A stretch of DNA of 61,442 nucleotides, the filler included. It is 11 parts of 11 records of this genome, joined end to end, with 100 filler letters (N's around TTAATTAATTAA, not from the genome) between each part and the next. Parts side by side here need not be neighbours in the genome. Positions count along the whole stretch, not along the records: positions 44,806 to 53,294 come from SRR7504441_16152; 10 more parts are not named here. The stretch is one strand, 5' to 3'. The notes under the pieces were generated by a model. It made no database searches. It worked only from the letters and a program-made list of their open reading frames with translations, and was not told the DNA's origin. Below, one piece after another: positions 1-61,442 of the stretch. Position numbers and translations under genes: made by a program. Numbering within the stretch: position 1 is the stretch's first letter; every line of letters begins with the position of its first letter.

Positions 1-183
1 GCAGTGGATGAGTCCGCCAGCTGAGTCCTCCGGGAAGGTCCATCTGGACGCTGGTCTAGTAGCTGTCGTGGCACAGCTGGCGCACATGGCTGTCTAAATC
101 GTGCTAATGCTACGTATAACAAATACACAACATTTAGTTGTATTGATAGACAGGCACGACAGGTACGATTCTAATTCTATAGC

Positions 184-1537
184 TCAAACGCCCATGAGCA
201 ACCGGAGCCACGGCCCTTGCCGCAGGAACCGCACAATTTCCATCCCAGCAGAGCCATCCAGCTCCGGCCACCGTGGCTCCCACAACATCGCCTTCCAGTC
301 CAGCCGCCAATCCGGCCACTCCAACACTGTGCTCCATCGCCCCCAGTCCGGCAGCCCGATCGCCGGCCAGGCCCAGCCACGCCAGCCGAGCCCTCTCGGG
401 CTCGTCCTTCCTCGGCCTCCGAAGGGCTCCGGCTCGCTGTGTGCGGCCTCGGCCTGTACAAGATCCCGGGTCCGCTCGCCCCCAAAGCACTGCATCCGGC
501 AGGTGGCCTGATCGGCCCTGTTCCTGCACTGCGGCATGCAGTCGCCATTCCGGCGATTCCCGAGCACCGCACAAGTCCCAACTCCGTTTGTCATGGACTG
601 CAGCCAAGCCAGCTGCCCGGGGCTCACGCTGAGCCGCCCGTTGTACAGTATCTCCACTGAGCACGGCCCCGGGTCCACTCGCCAGAGCGCCGTGGTCTTG
701 TACCACCACGGCCGGGCGATCCGCTCCTGCGGCGCCAGCACGCATTGTCTATTCAGCGCGCGCAGCCGGCGCAGCCCATCCAGGTCCGGCAGGGACGGGT
801 TGGCCACAACCCCGAGCGTCCCAGTGTTGGCCCACATTGGCTGCACCCATCGGGCCGCATTCAGCACGACAGAATCCTCGCCGAGCGCTCTATCGTCCAA
901 CGCCATCAACTCGCGGCTAGTGGACCGCCGGTCGCCCCCAATCTGCTCCAGCATCCCCAGACCGTCGGCGCTCACCAGCGACGGGTTGTTTTCTATCGAG
1001 AGCGAGCCGCCGACCGTCACGAGGCCATCCAGCCCGTCCAGCCTGCGGAGCTTAGGGTTGCTCCATATGATCAGCGACCCCCTCACCTGCCGGGTGTTTA
1101 GGCCAGGCCAGGGCCGGGCCGGGCACCTCACGCAGGTTGTCGAGGCCGTTGAGATCGCGCAGCCATGAGAGGCAGGAGATCACCAGGTCGCCCGTCACGA
1201 CCTCCACCGAGCTCAGCCAGCGCAGGTCCTTAACAAACTGATTGCCGTAGGTCAGACAGCTGGTGTCCCCCACCACCAGGGTCCCAACCAGCCGGGTGCA
1301 TCCGCGGAAGCCGTCAATCCGCCGGTAGCCAAGCCACCCGGCCAGTCCGTCCTCGTAGGTACTCTGCACTCGCTCGAAGCGTGCCCGGGCTGAAGCGCCG
1401 GGGATCCGTTGGGGCGACATCACGCAGTCGGTGCACACCGCCCCACGCGGCCAGCCCACCGCCCCCAGCACCGCCAGCCGGGCCAGCAGCCCCGCGGTTC
1501 CCAGCCTGGTGGCTCCCATTGCGTAACGGAATTTCAT
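184..1537 (-). CDS. Secreted/surface receptor L-domain (LRR beta-helix) protein, 2 exons
   Basis: Hydrophobic N-terminus; L-domain pattern CTRLVGTLVV...LSSVEVVTGDLVI...LNGLDNLRE|VRGSLIIWSNPKL...LDGLVTVGGSLSIENNPSL. A 40-nt GT-AG intron (1087-1126) joins ORFs 1052..1537 and 184..1131 in frame. Start may be 1519. Confidence 0.7.
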
Positions 1538-1557
1538 CGGGCTTCCTGGAAGGGTGA

Positions 1558-2411
1558 ATGCGCCTGCTGGCGGGCACGTTGCTCTGCTGGGCCTGCAACA
1601 GCGCCTGGGGCTCGGAGCGGGGCGCCGACCCCGCCGACCTGCGCTACCGCCTGCCGACCGGGTTCGAGTGCGGCGGTCAGCGGCTCCCTCCGAGCCGGGT
1701 GAACGACGACTACTGCGACTGCGCTGACGGCAGCGACGAGCCAGGCACCAGCGCCTGCGCCGATGGGGTGTTTTGGTGCCGGAACCTGGGACACAAGCTC
1801 CGCCGGCTGCCGTCCAGCATGGTGGCTGACGGGCTGTGTGACTGCTGCGACGGGACCGACGAGCGCTCCGGGCTGTGTCCTGAGCGTTGCTGGGAGGCCG
1901 GGTTGGCCGACCGACAGGCAGAGGAGCCGTGCATGTGTGAGTATCTCTTCCGTATGGGCACCCCGGGCGCCTGCAACCGTGCGCTGGGCGAGGAGCAACT
2001 CAAGCGGGTTGCGCGGCGTTTGATTGCGCGCTGATGGTTGGACAGCTTGAAGAAGAAGAGCAGCGATTGTCTGTCCAAAAGCAGGAAACGCTGTGCAAGG
2101 CACTGTAGCAGTAGCTGCGGGGAGTCAGCGGTGGTGTGCACAGGGGTATGATAGGAGCCAGCCGGCCAGTGTGGACGCGCCCAACGCCAAGCCGCCCGGC
2201 AAGGTGCCGGCTGCCGCTGGGGGGGCGGGCTGAGAGGGCTTGAAAGGGCTCGGCCGAGGCGGATGGCTGCAAGCGAGCCGGGACGGTTGGGCGGCGGCGG
2301 TGCAGCCCGTGGCGACCGCCACAGGTCCCAAACCCGAAATACCAGCCAATCTGTGTGGAAGATGCCGTCGCGGCTAATGCTAATCATAAGAAGCGGCACA
2401 AGGAGCTTTGA
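1558..2411 (+). CDS. ER-type protein: glucosidase II beta (PRKCSH-like) N-terminal Cys-rich domain + calnexin/calreticulin P-domain-like motifs + C-terminal HKEL
   Basis: Signal peptide; VNDDYCDCADGSDEPGTSAC...DGLCDCCDGTDE. Introns 2008-2045 (GT-AG), 2100-2143 (GC-AG) and 2204-2246 (GT-AG) extend the frame to ...WRPPQVPNPKY...KRHKEL* (TGA 2409-2411). Confidence 0.7.
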
Positions 2412-2503
2412 GAATGCAAACATAAGTAAATTAAATAGAGTAACGGGGGTCTATCCACCGGCCTATGGAGAATCGCTGGAGACCACTGTGCCATCAACCG
2501 CGG

Positions 2504-3034
2504 CTAGTCGCTTCCTATCATCAGCGGGGCCGACTTGGATAGCAGATGCCCGTACCTGCCGCAAGGCTCACGGCCGCCCACACATCCCCGGGCGCCTCCG
2601 CTCGTTGGCAGACCAGATCAAATCTGCAAAGGGGCCGGTGGTGCAGCTGGCCAGCATCTCGTACCCGTTGATCACGCACAGCGTGCTCCCGGCCCGGATA
2701 TTGTACTCGTTGAGCGTTTTCTTCCGGTCCAGGTACTGCATGCTGCTCGCCTCAGCCAGATAGCTTATGGTGCGCATGCAGCTCAAGTCCTCTAGCAGCA
2801 GCTGGCACACCACATCCTCGATCGTGTCGCTCAGGTTGACCATCAGTCGGATTCCTCCCGATCGATCGCTCGGCGCGCGCTTCACCTCGATGGGGTATGC
2901 CGAAACCTTGCGCCGCCCGGCAGCGACCTCCGCCCGATCCAGCACCCCTGGTGCCACCGGTGGCCGGGCACACCGGCAGCGGCCGCACCGTCGCCGTTCA
3001 GATCGAACGTCGCGCCCAGTCGCGCCCGCGCCAT
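2504..3034 (-). CDS. Small protein with one EF-hand and a ubiquitin-like domain
   Basis: Intron 2948-2988 reconstitutes EF loop DLNGDGVLDRAE; Ubl pattern VNLSDTIEDV...LDRKKTLNEYNIRAGSTL; GC-AG intron 2556-2595 gives the last exon. An upstream exon is possible. Confidence 0.6.
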
Positions 3035-3131
3035 CTGCCCCGGCCCCCCTCAGCAGCGCACCCAGCGAGCACTGAGCACCGCCCTTGTCAAACTCGAGAG
3101 TCCGTTACTGTAATGCCGTTGTAGACCCTAA

Positions 3132-4022
3132 ATGCGGGAAAGAGCCATGCAGTCGGACGCCCGCCGGCTGAGCATCCTCTCGAGCCTGGGGTCGGAGCCG
3201 GCGACCGAGGAGGAGGCCGAGAAGGCCGAGCTGCGCGAGGTGTTTGGGCTGTTCGACACGGACAACTCCGGGGCGATAGACACTGAGGAGCTCCGGGGGG
3301 CCCTGCTCAAACTAGGGGCGAGCAGCGAGCAGCAGGTGGACGACCTGGTGGAGCAGGCCACCGAGGCCGGGCTGGAGGAGATACAGTTCGACCAGTTCGT
3401 AGCGCTGATGCACCGCGGTGGCTTCCTCGGGGGGGCGAGCAAGCCCAGGAGGCGGATCCAGGGGCCCAACTTTGGGCGGCTCGAGACCTACACTGCCAGG
3501 CTGCAGGCCGAGGCTGGAGTGAAGCGCAGAGGGCACACCCGGCGTCCGTTTGTGGCGCCAATGGGCGGGAGGCTCGGCACCTCAGGGTACAAACAGGTAG
3601 AGAAGGCGCTAATGCTCAACGGGAGCCGGCCGCGAGGGGGCCTCCCGGCAGTGCACGTGGGCAATCCGGGGTACCTGCAGGGACTGCGGCAGCAGATAGA
3701 CGCCGAGCTGCGGGCCAAGCAGATCTTGAAGGCCAATCCGGTCCGGCAGTCGGAAGATACTGTGAGTAAGCTGTTTGTGAGACAGCTAGATAGATGCCGC
3801 GCTGGCACGACGATGCGACCTGGCACGGCACCTCCTGAGTTGAACAAGCTGGCCACCGGGCGCAGGCAGCGACTACGCGAGGCACAAAAGCCTGGCAGCC
3901 CAGCGGAGCGGCTGCTTGGAGTCGGTAAGAACCGACTGCAGCACTCAAAGCAGATTGAGAGGGCCAGGTCCCACCGACAACCGACGGAAAGTCGCCTACG
4001 AAACCACCTCAAAAGCAAATAG
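3132..4022 (+). CDS. Calmodulin/centrin-like EF-hand protein with basic C-terminal extension
   Basis: ELREVFGLFDTDNSGAIDTEELRGAL plus a degenerate second hand (EIQFDQFVALM); 296-aa ORF. Confidence 0.7.
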   Translation: MRERAMQSDARRLSILSSLGSEPATEEEAEKAELREVFGLFDTDNSGAIDTEELRGALLKLGASSEQQVDDLVEQATEAGLEEIQFDQFVALMHRGGFLGGASKPRRRIQGPNFGRLETYTARLQAEAGVKRRGHTRRPFVAPMGGRLGTSGYKQVEKALMLNGSRPRGGLPAVHVGNPGYLQGLRQQIDAELRAKQILKANPVRQSEDTVSKLFVRQLDRCRAGTTMRPGTAPPELNKLATGRRQRLREAQKPGSPAERLLGVGKNRLQHSKQIERARSHRQPTESRLRNHLKSK

Positions 4023-4249
4023 AAGACACCATCAAACGAATGATCAAGAATTGTCCGCACGATAAGTTGGTGAGCAAGCTGTCCAAATGATTACATGCTC
4101 GAATAATTGTACTCGAATACAGTGTTCATTCGTAATCATGTATGCCGCATGAGCGTTGTGTAGTCGTCGCCTAGTCGTCGCCTACTTAATTAATTCCACG
4201 AGGTCCACTCGACAAATCTACACCGGTCTAGACCGGTCCATTGCTCACC

Positions 4250-4349
4250 NNNNNNNNNNNNNNNNNNNNNNNNNNNNNNNNNNNNNNNNNNNNTTAATTA
4301 ATTAANNNNNNNNNNNNNNNNNNNNNNNNNNNNNNNNNNNNNNNNNNNN
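4250..4349. other. Artificial contig spacer
   Basis: 44 N + TTAATTAATTAA + 44 N. Confidence 0.97.
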
Positions 4350-4735
4350 CGCACCGTGCCCCCCTCCCCGGTTCGTTCCTCGGCCGAGCACCAGACGTGA
4401 CTGCTGTTGGCCCCGACTGCCACAGACAGCTGGACCAGCCCCCTATCAGCGGGGGTGACCGGCACCAGCAGCCCCAGCGCCGCCCGATTGGCCGAAGCGC
4501 TCGGCCTTAGGCCCAGGAGCAGCCTGATCTGGATGCTGGGCTGCTGGTGCCGGCCGGTGCTCAGGAGCGCGCTGGCCTGGGCGGGCAGCTTGGAACCCCG
4601 GGGGATGATCGTGTGCGCGGTGCCGTCTGCCAGGTGCAGCGACAGCTCCAGCACGGTCCGGTCGTCCGGCCCGCCGGTTGGGATCAGGCCGGACGCCGCG
4701 GCCAGCCAGGTGCACAACGAGACAAGCCGGCGCAT
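4350..4735 (-). CDS. Signal peptide + Hsp70 substrate-binding beta-domain-like protein (3' truncated)
   Basis: MRRLVSLCTWLAAASG, then LSLHLADG..TIIPRGSKLPAQASALLSTGRHQQPSIQIRLLLGLRP..PADRGLVQLSV, parallel to Hsp70 LSLGIETAGG..IPRNTTIP..FSTAADNQP..PAPRGVPQIEV. Confidence 0.6.
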
Positions 4736-4811
4736 CAGCGCACTAGAGCCTGAGAGAAAGTGGCCCCCGCTGCAGCAGCGTGCAGCGGCTGGGTGGTGTC
4801 CTCGGTGGCTG

Positions 4812-7800
4812 ATGGGGGCTGGGGCGGCGGTGCCGGCGATACCGCTGCCCTCGGAGATCGGGTGCGACGTGTGCGACGCCTGGCTCCCGGTCGGCCTCGC
4901 GGGGCTCTCCCCGATCGAGGCACTGCGCGCGCCGTGGTTCGAGTGCGCCGACTGCAAGGCCGAGCCGCCAGTGCAGCTGCACAAGCCGCTGGCCATCCCG
5001 TACGCCGTGCGGCGGTCGCTCGGGCCGGGTGGGCTGCCGGTTTGCTTGCTGCACGTGCCGGCCGAGCGGCGGCCGTATGGGCTGGATCCGCAGGGGGAAC
5101 TCCTGCTGGTGGAGACCCGGCCAGTGAACCACAAGCACGTCCGGCCCGGCCAGCGGCTGCTGTGGCTGGACCAGCCGCCCAGTGGTCTGCTGACACTCGA
5201 GCAGGCCGAGCGGTCCAGCACCAACGAGCTCTTCTGGACTGCGAGAGAAAAGCCGGCTAAGGCGGAAGCCGCGCCCGACCCGGACGGCAAGGCTGGCAAG
5301 CGCTGCTGGAGCGTCTGGCTGAACAGTGGGCACAGCGTGACCGTGGACGACTGGCCGGGCCTCGCTTTCTGGCTGGGCCGGCCTGGTCAGTCGCTCACTG
5401 TGCTGTCAGACTCGGGCGCCTTCCCTTGTCTCTACCCGGTGCTCTCCCGTCTCCTCCAGCTTAACCCGAGCGCCAGTGAGCTGTTCGACCGGCTGAGACC
5501 CGGCCGGGCGCTCAAGCTGTGCGGGGCCCGGCTGCGCGAGTCGGCTCCGGCGGGTTGGAGTCCGCCGCAGCACCTTAAGTTCCCAGCTGGGTTCCGACGA
5601 CTGGTTAAGCAACTGCTGCTCTGCCGGGCCAGACTCCAGAGGCAGCCGACCGAACAGGCCGGGCTGGGCGCGCTCCCGATCAACGTGCTCTTCTTGATCG
5701 TGCAGGCGGCGGCGGTTGATCTGGAGCGCTGTCTGCTCCCTGCAGTGAGCATACCTAAGCGCTCGACCATCCAACGGCTAGAGCTTAGCATACAGCTCAA
5801 CCCACGGTCAGCCCGGCCGCGTTAGTGCCGTCTGAGTCGCTGGTAGGGGCACGCGCGCACAGGCCACGGGGCTGCGGCAGCTGATAGACACTGAAACGGG
5901 GCTGGATGGCGATGCTGTGGCGGTGGAGCTAGCTGACCCAGGCTGGGCTGTGAGGGCTGGCCCTGCTGGCTGGCTGATGGCCCGGGCAGGGGCTCGTGGA
6001 CGCTCTGGCCTCCGGCCGGCTGCCTGTGACCGCGGCGCTGCGGGCTGCTAACCGTGGCAGCAGCGGCGCGGTGCTTAATGTGCCTGGGCTGGCCACACGA
6101 CTATTTAGCTACCAGGTGTGTATGACCCCATCTAGTAATGCCGACGAGACGCAGGTTGGGGCACTCGACTGGTGCCGCGAGGTCGAGGATCGGGCCCAGC
6201 GACCGGACCACCGTCCCCCGGCTATTCGATACCTCTCAGCCGATGGCCGAACGCTGGGCGAAGAAGCTCTGCACGCCGCTCTCTCTACCAGTGGCCAGCA
6301 GCTGCGGCCATCCGGTGGGCTCATGTGCGACCAGATGGGCCTGGGCAAGACCGTCCAACTGTTGGCACTGGTGCCGACCGGCTCGACCTCCCGCTCAGCC
6401 GGCTAACAGGTGATGAGCAGGGCTTCACCAGCAGGACGGTGCGAGCGCGACAATGCGGATAAATTCGAAGCCGTCCCGTTCATCTCACCTGTGGCCGCTG
6501 AGCAAAGCCAGCCCGAGTCTATCGGTGGCCAACCGCACGCCTGGGCCATAAGTTGGGCGCAGGGCTTGGACCGCGACGGCTGCGGAGTAAGACTGACGAG
6601 CCAGAGCCTTCGCTGGAGCAGGCAGTGCCGTCATCGACTGAGCTGACTGTAATCAAAGCCACGCTGGTGGTGGTACCTGCCACCCTACTGTCGCAGTGGC
6701 AAGCGGAGGCGGCAAAGCATGCACCTGGGCTCAGCGTGCTGGTGTACGGAAAAGCTGCCAGTGTAACGCCAAGGCAGCTGTGCGAGGCTGACCTTGTGCT
6801 CACTACCTACGAGCAATGCCGCTTCGACTTGGCTCAACACGGCGCATTGGGCGGCAAGGCAACGCTGCACGTATGGCCTGCGAGGCTCACCCCCTGGCTA
6901 ATCGCAGGTGCTATCGCCTCTGTTGATGGTTGAATGGTGGCGGATTGCACTGGACGAAGCTCAGCTAGTCAAATCTGGCGCTTCAAAGGCCGCTCGGATG
7001 TGTTCGAGCCTAGCTCGGGTGCACTCGTGGTGTCTCACAGGTCGGATATCCGCCGTAAAGGCATCATCAAGTTGGCAGGCACTCCGATGAGTCAGCATGT
7101 AGTTGAACTTGCCGGGCTGCTCCACTTCATCCACGCTCCTGTCTCTATCCCCAAGCTTCGCCATCTCAAATCGCTGTGCGAATCGAGCCACAAGGCGCGC
7201 AGCCCGAGGATAAATTCTTTGATTGGGTGGCAGGCCGACCGAGTAGCTGGCTTCTCGGCCACCTTGGGTCTTCTGAGATACACGATGTGGCGCCACGAAG
7301 TGGCCGATGTACAGCAGGAGATAGTGCTATCAGCCTGCTGCCTGGAGCACGTTTGGCTGCGTTTACCACCCAAGGCGCCTTGACGACCCCCTAAACTCTC
7401 ACACTGCCATGTACTTGCAGGAGGCGTCGCTTTATGCCGTACGCCGTTCCGCCGCCTGCCGCCAAGTGCGCCACGCTGCCCGCAAGGGTCAGCGGCTGTG
7501 TGCCTCTGCACTCCACAACCACGTTCTTGCTCTGCGGCAGGCCTGCTGCCACCCACAGGTCCCCGTGTCAGCGCAGCTGCCATCTCATTCGATTACAGGT
7601 GGTCCATGGTGCAGGACTGCGAGGTCCGCCTATCTGCATGCAAGAAGCATGGGCAAAGGCGGTGTCCGCTGCGACAAGCGCGATGATGTCGGCAGCAGGT
7701 TCACCTCGCTTTTGCGGCTTGATGCCGTGTCAGGAGCGCTTTGCCGGTTGCAGCTTCGAGTGGGGATGGCCCAACTTGCGTCAGGAGAAGCATTGATTGG

Positions 7801-8977
7801 CAGCGGGCTGTGGGGCTCAGCGATTGAGTTGGCACATCGCTTGGTTGCGCAGTACGGCGATCAACTGGTGGCTGGCGCAGTCAATCGCCGGGCAATCGAA
7901 CAGCTTGAGGCGGCTGAGCTGTGTGGCCTGCTGTTATACGGTGGGGCCTGGCCAGGGGAAACAGTGACAGCAGGTTCCAGCAAAACACAGCAAACCCCGG
8001 GCGTCGGACAGAGGCTGGTGGACTGTGTTACAGGCGAGAGAGGCACGGCTGGCTGAGCTCCAGTCTAAAGACGATGGGCTAGCGGGTGGACACGCCTGTG
8101 TCCGGTGACTCATTAGTGGCGGCAGGCGAGCTTATGGACAAGTGTGAAGTTGCGCCACATCCATCGAACAATCTCACCGCCGCAATGGACCGCGCAGCCT
8201 CGCAGTTCGAGCACAGCGAGGTCGATCTGCGAACTTTGCAGCAGGGCGTCTCAGACGGCGGTGCGTGCCGAGACGAGGCTGTGTCACAGGGTGGGTAGGA
8301 TCTCATCAGTCCTGGGGCATCAAAATCGACACTCTGATTGCCAGGCTCAAAGCATCTGACGCTGAGGTTAAGAGTGTGGTAGCTTGCTGCTGATACAAAG
8401 CAGCCGACCGCAGTGGTTCAGGTGTTCTCGGGCTGGAACAGCATGCTGGACGTCACATCGAAAGCGTTGGATTTGGCTGGCATTGCGCACGCTGTGCTGC
8501 AGGGGTGAGCTGCGAAGCACCGTTACTGCATACTAATCCTTGGATTCAGCCGAGGCTGCGACACTGCAGTAGGTCGTTTTGCTTCTGACCCTGAGTGCAA
8601 GGTAGCTCTTCTTTTCCTTGAGCGGTGTTCATGTGCCAACCAGGTGTTGCTGGTGCCGCTGCGGACAGCACACGGCGCAGCTGGCCTGACACTTACCATG
8701 GCCCGCGTGGCCTACATAATGGAGCCATCGTTGGACCCCGCGATAGAACAGCAAGCGATGGCGCGCTTGCATCGATTAGGCCAGCTTCATCAGGTCTGAA
8801 CCCATTGGATATTCGTGGCATTCATTGCATTTGCTACAGGTCGATGTAGTAAAGCTACTTTGTTCCGACACCATCGAAGGTCCGATCCATACCCAAGCGG
8901 CCCCAGGCAGCGAAGCCACTGGTATGGACCCATTGAGGTTGCTCGATGTGGACACGTCCGGCATTGATCTAGTTTGA
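4812..8977 (+). CDS. SHPRH/Rad5-like SNF2 helicase with N-terminal Cys-rich extension; many short introns
   Basis: Motifs GGLMCDQMGLGKT, TLVVVPATLLSQW, WWRIALDEAQ, WCLTGTP, LRQACCHPQV, VFSGW, GAAGLTL, EQQAMARLHRLGQ. Two 40-nt introns (5807-5846, 5950-5989) join ORF 4407..5825 in frame to the helicase; stop TGA 8975-8977. Confidence 0.8.
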
Positions 8978-8992
8978 TTCATCGAAATAAAT

Positions 8993-9092
8993 NNNNNNNN
9001 NNNNNNNNNNNNNNNNNNNNNNNNNNNNNNNNNNNNTTAATTAATTAANNNNNNNNNNNNNNNNNNNNNNNNNNNNNNNNNNNNNNNNNNNN
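8993..9092. other. Artificial contig spacer
   Basis: 44 N + TTAATTAATTAA + 44 N. Confidence 0.97.
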
Positions 9093-9416
9093 GGGGTCGA
9101 AATTGAAATCTGAATCACTGATAGTTACGAACGAGCCGTTCTGGGTGCCGAAGACGCCGAAGACCGCCAGCTTCCGCGACGCCCAGGCGGCCGTCCGACC
9201 CGGTGGCCAGACACCTGGGGACAGTTCCAGGTTGCCCGTCAAGCCGCCCCGATACCGCCCCGACGGTCTGCCGCCGCCCAGCAAGCCGCGCAGACCGACC
9301 AGCGGCCGCCTGCCCATCGTGAAATGACAGAAGCTTTCAACGGTCTGGGGGACGGGATCCCGGAGGTTTGTAAGGCATCCGACGAGCACTCGGCCAGCTG
9401 AGGGCACAGTCGGGCC

Positions 9417-12133
9417 ATGTCTAGCGAGACTGTGGGCGCGGGCTGGCTGATTGCTCGGCGCACGCTGGCCCACTGGACCCGAGCCAAGCTGGCGAAGTTC
9501 AACGACGAGCATCTTGGAGACGGCGGCTGGGACCAGGCTTCCGACGACGCGCTCCGATTGGTGCGCCCCGCCGGATCCGATGGGTTCGGAGGCGAGCGCG
9601 GCGGGCAGGCGGCGTCGTCGGTGATCGAGGCGCACATAGAGCTGAGTTCCAAGGCGGAGGCGGACAAGAAGCACAAAGAGCTTGTGGACAAGCTGGTTAG
9701 TATGAACGCCACCCTCATCGAGGTGATCCTGTGTATTATAATCGAGCTGATCCTGTGCATTAGATAATGAGCCGGCACCCGACCCACCCGCCGGCCCCTG
9801 TGGTGCCCGCGCCACTGCCCACCGTGCCGGCAGTCCTGCCGGCTGCGGGTGCACCAGCGGAGCCCTCCGGCGAGTCCCCGCCGGCGCAGCAAGCAGCTTC
9901 CACCCATTCGGCTCCCCCACCGACCACCGGGAAAAGACCCAAGGTGGTACGCGCGCCTGTCATCTTCAGCTACCAGAGCGGCCAAGTGGACTTCCTCAAG
10001 CAGCTGCGCAAGTGGCTCAACGACCACGGGATCGCCACTGTGGATGGCACTCAGGTTCCCGCCGGGATGGATTGGAGGATATTCTACTTTTCAGCGCTCA
10101 AAAAGGCGCACATCCTGCTCCCGGTGCTCTCGGAGTCGTTTATGTTTTCGCGAGCGTGCGAGTCGGAGCTGACTTACGGGATTGATAAGGGCAAGTCAGT
10201 AATTCCCATCTTATGTGATCCAAAGTACATGGCTGTGCTCTCGGAGCCGGAAAACTATGTGCACATCGACGAGGACATTGAACTGCGCGCCCCAAAAATA
10301 GATATGTTCCTCTCCACCCGAAATCGGTACCCGGCGAATGGTAAATTTGAAGACAACTTTGAGGAGAACGCTCAGGCGCTGCTTGTTCGCATAAAACTAG
10401 AGCTGCAGAGCGCCAAGGCTGACGACTCTAGGAGCGAGGCGCACGGGGAGGGCAAGCTACCCTGGCAGCTAGCCGCTGGGGCCACCGACATTGATAAGAT
10501 GGTCGCCTGCCTCAAGTCAAACTCTGACAGCGCCACTGCGCTTGGAACTCTCAAGGCGCTGCAGCTGCGGCTGTTCGAGCTCGACAAACCGGACGAGAAA
10601 GGCTGCGAGACAGCCATTCTAGCTCAGCCGGCCGAGATCTTGTCTCAGCTGGTGGGCAGCGAGCGGGAAGAGATCCAAGTGATTGCGAGCGACTGCATTA
10701 AGACACTCGCGATGGTCGGGAGTTGGTTTGGACCGGGCTTGCACGAGTTCAGGCAGGCAGCGACAGACGCGAATGTTGTGCCGCGACTGCTAGCGATGAT
10801 GGTTCCTGAATTTTCCAAGGATGCCAAGCACGTGGCAATGATGGCACTCAATTACGTCACGCGCGTGAAGAGCGCTAAACTCTTGGTGGCAAAAAGCTCC
10901 GGGATCCAGAAGCTGATTGCCATGGTTGACGATCCTGATAATACATCGCACTGCAAGGCAGTGGCGCTGGCGATCCTGTGGAACGAGGTGTATGAGCCCG
11001 AGCACAAGGACATCATGATTGAGAGCGGCATAATTGACACTATTGTTCGATACATTCACAACCCGAAGTCAATCGAGGAGGGCCAGAAAAGCTGCTACTT
11101 CATCATGAGCCACCTATCGTACAAGTATCCAGAGCAGGTGAACGATAGCGGGATCGTCGAGTTCGCCCTCGAGGTGATTGGTCAGACGAGCTCGCCTCTA
11201 CCCACCACGTCGCTGCAGACTCTGGAAGGCGCGTGTCGACTGATGGACACGATCGCCGGTAACAGCCAGACGAGGCACACGCTCCCCGCCAAGGGTGCTA
11301 TGCCAATCCTGTTGCATGCGCTCGATCTGAGCACCAACCAATCAGGCGGCTTTAGTGGCTTTAGCAAAGCTTCCATGACGGTCGATGCTAAATCTTCCAT
11401 GACCAATCAGCCGAAAGACGCCTTCAAGATGCGGGCTGCCAATGCATTGAACCACATGGCCAAGGCGCTGCCGGAGGCCGAGCAGGCGGTGTCAGACTAC
11501 CTCGAGCGACTCATTCGCGACCACCGGATAGACGCTTCCGCGCTGGTCTGGTTGTGTGTTCAGCCGACGATTCGAGGATTGATCCTGCGGCGCAGCTCGT
11601 TGATTGAAATGTTCCGCAGTCAAGTTAAGGACAGGATCACGTACGACTTAGCTATCCTGCTGATTGCAATGACAAAATCTGCCGAGAGCTTGGACGAACT
11701 CATTTACACTCAGATAAATGTTCCAGCCGATAGATTACACCCAGCAGGCCCAGCGACGATAGGGGACTTTGTTCTCTCGGTGTTCAGCTGTTCAGGCCAG
11801 GTGCTCTGTGTGAGGTGGGCAATTCTGTGCCAGAGCGTGCGTATAGTCCAGGAGGCCTTGCTCAGTACAACCGGCCAGAGTCGTATTGAGACCAAATTTT
11901 GCCGGAAGTTTGTGACGTGTCTGATAGAGTGGCTGCAAGGCGGGCATCCGTACAAGTTCGACGGGTTAAACACAATCAAAGTGTTGATCAGGAACCGGCA
12001 GCTGCTGGCCCTAGCAGCCGAACTTTTGCAAAGGCAGCCACATAAGCTGTCTGCAGCCACGCAAGAAGCGTTGAAGAGTGGTGCGACAGCAGAGATTGTG
12101 GCTACAGCATGCGAGGAGCTAAGTAGACAATAA
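9417..12133 (+). CDS. TIR_2-domain + armadillo-repeat protein
   Basis: TIR motifs VIFSY..., LLPVLSESFMFSRACESEL, VIPI; ARM-like helices downstream (VVPRLLAMM, GIQKLIAMV, GAMPILLHAL). Intron 9723-9763 joins ORFs 9417..9767 and 9767..12133 in frame. Confidence 0.8.
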
Positions 12134-12322
12134 TAGCCTACATGTAATATTGATATGATGATTGTGACACTTGTCATTGTTCAGTCATTGTTGCACTAAT
12201 ACTCAATAAATACTTACAAGTTAAACCAACGAGTGTCGACGGCTTGTATTTTATGTTTCAGATGCCAAGTGCGCTTTCAAACAACTACCTTGCTGGCAAT
12301 AAAAGTAATGCTCTATACAATC

Positions 12323-13680
12323 TTATCGGCCAAGCGCGCGCCTGCACTCGTCCCGCCGTTGCGCGGCCTTGCTGTAGGTCGAATCAAGCGCCACCGCCGC
12401 CTCAAAGTCGGCAAGCGCCGCCTCCAGCCGCGCCTCGCCTTGCTTCATTCGGGCAGTCCCACGGTTGCAAAACAACGGCGCGCACCGCTCTTGGCTCGCC
12501 TCCACGCCCTGCGCGTACGCCTGCTCGGCCCCCACCGTGTCCCCCGCCTTAAACAGCTGGTTCCCCCGCTCGCGCATGCTCGAGGCCGTCTTGAGCGCCG
12601 CCTGCCCCGCCTCCGGCCGGTAGCCACAGGGCCCAGACCTCCATGAGCTCGGCTCGATCACCCATCGCCTCCCACTGGCCCTCGACCAGCATCACCCCTC
12701 CGCTCCGGCGAGCCGCCTTCCCCGCCAGATGGGTCGCGTCGATTGCGGCCAGCAACTCGCCTGCCGCCCCTGCTGCCCCCCCCCCCCCCCCCCCCCCCCT
12801 TAGAGCCCCAGCCACCGTGGCGTCGGAGGTCTCCCCCGTCGGATGGAACAAAACCGTCGGCCGGCCAAAGTAAAGAGCGACAAAGTTGGCTCCGCCGTGT
12901 GCCGCCACAAAGCACGCGCTGTGGGCCATCAGCCGCAGCTGGACCTGCATCTCAGTTAGCTTTCGGTTGGGCCAAGCTTAGCTTGCCTCCTGGTACGGCA
13001 CCGGTGGCCGCTGGGAGGAGAGGCTCTCGAAGACCGCTCCACCGTGCAGCATTTTGCTATGACTCAGCCCGCCACCCGACGCCTCTGCGGGGCTCAGCCG
13101 GTCCACGAGCAGAGTCTGGGCCTGCCGGCCGCGCCGCTTGGCGTTTAGGTCCACTCTGCGGGCCACAGCCCTCAGCTCGTCCTGCCGTCAGTCAGCGGTG
13201 CAACAGATAAAGAGGCTTTTTGCCTTGGATAGCGCGGTGTAGCTGTTGAACGGTGAGGGCACGTTGGCTACCATCACTCGGACGGCCTTGCGCGCCGGCT
13301 TGAAGAACTTGCGCGATAGCACGTGCGATTCGAGCAGCGGCGGCATGGCCAGGTAGTGCGCCCGTAGAGCAGGCCCTGCCAGCAGAGCTCAGAGGGCTAT
13401 TATTAATTAATATTCGGATTATTATTAATATTCTAATAATGGAAACCTGGCGGGATCCAAGCCTCCTCAGGGTGCCCGTTGGCAAAGTGATCGAACCCGG
13501 GCGCCCCCTGACCGTCCGTTATAATGTCCGTTGGCTTCCGTTGGCACCTGCGCGTGCCCGGGCTTGCGTGTGCAGTTGACGCGGTCCTGTCGCTCCGGTC
13601 AGCGCTGGCAGCCGGCGCGCACCTCGTGCTGAGGCGAGAACCAGTACAGGCTTCGGGTGGTGCCGCAGCCCTGCGGCCGC
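12323..13680 (-). CDS. Putative glycosyltransferase-like domain + poly-Gly + C-terminal TPR (5' end unresolved)
   Basis: Spliced peptide TRSLYWFSPQHE...WIPPGPALRAHY...QLRLMAHSACFVAAHGGANFVALYFG; TPR RERGNQLFKAG...LFCNRG...ALADFEAAVALDSTYSKA. GC-AG introns 13182-13223 and 12945-12986. Confidence 0.55.
12776..12799. repeat. 24-nt C homopolymer within coding sequence
   Basis: Seen directly; encodes a Gly run on the minus strand. Confidence 0.9.
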
Positions 13681-13765
13681 ACGGTCACCGCCAGCCAGAG
13701 GCTTTGGGCGGGTTGAGAGCGACTTTGGAAGTCTCAGAGAGAAGATTAGTTATTAACGCTCGTCT

Positions 13766-13865
13766 NNNNNNNNNNNNNNNNNNNNNNNNNNNNNNNNNNN
13801 NNNNNNNNNTTAATTAATTAANNNNNNNNNNNNNNNNNNNNNNNNNNNNNNNNNNNNNNNNNNNN
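13766..13865. other. Artificial contig spacer
   Basis: 44 N + TTAATTAATTAA + 44 N. Confidence 0.97.
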
Positions 13866-13869
13866 GTGG

Positions 13870-14901
13870 ATGGCGCCGCGAGCAGAGAGACCGCCACTGC
13901 GCACTGCTCTCACGCTCCTGACCCTTGTGCTGCCCACTGTGACCGCGCCGGTGCCCCGGCTTCGTTTAGCCAACGGGGTCGCCATGCCGCAGATGCTGTT
14001 CGGCACGCCGTCCTGCGGCGCTCCTAACCCAGACCAGGCGTGCGTCAACGCAACGCGGGATGCCGTCGCCGCGGCGCTGCGCTGCGGGTTCCCAGGTGTA
14101 GACAGCGCGCATCATTACGGGAACCAGCTCGGCGTGGCGGCGGCCCTCGCCAAATCCAGATCGACGGCAGCGTGGGTGACTTCAAAAGTTGAGGCTTGCA
14201 ACACCTCGTTTGTCCGGCCGGGCCACTGTGACGTTGACACCCGCTCTCGCTTCATGGACGATCTGCTTCAGCTGAATGCGTCGTCGGTAGATTTGATGCT
14301 GCTGCACGCGCCCACATCTACCAGCGGCGGCAGCCAGGTCTATCCCGGACCAGAGTTTGGATCGGCTTCTTGCAACTGCTCGGAGGCCCGAGCCTGCACA
14401 GCGATGCAGCAGCAGTGGGCTGCGATGGAAGATTTGTACAAGGCCGGCAAGGCGCGAGCAATCGGCGTTTCCAACTACTGTGTTGCGTGCTTGGACTGCC
14501 TAGCAAAGACTTCAACCGTGCAGCCGATGGTCAACCAGATCCGGCTGCACGTAGGCATGGACGTCTTTGTCCGCCCCGACCCTGTTGTGGCAGCCTGCCG
14601 GGCGCGTGGAATTGTGCTGCAAGCATACAGTCCGCTGGGGAGCGGTAGCAGCGCCGTGCTGAAGAGCAACCTCACGCGTGCCATAGGAGCAGCCCATGGG
14701 GTCTCCTCCGCACAAGTTGCGCTGCGGTGGCTGGCGGCACATGGCGTGGCGATCGTTACTAGGACCACCGCGGAACAAGTGCAGTACATGCGGGAGGACC
14801 TCTCCACCTGGAATTGGACGCTCAAAGCCGACGAGATGCCGGCATTAGATGCAGCCACCTTCGCCAACCAGAGTTCCGTCAAGACGATGTGCCTGGCATA
14901 G
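13870..14901 (+). CDS. Aldo-keto reductase with signal-peptide-like N-terminus, intronless
   Basis: GVDSAHHYGNQ, WVTSKV, VDLMLLHAP (D/Y/K/H tetrad), KARAIGVSNY, NQI, QAYSPLG, SAQVALRW. Confidence 0.9.
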   Translation: MAPRAERPPLRTALTLLTLVLPTVTAPVPRLRLANGVAMPQMLFGTPSCGAPNPDQACVNATRDAVAAALRCGFPGVDSAHHYGNQLGVAAALAKSRSTAAWVTSKVEACNTSFVRPGHCDVDTRSRFMDDLLQLNASSVDLMLLHAPTSTSGGSQVYPGPEFGSASCNCSEARACTAMQQQWAAMEDLYKAGKARAIGVSNYCVACLDCLAKTSTVQPMVNQIRLHVGMDVFVRPDPVVAACRARGIVLQAYSPLGSGSSAVLKSNLTRAIGAAHGVSSAQVALRWLAAHGVAIVTRTTAEQVQYMREDLSTWNWTLKADEMPALDAATFANQSSVKTMCLA

Positions 14902-15179
14902 CCTTTAATCAATATGCTCTCTTAATCAATATGCCTCGCATAGCCTTTAATTACTCGGGGTCCTGCGGCACCATGATGTGCTTGCTCGACGCTCGCAGAG
15001 CGGACCTGCGCATGTAGCATCGCAGTGCTGAGCATCTCAGAGACATGCTGCGTAGTCTCTTCCGTCAATTGCTTGCTCAATCGACTCCTGCTGCTCGTGC
15101 TGCTCCCTCCCTGCTCTGGTGTCCTTTCGAGTGGCGACCAACGGACGGCGAGGTTTCTCGGCAACCAGGGAAGGTGCCC

Positions 15180-18100
15180 ATGAACCACTGGGCGCAAGCC
15201 ACCGACCCCCAGGGGAACACCTACTTCTACAACACAGAGACCGGGGCCACTAGGTGTGCCAGCCGGGCGTGCCGGTCTTAGCCCTGCCGGTCAGCTGGAC
15301 CAAGCCGGAGGAGCCAGCCGAGCCGAGCCATGAGAGCGGGCTGCCGCCGGGCTGGGAGCAGGGGATGGACCCGACCTCAGGCCTGCCGTACTACATCGAC
15401 CACAACACGCACACCACCCACTGGGAGAAGCCTGCGCCCGCCGCCGTCTACACAGAGACGCAGCTCGACCGGATGGACTCGGACGAGCAGATGCGGCTGG
15501 CGCTCCAGGCCTCAGTAGCGGTGAGCCGGCGGGCACCAGCAGCCAGCTCAGCTGGCCGGGGGGCAGGCCGATACGGCCGCCCCGGAGGTGACCAGACCTC
15601 GGGCAGCCAGCAGCTCGGCGATGGTGAGCAAGGTGACGCCTGTGTGGGCAGCCCTGAGCCGCGGTGTCCAGAACGAGTTGCTGGAGCAGCTGCAAATGCT
15701 ACAGGTCGGCCGGGCGCCGGTGCCGGCTTGACGTATCACTGCAGATAGACGACGAAGACGTGGCCGAGGCAGCTGTTCGCAAGGTGCGCTGCAACACCAG
15801 CACAGCAGTGACGGCCCGAAACTGGCAGGTGGCCCAAATGTGCAATGTGGATGCAAACCGGATACTGCTCCGCGGCGCTGGGGGGATTGAGCTGCTGTGC
15901 AATTCGCTCAGCTCGAACAGCACTACAATCCAAGGCAAGTCGCTGCACTCGTGCCACTGACCCGCGGGCGAGCAGGCCAGGCGTTGCGGGCTCTGGCGAA
16001 TGTAGCCGAGGATCGAGAATACCATCTTGGTATCCAGCAAGGTATAGTGTGGGATGGCGTCAGCTGTTGAGCGCTGGTGCAGCCGGAGGGATCGCACTCC
16101 TGGGACCCCTGCTGTGCAGCACCGATCCGTACGTGACTGAGCAAGCAGCACGCCTAGCAGCCGGTGAGCTGAGGCACTCATTCATGCCCGGCTAGCCTCT
16201 GGGTTAGGCGCGTTGCAATCCAAGGCCATCAGCGAAGCGCTGACAGGCCCGGAGATATTTGTCAGTTTACTCAGGGTGAGCTTACTGCCAGTGTTTGCCG
16301 CTCTAACTCAAAGTGCTGGCAGCTGCACAGCTCCACAACTGGGTCAACTGCTGAGTGGGCTTCGTTGGCGACACAACGGGCCATGCTCTCCAGTGAGGCT
16401 GTTGCAACCCAGCTGGCCAGCTCAGGTGCCAGCGGCCTCTTTCTGAGTCCAATCATTGCTGACTTGTTGAGCCAGGCGCTCTTCCTCTCCTGCTGGCAGC
16501 CATCAACAAACACCTTGGTGATGCCGACTCGATATCGCCACTAGTATCCCTTGTGCTCCGGCACGCAAATTCAGCACCTCAGCAGCCCCCTGTTGATCTC
16601 TCACCATATCTTGGACTACTTGGGAAAGCGAATGCTCAGAATCCTCTTGTGAGCATCATGCAGTGTCTGAGAGCTTTATTGAGCAATTCGAGCATTGCCC
16701 CCTACTTTTCGCAATCAGATGACGTTACTGTGTCTACACTCGTGTCTGCAGGAATGTCCGATGGTGCCGCTCGCAGCCCTGTCGAAATGGTTGAGCTACT
16801 TCAATTCCTCGGCACACTGACAGTCGTCACCCCCACATCAGTACATGCGATGGCTGCTGATCCGAGTGTCACTCAGTTTATTCTGACTGCGCTGCGCTCA
16901 AATGTTCCTGAGGCCACGTCGGCTGCTATAATCCTCATCAAAGGTATTGGTGTTGTGTCTGATGAAGCATGCAGTCAGCTGCTGAACATGGGCGTCTTGC
17001 CACTTTTGTCTGGCCCTCTGGAGGCGGCTCAAGCTGGAAGTGCAGAGCAGGTTGAATTAGCTGTGAGGGCATTGGAAAGCATTTGTGTGCTGATTCAGAA
17101 AGATTGCAGCAAGCTGCGCGTGTTCCTAGAGTCTGCCCAAGCGAGAATGGTGCCACCTCTCCTGCTCAAAGCCGACGATGTCGACGTGGAGAGCCTCAAA
17201 CGTTCAATTACAGCAATGGCCCAGATTGACGAGGTCATTACTCTTGCGGCAATGCTGAATGCTCATCTGGCAGCAGCAATTGTGACGCTGCTTCGTTCAA
17301 CAATGTCCACTACACAGAAGCAGCTTGCAGCGCTGAGCCTTGCTCAGCTCTTTGCGCATCAACTTGAGTTTGCGCAACGGATTGTTGACGCTGACGGAAT
17401 AGCAGCAATGTTGGAACTTCTGAAGTTGAACAACAAGCAGCTGACCGGTGCAGCCCTGCTTGTGATTCATAAAATGCTCTGGCTGCCTCATGCACGGACC
17501 TGCCTTCGGAGTGCAAGCGGGCATGCTATCCTTATCGCTCAACTGTCTCAAAACCAGGAAGCTCTTGGTGTGGTCGCACAGCTAGTACATCATGGCGATG
17601 AGGTTGACCTGTCCAGTTTGCTCAAAGCCAACAATGCCCAGCTGGTACCAGCACTCTTTGCCTACCTGTCCTCTGACAACCCCACCAGCGTTCAAGAGGC
17701 AAGCACTACTTTGACTGCACTTGCCAGTGCCGGTGATTTGTCAGTTTGTTTGGAGGGACTGCAAGTGCCACTTCAGGGTCTCACTGACGGTCTGTTCAAC
17801 CCAACTCCAAGCATCCAGCTTGCCTCTGCCAAATGTCTGGCAGCAATGCCTCTCGATGCTCATGTAGATAATCTGGTCCAAATGGGAACCCTTCAGGGAT
17901 TGATGCAGATGGTCCAATCGTCAGACACTGCCCTGCAGCGATCAGCACTCACAGTGTTGGAGAAACTTTCTCGACTGGCTGACGGTTGTAAGGCCATGGT
18001 CAGTGCCGCTGCGGTGCCTGACATTGCCAAACTGCTTCAGTCACCGCACGCCTTATTGGCTGCTGTAATGTTGCGCCGTTTGGTATCTGATGCCGAGCTT

Positions 18101-20110
18101 GGTGTGGCTGCAGTATTGAAAGGATTCCTTAGCGAATTGGAGGCTATGGTGAGCTTCCTTTGCTAGCTCGGTTGATGCGCAAAGGCTAACTGCGTATTTC
18201 TTGCAGATAGTGCAAAACGCGAATGGCTCCTCGGCTCCTGCAGTCATGTGTGTGGCTGCTATGTTTGTTGAAGGGGTTTTGAGTATCGAGCAATTCATTC
18301 AGAGCCAAGCAGTGATGCTGCTTCATGAGGCGCTCAAGATTCCAATCAACAACCAAGAGATTGAGCGTTCTGACAATTTGCTAGCAGCACAGGCAATGGA
18401 GATTCTTTGTGCTTCAGATGAATCTCAACTCAATGCGCTTGCTGCTCACGAAAATGCTGCCCGAGCGTCAGTGCATGCTGTCCTAGCAATGATGTACTCT
18501 CCCGCTACTTCAATTAGCTCAAGGGGTTTCCAATGCTGTGTAGCCATCACGTTAAACGATGCACTCAGGGCGGTGTGTGCCTGCTAATTGTGTGTGTCAC
18601 CCCCCTGACCTGCTGCTGACCTGACTCTGCCTTTGCCCAGATTCTGCTTGCTACATTGCAAGGTAACCAAAGCTGTGAGCTTTTGATCAAGCGATTGATC
18701 GAAACGCTTGATATCCGTGAACGAGCCAATGATGCCGATTGGGACGATCAAGCCCAGGCACAATCTGACACCGCGCTGGACCTGCTCCGCTCACTGTCAT
18801 CTGAGTCATGCATGCTACAGGCTTTGTGTGAGAATAGTGTCAGCGTGGTAGCCCTTTCTGCCCATCTCGCATCAGCTCGTGATGGGCAGCCAAGGGCTCA
18901 GGCAGCAATGGTGGTGCTGCACGCATTAGCCACGTCAGGTAATGAGCAGATATGGATTACCAACATTGATGGCACTATTACTCAACTGGTCTGTGATGCT
19001 CTAGCTGCTGATGTCAACCTTCAGCACGGTGCAATCGCTGTGCTGTGTTGTTTGGCACGCCACCACAGCGTAGCGCGAACTGTTGCCAACAGCAGTGCAG
19101 TTACAAACCTGGTTTCTGCTTTGGCTGGGACTGCAGGGGAATCCTGTCAGCAAGATGCATTTGTGCTTCTTAAGGAGCTGTCATCTGAAGTAGAGGTTGC
19201 ATTGCAGCTGACACAAAATAATGAAGCAATTCAGGCGCTGGTAGCAAGAGCGCCTGTCGATTTGACACCAGGAGATGTTGCCCCTGCTGAGAGTACAATC
19301 AGCATACTAGCCAATTTGACATCCCAGTGTGAGCCGCTGCGTGAATCTGTAATATCAGCTGGTGTGCTCGATCCAGTGATCAGAGCGTTGGGGCACTCAC
19401 CTGGGCTTGATGAATCTTCATTGCGACTCCTCTCAAACTTGCTCAGAAATGATCAGCATGCAAAATTGATTGTAGATGCTGCTGCTGCACCCAAAATGGC
19501 GACAGCGCTGACTCACAAGTCGCCCAAAGTCCAAGCTTTGGCAATCATAGCTGTCAGCCACCTTTCGATCCATAGCTGTGCTCGAGATGCATTGAGTGCT
19601 TGTGGCGTTGTCCAAGCACTAGTAGGGGTGCTGTCAAGCCACACGGAGAGGGGTGCATTAGGCCAGTTCCAGGCGTTATGGGCACTGCACAACCTTTGCA
19701 TTGACCTGACAAATTCCAATGCATTCTTTGAGGCTGGAGGATGTTCTGTGTTGGAGCAGCTACTAGAGTCTAAGACAGTTGCTGGAGGGGTCGACTCCCT
19801 ATATAAGTTGCATTCCCACTGTGCGGCGTTTGTTGCCTCTTTGTCTATGCAGTCTTGCACAAAGAGTTTACAAGTGGAGCTTAGCTCCGAAAGGTTGCTC
19901 CAGGCATTGAGGAACCTGATGCAATCAACAAACGCGAGTGTTGCATTGAATGCGACAACTGCTTTGCACAACATAGCATCAGATCCACACGCAAGATCAC
20001 AGCTCAAAGCACTAGGGGTCATGAATATTGCACAAAATCTCGTGGGCTCACAAGACGTCATCTTGTCTCAAACCGCGAAACGTCTTTGTAGAACGTTAGG
20101 GTTAGCTTGA
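15180..20110 (+). CDS. Large WW-WW-UIM-armadillo repeat protein, multi-exon
   Basis: WW1 WAQATDPQGNTYFYNTETGATSWTKP (across a 41-nt intron); WW2 LPPGWEQGMDPTSGLPYYIDHNTHTTHWEKP; UIM-like SDEQMRLALQAS; long ARM exons (ORFs 16553..18166, 18201..18587, 18656..20110). Confidence 0.75.
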
Positions 20111-20205
20111 AATAAATCAAAAATTAGATACGTAAAACTTACACAAAGGTCATGTGGGCCTTTGGGCTCCGACTTTTTTTTTGAATCGAGAGGACACTTT
20201 AATCG

Positions 20206-20305
20206 NNNNNNNNNNNNNNNNNNNNNNNNNNNNNNNNNNNNNNNNNNNNTTAATTAATTAANNNNNNNNNNNNNNNNNNNNNNNNNNNNNNNNNNNNNNN
20301 NNNNN
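20206..20305. other. Artificial contig spacer
   Basis: 44 N + TTAATTAATTAA + 44 N. Confidence 0.97.
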
Positions 20306-23300
20306 GCGTGGTGGTCGACGGGATCCCAGGCTCCGTGATCGGGTGCCTCGTCTTCCACTCGGGCTCGCTACCCAATCACGACCTGCTCTGGCCGCTGGTG
20401 GTGGTCGACCTAGTGGTGCTCGTCGGCATATTCGCGCTGGTGTTCATCCCTGTGTACGGCAAGCAAGACCGGGGCATACTGCACGGTTGCTTGCTCCGCA
20501 GGGACCCAAACTCCAGTGACTCGAGCCTGAGCGACACGCTCCATCTCGGTCGGCTTGGGGGATGGCTGGTCAGTAGTCTGGGCCCCAACACCCCCAGGCG
20601 CCGGATCAGCCGGCAAGGCACCCAATTTGCGTCCGACCAGTCTGAGCTTGCGACCGGGCCGTTGCTCGAGCACCTTGAGGGAGCGGCCGAGCTCCGACAG
20701 GTGGTGCTCGAGCTGCATCGGGTGGTCGCCGACGGAATGGGCTGGCCGCAGCTGACCCAAGCCTCGCTGCCGGACAAGGCGATCAAAGCGCCGCTTGAGC
20801 AGTCGATCGAGCAGCTGCTCAGTGAGCTGCCAGCCTCAGTCGGGGAGGGCTGCGTGTCTGGCATGTCGCTCAGGGAGCAGTTCCGGCTGATCTTGTGGCG
20901 GGCGGCAGTGGCACTGAGCGTGGCAGCGGCGACGCAGGCGCTGCAGGATGTGATCCCGGTTGGGACGTCGGGGACCAGGGAGCTGGTGGAGGCCCAGAGG
21001 GAGATCGAAGCACAGCTGCGCCAGCTGGACACTCTGCGGCGTCGTGAGCCTCAAGACCTCTCGAGGGAAAGCATCGAGCTCGAGAGCAACGCGCTCGAGC
21101 TGCTCCGGCCCAAGGTGAGCTTGCCCGAGTGCCGGCTGAGCCGAGCGGCCAGACGTACGAAAGCGTGCTGCGTGCATCGCGGCTGCTGAGCCTCACTCAG
21201 CTGCACCGCCCCAGGAGCAAACTGGTGCGCTGACCGGCTGGCCGGCTGATCGGATGCAGGCCGGCTCGGATCGCAATTTTTTGCAAGATCTCAAGCTGCA
21301 CAAGGGCCGGATGAGCTACGCCGACGCCGAGCTGCGGCAGCTGCTGTGGCGCGCGTTTCAGTTCGATCTGCTCGAGCTCTGGATCTCGGCGACGCTGCTC
21401 GCACTGATCGCGAGTGGGAGCATGCCTCCATACACCCGGGATGACAAGCTGTACACCTGGCCTCCGGGCACCTGGTGTGCATTCCAGAACCTGGTCAACT
21501 CTTTCATCATCGTCCAGATCTTCCTTCTGCTCCCTGTGAGTCTCAGCGCGGCCAGGCTCACGCGGCCGGGCAGATTCAGGGAGGGATACTCATCAAGCCG
21601 TGCTGGGGTCAGCGCGGCGCCTGGACCGACGCTGAGCGCAGCTCTGGCTACCGCGGGCTACAGGCGGGCAAGATTGACCTTGAGCCCGGGCTGCGGCGGA
21701 GCGACGACGAGCCCCCTATGCTCGACTTGCAGCTGGTGGTGGACGCACTGGTGGTGGCGCACACCAAATTGCACAAGTCACGGTTCAAGGACTGGATGCG
21801 GTATGGCCGGATGCGGCGCGAAATTCGGGAGGGGATCGACTGCGTGTGGGAGGCGGGCCCAGACTGCCTGATTCTCAACCTGGGCGACTGCTGGGCTGTA
21901 TCGTTCTCCGGCAGCTACCGGACCGAGCACTACGTAGCTGTTATGGAGGTGCTAGCTTTGAGGGGGCAGCGAGCTTAGTATGGCGCCTGCAGGTGGAGCA
22001 GACCACATACGCCCCAACTAGCGAGCTGGAGCAGCCTGGTGAGTTGGTGCACCTCGGGTTCATGGAGCACTACAAGCGCATCCGCGGGCTGCTCCTAGAT
22101 AAACTCGACGAGCTCGGGGTAAGCTGGCGCTCGGTCAGGCCCCAACGTGGGCTGCAGGCACTCAGGCTGCTCAAGGAATCCGGCAGACCGCTGCTACTGT
22201 GTGGGCACTCTCTAGGAGGCGCGGCAGCTACGCTGGCAGCTCGCGAGTTCCTGCTGCTCGACCCTGAATGGGCCGAGAACAATGGTGACATCTCTGCTGC
22301 CTACCCAGCTGGCCGCCTGAGCCGGGTTGTCCAGTTGTGCTGGTGACATTTGGTGCCCCAAAGTGCGGCAATCGCGCCTTCTGTGAGCCGATGAAGCAGC
22401 TTCGGAACAGCCTTCGGTGTGCAGTGGCAACCGATCTGATCCCGCACCTGCCACCGACCCCATTCAGTTTCTGCAAGATGTGGATATTGTTCTGCTTGAT
22501 CAAGTCCTGCTTATGGATCTTTGCAAAGCAGCCCAAGCGTTCCATCGAAACCAAGACAGAGTGCTGCGGCGGCTGGCTGCCCTGCAAGTGGGAATACGTG
22601 CACGTGCACGACCAGCCGGACGTGCTGCTGTGCACTGACGGGATGATCCACTTTCGTCCGCTGTGTCCTCCACTTCTGGTGCCAGAGGTGCTGGCCATGT
22701 GCGGTCCAAGGGTAATCTGGGGTGGCAGGTCAACTCTGGACCGAACATGCTGCTGCACAGCTTGAACCTGCAGCACAAACCCAAGCATTATATGCAGGCC
22801 CTGTACAACTGGGCAACCCACGTTCACGCCTCCGAGCTGACGCAGAGTCCGGACTACAGAGCGATGCTCGAGTAGCAGACTGCCACTGGCCTTGTGATTG
22901 TTTGGGTGCCAGGTTCTGTGCCAAGATGAAACAGAAGGCGATGGTTGGATGCTCCTACTGTGGCGGGGTCGGTGACACTTGCGGTGCGCCCGAGCCCGGG
23001 CTTTGCCCAACTAAGGTGGGTTCAGGCATTTCGGACTGCTGGCTGACCCGAGAGCTGATTGAGCAGCACCGCGGCTCCACACCCGCAAACACAGTCGGCA
23101 TTCTGGCCGGATGCAACTCGCCGGCTGAGGCAGAATTCGCCAGACAGCTTGCTGCAGAGCTTCGCCTGCGGCACGAGAAGACTTCGCACCTCGGCGGCAT
23201 CGCCGTGCTCACCGTTTCGCTAGATGACGAAGACGAGTATACCGAGTTTGGCGATATCTTTGCTTTGGAGTACAATGATCTGAAGTACAAGGAGAAAGAG

Positions 23301-24047
23301 GGTGATCCGGCGGATCAGATCGATCCGGAAGTGTATTGCCTGTCCAACACGAGCCAGCACCACAGCTGCTGTGGTTCGAGCAGCGGGCAGCTTCAGGTGA
23401 TCATGTCTCGCTACCCGATACTCGGAATGCTCCAGGTCTGCAGCTGCGTGCTCGTCGCTGCAGGCGAGTCCGGGGGGCCAACCAATCAAGCCCTTACCGA
23501 GTGCGGCGAGGAGCTCTGTCATCGGAAACTCCTCTGCGTGTCCAAGTTTGGTGGCTGTGGCCGAGATGTAGCCAACTGGCTTGGGATGCACGGTGCGAGC
23601 TTGCGCCGGGTTGATACGACCACCCCTATGTCGACATCCAACCCGTTCACACAGCCGGAGATCGAGGAGCTATGCAACTCACTCTTGGGCTTTGACACCG
23701 AGGGCCGGTGGACGGGTCCGGATGAGAGCATTTGGGACTCGCCGCCAACCAACAGATCATCATTTGGCCTAAGGAGGACGCTTTCTGATATGGACGGCGG
23801 TTTGTTCGAACCTGTCTTCGACAGCTTGCGGGGGGCGCGCAGAACTTCGGTCTGGGACGACGAGACTGAGATAGAACGACTCTATTATGCCAGCGAGGTG
23901 ACTCAGACACCATCCTCTCGAAATCCGGAGCCAACTACTAGTAGACCTTCTTTTATAGGGGCTATCGATTCCCGGCTCGCCTCAAGGCCTGAGAGTGGTG
24001 ATGCCGATGCCACACCGGTAGTAACATTACCAGTAGATCAAGTTTAA
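20306..24047 (+). CDS. Membrane-anchored class 3 lipase with C-terminal SLOG-like domain (5' truncated)
   Basis: TM segments; VHLGF, LCGHSLGGAAATL, LVTFGAPKCGN, DLIPHLPP, H..KHY. The 41-nt GT-AG intron 22872-22912 removes the TAG and continues into the frame of ORF 22722..24047. Confidence 0.75.
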
Positions 24048-24118
24048 AAGTTTTAGCATGCGTGTCATACCAGCAAACTTCAGCCACTAAATTCTGTCAG
24101 CATATTTTGCTGACAGAA

Positions 24119-24218
24119 NNNNNNNNNNNNNNNNNNNNNNNNNNNNNNNNNNNNNNNNNNNNTTAATTAATTAANNNNNNNNNNNNNNNNNNNNNNNNNN
24201 NNNNNNNNNNNNNNNNNN
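24119..24218. other. Artificial contig spacer
   Basis: 44 N + TTAATTAATTAA + 44 N. Confidence 0.97.
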
Positions 24219-24866
24219 ATCCAGAGTCACATCTTCCATCAGTGCGACAAAGTCAACGGTAGCGTTTGCACCTCGTGCACTCGCCTCATCCGTGGTGAGT
24301 TGAGGTCCCAGTGGATGGCAGACACCGTTGGCATTCGCACTGTCGTAGTTGGGCGGGGTCCCGTAGCCGCTGAACATGCACTGAATGTTGCCTGGGAACG
24401 TATTCGGGACATCTCCACTGGCGTTGCACATGGTCTGGATCGGGTTGGTCGCTCGCTCCGTGCACGCCGTATCGCTGTAAGTGCTGAGAGTGCAACTGGA
24501 GCTGTCCGCGCTGGTGCATTCGTAGTAGGCGGACTTTGGCGCGCCCTGCATCTCGCCGCGCCTGCCTGTATCAGCGGCCCCCCAGGAGACGCATGCCATA
24601 TTGTTTCCGGCGGGAAGAGGGAAGAGCTCGGTAGTAGCGAGCGAGTTGTCGCAAGCGCCAGTCCCAGTGGGGCCCGGATAGACTTTCTTGACCTTCACTG
24701 CCCCCCCCGCGCTCGCCCAAGCGGCGCACGGGCCGGACGCACCATAGGCTTGGTAGCCGGTCGGGTCGGTGGATGCCTTGCCGTAGATCGTGCCCCCCGG
24801 GCCGGCGAGCGCGGTGGCGAGCATGCACATGCAGAGGACGGCGGCGGATGTGCTTGGGCAAGCCAT
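24219..24866 (-). CDS. Secreted Cys-rich hypothetical protein (3' truncated)
   Basis: Signal peptide MACPSTSAAVLCMCMLATALA; Cys/Gly/Thr-rich open frame to the contig edge. Confidence 0.6.
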
Positions 24867-25217
24867 TGTCGTAGACCTCCTGCGAGCCCTCAACAGTCTT
24901 TCCGTTGCAATCGCTACCGTTAAGCCTCTGTTAAGGCCGCTGACGTGCTGATGTGCTGATGTGCTGATTTCGTACAGTTCAATATGTTATGTCGGGTTCT
25001 GTAGATGACTCTGGATCAATTATAATGAATATACAATATAAGCTTATTGTATCTAACATTGGTGTTACAGTGCTGGTGTTATCAGGATTAATATTGAGAT
25101 GAATTTTGATCGAGCCCTGGCCGGCGCATCGCCGGCAGGCCGGCGCACTGACAATGTCATCATTGTCATGACTTGTGGCCAATGTGCCGGGACAGCAAGG
25201 ACATTCAGTGTCTCGAG

Positions 25218-27604
25218 CTATGCGAATCGGCCGTGGCGGTCTACTCTGTAAGCGTCTCGAGCCCCAGACTTGCTGTTCACAATCTCCCGGGACGGCAGTA
25301 AGAGCGCCTCCATCGGCCGCATGCTCTTGCCTCCGCCCTCGTCCACGATGAACCGGTTGCCCTCCGCCCTCTGCCCCACCAGTCACGTCAGTTGCAATAC
25401 GGCGGCACCGTCTGGGCGTGATGGCCGGAGATCAGCAAGCAGTCCAGCCCCGGCGGCATCGGAATCACCTTGCTCCGGCCCGAAAACACATGGTACCGAC
25501 CAGCCTCCTCCTGTCCCGGCGGCGTGTCACCGGCGCCCGGCGGCAGGCACCATCAGCACTTGTGCGGTCATGTCCCGCCTGCGAAGGGCCGCCAGCTGCT
25601 CCGGGACCCGATCCGGGGCCAATCCGGCGTGCACGCACTTGACAGGCCCAAAGCAAGTCTCGGCCTCCCACACCCAGAGCAACTCGCTCAGGAACCGCTT
25701 ATGCGACTCCGGCACCGCACCGATCAGCTCCTCGCGCACCGCCGGTGACGTGAGCGCTGAGCCGCTAAACGTGACCCCGTAGGACTTGAACGTCTCGCGG
25801 GATTGGAATGTTCTGCCGTTGCCCCACCGCCGGCCAGCGTAGTGCATCCCGTCCGGTAGCCGCACGCTGAACTTGCCACCCCAATCGAGAGACCCGATCT
25901 CATCCAGTGTGACACCTTCGGGCAGTGGCTCGGCCGGCGGACAGCCCAGGTAACATGCCATCCCAAAGTCGTGCTGCCCACCCAGTCAGCGCTCAACAGC
26001 GGGTGCAACCCACGTTGCCCGTGATGAAATGCGTGCTGCCGGGTGCTCTGTCTTGCCGGAGCTGGAGCAGCAGCTCAATCGCGCCACAAGTGTCTGGTCC
26101 CCGGTCGCTGCAACTGAATCACGGCAGCCTGGCCAGTCGATACCAGTAGTCACCCAGGAAGACCATGTGCGCCCGGGCCAGCCTTTCCGGTCCTATGTGA
26201 GCCTCGATCTTTTCGAGCAGCTTTGTGAGCTTCTCTGGGCTGCCATGAACGTCGCCCACGCACACCAGCTCCTCGATGAGTCCGGGGGCCCGCGACAGAC
26301 TCAGCGCGGGCGGGGCGCCGGCCGTGGGCGGTCCAGCGAGCACCGTTGTGTTGACAGGCTCCACTTGCATTTGCTCCGCTAGCCGCTCCAGATCCGCCGA
26401 GAGCCGCCGCGCCAACTCAGCGGGCGGCAGTGGCTCGCTGCTGGGCGGTGGGCCGAGCGGGCGGTACTGTATGTCCGGGTTTGTGACCGGCCAGCACAGC
26501 ACTGCCATTGCAGTCGAGCGGCCCCAGTACCCGTCCAACGAATTGTCTGACGCGTTGCCGTTCCCGACCATGCTCCAAGGGTCCCAAGCATTCACATAGA
26601 GCGTATCACTCAGCTCGCGGCTCGACTGCCCGAACAGGCTGTCCGGAATCCGGAACTGATTCCCGAGAAGGACCTCCACGCTGTTTGCCCCAGCCACCGC
26701 AGCCTGGGCGGCCTCGATTGCCTCAACCACAAATCTCTGATGGAAGTCCTGCTTGCTGTACTCATGTCGCGGCCGGAACGCGTCCGACCCCACCCCAAAA
26801 GCCTGCAACCTGCCCAACCCGTGGTCGACTGCGGCGGCAAAGGCGAAGCTCCACACAGTCACGTACGCTGCAAACAGTTTCTCCTCCTGGAGAGGCCGCC
26901 TGACCAGCGCCCCGCCGAAATGTTGCGCATCGGGCTGCTTGGCGCTGTCGAAAGCAAACCCAATCAGATTGATCACGTGCACGCTCTCCAGCCGGCGGCG
27001 GCTGTCCTTAGGGTCCACGACCGGTGTGGCGCAGTAGATCGCAATATTGGGCATCAACCGATCAGGAGTGCTCAGGCCGTAGCCACCCTCCGAGTACCCG
27101 GCCAATGCCTGCAGCCCCGGTTTCGAGTATTTGCGCCGCATCGCTATGTTGACCGGTTCCCGCCTGGTGGCGATCAGCCTGACCGCCTCCGGATCGGCCG
27201 CGGGATCGTGATACACACACGCGCTGGTCCAATCCAGCCCCGCCAGCGCTGTCGGTTCCTTGGCCCAAGCCGGGAAGGCGGTCCGTTGGCTCGAGTACAC
27301 CGCCCACAGCTTAGCCGCCAGCTGCGCCCGGTCCCCGCGCGGGCATGCCTCAGAAGCTGCCGGCACAGACTCCGTCACGGGCGTGACACCCTGGTTTTGC
27401 GAGAACCCACTCACCGGCGGCGGCGGTGGCGGCGGGCGGCTGAGGGGCTGGGGACTCGGGGCTGGGGCCACCCGCTGGGAGCTGGGGGGTGGGAGCACTG
27501 CTGGCGGGGAGCTGGGGGCGGGGGTCTGGCCGGTGTTGTGCTCGGACCACTGGCGGTAAAGGTGGAGCAGCGATGGCTTGCCCGGGCAGGCGTCCACCTT
27601 GCTC
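25218..27604 (-). CDS. Macrodomain-like N-terminal domain fused to Rhizobiales-like PPP metallophosphatase (RLPH type); 5' truncated
   Basis: CVGDVHG, FLGDYCDRGP, GNHDF, GRRWG, AVPESHKRFL, VHAGL, SGHH, IVDEGGG across four short introns; stop TAG at 25218. Upstream domain has GVGSDAF and YVNAWDPWSMVGNGNASDNSLDGYWGRST. Confidence 0.8.
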
Positions 27605-27704
27605 NNNNNNNNNNNNNNNNNNNNNNNNNNNNNNNNNNNNNNNNNNNNTTAATTAATTAANNNNNNNNNNNNNNNNNNNNNNNNNNNNNNNNNNNNNNNN
27701 NNNN
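27605..27704. other. Artificial contig spacer
   Basis: 44 N + TTAATTAATTAA + 44 N. Confidence 0.97.
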
Positions 27705-28007
27705 CTTGATCGCATCCTGGGTCTCCTCGCTCACGACATCGTCCAGCTGAGTCGCCACCAGCCCAGCCTCGTGCGCCGGCTCTTGCTTGCGCGGGGGGGT
27801 TCTCCGCTGCTTGGGGCTGAACACCCGGCCGATCGCGGCCGCGAGGTAGGCTTGCTCTTGCTCGGCCAGCCCGGGGTCGACCGGGACGGGGGATCCCTTC
27901 TCCGGCGACGCGAGCCGCTGCTTGAGCGCCTTCTCCGGCGAGTTGAGCGCCCGGAGCGGCCGCCGCGTCGACGGCTGCTTCAGCCGCGACGGAGTCAGCG
28001 TCGACAT
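27705..28007 (-). CDS. Hypothetical protein N-terminus with D-box-like and S/T-P motifs (3' truncated)
   Basis: MSTLTPSRLKQPSTRRPLRALNSPEK...SPKQRRTPPRK; divergent from the PH gene. Confidence 0.45.
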
Positions 28008-28138
28008 GCTCGACCCTGTTGACTCTGTCGCCTCTCTGTCCACCGTGCCGCCTGGCGTTTTGGATCGTAAATTTTCTGGGGCGTTTCCGTTGCAATTAAC
28101 GGACAAGCAACTGAGATCAGCATGCACCAGTGGACTTG

Positions 28139-31100
28139 ATGGAGCTGCTGACCGGCGCTCAGTACACGAGCGTCCCGCCTCCGCGGTCGCCGGCTCGGGT
28201 GGCGCCGTCCGAGCCCGAGTCGCGGCACCTGGTCTACCAGTCTGAGATCATGGTCCGCTCGCGGATCGGGCTCTGGCGCACCCGGTGGCTGGCGCTCTCG
28301 CGGGACGGGATGCTCAGCTGGAGCCAAGCAGAGGGCCGCAAGCCGCTCGGGGAGCTCGACCTGCTTGAGGCGCCCCAGCTGGGCCCGGGCCGGCCAGCGC
28401 TGGGGCAGGTGTGCTCGCTCGGGCTGGACGGACCCAAGATCATACTGCACAGCGGCTCGGGCGGCCAGACTCAGTTCAAGGCCAAGGCAGACCGGCAGGC
28501 GGCGGTGTGGGAGGCGGTGATCCGGGATAAGCTGGCCCTGCTGCGGCGGGAGACGGAGGTGATCCTGGAGGAGGCCCAGATGGTTCACCGGACCGGGCCG
28601 GTCTGGGAGCTGTACTCGAGCGCCAGCATCCAGCTCCTCGAGTCCAGCCAGTGCTTCAAGGCGCCGCCTCGGGCGAGCGGGGGTGAGTGCCGAGCAGGTG
28701 TACAGCGCGGTGCCGGTGGAGGCCCCTCGCGAGCGGGACATGATCAGGGTGCTTCCGTGGGACCCAAGGAGCCACATCCGGGAGCACGAGGTGGCCGGCT
28801 GGCAGCAGGCCAGTGTCGGCTCCTCCCGGATGGTCCAGCTGTACGGCGTGTGCGTGCTCTGGTCGGCTGCGGCTCAAGGGCTCTGGGCAGTTACATATGG
28901 GACGCCAACATGGCTATAGTGACCGAGCTCCTCCCAGGCACCGCTTGGCTTCCCCCGGGGCGAGCCTGGGCCAGACGCTAGGCTGGTCGGGTCGGGTGCC
29001 CGGCTGTCGGTGCCTGAGGTCAAGCTGCTGGTGCTCCGGCTGGCCTCGGCGGTCGCTCTCCTGCATCAGGTGGCCGGTCTGCCTCACTGGGCTGATCCGC
29101 TGTCAGTGTGGAGCTGCGCACGGCAGCCTCTCACTGGGGGTGCTCTGGCAATCGGCCAGCCCCGGGGCCTCTCCGGCTGACTTCAAACTGGCCCCTCTTG
29201 AGGCGCGTGCAGCCTTGCTCGGCTGATGCGGCAGTGCCAGGTGACTCGCCCGACTGACTGCGCTGCAGCTCAGCTTCATGATGTCTACTGCCTTGGGGTG
29301 AGTGCCGCCCGGACCCTACAGCCGACCGGTCGGACAGGTGATCATGCAGCAGCTGCTGGATGGCAGGGGTACCGGGCGCTCCGGCCGGGCTGAGCTGGCT
29401 TAGGCGACCTGAACTCGGCGCACTTGCTTCGAGTGCTGATGGCAGACTCGTCGAGGCGGTGCTCGATGCAAGAGGCAATGCAGCACGCCTGGCTGGCCGA
29501 GGCCGCCGATGCCGAAGATGTCATCGAGCCGGCGGCGGCTGTGCGCGCTGCTTAATAGCGCGAGTCTCACTGCGTAAGACAGGAGCAGTCGGAGGAATCA
29601 GGATGCAGGGTACGCAGCTTATCTGAGCCGCCGGCCTTGCGGCTGCGGGGCGCGTCCGCGGTGCATGAGCCGACGGTGGCGGGATGTTCGACGCCAGTGG
29701 GCGAGTGGCTGGTGCAGGTGGTTGCGGATCCTCCGAGCCCGGCCTCGGGGAGCACGATACGGAGGAGGTCGCACAACTGGACTACGGAGACGACTAAGAC
29801 CGCTCAGGTGCAGGCAGGCGGGCTGCGGGTCTGATGCGCGTCGACAGGGGATCTCGTCGGCGCAGGAAGCTCTCAGTCAGAGCACGGGAGTGCTGCCGAT
29901 CAAAACTAAGAGACCGCTGATGAGAGAGTCGTCTGTCGATGCTCTCGATAGGGTATTGCACGCCTGCCAAGAGACACTCGTACTCCCGCGAGGTCGGAAC
30001 ACCATAGAGGTGACCAGGCCTGCCACTAGTCGGCTTATGACTGGTCATCAGCTGGATATTCCTGTCGAACAGCCCGGGTGCTGCCTGCATGTGGACCTCC
30101 AAGTGATGGGTGGCCCGGAGGCGCTCTCCGATAGTTTAGCCTTGGCCAGGAAAGATACTCAAGAACCCAACGGTGATGGTCTCGCTCGAGCTGAGGCGAC
30201 ATGACTTGCACGAGCCAACTAGGGTCGGGCTGTGCCCTGCGCACTAGCTGAGCGGCCTGTCGACAGGTGACGCCACTGATGGGCCAGCGTGCAGTCAGTG
30301 GTCGTCTGCAAGAGAGTTTCCAGATCGAGGCGGCTGGGGAGGTGAGAATTGTCCTCGCCAACAACCGGAGCGCGTGGACACGGAGCAAGGTGACGATCAA
30401 GACCCTGGTGATCTGCCCAGTGCCTCGCTTCTGCTCAGCTGAGGCGTTGCCAGGTCCGTGCCGGGGCAGAGGGCTTGGCCAACAGCCCACTATATGCGCC
30501 TTGCGGTGCAGCTGCTGAAGGCGAAGTGTCGTTTGGGGTTCTGAAGATACAGCCGGTCAACGTGCAGGGCCCGCTCGAGCTACCGGCTGGCTGCTGCATA
30601 GCTCTCTCTGTGGACGGCTGTACTCCACAGCTGCTCCCGGTGAGTCTTGTCAGGGAGCTGGGCTGATTGCTTGCAGCTCGCAGGTGTCACGAGCAGTTCG
30701 TCGAGCTGGCCATGCATGTTCCTCATCCCGGTATACCATAGCCCGTCCAGATTATGGCCTTGTGCTCGAACTGATGAGGCCTGGACCGCAGGATCCTTCG
30801 TCAGTCCTGCTCCTCTGCCTGTGCAAGGCGAATTTGCCAGCCGAGCAGAGCGGTCATCGAGCGCTGGCACACGGGCTCGTCCTGATGCAAAATCTGGTGG
30901 AAGAATTCACGTGGCAGCAGCTTCTGTCAAAGGACTTCAGGCTCGCCAAGAGCCTTCGAGTGGCTCTCGTGCCCGGCCCGCTCCAAGCCACTTCCGTGCT
31001 TGATCAGGTCGCGTCGCACCATTGATCGGGTCCAACCTGACCACCCACGCCAGGTGCAGGCTATGAATCGGGCTATCGCCGCAACGCCGACATGGCTAAC

Positions 31101-32352
31101 CCTTAAGCTGCACTTACAGCTCATGCCTGGGGTCAAGAAGCAGCTTCCTCGACTCGGCGCGTTCCTTGGTGCTCATTTACATCCAGTCGAGCCTCTAAAT
31201 AGCAGCACAGGATGGGCCTCGGTGAGTCAGCCTGCCTTAAATAGCAATTAGCTCCAGTTCAGTTCTGACCCTTTGTCGTGGTCGCTCTGCGCGTGTCTGA
31301 CTGGCTAGGGGCTGTTTGCAGGTGCTTGGCCCTGAACGAGTGCTGGGTGACTTCACCCAGGGGGCAACCGCACAACATTTTAGGTCGCGTGCCTCCTCTA
31401 GCGCCATGAGACTGACCCATTGCTGTGCAGCCCTGACCATTTTAGGGACCACAAAGCCAGGATCCAAAAGATTGGCGGCGCAATGGCTGAAGCAGCTCTT
31501 CTAGCGGTGATGTGGCTTCATGTCCCTGCTCTGCTCTATTTTGTTGCCCACTCCTGGCTGCAGGTGCTCGCTGAGTGGGATAGACCATGGATCTCTGGAG
31601 CCGCACTCCTGATATACACTTCTGTGTGCCTGCTGGCGTCGCTATGGCAGGTTCCGTTGATTCTGACCGTGGCGTTTATTGCGGGAGGAGCCTGGTCTGG
31701 TAAGACTACCAGTGTATGGCGTGCCGACTTGTTTGGACAGGTCATTCAGAGTTGGAGCGGACCAGGCCAGGCAAGAGTGGCCTTAGCCTTCATGCCAAGT
31801 TCAAAAAGTTCAAGGACTTGTTTGCGATGGCGCAAAATAGCCTGGGGAAACTAGCTGCGGTGAGCGCACCGGGCTGCGAGGAGTTAAAGTCAATTAATCC
31901 AGGTGCTGGAGCGCCTACTGTCGCTGTGGCATTGGCAATCGAGTGCAACCTCGTTCGTATTTTCTGGGGTGGCGGTCATCATTGCAGCATCAGCCTCTGT
32001 GGTGCTACTTGTGGTACGCTTCATCTGGCTGACGTGGTCACTGATTAGAGGAGTGCTCTTCTAGGTGGAGCTGATTGGGCCCCGTCGGATTGCTCTGCTA
32101 GTGGGTCTGATTGGGCTGACTCCTCTCCGATTTCATATTTGGCCAGCTGCACCAGGGCACCAAACACCAAAAGCGAGAGAAGGATCCAACGAGACAGTAA
32201 AGAGCTGGAAAGAACGGCTTTGGTACGCCTTCGTGAGGTCGCCGGACGCCTTGGAAGTCACGCTTAGTGAGCAATGCAAGAGGTGCGTAATAATTAACTC
32301 AACGCATCAAGGACTTGGTCTAGATACTAGAATTCAAACTAAATTAAAGTGA
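28139..32352 (+). CDS. Multidomain PH - pseudokinase - GOLD-like - PRT_C (MCTP-like membrane) protein, many introns
   Basis: PH: WRTRWLALSRDGMLSW...AAVWEAVI. Kinase fold with HGSL and FKLAP in place of HRD/DFG, ending RCSMQEAMQHAWL. GOLD-like GEVRIVLANNRSAWTRSK. PRT_C-like AQNSLGKLA...ERLLSLWHW. Could be more than one gene. Confidence 0.55.
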
Positions 32353-32608
32353 CCACATTAGCTAGTCCCTATGTAAAATTACACAAGTAACTAGTTATTA
32401 CGGGGTTGTTCGGGGATAATTCAGAATATTCAAACGAATGCTAAAATGAAAGAAGAACAATTCGAACGCCACTCATTTGATCGAAGACTTAAAATACAAG
32501 TACGGAGGTTGATTCATTAGGAATGTTCCTAAAGCAGATGCAATAGGTCGCCGATGACCATCATGCGACACCGCGTCGATGCTTACTGTAGCCAGTCCCG
32601 GGAGCAAT

Positions 32609-35422
<2,814 letters not shown>

Positions 35423-35593
35423 CTTGGCCGAGAGCCCCGCGGCGGTGAACAAGAGGCCTGTGCGGCCGCGGTGCTGCTCGGGAGGCCAGACGCTGGGCGC
35501 TCGCTTTGTTTTCCGTTGCTGTGCCTCGCTGAGAGGGGCCATACGAAGATGTACTGATGCAGCGCTACGATTTGAGAGCGGCGCCGACGCGAC

Positions 35594-36086
35594 ATGTCGC
35601 TGGAAGCTCTGCGCTCGGTTCGCGGGACCCGGATGTTCTCCTCCGCCTTCGTGGCCCGGCTGCTCCTGGCCGACTCATCTCAGCCGCCGGCGCTGCATCT
35701 GGACCGGCGCCCGGAGCCGGAGCCGGAGCTTAGCGCGCTGTGGGCGGCCACCGACGGGCAGGAGTCGCTGCCGAGCTCGCCGCGATGGCGGCCTGAGATG
35801 AACCCAGGCAATCAGCATCTGCGGTGGGGGAGCTAGCCGGCTGGGCAGGTCGGCAGCCGGACGGGGAGTTCTCGGAGCAGATGCGGCATGTGTTTGAGCG
35901 AAGGGTTAAGATGCTGCTCCGACCAGCCAGGCTCGGGAGTGGCGAGAGCAACCTGCAGGCAGTCGGGGCGGACCGGCGGGGCTGACCGGCGGGCAGTTGC
36001 TGGCTGAGCTGAAGTGGCGGCAGCACGAGGCTCGGCTTCGGGTATGCGAGACGCTGATCGACAGGACCGGGCCGGAAGCCGCCTGA
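35594..36086 (+). CDS. Hypothetical multi-exon protein; 3' end unresolved
   Basis: ATG divergent from CDC5; two plausible GC-AG introns keep the frame open. Confidence 0.3.
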
Positions 36087-36416
36087 TCCTTGGCGCGAGC
36101 CAATTCGCAGCATTATTCGTCTCGTCGTGAAGAGCCGGTCGAAGACGGACTGTAAATTATTCAACACTTGGAACTCGAGGACGACTGGACGACCCCGAGA
36201 GCTTGACATGGTGAACATGGAGCTTGCACGATTCTGTTTTCTGCGGCTACTAAATCAGATCTCCTGCTAGATCTTGGCCCATAGCTGTGCGCTATGATAC
36301 ATAGGCGCTGATTGTTGCCATGTTACCCGCTCTTTTGCCCACGCTCGGATTTTATGCCGATTTTGCTCGTTTCCTTTCAATCGCGCCGCGAGCGCTTCGT
36401 CTTGGGTCTAGGCACT

Positions 36417-36516
36417 NNNNNNNNNNNNNNNNNNNNNNNNNNNNNNNNNNNNNNNNNNNNTTAATTAATTAANNNNNNNNNNNNNNNNNNNNNNNNNNNN
36501 NNNNNNNNNNNNNNNN
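36417..36516. other. Artificial contig spacer
   Basis: 44 N + TTAATTAATTAA + 44 N. Confidence 0.97.
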
Positions 36517-37043
36517 TGGAGTAAGCCTATTGTAATCAAGCTACTCGAGCCGATCGCAACACACAAGACGATCGAAGTCCGAGAAAATTCACCCCCTAAG
36601 AAAATTTGCACAGACGATCCGACCTAAAAGTCTACTAAGCTTAGAAAATCGCACTAGCATCACTAGCCCTAGACACTGGAGCCCACGGCATCAAAGCCTT
36701 GCGTGACACAGGCTCGGGTCCTGTCTCGGTCTCGAGCATGACCTCGGGTAGACCTGCTGCAAATTATTATATTACATGATTTGGATTATTGTATCGATGT
36801 ATAAAGCCCTTGAGCTCTCCACGGTTCCCCCCGCACGATCTCGAGGCTCCGGAAGTTGAATGAATAAGATCACATGTATTTTCTAAAGTGCATCTAAAGT
36901 ACATCGAGGCGCATACGACCGATGTCATTGGTGTATACACCTCATTCTAATGTCATTGGTGATGAGTAACAAACCTCCGAGCGACAGCAGCATGCACGAC
37001 TATCCGGCAGCCTGTCGACACCCGAGCTCGATCGCTGGTAGAT

Positions 37044-37756
37044 CTAGATCGATTGCATCTGAGGCTCGACGTCCCCCTTTGTCGAGCCGATTGGCGCTGG
37101 AGGCTGCAGTACAGGATGCGGAGCCGTGTACCCGAACGCGTCTTCGCCCGTGGCGCCTGCGACCTCGGGGTCAGCCAAACCATGCCAGGGGCCACCTAGA
37201 GGGCACCTTGCGGGACGTAGTACTCGCCGGCAGGAGCGGGCCGCTCGCGGTAGACGAGCCGCTCGCGGTAGACCGGCACTTCGACGCGACGGTAGACCGG
37301 GTAGGTCGACCAGTCGGGGGTCCAGGAGACCATGATGATGATCCAGCAGAAGCAGATGAAGAAGATGAACACCAGCCACCAAGCCTCCCAGCCGTACCCG
37401 TAGTAGTAGTTGTCGCAGCACCAGTTGTTCCAGTTGTTGCTGTTGTTGCAATCGATGTTGTTGCAGTTGTTGTTGTTGTTCCAGTTGTTGTTGCGCCGGC
37501 GCCGGCCTTGGTTGGTTCCCCAGTTGTTGTCGACGCCGAGGCAGATCACCGCGATGAGTAGCCCGACCACACAGATGCACAGAGCCACCGAGATGATCAT
37601 CCACCAGTTGACGTCCGACCAGCTGTTCTTCTTCTTCTTCTTCTTCTTGTCCTCGGGACACGGCGGGGGCGGCTCCTCATCTACCACCGCGGCGTAGTCC
37701 GCGCCCTCATTGTCCTGCCCCTCGAGCATTGGCTCGCGCAACTCGGTCTCAGCCAT
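37044..37756 (-). CDS. Two-TM protein with Asn/Cys-rich loop (WBP1/Shisa-like motif)
   Basis: Poly-Lys, TM1, NNNWNNNNNCNNIDC...CCDNYYYGYGWEAWWLVFIFFICFC; a 50-nt intron gives last exon ...EPQMQSI*. Confidence 0.6.
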
Positions 37757-37852
37757 TTGCTGTTGAGATGAGCGTCGATCGGTGTTGAGATTCGAAACAA
37801 CGGATGAATCCGTTATAACGGACAAATCGCGTCTCAAAGACCGAGCTACAGC

Positions 37853-38893
37853 ATGGGGTGCGGGGGCAGTAGCGAAGCGGAACGGGCGGCAGAGCGGGAG
37901 TGGCGCAGAAAGGTCGACGAGAAAGCGCGGCAGGAGAAGCAGCGGCTCGAAGATTGGCGCCAGGAGCAGGTGCAGCAGAGGCAGGCCCAGCGGGTGGAGG
38001 ACCGGGCCACCGTCGCAGCCACTCCGGGCTGGCTGGTGCCCATCGACGCGCACCAACCGGCCCGGACGGGCGGGCCCGAGCCCACAAAGTGCTTCGTCCG
38101 GGGGAAGGGCGACACCATGGTCGAGTCCGAGTTCAGCGGCCACGTGGAGAAGAGCGAGGGCTATAGGTCAAAGTATGGGGACAAATCGTGCTGGGAGGCC
38201 GAGAAGGTGTTCGAGGCCACGTGCACCACCAAGACAATCAGCTCCTTCCGGGGCTGGGTGGAGTACGAGTTTGAGATGGAGCAAGCCGAAGAGCGCGCGC
38301 TGGTCTGCATTCACTACGAGACGGAGGATCTGCGGGAGCTCAACTTGTACCTGAACGGCTCTCTGCTGTGCGAGGTGTATGCGGCCAAGCGGACGATCCA
38401 GGAGAATATGTGGGTGTGCGGCGCCCCGAAGGCGTATTGGGATAGTTTTCCGATTGCTGTGCATGCTGGGACGAACGTGCTGCGGCTTGAGACGCAGCCA
38501 GTCCCTGAATTTGTGACGGAGCAGTGGATATCGAGCCATGAGAAAGCCGACGCATCGTCAGCGAGATACGACCGCCAATCGCTCGATTCGCCAGATATCT
38601 ACAACCTGTGTGTGTTCAGCCAGCGCGTCAAGCCGGTCACTTTGAACCTATCCAACGGCCAGTTTGGCCCGGATGTGCAGAGTGCGCTGCGAGTTCACAC
38701 CGACTTTAAATTCTGGGAGCATCTGACCGATCATGTCAAAGAAGATGCGAAGGACCCCGAGGTAGCGAGGAACGCGCTGATAGGCCAGCGCGCCGCAAAG
38801 AGGAGGGAGGAGGAGGAGGCGTACAGCAAGCTGATGAAACAGATCGCACAAGATGCACAAGATGATCGCAGGGGGTTTCACCAACGCTGGTAG
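37853..38893 (+). CDS. N-acylated (MGCGGS) hypothetical protein with beta-sandwich/CBM-like region
   Basis: 346-aa uninterrupted ORF; myristoylation/palmitoylation-type start, coiled coil, GWVEYEF...LNLYLNG...VHAGTNVLRL. Confidence 0.7.
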   Translation: MGCGGSSEAERAAEREWRRKVDEKARQEKQRLEDWRQEQVQQRQAQRVEDRATVAATPGWLVPIDAHQPARTGGPEPTKCFVRGKGDTMVESEFSGHVEKSEGYRSKYGDKSCWEAEKVFEATCTTKTISSFRGWVEYEFEMEQAEERALVCIHYETEDLRELNLYLNGSLLCEVYAAKRTIQENMWVCGAPKAYWDSFPIAVHAGTNVLRLETQPVPEFVTEQWISSHEKADASSARYDRQSLDSPDIYNLCVFSQRVKPVTLNLSNGQFGPDVQSALRVHTDFKFWEHLTDHVKEDAKDPEVARNALIGQRAAKRREEEEAYSKLMKQIAQDAQDDRRGFHQRW

Positions 38894-39274
38894 CCACGCT
38901 TGCGGTATGAAATACGGCCTGTGTATGTGTCGCACAATGTCATGGCATTGTTCAGTGACTAGAATCGTGATTACAGACGAAATAATTATGAGGCCAGTTG
39001 ACCAATTTAGCGCTAGCTCATTATGCCGGCTATCATTATGCAATCATGAATGTAGTCTTCGTCCGTTATAATGATATAATTCTGTACAAAGGGACCGGGG
39101 TGAGCTTTTGCGGATCAGCGAGCATTCTCGCAAGCTACGCGAGTAAAGCGTTGTATACGTAATTATAATGCAGCGCGCATCAACATCGCTCGCCGTCGCG
39201 GTCAGCTGAAGGAAAATCCGTTACAGAGCCATAAACAGACCGCCGCACAGTGTGCTGACAGGGGGTCGGCGGCG

Positions 39275-39994
39275 ATGCCGATGTACCCGGAGCTGGCCAG
39301 CCTGCCGAGCTCGCTCGAGCCGGAGCTGCCCGCCCGGCCGCCTGACTGCGGACGCTGCCCAGACAATAGGTCGGCTGGCCCAGGGCCTGACCAACAGCGA
39401 GCACGCCACCGTCTACACTGTAGAGACGGTGGGCGGCAAGACTGTGCTCGAGCGTACCTGGGGCTCGGTCAGGGGCAATGTGCAGGCAGAGATCAACCAA
39501 TCGAGCCTTGCTGGCTGGGCGGTGCACCATGGAGAAGTGGTTAGCTGCGAAAGCCCGGGCACTGATCCCCGGTATAACTCAGATATAGACGCATATGGGA
39601 CACACGCCATGGCTGTACTGGCCCTGCCGATTCGGGATCGGCATGCGGACAAGGTGCTCGGTGTGGTGCTCGTGCTAAACCAGAAAAAGGCTCACTTTGG
39701 CACGTTCCTCAAGGGCCACCAGGAAGTATTGAACATGGTTGTCGCCTTGAGTGAGTTGGCTTTAGCATCGCTCAGACGCCAGCAGATCAGCCAGACTGGT
39801 CTGGAGCAGGCAAGCCAATTTGTGGCAGAGGTCACCTCAATGTTGGCCGAGAGCGACCACGACCTCTTGCGAGGCGGTCTCAGCCGTCTGGATCGGATGC
39901 GGAATCTGCTCGAAGTAGAGTCCATATCAGTATATCTGCACAACCCAATTGACCAAAAGCTGCACCGCAAGCTGCATACACGAGCGGATGGAGC
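39275..39994 (+). CDS. GAF-domain protein (3' truncated; start uncertain)
   Basis: SLAGWAVHHGEVV...DPRYNSDID...VLALPIRD...VLGVVLVLNQK; a second GAF begins before the contig edge. Confidence 0.75.
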
Positions 39995-40094
39995 NNNNNN
40001 NNNNNNNNNNNNNNNNNNNNNNNNNNNNNNNNNNNNNNTTAATTAATTAANNNNNNNNNNNNNNNNNNNNNNNNNNNNNNNNNNNNNNNNNNNN
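39995..40094. other. Artificial contig spacer
   Basis: 44 N + TTAATTAATTAA + 44 N. Confidence 0.97.
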
Positions 40095-40932
40095 TGTCAG
40101 CCCGGAGACCAGGCCAGCTGTCAGTCCAAAGTCTCAGCCTGTCGATCGGCCTGTCGAGGCCCGGAAGCCCCTCCAGATGCGCAACCCGAACCGACCGCTC
40201 CCGAAAGGTGTGGCCGGGCCGGCAGCTCGGTATTGACAGCCTGGGCAGCGGCACGCAAGCCACAGGAGTTAGACTGGACTGGAGTGAAGACTGAACAGCC
40301 ACAGTTCTATGAGAGGAAAATGTCCACGCAAGTAGACAAGCTGATGATGGCAGTCGAGTGAGCGCCGGGCCCGAGCCGGGCCGAGCTGGGCTTGCAGTGG
40401 GGCGCTCGAGCTCGTGACCCCTTACCAACTCAAACAGCTCCAGTCGAGGGTGCGAATCGGCTGATACAGTGGTTGAGCCCGAGGGTTCAGGTGCTGAGAG
40501 AGAAGCCAGCCATAGCCATGCCGCTGCTCGCGGCGCTGTGCATCGTGATTGGACATCCGGAGCCAGAGAGCTGGTCTGGTGGGTGGGCCACTGACTGCGT
40601 GCTGAGAGTCAAGGTGTGCAGAACTGGAGGGCTTGTTGCTCAGACCAGCAGCGCTCAAAAGGGCGATGCGCCAGCCCCGGTGTGGGGTTACGGGGAGGCC
40701 GGGATTGATTTTGGCCGGCAGTGAGGATCAGCTAGAGCCTGGGATGCTGGCAAGGCTCACCCAACTGACTCGCCGTCTCAAGTCGATGGACTATTATCAG
40801 GCATCCTGATCATGCGTGCTAACGAGATTTACTTAGCGGCTGGCTCTGGGTGTGCTGAGGCTCGCGTGGCAGCTGCGGTCGATCAATGCCGTGGCCAACT
40901 GGTTGGAAGCGTACGAACGCGTGGCAGCGTGA
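40095..40932 (+). CDS. 3' part of a multi-exon hypothetical gene; weak resemblance to a dynein microtubule-binding domain
   Basis: Series of ~40-nt GT-AG introns keeps a frame open: LKQLQSRVLREKP...LAALCIVIGHPEPESWSEL. End not resolved. Confidence 0.3.
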
Positions 40933-41228
40933 GTGCCTGGCTTTATAACCAGCCCTTGTGGTCCTTTGGCTGAGACCAGCTGTGCAGTTATCGTGCGGAG
41001 CATAGTGCCAGGAATCGTCGAAGCACTGCGGTGCGCGAGGTCGAGGCGTGCTGATGAGTTTAGTTAGATTTGAGCTTAGAAGTAACTTGTTGACGATTCC
41101 GAGTTTGAGTTCCGACCTGGTCATGACTGACTTGCATGGCGGATCGGTGCTAGAGCGGTGACATGGCGGTGGGCACTATAGTTGTACAGTACAATTTATT
41201 TGAATTATTCTAGTTCGAAAGTTCTATT

Positions 41229-43953
41229 CTATTTGTTGCCTCTCATCCAAGATCTAATGTCAGTGAGTGGAGAGTTGTACGTCCTTTTGACGGCAGTGAA
41301 TCCGACTGACCATTTCATTAAGAGCAGTAGAGCGAGCGTAAGCACTACGGACGCCACCCAAAAGAAGACATAGCCCCATCTCCAACTGAGCTCTGGCATG
41401 TTGGGCACCATCGTGCCTTCTGCATCGGGCTTCACAAAATTCATCCCGTACAAGCCAGTGAGCACTTGCATTGGAATGATTGAGGTTGTAACCAGGGTAA
41501 GAAAATAAAGCGTATCGTTCATCTGCTGATCTTGCCTCGCCGCGCACTGGTCTAGCAAACTCTTGTGCTCGTCTAACAAGACTTGACTGGCTGTGATCAG
41601 TTCATTAAGGTCCTCTCGCAGGATCGCGTTCTCGTTGAGAATGTCACGGAAGACCGGCCGCATTCTAGACAAGGAGTCGTTCTCTATCAACTGTTCCAAG
41701 AATTGGTAAACTGGCCGCAACGTCCGCGCAATCTTTTTAGCTTTCCGTATTAAGCGGCGGAGCGTATCTGTCAGCAGACTCATTGGGTCATGACATGGTG
41801 GAACGCACCAGTGAAATATTTATCCAGCTCATCTCCGTAGTATCGCAACAGCAGCGTGATTGTCTCTACCTTGGTTGCCAACGCATCCGCTACTACACCA
41901 TACCTGTCCACACAGCTCGTGACGAGACCCGGGCGGAGCCGACCCGTCGATGCCGATCGCGAGCAGCTGGGCAGCCAGGGGCAGCACATCCCCTCCATTT
42001 CTAATGCGAGAGCCCTGTGCCTTGATCAGCTTGACGGCCTTTTCGAAGAAGTCTCGGTCTGGCTGTCCGCTGCCTGTTGTGGATGGCATCCAGGGGTAGT
42101 CGTCCTTTGGCGGCACAGTGTCGTCTTCTACCAGCGATGAGCTGAACTTACACCAGGGCCCTGCCCACGGTCAGCTCCAGCAGAGCCTGGCTGCCACCTT
42201 CAAACGATATGAGGGAGGGCCCGCCATGATTCTCTTGACAGTAATGCCGATGCTCGTCACAGTGCGGGCTGCCAGAGGTCGGGACCAGCAGGCAAACCCA
42301 CGAGAGGTCCAGGTGCAGCGACAGCTTGCACGGGTGAGCCCACCTGCCACATGTTAGCAGCCGCTGTGCTGCGCCGCACCGCTCATCTTGCATCATCAGC
42401 TCAGTCAGCTCAGTCATCCGCTTTTGCGAGTCCGGGTTCTCCAGGTGGCTGTGGGACGCCTCGGGCTCTGTCAGTCGTCTGAGCTCCTCCTCCCGGGTCC
42501 AGGGTCCAATCGAGGCACTGTTGCCACGCCCTTCGGAATCGGCAGGCCCTCGCTTTGTGAGCGAATCTCGTGAAGTCATCAGCTCCATACACCACTGGTC
42601 CATCTAGCCGCACACTCAGCCGCCCCGGTCCCGGGCCAGTTTGCCTTAAGTTTGAGTAGTCCAGCCGTCTGAGGCGCATCCACGTCAGGACCGGACATTG
42701 AAGCAATGTCCAGCAGCCGCTGCCTCGCCACGTGCAAATCATGCATATCGTCCTGCCCAACCGTCAGGCCGGCCGGAGCTAGCGGGAGACGTCTGACAGC
42801 CTGAGCAGCGGGAGCATAACTTGTAGCAAATCGACAGTATCGTGCTCATTCTCCGTGGTCCACCACTCGATTCTGGCGTTGGTCTTCTGGCCCTTCATGC
42901 TCAGAACGTCCTCCATAATCAGCGGATGGATCCCGTACCGCAGCCCAATCGTCACGACCACCTCCTTGCTGTTGCCCTTGGACCTCACCCAGTGCAGTGC
43001 ACCGCTCGCTGAGGAATTACTCATAAAATCCTGGTAAGATTTGGGCCCGTCGTAAGGCCTCAGGCTCTCCTTAGTCTGACTCGACCACATCTTCCTAGCC
43101 GCGTGCTGGAACAGCGTGTGCTTGCTCACATACGCACCACTCCTGCGAGCCTGCTGATCGCTTGCAGCCCCCAGAGGGAGCTGCACATCCCAATTCCAAC
43201 GGTCAAACGTGATCAGCCCTATCTGCTGCCTGTCGTGCAGGATATCGAACAGCGAGCCATAGTGTTTCCCGTCAGGCACTGCCGACCGCCAGCCTCGCTC
43301 CTTCCACTCGTAGTGCACCATCATTCGCATGGCAGCATCAAACTCGGCAAACTCGATCTTCTCCTCCAGTCCAGACTCGCCCTCCAGCTGCCATGGGCCC
43401 TAACCCCAGCCCACACCAGGCAGGCGGCACACCTTGAGATTAAAGTAATTAAAAAGCCGCTCCTCCAGCGGCTCCTTGTCGCCGTCATCGAGCAGGTGCT
43501 CCTTGTCCAGCTTGGCTCGTTCCACCAGCGCCCTGAACTGGGCGTGGCTGATAAAGCGGTCCTCATCCGTCCCCGGGCTGGCCCCGTCCGCCGGCGTGCT
43601 CAGCTGGTAGAAGGTGCCCCAGATCTGCCCGCCCCTGCTCGGCCCGCCCGGCCCGCCCGGCCTCGCCTTCTCGTAGGATAGATCCCATTGGTCGAGCTCC
43701 CACTCCCATTCCCACTCGTGCTCGTGCTGCGAGTTGACGGTCGAGGCTCGGCTGCGCGGTCCGCGCGGGCTTTCTGGGCTGTGCGGCGCCGGAGCGAACG
43801 GGCCAGCCACCGCGGGAGAGGCGGAGATGTACTTGAGGTCGTAGTACAGCCCTGGCCCTGGGCTAGGCCAGCCGAGAGGGCTGGGACACCGTCGAGCTCG
43901 GCGTGCTTCTGCTCGCTCTGGTTGATGAAGTCGCGCGCAAGTGTCCGCCGCAT
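41229..43953 (-). CDS. CorA-family Mg2+ transporter with N-terminal EF-hand-like region
   Basis: YGIHPLIMEDV; MNDTLYFLTLVT...LTGLYGMNF...MPELSWRWGY plus second TM; exons splice in frame. Confidence 0.85.
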
Positions 43954-44017
43954 CGTGTGCAGGCGGCCTTCTTGGATCTGAGGTAACGGAACACTCAAGA
44001 GCCCTTCGGCGGCCGGT

Positions 44018-44705
44018 ATGGGCTGGGCCGCCGGGCTCTTCGCAGTGAGCTGCGTGGCGCTCTGTGCGGCCCTGTGGACCCCAGTGGCCCGGCTGCTGCG
44101 TATCTGGTACGTCCCGCCACTTCGCCCAGCCCCGGCGGCTCAGCAGCCTGCGATCCGCCTCGGCGTGCTCGCCGCCTCGGGCGTGTCGCGATTCGCAGTG
44201 CTGGCGCCCTCCCGTCGGGTATCGGCGGTCCAACTGGTGGCGGTGGCGGCGCGTGACGGGGAGAAGGCCTGGCGATACGCGGCGCGCTATCAGATTTCTG
44301 GGGTGCACACCGGGTACGCACCGCTGCTGGCCGATCCCAAGGTGCAAGCTGTCTACATCTCGGTGCCGTCGACTCTGCACGTCGCAGTGGCCCGGCAGGC
44401 GCTCCAGGCCGGCAAGCACGTACTGCTGGAGAAGCCCGGCGGGCTCTCGGCGGCTGCGCTGGCCGGACTTAGCGAGACGGCGCGCGAGCGGGGTCTTGTG
44501 TTGTTCGTGGGGTACATGTGGCGGTCTCACCACGCGGCTAGCCGAGTTCGGGCCCTCCTCGGTCGGATTGGCCGGGTGCGCGCGGTGCGTGTGCGGTTTT
44601 CGGTGTTTGGGGGCTGGTCTGCTGGCTCTGTAGTGAAGCTGCTAGATAGAGTGTGCTACTGCGTAGATGTGGCCCAGATGATGTTTGCAGAGACAGATCG
44701 GATAA
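44018..44705 (+). CDS. Gfo/Idh/MocA oxidoreductase with N-terminal hydrophobic anchor (3' truncated)
   Basis: IRLGVL, LVAVAARD, LLADPKVQAVYISVP..LH, GKHVLLEKP. Confidence 0.9.
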
Positions 44706-44805
44706 NNNNNNNNNNNNNNNNNNNNNNNNNNNNNNNNNNNNNNNNNNNNTTAATTAATTAANNNNNNNNNNNNNNNNNNNNNNNNNNNNNNNNNNNNNNN
44801 NNNNN
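44706..44805. other. Artificial contig spacer
   Basis: 44 N + TTAATTAATTAA + 44 N. Confidence 0.97.
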
Positions 44806-45719
44806 CGCAATGTCGCAGTGGCTACCAATAGACACAGTGTGGAAGCGCAGTGTGTCAGTACCGCCACTGGAAGTAATGCAGAAGTCTGCTCCGCTTCATA
44901 GCGCACGAGCGGCTCCCAGTACGTTGGCAGCTTCCAGTAGTCCTGAACATCAGGCTCGACGAATAGCACCCCGTAACCGAGCTTTGCCATGCGCTGCACC
45001 GCCTCCCGCATCTCGGCCGCCTGCGGGGCGCCCTCCACTACGCCTGCGAATGCGCCTCTGTCGTGCTGCGACCAATTGAACAAATGCGCCGCTGCCGTCT
45101 GCCTACGAAGCTCGGCAAGCGTGCTCTCGAAAGCGTTCACCCGGAGCAGGCCGCCCTGCAGGTGCGCTTCCAGGAACTGCGGGACTGATGGGTTAATCAT
45201 CAGCTTCCGATCGGCGTCGCCTTGCCTTGCTGTCGCGTACAGCTCCCTAAAGAACGGCAGCCGGTCGGGGTCGCTCATGTCGTTAGTTGCCAGGTCCATG
45301 TAGATGCCGTCTCCAGAGGCGTTCGGCGAGGATGCGAGCGCAGTGTGCACGAATCGTGAAATGTTAGCCAGGCTGTTGCAGCAAACCGGCGGACCGGTGG
45401 CGGGAACCGGCACCTGCTGCGCCGGGATGTAGTGATAGACGGCCACCCCCGCCTGTCGCAGCAGATCGGGCGCTGCGGCGTTGGCAGACGCGTTGCACAC
45501 GTCGGACGCGGCCTGGAAGTCCCACTGGGAGCATATGGCCACCGATAGGCGCGGCGCTCCCGGTAGTCTGGCCGCCCAGAGCACGCGCTGGGTGTCGGCC
45601 GAGCAGGCCGAGAGCTGTGGGTTATACAGCGGCACGTGGATGGACAATGCGGACTGGGCTGATGCCGTGGCCCAAAGCCCGACGATGGTGGCGGCGATGC
45701 TGCTGAGCGACGCAGGCAT
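44806..45719 (-). CDS. Secreted spherulin-4 (GH135)-like glycoside hydrolase (3' truncated)
   Basis: Signal peptide; VPLYNP, LRQAGVAVYHYI, DGIYMD, MINP, AFE, GYGVLFV, YWKLPTYW. Alternative ATG at 45800. Confidence 0.65.
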
Positions 45720-45971
45720 CAAGATAGTGAGGTCTCTGCGCCTCGGCGAAGTCTCGCAGGTGTCCGTTATCGCTTTCCACTCAGACCACTCGTGATGCAT
45801 GAACCGGACGTCGTATTTTATTTATGTGTTATATTCCGATGTAATTCTAAGTTTGACGGCTCGTGAACTATATGATTGTATCACTCGCTATAGCACTCGC
45901 AACAGCATGATCACCATTCATAATCATCAATAGATCATTGATTAGTGCTCTTGAGCGAAAACAGGCTGCAG

Positions 45972-46465
45972 GTGAGTGGTTCAGCCGACGGCACAGTCCG
46001 GCGGTGGGACATGAGAATGCCGGGCTCCCAGGCGGCCTCAACTATAGAATGCGGGGCCCCGGTGCGCTCTCTCAGCAGGCCGGCGGGCTCAGCGCCTACA
46101 CACAGGTGTCTTCGCTAGCCCAAACTGCAGATGGCCGCACGCTGGTGGTCGGCCTAGCCAGCCCTCGACCTGATGGGGGTGGTTTCTGCGTCGAGCTCGA
46201 CAGCTCGACAGGGCAAGTAGTGAGACACTTCGAGCATCACACTAGCGACTGCCGCTCTGTTGACCTAGCGCCCGGGGACAAGTGGCTGCTGACCGCTTCG
46301 TTTGATGCAACCGTGGGGCTTGTGGACATGCAGCAAGGGGCCCTAGCAGCCCAATGGTTAGAGCATCAAGACCGAGTGGTGCAAGCTTGCTGGAACCCGA
46401 ACGCCCCAGGCTTTCTCACCAGCAGCGCCGACTGCACAGCACGGCTGTGGCAGTCCGAGTCTTAG
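45972..46465 (+). CDS. WDR47: WDR47 homologue, coding block 3 (C-terminal WD40 repeats, stop codon)
   Basis: VSGSADGTVRRWDMR...HHTSDCRSVDLAPGDKWLLTASFD...EHQDRVVQACW...FLTSSADCTARLW*; preceded by an acceptor AG at 45970-45971. Confidence 0.8.
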
Positions 46466-46466
46466 A

Positions 46467-46963
46467 ACGGGAGACCAATTTGTGCTGGGGACCAACTCTA
46501 AGAGCCTACTGGTGTGCGGCGCCACTGGCCAGCCGGAGCTGCCGGTTCACGTGATGCGGTCCGAGCACCACTTTGGGTCGATCTACTGTGTAGCTTGGCA
46601 AGGCAACGTGATCGCGAGTGGTTCCAACGACAAGCTGGTCATTTGCTCAAACGCCCGAGGCTGAGCCGTGGCTAGGTGCGAGTGCTCACGGCCGACCCGA
46701 ATGACATTGACTCGGTCGCCACGGCGGAGTCGAGCGCGCTTGTGGGGCACACCGGCACGGTCGCTGGCGGTGCTGCTGGGCGGCTGAGTGGATGGGTCTA
46801 GGTGCGGTGCGTCAGGTTTGTGCCCGGCTCCGGCTTGCTTGCATCCGGTGGCGCGGGCGATTGCAGAGTGCGTCTTTGGGATGTGGGTCAGGCCTGTGAG
46901 CTCGCCAGCTTCAGAGGACACTCAGACAATGTGCACACGGTCCGGTGCACGCAGCAGGGTTTG
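46467..46963 (+). CDS. WDR47: WDR47 homologue, coding block 2 (first WD40 repeats)
   Basis: TGDQFVLGTNSKSL...HHFGSIYCVAW...ASGSNDK...SGGAGDC...GHSDNV; two internal introns; ends at donor GT 46964; no start codon of its own. Confidence 0.8.
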
Positions 46964-47008
46964 GTGTGTGCCAGGCTCTCCCCCTAGCTCCTCAAAGAAG
47001 TTTGAATG

Positions 47009-48310
47009 CGTGTCGTTGAAAGCCAGCGCGCGCACGGGGTGCGAGTCTGTGTAGCACCCGGCCGGCACCAGGTCGCTCGGGACCATGATGCTGTAGTCAA
47101 ACTCCGGGTCACTCGCGGCCCAGCCGGTCGGCCGCATCTGCGCGAACTCCTCTCGGTCTATCACCCCGTCGTTGTTCCGATCCCACTGCCCAAACTCGTC
47201 CTCCGCTTCTCGCGTAGGCTGCTCGGATAACATAGCGTCCGGCTCAAGCTGCGCGGAGAGCGGCTCGGTCCACTGCCGATCTCCCAATCCGGTCGGCTCG
47301 CCACATTCTAGCGGCTGCTCCGGCTCGACACTGGTTGCCCGCTGCTGACAGGCTGAGCGCGAGACTTTGCTGTCGCTCGGGATCACCCAGCTGACTGCCT
47401 GCTTCCTGATCAACTCCGCCGCCTCCTCACACACCGACTGGCGCACTGGGTCGGCCCGGCCCCCAGCATCGGCAAGCTCGACCGGCGGCGGGTGTTGCTC
47501 CGCTGGAGAGAGCTGCACCGGGCTCGGGATCGGGTCGGCGCGGCCGGTCTGGACTGTGAGGCCCTGCTCGGGGGTGTGCGAGTCCATGTCGGCCAGGAGC
47601 GAGATCGACATCGAGTCGGCGGGCACCTGCCATTCGGGGTGTGCCTCGGCGTGTCGGTTGAGCTGGTGGAGCAGAGCCTGCCGGAGCAAAGCGAGCAGCC
47701 GCCCGCCCGGCACGGGGCTGCGCTTGCGGCTGCCCGAGCCGTAGATGGTCTCAAAATGCGGGGCACACGCCTCGAAGCACTCCAGCCGGCCCTTCTCGGC
47801 GGTCCAGTGCGCAAAGTCCTGGTGCTCCCGCAGCGAGCCGAGCGTGAGGCAGTAGCACAGCGTGCTGAACTCCTCCTTGGAGCACTGGCTCTCCAGCGCC
47901 TTGAGTCCGTCCACCAGCTCCATCACCGCCGGAGTGAGCGCCTGGTTGTCTAGCAGTTCCAGGAACTTCTGCCGCCGCAGCTCGAACAGCACCTGCTCGT
48001 AGTTGAACTTTGGACTCCGCTGCCGCACCGTCTCAGCCCGAGCGCCCCCCGGGGGGCAGCGCCTTGAGCGGCTGAATGAAGCGCTCGGCGTCGGCCCAGC
48101 GGCCGTCCAGGATCAGGCTGCGGATGAACGAGAGCTCCTTGCCGTGGGTTTCGAGGCTCACGCCGCTCTCGCGCTCCAGGGCGCGCATCGCGGCGCAGTA
48201 GCCCTGGCTGTGGGTCCATTCCTGCCCAGCACCCCAGCTCTGCCCGGCTGGGCCGGCCGGCACACCAACAGTAGCAGCACCACCTCGTCCCGGGTGATCT
48301 TGAGTTGCAT
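47009..48310 (-). CDS. WDR47: WDR47 homologue, coding block 1 (LisH-CTLH, EF-hand, start of first WD40)
   Basis: MQLKITRDEVVLLLL|EW...ALERESGV...FIRSLILDGRWADAERFIQPL...RRQKFLELL...LCYCLTL; EF loop DRNNDGVIDREEF; ends DSHPVRALAFNDT. Confidence 0.8.
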
Positions 48311-48397
48311 CCTACCGCTGCTGCCGGGGTGCAGTCCGCGAAAAATTGATCAAGCAGTCAAAGCACTGTGCGCAGGCATCATCAGCAGACGCGAGCG

Positions 48398-49228
48398 ATG
48401 GTCTCGGTGATGACGAATGTAGCAGACGCGACCGATAAGTCGCCCCGGAAGGCCGGGCGGGACGGAGCGCTGGTGCAGCTGTACGGCAGGCTGCGGCAGC
48501 ACTGGGCGCTGCTGGTGCCGCTGGTGTTCGTCGGGCTGCCGGTGCTAGTCCTATCTACGTCCTATATTACCCAGCCGTCCCGCGCCCCGCGGCTGCAGCG
48601 GCAGCTGCTCCAGCCGGGCGAGCAGTTCACGGAGCTCTCGGAGGAGCGCATGCCGCTCCTATCAACGGACTGTCCGGCGGAGGCCGCGGTGCGGAGCAGT
48701 AGAGGCGGCACTGCGGTGATCGAGGCCCCAACGCTCACCCGAAGAACGAACAACGCTGTGGCGGCCCCGCGGAAGGTGTTTATGCCGGTTCTGATCCCCG
48801 GAGCGCTCTGGTACGAGGTGGATCTTGGCAAGCCGCAGCCGGTGGGCTACGTGTCGGTCAGCTTCAGAGTGCCGCCTCACAAGCCGTCCCAAGTGCTCTG
48901 CATGGCGGACGAGACGAGCCTGGACGGTCCTCCGCCGGTCGACCTGGCTACGCCGAAGCAGTCGGGCCCTGGGCCCATAACGGGCAAGGTTGATTTAGCG
49001 CCCGGCAGCCAGTGCCGCAAGGTGAGACTGACACTCCCGGAGCCCCCGAAACGAAAGGTTCCGCCAAAGCGGCAGAAAGTCCGGGTCAAGCCGGGCAAGA
49101 AGCGCATTCGCGAGGAGATACCAGGCCCAGAGCCGGCAGCTGAGCCGGCCGAGACTCTAGTGCTGAGCATGGAGGTCTTTGGCAGCGATCCTAGCCAAAC
49201 TAATGCATGCAAAACGCGTGACGACTAA
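48398..49228 (+). CDS. Type II membrane protein with discoidin/galactose-binding-like motif
   Basis: Single N-terminal TM; WYEVDLGKPQPVGYV...CRKVRL...LSMEVFG. Confidence 0.55.
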   Translation: MVSVMTNVADATDKSPRKAGRDGALVQLYGRLRQHWALLVPLVFVGLPVLVLSTSYITQPSRAPRLQRQLLQPGEQFTELSEERMPLLSTDCPAEAAVRSSRGGTAVIEAPTLTRRTNNAVAAPRKVFMPVLIPGALWYEVDLGKPQPVGYVSVSFRVPPHKPSQVLCMADETSLDGPPPVDLATPKQSGPGPITGKVDLAPGSQCRKVRLTLPEPPKRKVPPKRQKVRVKPGKKRIREEIPGPEPAAEPAETLVLSMEVFGSDPSQTNACKTRDD

Positions 49229-50037
49229 TACGGATGTTCTCCAAGACCGCCCTGGCGTCCTTCGCGCGGTCTGCATCTTTCCCCAAATATATTTCAAAGC
49301 TAATACAACGCCGAACTACGTATAATTGTAAACATGAATTTTACTTGAAGCATTTTCGCGACTACAGGCATCGGGTCTACTCGTACTAGTAGATTTAGCC
49401 AAACCTCGAGCCAGCGCCTGTCGACCCGTCCGCACGTGGAGACAACCAGCGGTAGCCAGGTGAGCCCGCTGAGTGTCTTGGCAGCCGGCACCTGGCACCG
49501 GCAGTCAGAGGCCGCAACCGGCCGAGGCGGCGGCCGGCAGGCTGAGGGAGCGCTCAGGGCAAGAATGACATTCACTGTTATTCGTCAGGGCAGCGCCAGT
49601 TCGGAATTAGCATGGTTAGTTTGTGGCATCACGGCGCAGTTGGCATACGGGCCTAGTCGGCAGGCTAGGCACCTTTGGTCGCCGCTCACCCGCCACCTGG
49701 CCGTCGCTCGCACCTGACCAAGCCACATCAGAAGAGCCCCGGCCTGACCGGCAGGGGAAGGGCGGGGGGGTCTCTCAGACGCGAGTGAGAAGGCCATCTC
49801 CGCAAGGCCGCCGAGTGGGTTCAATCGCTCAGCAGCCAGGCGAAGCGCGGGCGCGCGCGAATGCGGAACGAGTCCCGCAAGCGAACAGCAACTCGCCGGC
49901 CACAAGAGCACTCACAATTCATCATCGAGACCGCAGGCCGACACGAAGCCAGGCTGCCGCTCACCGCGTGTCGAGCGAGCGTCGAGCGGAGCCGTTGGCG
50001 AGGCTGAGCGGGGCCGGGCAGAGCAGGTCTTCGAGCC

Positions 50038-51303
50038 ATGGCGGCGGCCACGATGGAGGACTTGTTCGGGGATTCGGACGAGGATGCCCCGCCGGCTCAG
50101 GCCGAGCCGGCGGCAGCGAAGCCAACCATGGAAGACCTGTTCGGGGACGAGGAAGAGGAGGAGCCGCAGCCCGCGGCCGGGGGACCGAGCATGGAGGCGC
50201 TGTTCGGAGAGGAGGACGACGAGCCGGATGCGGCGCGGGATGATAAGGGCGGGGCCTCCATGCAAGATCTTTTCGGTTCGGACTCGGACAACGACAAGTC
50301 CGGGGAGGAGGACGAAGACGCCGAAGACGCCGACCGCCAGCCGGAGCCGGAGCCGATCCAGCGGCAGCTGATCGAGGCGCCCGAGCTGCCGCGGCCGAGC
50401 ACGGAGCAGCTGAGCGTGATGCGGCTGCCCCAGTTTCTCGGTGTCAAAACTGACCCGTTCGACCCAGCGCTCTGGACCGAGGAAAGCGACCTCGACGCCG
50501 GGACCGACGCCGCGGTGGGGGTGGGCCGGGAGAATATCGTGCGTTGGCGGTGGCACCAAGGGCCGGACGGTGTGCCGGTGCGCCAGTCGAACACCAGGCT
50601 GGTCAAATGGTCGGACGGCTCAATCCAGCTAATGATTGGGAATGAGAGGATGGACGTGATCGAGGAAGCAGCGCCCAAGAACATGCAGCTCTGGGGGCGG
50701 CACGACGCGAGCAATGTGCTCGAGTGTCATGGGATGGTCCGTCGGAAGCTCCTGGTCAAGACTGGGGGGCTGACGAGCAGCGCTCACCGGCGGATGAGTG
50801 CGCGACTTGAGAAAGAGAACGAGACGCGGCATAGGGGCGCCAAGGTGGTAATCGTGAACGAGAACCCTGAGGCGGAGCACGAGCGCAAGGAGCGGGAGCG
50901 GGACGAGTTGATCAAGTCGCGCGAGCAGCTAGCCGCCAAGCAGGACAGCCTGCGCAAGCAGTGGGACCCGATGGACCCTGGCTTCCTGGAGGACACGCAT
51001 GGCCGGACTCCGCGGGACCCGTTTGGCCGGCAGCGCGGCGGACGGACTGGGGTGCTCGATGACGACTCGGAGGAGGAGGAGGAGGAGGGGATTGGCGTGC
51101 TTGATGACGATACGCCGAGGGATACTGGGGTACTGGATGATGATGAGCACGATGTGCAGGAGGAGCCCGCGGAGCTTCCGCCCGACCCCGAGGCTGAAGA
51201 AGCCGAGGCGGAGGACGATGATGACGAGGATGAACCTGCCGCACTCGGGAACAGGGCGCGCAAGCGGCAGAGGATCGATGACGATGATGAGGACGATGAG
51301 TAG
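50038..51303 (+). CDS. LEO1: PAF1 complex subunit Leo1, intronless
   Basis: Acidic DLFG repeats; LPQFLGV..DPFDP; ENIVRWR; SNTRLVKWSDGSIQLMIGNE. Confidence 0.92.
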   Translation: MAAATMEDLFGDSDEDAPPAQAEPAAAKPTMEDLFGDEEEEEPQPAAGGPSMEALFGEEDDEPDAARDDKGGASMQDLFGSDSDNDKSGEEDEDAEDADRQPEPEPIQRQLIEAPELPRPSTEQLSVMRLPQFLGVKTDPFDPALWTEESDLDAGTDAAVGVGRENIVRWRWHQGPDGVPVRQSNTRLVKWSDGSIQLMIGNERMDVIEEAAPKNMQLWGRHDASNVLECHGMVRRKLLVKTGGLTSSAHRRMSARLEKENETRHRGAKVVIVNENPEAEHERKERERDELIKSREQLAAKQDSLRKQWDPMDPGFLEDTHGRTPRDPFGRQRGGRTGVLDDDSEEEEEEGIGVLDDDTPRDTGVLDDDEHDVQEEPAELPPDPEAEEAEAEDDDDEDEPAALGNRARKRQRIDDDDEDDE

Positions 51304-51631
51304 GCTGGCAAGCTGCCATAGCTCAAAACTTGAACTCAAGTAATTGTGTCGCTTTGTTCCTGCTCCCGGCATGGTGTGGCTCTCGGCTGACCTTATCGGT
51401 GCAGTGCCTGGTGAGTCTTGGCAAGCAAGGCAATCAAACAAGCAATGCGGTCAAGTACTAATCCGCCACAAATCCGTTAGTCCGCAATAATATTACGTGC
51501 GGTACACAAATGTCATATAAATATCACATGATTTGGTATCACTTGCATATTTTAACTACAATCGCCATCTAATTCATGGCTCAATTTTGAAATTTCGTGC
51601 GGAACATAGATCTGGCCCATACGAGTCTGAT

Positions 51632-53189
51632 CTAAGATTTCGCACTATTGCGGTCAACTCGAGCGAGCACGCCGGTACCACAAATTAAGTGAGCGCACAA
51701 CTTTGCTCGGCTCACTTGGTCGTCAGAAAAGGGTGACGTAGAGTCGAGCACTTGAAGCACTCCTATCGTGCGTTCTCCCTCGGGTTGCCACTCTAGTAGC
51801 GGGAAGCAAACTAGCCCCTGGGCGGAGAAGCCTGGTGGTATGTCTGTGCCAGGAATCAGAATATCACTATGGAGTTTTGCGCCAGGGCTCGAGTGCTCTG
51901 GCTGCAGGTTTGCTATGATTTCGGTTCTTTCGAGTGCGCACTGCCCCAGGAGGCCCTTTCCGAATGGGACCTCGCCTATAGCGCACTTGGCGGAACTAAT
52001 GAAGAGATCGACTAGGATTGGCAACACCCACGTTCACTTCATCAGCTCCCACTGCCTTCCCTGCTTCCTTTGCAATCATTTCCAATGTCACATCTAGTGG
52101 TCGTACTGTGCTGAGTAAATTTGATGCGCAAACACTGGCGGGCTGGGCTGCATTGAGCCGTGCCTGTGCGTCATATGAGTTTATAGCACGGTAGAGAAGT
52201 GGAGAGAGAAGAGTAGCCAGCTGACGAAGGACAAACATTTCGAGGCCACCAAATCCATAACCAGATACTGCTCTTCTGGGGTGATTTACGATCATCAAAA
52301 CCCCGAATGCGGGCTCTCTTGCGTCCGCAGCTCTAATCGGAATGCAAATTGCATCTTGGATGCCGCCTTGTACTGCCTCTAGCCGGTCAACCTTAGGATT
52401 GAATCTTCTGAGCAACTCAGCGTCATCACAGCTCTGTGGTTTCCCTGAATGGAGACACTCCCCGATTATGGATTCTCTGGTAGCCGGTATCTCGCAACGA
52501 ACAGCGGTGCCGCCCGCTGACATCCCATGCAGAGCTTCCACCTGGCCAGGCTCACGAACCAAAGCCCAAGCAGCGGCCGCGCCGAGCCACTCCTGCGCAC
52601 ACTTGGCGGTGGCTGTGAGCAGCTCCTCGCTGGTGCTTTGCTGTGCAAGCACGGACAGCATTTTGACTATAACAGTGAGCTGCTCCCTGGCTGCTGCCGC
52701 AAGTGCTGGTCGGGCTGGCCAGCTGCCGGGCTCGCAGTCCCCTCCACGCCAGGCGGCAACCGCGGCTGCGACGGTGGCTCGGTTGAAACCCCTGCCAATT
52801 GCCTCGAACCGCAGGACTGCTGGGTGGTCTGTCAGCGACACGGGTCTGTTGCGCCGGTTCCACGCTAGGAAGCCGGCCGTGAGGTTCACAATCCTGGCCG
52901 CCACCGCTCAGCCGGCCCGCCGGGGCTGACACCGCCATGTGAGCAGCTTTCGCGCGAACGTCCCGCGCATGCCGCCCCCGCGAAGCGGAGAGCAGCTCCT
53001 TTGCCAGTGGAGGGTGCACTGCTCGGTCTGGGTGCCCCGCTGCACCGGCTCCGGCCACAGGAAGGCAGGGCCCGGCTGCACCGCCAGCGCTGGCACCCCA
53101 CGCGCAGACCGGAGCGGCCGGCCCGACGGTCGACCGGTGGCCGGCCGCGTAGGGAGCGAGCAGTGCAGCCGCCTCCGGCCGGCGGGCAT
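51632..53189 (-). CDS. Tandem GAF-domain protein
   Basis: SIIGECLHSGKP...FNPKVD...ICIPI...FGVLMIVN; GKGLLGQCA...LVCFPL...IGVLQVLD..PFSDD. Start and one junction uncertain. Confidence 0.7.
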
Positions 53190-53294
53190 CCCAACTTGGC
53201 ACTCTCAAGATCACTTCAGTTGTGAGCGATGTCTTTGTGGCCAGGTGCCCTGGGAGGGCGGCGGGCTCGGCGGTGAATGTCCGGGGTGCAGGGC

Positions 53295-53394
53295 NNNNNN
53301 NNNNNNNNNNNNNNNNNNNNNNNNNNNNNNNNNNNNNNTTAATTAATTAANNNNNNNNNNNNNNNNNNNNNNNNNNNNNNNNNNNNNNNNNNNN
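53295..53394. other. Artificial contig spacer
   Basis: 44 N + TTAATTAATTAA + 44 N. Confidence 0.97.
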
Positions 53395-56300
53395 CGAGGG
53401 CTGGGCAACCAGAGCCCTCGAGGGTTGGGTTCGGACCTGCCGCGAACCGGGCGGCACCGACACCCTCCAGGCCAGAAGAAGAAGCCAGGGCGTGGTGCGC
53501 GCGGTCGGCCATTGTGGCGGCCGAGCGGGGCGTCTAGGTGATATCCGACACTACGAGGATCCGGAGCAGCAAGCACGGAGGGCTGAGGTGGGCAGCTGGG
53601 CAGGAGGCCAGGCTGAGCGTGCGCAGCTCCAGGCCGAGCTCGAGCGACGCCGGTGCTGCCTGGGGCCACCCGTGGTGCCTGGGCTGCCGGAGCCCCCGGG
53701 CAGCTGGGCTGGGCTCGAGCTGACGTGGAACAACGACGAGGTGCCAGGCCAGGCAGCGGGCGAGTAAGCGTGTTTTGGCAGGCGTTGGCTGCTCAGTTGG
53801 GGCCGCTAGGCGATGCGCTGGTCGGTGCCGTCGAGCGCAGCCGGGAGGCCGGCGCCGAGCTGTCTCCAGTGTCATTGCTGCTCGGGCTGGGTGGCTGGCT
53901 GCTGGGCCGACGGGCTCAGCCGGGGTCGGCCGCACTGACAGCCGCAGTGGCGCGACTCGCGTCCCAGCTGCGTGCGGCGCTCTGGGAAAGGGGCCAGCCC
54001 GAGCCGTGGCTAGAAGGCTGGTTTGCTCTGGTCGGCTGTGCGATGGCTGCGAGCCAGTGCGGGCTCGGCTGGCGATCAGTGGACGTGGACGCAAACGAGG
54101 CGGAAACCCTGAACTTGAAGATGGTGCACGCTGCTGTCTCAGTGATGGTGGAGCGGCCTGCGCTCTTCAGCACAGCGCCGGACTCGCCGCTGAGCTGTGC
54201 GCTGTTTGGGTGCTGGCGCGTGGCTGTGCTGAGCTGGCAAGGCACTGTGGATGCAGTGATGCATCAGCTGGAGGAGCCATCATCCTTTCAGATGGCGCAG
54301 CGGCTCGATACCGGATGGCAGGCAGCCTGCTGGCCGGTTGAGCGCGAGCAAGGGGCAGGTGGTCGCTGTGCTGGCGGCTGTGGACGGCGTCAACAGCCTG
54401 GAGCCTCCGATTGAGACGCTCACCGGCTGGCTTCTCTCCCACAAAGACGGGCCGTTCCACGCAGAGGATCACCCCGCCGGAGACCGCACCGAGCACTGCC
54501 AGGCGGTCCTCGGGTGCGCGTTCCGGGCTGCTGAACAGTGGGATTTGAATCAGCTGGTGCACTCGGGTAGCCGCCCAATCGGGCAAGGCTGAGCCGGTGG
54601 CAGCTGCAATGGAAGCGGTGGCGGCGGTTGGGGATAAGTACCGTGCGGAGGGCAAGTGCCTCCAGGTGGGGCGGGCGCTGGGCTGGGTGCCAGGCTGGGC
54701 AGCTGCTGGACGAGATGGTTACTCGGAGCTTTAGGGCCGGATTTTGCAAGAACAAGCGTGAGATTGGGATCAAGAGGCTTGTCAATAAACTGCGGCAAAA
54801 GGCCGAGCGGGTGGCCGCTCCCACCAGGGGCGGCGCCGAGCAGGTGTCAGGTGAGCGGGCTGGGTGGGCTGAAGGCGCGGACCGCATGCCTGGTAGCGGC
54901 TGCACGTGAGCTTAAAGACCAGAGTCAGCTGAAGATCATCGTTGATGCAATAGGCATGCATGCCGTGCATACGAGGGCGAGTTGGTTGCAGGCAAACCGC
55001 TGGGCGACCGTTGTAATATTCCTGTGGAGGAGCTATCGGCGCTGGTGGAAGGGCTGCTGGACTGCGTGAAGGCCTGCCTTGGAGCGATGGGGCACGCCGG
55101 GAGCTTCCTCTGCTCATATCTGGGGCTTGCATGCGACTGGATGCAAGGCTGCCCTTCAGAGCGGTCAGCCCACCAATCTCCCCTGCTGAGTGGCTGGCAG
55201 CACGGCAGAGCAGGCGCGGCAGTTCAACAGCAGGCTACGGTTGATCAAGCAGACTGTGCCTGTGCTGGCAGAACTAGCCCAGCAGGCGCGTGTGTTGGCA
55301 GCCGCCCGTGAGCGGAGGGCAGGACCCTGCGATAGCCGGGCTTTTGTTTGGAGAGTACACCCAGTGCAAGCCTATACCAGACGAGGCCAGCTCCTGCCGA
55401 GTGCTGCTAGAGTCGACCGATCAGAAGGCCCAGCTGCTGCCTGCACTGCTCCGGCTAAGCGAGCAGAATGGTATGCCATGGGCAGCCAGCCGGTCATTCT
55501 GGGCAGGCTTCGAGTCCAGCCTGATCGCCGTGCTCCTGGCGATGGCTGGCACTCCGGCAGTGGCAGCGGCCGAGCCGGAGGAGCAGGAGGTGGACGAGTT
55601 TGGATTCATCGATCAGATCCCAGATCTCGGGCTGCCGTGGCTGTGGCTCAACAAGGAATCGGCCGCCGGGAAGCAGGCGCTGCTCCCAGCCGCGGGCTAG
55701 CTCAGGTGGCAGGTTAGGTGAAACTGGCACTCGAGCAGTCATTTGCCCCCGCGGTGGAGCTGCTACGGAAGCAATTCGCTAAGGAGGCCCGACCCGACCC
55801 GCGCGGGCTGCGGGCCGGCCCACTCATCAAAGCAGTGGCTTCAGTCGCGTCCGTCATGAGCCTGGCTGGCGACTGCTCAATCTCGACATCTATGTTGCTG
55901 GGCCAGTACGGTCCGGACTCGGTGTTCGTGAGCGCGGGACTCCGACCAAACAGCAAGGGCGGTGCGTCCCAGCTGGGGTGGCGCCCACTGGTTTGGGCAG
56001 AGCCAATGGCCGAGTCGCAGAAGCGGCAGCGGCTGGTTCCTCTCCAGTTCGTGGTGGCGGCCATAGAGAGTCTCCCGGCGCCAGGCGGGCGAGGGAACAA
56101 GAAGTTCTGGCTGTGGGAGTGGTCTCGCATCAAGCTGATCAAGCTCTGGCTGCAGGTGGCTGCTGCCTTGAGCCTCATAAACAAGGGGGCAGGCGGCGGT
56201 GGACCTGTCCCGCCCAGGGCTCGAGCAGTTGACTGCCGAGCTGACTTGCATCCCGAGCACCGCTTCGCTACTCACAGGCGTTCCGACGGGCGAGCTGGAC

Positions 56301-57800
56301 CCGGTCAACCTGATCAGCGCATTCCAGACCGTAATGGACAATCTGAGTCGCGAGTGGCGCAACTGTGGCACGCGTGAGAGGCTAGCGCTCGCTGATTGCA
56401 TGAACAACCTGCCCGACATTGCCAACCACTGCCAGCGTCAGCTGCGGGCGAGCGACCGCAGCAAGCGTCTCGAGTACACCAGATCGGCGTTCGGGCTGCT
56501 GGCTTACCCGCTCACAATGCACAGCTCGATGCTGTACAAGAGTAACATGCTCCAAGGCTGGCTGAAATGCTTTGTGCACCTGACGGACTTTGACCCAGCT
56601 GTTCTCCCGTGTTTCTGGAAGCTCACGCTGCAGCTGATGTGGGGCGTCTTGCGGATTGGGCAATTGGACGATTATCTCGTCCGCGAGCTCACGCAGCTGA
56701 TTGAGACAGTCGAAGAGCCGCTGGTGCGCGGCGCCGAGCCGGAGCCAGAGCTCTGCAGGGCGCTGATTGGTGTGCTGAACTGCTCAGCCGATTGGGTGCA
56801 GGCGGCGGTAGACCAACAGCCAAGTGCTCGGATGCTCCGGCTGTACGTCGGTGCAGTGCTGCCAGAGTACATCAGTAGGCCAACACTCCGGCCGAAGGCA
56901 CTGCTGCTGGCGCGCGCCATGCTCGCTGGCGTGCCTGAAGCCAGCCTGCAGCTTGTCGCACTAGTGCTCCCATGCTTGCAGGGCGGCACTCCAGACACGA
57001 GGGAGATCGCGCTCCAAATGGTGTACCGCACACTCAATCAGCGCTCTGACTGGGCGAGCTGGCTTCCGCTGCTGTGCGAAGCGGCCAGTGGCAGCCTGCA
57101 TAGCCAGCTGCTCCAGGCCTTGGGCGGCTCACCAGATCTTGGGCATGATCAGCTAATCCAAGAGCTGCAGGGGCTCGCTGCTGCTGAGCAGCCTAGCCCG
57201 GCACACGGCGATGCCGCAGTCCGAACTAGATTGCAGGAGCGGATGGGCCCGGAGGAGGCAGCACCTGAGGTGCCATTGGATGCATGCACGGCACTGGCGT
57301 TGGCGCGCCAGCTGCCGTGGCAGGTGGTGCTCAGGCACTGCGGAGGGGGGTACGTAGAGCAGCTGTGGAGGCCAGTGGCCGAGGCTGTGCTCGATTACGG
57401 ACAAAAAAAAGGACCGCAGCACAAAGTGCTTGTGAATGATTTGATTGCGCTTGTGAAAGAGATGCAATCGGCTGACATAGAGGTGTTTAACAATATTCCG
57501 TTTGAGGAGCGTAAGAGGGCTCAGCTCACCCAGCCAGAGCAGGCTGCACCAGCAGCGGAGGAGGCTGCACCAGCAGAGGAGGAGGCTGCACCAGCAGAGG
57601 CCGCAGCGGAGGAAACTGCACCCGTGGCGGAGGAGGTTGTGGTGCAGGAGGCTGTAGCAGCGGAGGAGGCACGAGCATTGGCACAGGAGGCTGCAATAAC
57701 AGGGCAGAATCGATGGCAGACATCCGTGGAAGCAGCAGCAGCAGAGGAGGCTGCAGTTGTGGCTGCAACAGCAGAGGAGGCTACTACAGGAGAGACATAG
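53395..57800 (+). CDS. Large alpha-helical (HEAT-like) hypothetical protein with Glu/Ala-rich tail (5' truncated, multi-exon)
   Basis: Chain of Leu-rich plus-strand ORFs separated by ~40-nt introns; final ORF 56199..57800. Confidence 0.6.
57535..57790 (+). repeat. Degenerate coding repeat (GAGGCTGCACCAGCAG..., EAAPAE/EEAA)
   Basis: Repeated aggctgcaccagcag units, seen directly. Confidence 0.8.
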
Positions 57801-58213
57801 GAGAGACACTGCCACCAGAGGGGACTGCAACAGCGCAGGAAGCCGCAATAGCGCAGGAAGTCAAACGTTACATGTAAGCATTGAACAACGATCTACTGCA
57901 ACGTAACTGATCATGATTGATATACTTGTACTTGTAATTATTCATTTTGTTCATTAAATTAGATACATTTTAGAAGCGACCCACAATAGGCCCACAATAA
58001 GTTGTCGATGTTAAAAGCGACTAAAACTTTTTAGCGTCTTTAATTGATGAAAGTTTGTTCTTTTGAGAAACTTGTAATTAAAGCACACTAAGTGCTCACA
58101 CGTACACTACACGTCAGATGAGTACACCGAAGCACGAGCCAAAGTGAGTGCTACGTAAAGCTGGATCAAAATGAATGTCAAAACCCTTGCCATGCAGATA
58201 TCTTTCCGAGCTT

Positions 58214-60159
58214 TCACTCGGAGACAATCTTAGCCAGCGCTTGCTCAAAGATCCGCACCTGCCTCCCTGTCGCCCGGCCCGACCTCCGCTCGGCACCGTC
58301 TTGTCCACGTCCAGCAGCTTGTCCAGTCCGAACAATCCGATACGGAAAGTGGGCGGCCCACCTTCGCCCCAAGGCTCGTCTATCTTGAGTGGGACGCCGG
58401 TCGCAATCTGGATCCCGTGCTGCTTAAACTTGCCGGCCAGCCCGCGATCGTTCTCCGATCTGAAGTAGCTCACCACAACGGTCGGCGACTGGTGCGCCAG
58501 AGTGAGCACGGCCAGAGTGCGCTGGGGAGACCTTGTTGCCCTCAGCCGCCACGCTCTTGAATCCGTTGCTCTCCAGCAGCGCTCGCACCCTGCCGCCACT
58601 CAGCGACTAGCTCCAGTTGGTAAAACAGCCGAGTCCTGATAATATAAGATAGTACTTATTGTATGCTGACAGCCTAAGTGTGTGAGACCTGCTCCCGAGC
58701 TCAATTGTCTTTTGCTCGAGCATATCCAGACCATGCGACCTGCCCCCTATCAGCCCGTTGGGGTGACAATCCCGCACTTGGTCTCCATGATGACGTCCCT
58801 GAATGTGATCAGCGCGTCAGTTGGCAGCGTGGTGTGATACATAAATCCTCCCGGGGCCGCATACCTGCACAGCCACGACTCACCCCCTGACCACCCGGGC
58901 AGTGGCGCACTTGTCGGCCACCAGGCTCCACTTGGCCAGGTTGCAGCAGAACGAGTGCCCCCTGTTAGGGTATCCAGGGTGCTTATCAGAGGCCGGGTAG
59001 CTCGAAGCTGCCATGATCGCCTTCGCTCGGGCAGTCATCATCGCGATCCCCACAGAGGCTGGGCTGGTCCAGCTGCCGGCCCCGTCAGCCCAGCCCGGCC
59101 GGCCCGGCGCACCCCTTCTGCGGGGCGGTGATCAGCACGTCCACCTGCAGCTCGACTCAGCCAGATGAGCGGCTGTTGCGCACTAACCCCGAGGTCCTGC
59201 ATCGGAGTCCAGACGTTGCCGCTCGCAATGCAGTCCAGCACGAAGATAGCGTCCTCGTCACCTGTCGGGGCTCAGACCGCCCAGCCGGGACAGGCGCCTT
59301 CGTGCGTGGCGGCCGCGATAGCCTTGATGTACTCGTCAGTCACAATCATGCCGGCGGAGGTCTCCACATGCGGGCAGAACACCACAGCTGGCTTGTGCTC
59401 TCGGATCTGGGCAACCACCTGGCACAGGCTGGCCGCTGGCCGGGCCTGGTGCGCGCCTCGTCCACGGACGGGGGCGCAATCCCGGGCCGGTTGCCTGGCT
59501 CAACCGGGGCAGCCTTGATCACCTGACTGCCGATGAGCTTGGGCGGGCGGCGGGTGCGGCACCTTGAGCTCCGGAGAGCGGTCCATCTCGACCGGGTAGA
59601 TCCAGTCCCAGATGTCTGCCGTCGGGCTCAGACCGGCCCGGCCCGGGCGTACCGGTCCAGCGGAACGAGAAGAAGCCGTTCCGTACCACCAGGCACGGCT
59701 TGTAGTTGGGCTCCGTCTTGTACCGTGCGAACTGCACCGGGTGAGCCATCGCCAGCCGGGCCAGCCCACCTGGCCGGCCACGGCTTCCATCGCGTAGCTC
59801 CCGCTCCCGGGGATCATGACGCAGTGATCGGCCTGGTAGACTGCGCACAGCTCGGCCGAGATGTCCTTGAATGCCTGGGAGAAGCTGGCCCCTCCGCTGG
59901 CCGGGGGCGGGCCATGCGGGGTGCCTGGCGGCCATCAGGTTCTTGGCCCGGTCGGTATAGATCACGCTGCCCGGGCTCGCAGCCCTCGGGCCGGGGCCGG
60001 GCACCTGTACTCGAGCAGCTCGTCGTCCTCGTCCTCCGTCACCGGGGCGGGGGCCGGGGCGGGGGCCGGGCGGGTGGCCTCGAGCTCGTCGAGCCGGCGG
60101 TTGATCAGGTCGATCGCGGTGTCCCCGGGGATGTCGCGCGGAAATGAGGGTTGCATCAT
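58214..60159 (-). CDS. Class V PLP aminotransferase (serine-pyruvate/alanine-glyoxylate type), 14 introns
   Basis: LLEYSVIYTDRA, IPGSGSYAMEAVA, HVETSAG, VLDCIASG, TAPQKGW (PLP Lys), YHTTLPTD, FRIGLFGLDKL; splices in frame to TGA at 58214. Confidence 0.9.
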
Positions 60160-60282
60160 GTCTCTCGGATTGCTCGAAGGTCGTCTTCGGGCCGGGCTTC
60201 CGTTGGAAACTCAAGGGCCCAAATGCGGAGGGTACGGGTGCTGAGTCGGTGCCGACAGTAGGGGGCACTGGGCGCAGAGGCG

Positions 60283-61362
60283 ATGGCTGAAACGGTGGAC
60301 CCGGACGAGTTCGCTGCCGCGGTGATGCGCGGCGCTGACAACTTCCGTCGCAACGACCAGCTCTCGATGATTGAACTAGAGAGCTTTCTCCGCGGGCACG
60401 CCGAGCCCCGGTTCCGCCAGTTTTACGCATTCCTTGCCGCTGGCAAGCAGTCGGCGTTCAAGCAGTACGACCTGGACAGCTCAGGCGACCTGGGGATGCC
60501 TGAGCTGCGCGCACTCTGCCGCAGCTGGCTGGGATTGCCTCCACTGAGCTCAGCACCAGAGCAGGCACCGGTGGCTGCAGCCAAACGCACCAAGGCCGCC
60601 AAGGCCCAGCAGCAACAGAAGACACTGCTGCAGGCGGCCACAGGCTCAACAGGGATAGCGGCCCGCCAGGCGGCAATGTCTCCCAAGGAGTTTGCGCTGG
60701 CGGTGATGCGGGGCGCCGACAAGTTCAATAAGAACAACCAATGTTCGATGGTTGAGCTACAATCGTTCCTTAAGATGCACTCCGAGCCGCTCTTCTCCGA
60801 GTTTTGGGTCTTCTGCACTCAGGTGCGAGGGCGCAACCAGCGTGCGCGGGGGAGCGGTGGCCTGCAGGGGTCCGGGAGGACAACGAAGTTCAAACTTTTT
60901 GACGCTGATCGCTCCGGTGATCTCGGACTGGACGAGCTGGAGGCCTTGGCCATCGAGTACCTCGAGCCCCGGGAGCAAATCACAATGAGCCCAGAGGTGC
61001 GCCGAATCGCCCTGTCCTTTAACTCAAGGCTCGGTTAGGTGCTCGCTTGGGAAAAGTCGTTGCAAAACGTTGCCACTCGGTTTCCGACGGACGCTCAGAT
61101 GTATGCAGCGAAGGCTGAGCTGGCAGCGCGAAGTGTTCCCTACGTGCGCACAATGCAACCTCATCGCCATAGAAGTGCAAGCAAGTCCCATCAGGCAGTT
61201 GATAATCGGTCCAAACGATACCATCTCACCAATCAAGAGCACGACACCTACGAGGCTTTTGTGAGGATTGTAGCTTCACTGGACCGAAGCGTAATGGCAG
61301 AATTTGTCGACGACGCACTCAAGGACGCCCAGGACCAGCGCTTGCTGTTGCAATATGGCTAG
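60283..61362 (+). CDS. Protein with a duplicated EF-hand-pair module
   Basis: Two copies of EFA.AVMRGAD.F..N.Q.SM.EL.SFL..H.EP.F..F...F..[YF]D.D.SGDLG..EL; 3' end may extend further. Confidence 0.7.
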
Positions 61363-61442
61363 GACCTTGTTGGCTTATATTTAGAGCTCTTACGTGTAAT
61401 GCCGCCCGAGCAGCCCACAATTGAATGATAATGCTTCATTGA

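Follow-up and report, generated by a model that had tools for sequence, protein, structure and literature searches.

A putative class-3 lipase gene of an uncultured marine eukaryote, probably fused to a near-orphan C-terminal domain

Introduction

Fungal class-3 lipases are secreted enzymes, and the plant class-3 lipase-like proteins EDS1, PAD4 and SAG101 belong to a pathway responsive to TIR products. Sensing by the EDS1 family takes place in the groove of an EP-domain heterodimer, and the lipase triad is dispensable for it. In LOG and ThsA, strands, Gly-rich loops and helices follow one another in a shared pattern; the SLOG superfamily was reportedly defined by Burroughs et al. in 2015. The C-terminal domain of ThsA binds 3'cADPR, as stated in bioRxiv 10.64898/2025.12.03.692087. 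The diacylglycerol lipases DAGL alpha and beta possess four N-terminal transmembrane helices, a lipase-3 domain and a C-terminal extension of variable length, according to PMC2173631.

Here we describe a gene on the contig SRR7504441_16099, which occupies positions 20306-24118 of the window, i.e. of the whole 61,442-nt stretch of DNA analysed, in which 11 unlinked contigs are chained. Judging all parts of our explanation jointly, we lean towards a genuine nuclear gene that an uncultured marine eukaryote transcribes and splices. Records containing this DNA have small shares (0.12 or less) and indicate no habitat more specific than marine or aquatic metagenomes. The gene represents a known enzyme class, the class-3 lipase, in a new architecture with a very rare C-terminal domain appended. 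From N- to C-terminus, the product would comprise at least two hydrophobic helices that probably span the membrane, a Lipase_3 catalytic domain, a short Cys-rich linker, a lineage-restricted alpha/beta domain of about 190-196 residues and a disordered tail.

Exon structure and transcription

The outline of the exon structure is established (Table 1), with short GT..AG introns of 41-62 nt that restore the reading frame. The comparison with RNA covered four of the 18 runs listed and five RNA contigs. One oligo-dT contig (run X13) skips exactly the 44 nt of intron 1, with 53 nt on its shorter side, which establishes this intron. Contigs from runs X12 and X13 map to 21583-21816 and 21610-21760, starting 3' of the probable intron whose GTGAGT donor at 21536 closes the preceding exon, and contigs of the X6 RNA library lie on 23492-23796. 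The stretch 22044-23491, with introns 2 and 3 and the proposed intron at 22872-22912, is outside the span of all five.

Introns 2 and 3 allow other joins. Intron 2 could instead be placed at 22247-22308, which keeps GHSLGG and the TFGAPKCGN strand and adds unmatched residues. Intron 3 has the variants 22688-22728 (41 nt), 22679-22728 (50 nt) and 22712-22773 (62 nt). Related contigs differ from the gene at three exonic positions (21936, 22848 and 22937), all synonymous, and at position 22887 within the proposed intron 22872-22912, which favours the gene model; the differences at 22848 and 22937 come from a related DNA contig.

Table 1. Features of the lipase gene and its surroundings, in positions of the window
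Feature	Position	Strand	Basis
Upstream open frame, from the 5' edge of the contig	20308..21114	+	open from 20308
Exon with first in-frame ATG (21311) and two transmembrane-like segments	21311..21535	+	translation; hydropathy
Probable intron, 38 or 44 nt	21536..21579, acceptor 21573 or 21579	+	both acceptors keep the frame
Exon, pre-lipase region and first lipase strand (...AVSFSGS...)	21580..21948	+	translation; RNA contigs
Intron 1, 44 nt, GT..AG	21949..21992	+	RNA-confirmed
Lipase exon, GHSLGG elbow	21993..22284	+	Lipase_3 E 1e-06; weak 5ch8 match
Putative intron 2, 50 nt, GT..AG	22285..22334	+	most direct join of the two Lipase_3-matching stretches
Lipase exon, Asp motif and hydrophobic Cys-rich insert	22335..22711, end 22687 or 22711	+	Lipase_3 E 6.1e-07
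Intron 3 region	22688..22773	+	three frame-keeping variants
Last lipase exon, His candidates	22729..22871, start 22729 or 22774	+	frame-keeping joins
Intron proposed in the earlier note, 41 nt, GT..CAG	22872..22912	+	frame-restoring; first bases overlap TAG 22873-22875
Cys-rich linker, 5 Cys in 39 residues	22913..23033	+	absent from the homologue's predicted protein
Near-orphan alpha/beta domain, DCWLTR... to helix ...EIEELCNSL	23034..23690	+	homologue P0002
Low-complexity Ser/Thr/Pro/Asp-rich tail, TAA stop 24045-24047	23691..24047	+	translation

The 5' end of the gene can be read in two ways: the contig may cut through the gene, or the frame of another gene may lie upstream. The upstream open frame encodes one strong hydrophobic helix (KD 2.94) and a helical Glu/Leu/Gln-rich stretch, and no Pfam family matched it; it either contributes 5' exons to this gene or forms the 3' end of a different gene upstream. 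Its junction to the next exon is ambiguous, and a related DNA contig, with four second-position codon changes and a 1-nt deletion, makes its coding status doubtful.

Hydropathy peaks of 1.64 and 2.18 (KD) occur in the exon that follows, and one of 1.79 in the Cys-rich insert of the second lipase exon. These segments fit membrane attachment, in line with the membrane-bound protein that the earlier note had proposed, and may anchor the product.

The lipase domain

Membership of the class-3 lipase family is established: Pfam Lipase_3 (PF01764) matches two of the seven frames scanned, both above the cut-off of 22 bits. The first lipase exon scores 29.2 bits over profile positions 17-85 of 140 and the second 29.9 bits over positions 93-138, which together with the GHSLGG motif at 22203-22220 (Ser codon 22209-22211) upholds the previous description of the lipase as intact. 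This motif provides the G-x-S-x-G nucleophile elbow and aligns to GHSLGAA of the fungal mono/diacylglycerol lipase 5ch8 in a weak match. The Asp motif TDLIPHLPP (Asp codon 22433-22435) aligns to NDIVPRLPP of the solved Thermomyces-type lipase 5ap9/1dt3 (E 0.0023), whose aligned Asp we take to be the catalytic one. The catalytic His, assigned from position only, has three candidates (codons 22756-22758, 22774-22776 and 22786-22788), the presence of which varies with the intron 3 variant; the LLHSL motif, which contains the first of them, is retained with the 22688-22728 and 22679-22728 variants. The last lipase exon gave no match in PDB or Pfam. Ester hydrolysis would be the chemistry of the lipase part, with a membrane or neutral lipid as substrate.

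Joining of the lipase to the downstream frame

Very probably, the lipase and the C-terminal domain are fused in frame. At the junction, the intron of the earlier note has GT..CAG ends and a length of 41 nt, and its removal joins ...YRAMLE to FCAKMKQ...; the proposal holds in this respect, and this putative intron lies outside the RNA span. It falls in the size class of intron 1, and all eight frame-compatible GT-AG pairs at the junction fuse the lipase to the downstream frame.

Alternatively, 22872-22912 could be retained, in which case the lipase would stop at the TAG and the downstream protein would start from the ATG at 22926 or be untranslated. That none of the five RNA contigs crosses the junction is in keeping with this, as are the position of the in-frame ATG, 12 nt 3' of the proposed acceptor, and the prediction of the domain homologues P0002 and P0004 as free-standing proteins, 337 and 340 residues long. 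However, both are metagenome gene calls, on contigs of 4.1 and 8.9 kb, where one exon easily passes for a whole protein, and the open stretch of the downstream frame already begins at 22716, well 5' of the ATG. The gene also has several introns of 41-62 nt, one of which is RNA-confirmed. Separate genes would leave 50 nt between the TAG and the next in-frame ATG, an implausibly short intergenic region for a eukaryote, we infer, and too small for a 3' end plus a promoter. We consider retention quite improbable and treat the fused protein as the product in what follows. The domain may also occur without a lipase, because the predicted P0002 and P0004 proteins begin right at it.

The C-terminal domain and its relatives

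A phmmer search of 1.84 billion representatives established an independent metagenomic homologue of the domain, P0002 (E 8.6e-27, 36% identity), which marks the domain as real coding sequence. P0004 is a variant of it, and the two form the sole homologue cluster among these representatives. Across about 15 billion predicted proteins, the domain family comes up in just two sequence clusters. The second phmmer match, P0003, is a repeat protein aligned over an acidic stretch only and was rejected. Word-indexed searches for relatives yielded none among 5,438 and none among 6,556 candidates; a third, over 2,455, recovered P0002 alone. Scans for the domain gave 100 pattern matches in JGI metagenomes and nine in IMG/VR, none of them confirmed; tblastn found no paralogue within the window, and an ESM Atlas look-up returned no usable match.

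No family for the domain was found in Pfam, PADLOC, NCBIfam or PHROGs at E <= 10, where DUF2866, DUF2786, a coniferyl-alcohol dehydrogenase model and phrog_14451 appeared as rows at chance level. The PDB sequence search listed a discoidin-receptor row (E 0.71), from which no family was assigned, and acetyl-CoA synthase alpha (E 0.23), rejected as chance because the aligned Cys-Gly-Cys stretch is present in P0002 and absent from the protein of this gene.

All motifs previously quoted from the domain are present in the frame translated from 22914 (VGILAG, AEFARQLAAEL, IAVLT, SRYPILGML..CSCVLVAAG..GGPT and KLLCVSKFGGCGRDV). Strands and helices alternate in the best AF2 model (pLDDT 44.5), with Gly-rich loops after three strands; the remaining four models scored lower, and the AlphaFold model with P0002 as target reached a pLDDT of 35.6. 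The fold is thus modelled, with low confidence, as alpha/beta. Twelve residues are invariant between the two clusters, the only ones available (G62, G66, P70, G184, E185, G187, G188, T190, Q192, A193, G213 and G214). They cluster after predicted strands, mainly as Gly or polar residues in the loops after three strands; G62, G66 and P70 follow the first predicted strand, although two sequence clusters do not suffice for defining a motif. After the third predicted strand (VYCL) comes a variable Cys-rich insert, in which only SCC is shared, and this is lost in P0004. Loops after strands are where Rossmann-like domains bind ligands, and by this analogy the conserved loops may have a ligand-binding role; the domain would then serve as a regulatory or ligand-binding module of the lipase.

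Possible roles of the C-terminal domain

The earlier note had assigned the domain to the SLOG superfamily. With SLOG defined as in PMC9503650, this membership is not supported: no SLOG-clan Pfam family matched the domain or P0002 at E <= 10, nor did the PADLOC ThsA model or the NCBIfam models match the domain at this threshold. Using a query profile of two sequences, hhalign gave probabilities of 11% for LOG (29 sequences), 1.8% for DprA (30) and 0.1% for STALD (2). The STALD reference was found in only two of 401 genomes; of 30 LOG loci one (L111), broken by stops, was dropped, and LSDAT_prok, seen in one of 301 genomes below the cut-off, was left out. A Foldseek search with the AF2 model, which had been suggested as a check for a SLOG fold, returned no match below E 0.15. 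These negative tests leave room for a SLOG fold and remote homology, because the domain is represented by just three sequences, all closely grouped. SLOG is one candidate superfamily for the domain, and the order of elements said to match it is a resemblance only.

On this resemblance a more specific proposal can be built, in which the domain acts as a SLOG sensor: on binding a nucleotide signal, derived from ADP-ribose or otherwise, e.g. a TIR-made one, it would activate a membrane lipase that serves as an effector of immunity or cell death. The succession of strands, Gly-rich loops and helices, with a GE.GG.T.QA loop after a strand, does recall the LOG/ThsA pattern. LOG and DprA, the well-sampled SLOG families, also have the lowest hhalign P-values of six family alignments (0.0027 and 0.028), next to 0.21 for ADK, 0.11 for CheY and 0.17 for GT1 as controls and 0.16-0.52 for the reversed query. 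The SLOG domain of the type I Thoeris effector provides the precedent of 3'cADPR binding, as described in the preprint cited above. A TIR_2-ARM protein is encoded in the same bin, but on another, unlinked contig. The hhalign matches, low in probability, span only one strand-helix unit, which is paired with different strands in the best DprA alignment and in its alternative, and the database and Foldseek searches provided no SLOG match. The Cys-rich composition of lipase, linker and domain suggests disulfides or metal sites rather than a cytosolic sensor, and counts mildly against one. With no SLOG-clan match and low hhalign probabilities, nucleotide gating of the lipase is therefore speculation and its immune or cell-death role an inference. 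We regard the proposal as unlikely, and its fullest form, a membrane-anchored class-3 lipase with a highly diverged SLOG-type sensor of a TIR-made ADP-ribose signal, as the lipase effector arm of protist TIR signalling, as highly doubtful.

The same Cys content favours a different role, namely a Cys-rich module with a structural, metal-binding or redox function in a lipase that is lumenal or extracellular; it could contribute, for example, to stability, oligomerisation, or substrate or surface attachment. Cys makes up 4.6-12.8% of lipase, linker and domain vs. 2.3% in 11 other long frames. The domain has 11 Cys in 196 residues, in addition to the five in the linker, and seven of the 11 are kept in P0002 against an overall identity of 36%. 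The lipase itself is Cys-rich and has the fungal class-3 lipases as its nearest solved relatives, and the N-terminal hydrophobic helices could act as a signal anchor. The poor AlphaFold confidence would fit a cofactor- or disulfide-dependent fold, a weak argument. However, the strongest conservation is found in the Gly-rich loops, with no recognisable metal-binding motif; P0004 already lacks one "conserved" Cys, from the SCC pair, and the sole similarity to a metal enzyme, acetyl-CoA synthase alpha, is at chance level. We find a structural module rather unlikely, and prefer to read the C-terminal domain as a putative regulatory module of unusual rarity.

At present the value of the gene lies mainly in pointing to a near-unique domain family, and it cautions against deducing a SLOG fold from the order of motifs alone. 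Should the domain prove to be a nucleotide sensor, the gene would represent a new effector architecture, a eukaryotic lipase gated by a signalling nucleotide, and provide a way into the study of TIR-type signalling in marine protists. If the SLOG/TIR reading were true, the logic of bacterial ThsA would be combined with the lipase scaffold used in plant EDS1.

Comparison with known systems

A full-text literature search found no description of a lipase joined to a SLOG domain. The likeness to ThsA (type I Thoeris, SIR2 + SLOG/STALD) is one of logic only: an effector enzyme is followed by a C-terminal alpha/beta domain with Gly-rich loops. EDS1, PAD4 and SAG101 combine a class-3 lipase-like domain with a C-terminal partner domain, as does the protein of this gene. 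Its 443-residue downstream frame gave no Pfam family at E <= 1, the EP domain included, and in comparison with the EDS1 family the Ser and Asp motifs of its lipase are intact.

DAGL alpha and beta resemble the protein in their membrane helices, lipase-3 domain and C-terminal extension, a likeness drawn from architecture and spacing only. Two clear helices lie 5' of the lipase, and counting a third would require that the upstream frame is part of the gene; a folded alpha/beta domain is not known from DAGL tails. The Ser-to-Asp spacing is 58 in this lipase vs. about 52 in DAGL beta (S443 and D495, as given in PMC2173631).

The closest solved relatives are the fungal class-3 lipases of the Thermomyces lanuginosus and Rhizomucor miehei type (1dt3, 4tgl, 5ch8), which belong to the same Lipase_3 family and align with this lipase at the GHSLG elbow and the (G)AP.vGN...D.vP.LPP Asp strand. 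Whereas these are single-domain proteins of about 270 residues, the protein described here also has hydrophobic helices near its N-terminus, a hydrophobic Cys-rich insert that separates Asp from His by about 90 residues, and about 380 further residues at its C-terminal end.

Gene structure and expression

The lipase portion of the gene on contig 20306–24118 is spread across three reading frames that short GT..AG introns can join, and joining by four introns (listed in the table) gives a single open frame that stops at TAA 24045–24047. The variants of intron 3, three in number, are all equally frame-compatible; an LLHSL motif that resembles the lipase His motif is kept with 22688–22728 or 22679–22728, and with 22712–22773 the following exon begins HKPKHY.

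Introns of the lipase gene and annotated frames on other contigs
Feature	Position	Strand	Length	Boundaries	Remark
Intron	21949–21992		44 nt	GT..AG	Skipped in RNA contig
Intron	22285–22334		50 nt	GT..AG	Frame-joining
Intron 3	One of several variants within 22679–22773				Frame-joining
Intron proposed in the earlier note	22872–22912		41 nt	GT..AG	Frame-joining
Leo1-like domain frame (Paf1-complex subunit)	50008–51300	+			E 1e-35
TIR_2 (residues 66–165, E 6.1e-11), then armadillo repeats, in an open frame	9764–12130	+	789 codons		Separate contig

Expression was assessed on contigs of four runs (three RNA, one DNA) from 18 listed. A contig from an oligo-dT RNA run (X13) omits exactly the 44-nt intron, which shows that the gene is transcribed and that introns of such size are spliced. 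Further RNA-library contigs cover 21583–21816, 21610–21760 and 23492–23796, and none in the three RNA runs lies on 22044–23491, which includes the 41-nt intron. Without splicing, the in-frame ATG that next follows the TAG at 22873–22875 would come 50 nt later, at 22926, which would be too close for two eukaryotic genes. In a related contig from a DNA run (X1), the differences at 22848 and 22937 are synonymous in the proposed frames flanking the junction, and that at 22887 falls within the 41-nt intron. The earlier note had claimed a fusion of lipase and C-terminal domain, and this stands as probable, given a GT..AG join that restores the frame and frame-compatible GT–AG pairs of 30–150 nt at the junction that yield the fusion in all eight cases; lipase and C-terminal domain very likely form one protein.

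Upstream, an 807-nt frame open from the contig edge holds a strong hydrophobic helix (KD hydropathy 2.94), and how it joins the following exon is ambiguous. Within this frame, over 20397–20644, the X1 contig carries four changes spaced by multiples of three, each at a second codon position (I>T, Q>L, L>P and L>P), and a base is missing from it at 20591; in no open frame do the four changes all fall at wobble positions. Because of the ambiguous junction, the changes and the deletion, the gene may start at ATG 21311 or be cut by the contig end.

Lipase domain and cysteine content

Judged by sequence, the catalytic part belongs to the Lipase_3 family: the profile match, the nucleophile elbow and the Asp strand are in place, and the His is a candidate. 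Pfam Lipase_3 (cut-off 22 bits) matches two of the seven scanned frames; the one holding GHSLGG scores 29.2 bits and the next 29.9 bits, and together they cover profile positions 17–85 and 93–138 of 140. The identification as a lipase in the earlier note is thus borne out by a match above cut-off and by an intact GHSLGG, found at 22203–22220. The nearest solved sequences around the Ser are fungal mono/diacylglycerol and triacylglycerol lipases, and TFGAPKCGNRAF...TDLIPHLPP aligns to SYGAPRVGNRAF...NDIVPRLPP of a Thermomyces-type lipase (E 0.0023), so that Ser and Asp are in place. The catalytic His is a candidate assigned by position only, and a PDB and Pfam search with the last short lipase exon matched nothing. 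The Asp-to-His insert of ~90 residues contains many cysteines and a hydrophobic 19-mer (KD 1.79), and two hydrophobic helices (KD 1.64 and 2.18) lie upstream of the catalytic domain.

Cysteine makes up 4.6% of the lipase region, 12.8% of the linker and 5.6% of the C-terminal domain, compared with 2.3% in another eleven long frames from the window. This high content counts against a cytosolic nucleotide sensor and would suit a lumenal or extracellular protein that is disulfide-bonded or metal-binding. Another Cys-rich frame in the bin (34566–35798, +, 411 codons, 5.6% Cys) has no Pfam family.

The C-terminal domain

By the sequence searches, the C-terminal domain is nearly orphan. A phmmer search of 1,835,955,588 representatives gave two matches, of which P0002 (337 residues, E 8.6e-27, 36–39% identity) is a genuine homologue and P0003, a repeat protein, was rejected as spurious. 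The 90% cluster of P0002 has one further member, P0004 (340 residues), and word-indexed searches, a metagenome scan, a viral scan and Atlas look-ups returned no further relatives. Homology to P0002 begins at DCWLTR (23034) and extends over ~190 residues; the Cys-rich linker on its N-terminal side and the tail on its C-terminal side are not shared. Residues invariant with P0002 group in three loops, each after a predicted strand: G62, G66 and P70; G184, E185, G187, G188, T190, Q192 and A193; and G213 and G214. Seven of the 11 domain cysteines are common to P0002, one of them being absent from P0004. P0002 has its own Cys-rich stretch (residues 129–150), which has no counterpart in the window protein; a weak alignment of this stretch to acetyl-CoA synthase alpha, at its Cys-Gly-Cys region (E 0.23), was judged to be chance.

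The five C-terminal motifs quoted in the earlier note are present in the frame read from 22914, and had been taken there for a SLOG-like nucleotide-sensing domain, a label that gained no support. Searches of Pfam, PADLOC, NCBIfam and PHROGs at E ≤ 10 returned chance rows and no family. AlphaFold2 on the two-sequence alignment reached a mean pLDDT of 44.5 and a pTM of 0.49 (other four models 33–35), with the element order strand-helix-strand-helix-...-helix-strand-helix-strand-helix, and with the homologue as target a pLDDT of 35.6; Foldseek against the PDB with the first of these low-confidence models found no match below E 0.15. By the earlier note's own criterion, a missing SLOG-fold match, a model this poor speaks neither for nor against the SLOG claim. 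Using hhalign, the query was compared with SLOG alignments built from genomes: LOG (29 sequences; P 0.0027, probability 11%, first strand and helix only), DprA (30 sequences; P 0.028, probability 1.8%) and STALD (P 0.5, with only two sequences because STALD occurs in two of 401 genomes). Control alignments of 30 sequences each for adenylate kinase, CheY and GT1 gave P 0.21, 0.11 and 0.17, and the reversed query 0.16–0.52. In the best DprA alignment the first strand of the query pairs with a later DprA strand, and in an alternative alignment with an earlier one. The lean towards SLOG families is faint and falls short of evidence; both the SLOG label and the model of nucleotide gating lack support and are improbable.

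The gene and the observation are real, and the most likely reading is a membrane-anchored class-3 lipase bearing an alpha/beta domain restricted to its lineage. Gly-rich loops conserved in this domain suggest a putative ligand site, and the domain could regulate the lipase, by analogy with appended domains or tails in other lipases. This would be a known enzyme in a new domain combination, of modest interest unless the ligand of the domain is found.

Contig setting and origin

The 61,442 bases comprise eleven contigs of about 3–9 kb and ten linkers (4250–53394), each 44 N + TTAATTAATTAA + 44 N; contigs that look adjacent are therefore unlinked in the genome, and the other contigs are not the genomic neighbourhood of 20306–24118. 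Parts of this contig occur in public marine/aquatic metagenomes and metatranscriptomes (word share ≤0.12 per run). Eukaryotic genes on other contigs include Leo1, ARM-repeat proteins and the TIR_2–ARM frame; the Leo1-like frame lends support to the bin being eukaryotic, and the bin also encodes a TIR–ARM protein. Two long frames on one contig, 16463–18163 (+) and 18620–20107 (+), contain armadillo/ARM_PUB/ARMC5-type repeats and may be exons of a single large ARM-repeat gene.

Comparison with known systems

The SLOG/TIR/DrHyd definition applied here is that of section 3.3.3 of PMC9503650. Full-text literature searches brought up no paper on a lipase–SLOG fusion, and published lipase-containing SLOG architectures may still exist. 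In ThsA, as summarized in bioRxiv 10.64898/2025.12.03.692087, the SLOG domain binds 3'cADPR and the effector is activated, a precedent that would apply to the window protein by analogy; the latter is not ThsA because it has neither a SIR2 domain nor a STALD match. Nor is it an EDS1-family protein, since the Pfam scan found no EP domain. Compared on architecture alone, DAGL alpha/beta, as outlined in PMC2173631, is the most similar, with membrane helices, a lipase-3 domain and a variable C-terminal extension.

Follow-up and report, generated by a model that had tools for sequence, protein, structure and literature searches.

A WDR47-like gene in permuted and inverted order on one contig, and in colinear order in marine metagenomes

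Balanced complex inversions made by end-joining are a known kind of rearrangement, comprising paired-break inversions and small chromothripsis-like shuffles that follow several simultaneous breaks. Genes in pieces are also known from ciliates, where the part of the literature consulted (PMC9797194) describes a pointer at every segment junction of a scrambled locus, one copy of which is kept, and the elimination of spacers. A third source of shuffled sequence is MDA; Lasken and Stockwell (2007, PMC1855051) describe its chimeras as segments joined in inverted orientation with a deletion in between. According to the portion of that paper used here, 85% of MDA chimeras are inverted joins, favouring nearby segments (<10 kb) and usually having 2–21 nt of complementarity; for inverted segments less than 10 kb apart, 93.5% of junctions have at least 2 nt of complementarity (PMC1855051). 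A more recent report gives, in the section drawn on here, 5,124–7,604 false inversions per MDA library, averaging 1,493 bp in length (bioRxiv 10.64898/2026.06.11.730069). We describe here a gene whose three coding blocks lie out of order and on both strands of one contig, and compare it with each of these systems.

Layout and coding content of the locus

The window, by which we mean the whole 61,442-base stretch that was analysed, is not a single molecule. It consists of 11 contigs of 3.4–8.7 kb with 10 spacers between them, each spacer being 44 N, TTAATTAATTAA and a further 44 N. The rearranged WDR47-like gene is on the contig at 44806–53294, and only this interval is contiguous with it. The window is GC-rich (GC content 0.51–0.67 in 2-kb steps), and its DNA is eukaryotic, with very short introns.

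The long minus-strand ORF was used as query to collect a homologue set of three proteins, P0001 (853 aa), P0002 (865 aa) and P0003 (1203 aa), all of them colinear. A closer relative than these is P0004 (614 aa), likewise colinear and, going by the name of its source, derived from a transcript. In tblastn the N-terminal LisH/CTLH part of the three homologues falls on the minus strand (48221 to 47429 and 47083 to 47015, ending ...VRALAFN), the middle WD40 part on the plus strand at 46446–46960, and the C-terminal part on the plus strand at 45960–46462, upstream of the middle part. With the homologues and the joined product described below, tblastn agrees with the sequence-only reading of three blocks on both strands; block 1 lies on the minus strand from 48310 to 47012, block 2 on the plus strand at 46467–46963 and block 3 on the plus strand at 45972–46465. 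For what follows we name the segments between breakpoints A (to 45952), B (45953–46466), C (46467–46982), D (46983–47010) and E (from 47011), with primes for inverted segments; X1–X4 are public sequencing runs treated in the next section.

The predicted gene starts on the minus strand with exon 1 (48266–48310, ATG at 48310–48308), which matches the first residues of P0004. Removal of intron 1 (48222–48265, minus strand; 44 nt, GT..AG) restores both the frame and the P0004 alignment. Exon 2 (48063–48221, minus strand) was placed by tblastn and would encode the LisH-like part and the start of the CTLH region; its Pfam match to LisH_WDR26 is weak (E 0.0052, 16.6 bits, below the cut-off of 27), and the region aligns with the N-termini of P0001, P0002 and P0004. 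The splice model then has intron 2 (48020–48062, minus strand; 43 nt, GC..AG). Exon 3 as far as the breakpoint (47012–48019, minus strand, segment E', ending ...AFND) was assigned by Pfam, PDB entry 7wek and tblastn, and contains the CTLH/WDR47-NTD-like region, a low-complexity linker, one EF-hand and the start of the first WD40 blade.

Segment C (46467–46982, plus strand, 516 nt) holds block 2, as judged by tblastn, Pfam WD40 and the splice model, which divides it into exon parts at 46467–46637, 46676–46759 and 46802–46963, introns at 46638–46675 and 46760–46801, and the 5' half of intron 5 at 46964–46982. Segment B (45953–46466, plus strand, 514 nt) holds block 3, identified by tblastn and Pfam and covered at its edge by X3 record 7 and X4 record 8. 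The model places in it the 3' half of intron 5 (45953–45971), an exon (45972–46061), intron 6 (46062–46105) and the last exon (46106–46465), which ends in a TAG stop at 46463–46465, all on the plus strand. Segment D (46983–47010, 28 nt) is written on the plus strand here; in the colinear form seen in X1 record 1 it is inverted and directly follows the stop codon, as the start of the 3' UTR. The AT-rich spacer of segment A (45822–45952; X1 record 1 and sequence) comes after D in that form, read from the minus strand as 3' UTR or intergenic DNA ahead of a Spherulin4-family gene (44808–45821, minus strand; Pfam Spherulin4).

Joining the exons computationally in homologue order, with six GT/GC..AG introns of 38–44 nt removed, gave a product of 693 codons whose sole stop is terminal (about 692 codons and the stop), in keeping with the proposal that the exons are intact and in frame once reordered. 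P0004 matches this product in one HSP (residues 1–544, 52.5% identity) that continues across the E'|C junction, so the merge of blocks 1 and 2 is gapless against a homologue, as had been claimed; P0001 matches in one HSP across both block junctions (376–688 vs 505–851), an agreement far beyond chance. Pfam finds TPR1-like_2nd (CTLH-type) in block 1 at 27.8 bits (cut-off 27), EF-hand in block 1 below its cut-off, and WD40 in block 3 (E 9e-14) and block 2 (E 3e-7). Among solved structures in PDB, the N-terminal part is closest to the WDR47 N-terminal domain (7wek/7wej, E 1.4e-7), with TOPLESS/TPR1 behind it (~5e-4). With this domain closest to WDR47 and a WD40 propeller at the C-terminus, the gene name given on first reading holds, here as WDR47-like; the predicted protein has a LisH/CTLH N-terminal domain, a linker with one EF-hand and a C-terminal WD40 propeller.

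As arranged in the contig, the minus-strand frame of block 1 reads on through ...AFNDT into roughly 28 codons of unrelated sequence before it meets a stop, so the WD40 propeller is lost. Neither block 2 nor block 3 has its own start or promoter, and the beginning of block 2 lies in the middle of a blade. The rearranged copy as encoded is thus predicted to be a null allele that yields no full protein. Rescue by back-splicing or trans-splicing was considered and rejected: the break between blocks 1 and 2 lies inside an exon and has no splice site, and so would not be repaired by splicing.

The blocks themselves look like parts of a gene under purifying selection. Between the contig at 44806–53294 and the wild contigs of X1–X4, 20 substitutions were listed, 16 of them exonic in the splice model (12 synonymous, 3 non-synonymous and 1 TGG>TGA). 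All three non-synonymous changes are in the low-complexity linker (codons 217–233), and in the WD40 blocks 8 of 8 differences fall at third codon positions, seven being synonymous and the eighth TGG>TGA. This last change, at a conserved Trp, is in a depth-2 contig of X1 and is absent from the contig at 44806–53294; the stops at ORF ends (13 TAG, 11 TGA, 5 TAA) give no signal of TGA reassignment. Two indels are intronic by prediction: X1 and X3 have two bases (AC) fewer at 46098 in intron 6, and X1 and X2 have one G more at 48050 in intron 2. With blocks intact and of this purifying-selection-like character, the shuffle would have taken place either very recently or outside the cell.

Colinear form in other samples and the breakpoints

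When the stretch was looked up among public runs, none contained half or more of its words. The word share was 0.37 for the small marine run X1 and 0.05–0.07 for six marine or aquatic metagenomes; no RNA is on record among the public runs sharing words with it. Logan contigs of X1–X4, from four studies, were aligned to 45300–48900 at 90% likeness. Every record that reaches a breakpoint is colinear (3/3), and none has the arrangement of the contig at 44806–53294 (0/3). The colinear form comes from contigs of three marine metagenome runs in three studies, at 95–99+% identity: the records, from X1, X3 and X4, leave the scrambled path and continue colinearly. X3 record 7 (338 nt, 1 other letter) runs over 46867–46982 and on to 45953–46176, with 116 and 222 letters on its two sides. 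X4 record 8 makes the same passage, from 46799–46982 to 45953–45977 (184 and 25 letters, the short side being below the 31-letter rule). X1 record 1 (549 nt) runs over 45993–46466, then 47010 to 46983 inverted, then 45952 to 45905 inverted; its match to segment D is only 28 letters and so below the 31-letter rule. Five further records lie inside segments, the X2 pieces inside block 1 only. X2 record 6 and X4 record 10 were disregarded as matches of 21–33 letters in long unrelated records with loose ends.

The wild contigs therefore show C to B, and B to D' to A'. With E' to C added from the homologues, the natural order of the gene is probably E'-C-B-D'-A' (equivalently A-D-B'-C'-E), as against A-B-C-D-E in the contig at 44806–53294. 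The E' to C junction of this order is supplied by the homologues, P0004 included; it was not found in the same species, either among the X1–X4 records or in a protein search for short fragments bridging blocks 1 and 2. Two scans of JGI metagenome contigs, the first for the end of block 1 and the second for the start of block 2, turned up no relative, and protein searches for near or longer relatives gave only sequences of at most 66% identity.

The breakpoints are at 45952|45953, 46466|46467, 46982|46983 and 47010|47011, all within 1.06 kb, and the positions of three of the four are confirmed. At one pair (46982|46983 with 45952|45953) the joint in X3, 46982|45953, and the joint in X1, 46983|45952, are exactly complementary; the breakpoints there are reciprocal, so no base was lost or gained. 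This reciprocity, in colinear contigs of other samples, bears out the earlier proposal that two overlapping inversions convert the locus to one colinear gene with every base used once. The same pair is blunt, with 0 shared letters (X3, X4, X1). The other pair (46466|46467 with 47010|47011) falls within ACG at 46467–46469 and its inverted copy CGT at 47009–47011, both present as first read, which leaves a 3-nt ambiguity; X1 record 1 has one unassigned letter at its 46466/47010 joint, as that ambiguity predicts. Pointer-like microhomology at the joins, as first suggested, therefore stands for the ACG pair but not for the blunt one. GCTC does occur at 45947–45950 and 46987–46990, but GCTC/GAGC lies 2–8 nt from the real crossover and so is no pointer. 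Longer direct or inverted repeats at the breakpoints were sought, and none was found beyond chance size. Segments B and C are 514 and 516 nt long, or 515 and 515 within the ACG ambiguity, a near-exact symmetry that may hint at a process, technical or enzymatic, that is not random.

The rest of the window was surveyed for similar cases. A self-trained codon model gave 49 non-overlapping ORFs, of which 30 were searched in Pfam and 14 had a family match. Seven other genes in the 61 kb were informative and none (0/7) was permuted or flipped. Aldo/keto reductase (profile 4–289 of 291, in one ORF), GAF (4–133 of 133), Leo1 (2–165 of 165) and Spherulin4 (59–237 of 239) are each in normal order, as are an ORF with TIR ahead of ARM repeats, Myb and Myb_Cef in that order on one strand, and an SNF2 N-terminus with a DEAQ box after it on the same strand. 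The survey covers one 61-kb sample of the assembly. Fold-back contig ends, sought as a sign of amplification, showed exact inverted copies of at most 11 nt, a length that speaks neither for nor against it.

Origin of the rearranged copy

We read the rearranged copy as either a single broken copy or an artefact, and a gene-unscrambling system as very improbable. At about even odds (a probability of roughly 0.5) we take it to be a real, recent, one-off structural null allele, private or strain-specific, produced by breakage and end-joining in the cell. We prefer this to an artefact with low conviction. An ordinary colinear gene would have been cut at four points and its pieces rejoined conservatively. 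The shortest route would be two overlapping inversions of about 543 nt that have the 28-nt piece D in common, the first inverting D B' and the next D' C'; equivalently, a 1030-nt piece comprising C and B may have been excised, re-opened at the midpoint between C and B, and re-inserted inverted 28 nt away. Two of the joins would be blunt and two would lie in the 3-nt ACG microhomology. Of the microhomology-mediated double inversion in the sequence-only reading, the balanced double inversion is retained, but microhomology accompanies only one of the two inversions.

Because reciprocity is exact to the nucleotide, and independent copy-choice errors would need to coincide, cutting and rejoining of one DNA molecule fits best, most plausibly in the cell. 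That the event belongs to the cell rather than the tube is, like the joining mechanism, something we infer: the blunt joins are unlike MDA junctions, and the third-position differences and intronic indels suggest a recent origin. It is a one-off event, given that 0 of 7 other informative genes are out of order. Counting against an event in the cell are the absence of this arrangement from X1–X4, where only 3 records reach a breakpoint, the highly fragmented assembly (contigs of 3.4–8.7 kb) and the 515/515 symmetry. Four perfectly precise joins are, moreover, uncommon for spontaneous break repair, and an otherwise undecayed null allele in a conserved gene would have to be either very young or private.

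Somewhat less probable, and a serious competitor, is that the rearranged molecule was made in vitro or in silico, by chimera formation in whole-genome amplification, mis-assembly, mis-scaffolding or later sequence processing, and that the organism has solely the colinear gene. The independent contigs that reach a breakpoint, 3/3 colinear, fit this well, as does the state of the coding blocks, intact and with only third-position differences in WD40, which is what is expected if nothing happened in vivo. The very fragmented assembly is also in its favour, the ACG/CGT pair suits MDA complementarity, and the equal lengths of B and C may hint at a technical cause. Against it, the structure shows neither deletion nor duplication and its breakpoints are reciprocal base for base, an outcome that four separate template switches would not produce. 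Complementarity of at least 2 nt is present at two of the four joins (ACG) and absent from the other two. Short-read graph assembly needs repeats to make such joins, yet no repeat at the breakpoints is long enough to mislead a de Bruijn assembler; nor does any contig end have a fold-back longer than 11 nt, and no other chimeric gene was seen among the seven informative genes of the window.

We consider it very improbable that a non-ciliate marine protist has this gene scrambled in part of its nuclei or cells and recovers the colinear order with inversions that are both precise and conservative, whether through programmed unscrambling of a germline-like state into a colinear expressed gene or through a reversible, recombinase-driven switch. 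The rearrangement is indeed perfectly conservative, with blocks still under apparent purifying selection, and both the scrambled and the colinear state are present in sequence data; reciprocity, intact blocks and the 515/515 symmetry would all fit programmed or reversible inversion. The 3-nt ACG/CGT repeat at the block 1/2 junction would even be long enough for a pointer, the shortest ciliate pointers being 2 bp in the part of PMC9797194 used here. On the other hand, the block 2/3 junction is pointerless (0 shared letters), the segments abut and no DNA is eliminated, all segments including the sole spacer D (28 nt) being kept in the colinear contigs, and no recombinase-type repeats were found at the breakpoints. 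The DNA is GC-rich, TAG ends the gene where its homologues end, none of the 7 other informative genes is scrambled, and the two states come from different samples and not from one organism. Ciliate-like unscrambling with pointers, one of the options first entertained, is not borne out, given the pointerless junction, the lack of elimination, the seven orderly genes and a colinear environmental population.

We give almost no credence to the idea that this is not one gene, and that a minus-strand LisH/CTLH gene converges on separate plus-strand WD40 fragments or a duplicated pseudogene copy, for although the strands differ and the block 3 stop stands directly before block 2, the pieces fit side by side onto colinear homologues, leaving no gap and no overlap, their reconstruction has a single stop, blocks 2 and 3 lack start codon context with block 2 starting mid-blade, and the wild contigs join the pieces physically and share spacer A, which makes them the same locus.

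Comparison with known systems

What appeared to be the first scrambled gene outside ciliates becomes a derived rearrangement, a single case, in a gene for which the wild population has the colinear order, and a false lead is removed. The locus also illustrates a simple test for claims of scrambled genes, in which colinear junctions are sought in independent samples. If the rearrangement is real, it is a cleanly resolved natural case of a balanced micro-rearrangement with four breakpoints that disables a conserved gene for a microtubule-associated scaffold. An artefact, on the other hand, would be of an unusual balanced kind that current chimera models do not predict and that would lead gene callers astray. 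The rearrangement would be important only if it came from a programmed or reversible process, for which a small chance remains.

The gene itself resembles those of WDR47/nemitin-type LisH-CTLH-WD40 proteins in its WDR47-like N-terminal domain and C-terminal WD40 propeller, with the order found in P0001, P0002 and P0004; it differs in its low identity to the animal protein and in an insert, preceding the propeller, that resembles an EF-hand but scores below Pfam cut-offs. With the Oxytricha-type ciliate system of MDS, pointer and IES, the locus shares permuted and inverted segments, a short repeat at one junction and the use of each coding base once. Unlike that system, it has no second pointer, no elimination and no sign of two nuclear genomes; it is GC-rich with a TAG stop, no other scrambled gene is present in the 61 kb, and its two forms come from different samples. 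MDA inverted chimeras likewise switch strands over a short range, here about 1 kb, and the 3 nt of complementarity found at one pair of breakpoints would suit them, but theirs is a change with deletion, whereas this one is balanced and reciprocal, with two blunt joins and four junctions on one molecule. Relative to balanced complex inversions made by end-joining, the pieces here are very small (28, 514 and 516 nt), the two large ones equal, and the four joins precise; in common with them, the pieces are kept, reordered and flipped, and the joins are blunt or have a few nucleotides of microhomology.

Make-up of the window and two of its other genes

Ten identical spacers, each made up of 44 N, TTAATTAATTAA and 44 N, were found at 4250-4349, 8993-9092, 13766-13865, 20206-20305, 24119-24218, 27605-27704, 36417-36516, 39995-40094, 44706-44805 and 53295-53394. 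The window is therefore 11 contigs joined in unrelated order, and adjacency across any spacer has no meaning. In this marine protist, a TIR domain and armadillo repeats occur together in one single-exon plus-strand ORF of 789 aa (9764-12130). Within the SNF2-family gene, the DEAQ box at about 6953 is separated from an ORF resembling helicase C (8383-8505) by about 1.3 kb of lower-GC DNA lacking a good ORF (7000-8300); an insertion, a long intron or a fault in the assembly could each account for this stretch.

Shuffled pieces and introns of the WDR47-like gene

The two large shuffled pieces within 45953-46982 measure 514 and 516 nt, the same length within the 3-nt breakpoint ambiguity, so that the middle breakpoint is the midpoint of this 1030-nt piece. 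Introns of the gene are just 38-44 nt long (n=6). Five are continuous (48222-48265, 48020-48062, 46638-46675, 46760-46801 and 46062-46105), and the sixth is in two separated halves (46964-46982 and 45953-45971). One of the six seems to use a GC donor. In four of them a GGCTGAG/GGCTCAG motif, possibly a branch-point signal, is found 10-14 nt upstream of the AG.

A Trp codon difference

At 46598 the window has G where a depth-2 contig from X1, a small marine metagenome run, has A, changing a conserved Trp codon (...CVAW...) from TGG to TGA. The TGA could be an error or a nonsense variant; it could also hint at TGA read as Trp, a signal of which was sought by tallying stops at ORF ends, with none found.

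An EF-hand-like loop

P0004, the 614-aa colinear homologue closest to the WDR47-like protein, has unrelated residues at about 600-614 and ends abruptly within the propeller, probably through a retained intron or as a partial transcript isoform. In the WDR47-like protein, an EF-hand-like calcium-binding loop (47040-47200, minus strand; Pfam matches below cut-off) follows the linker and precedes the first WD40 blade. We know of no such loop in animal WDR47; the window protein and P0004 have it in common.
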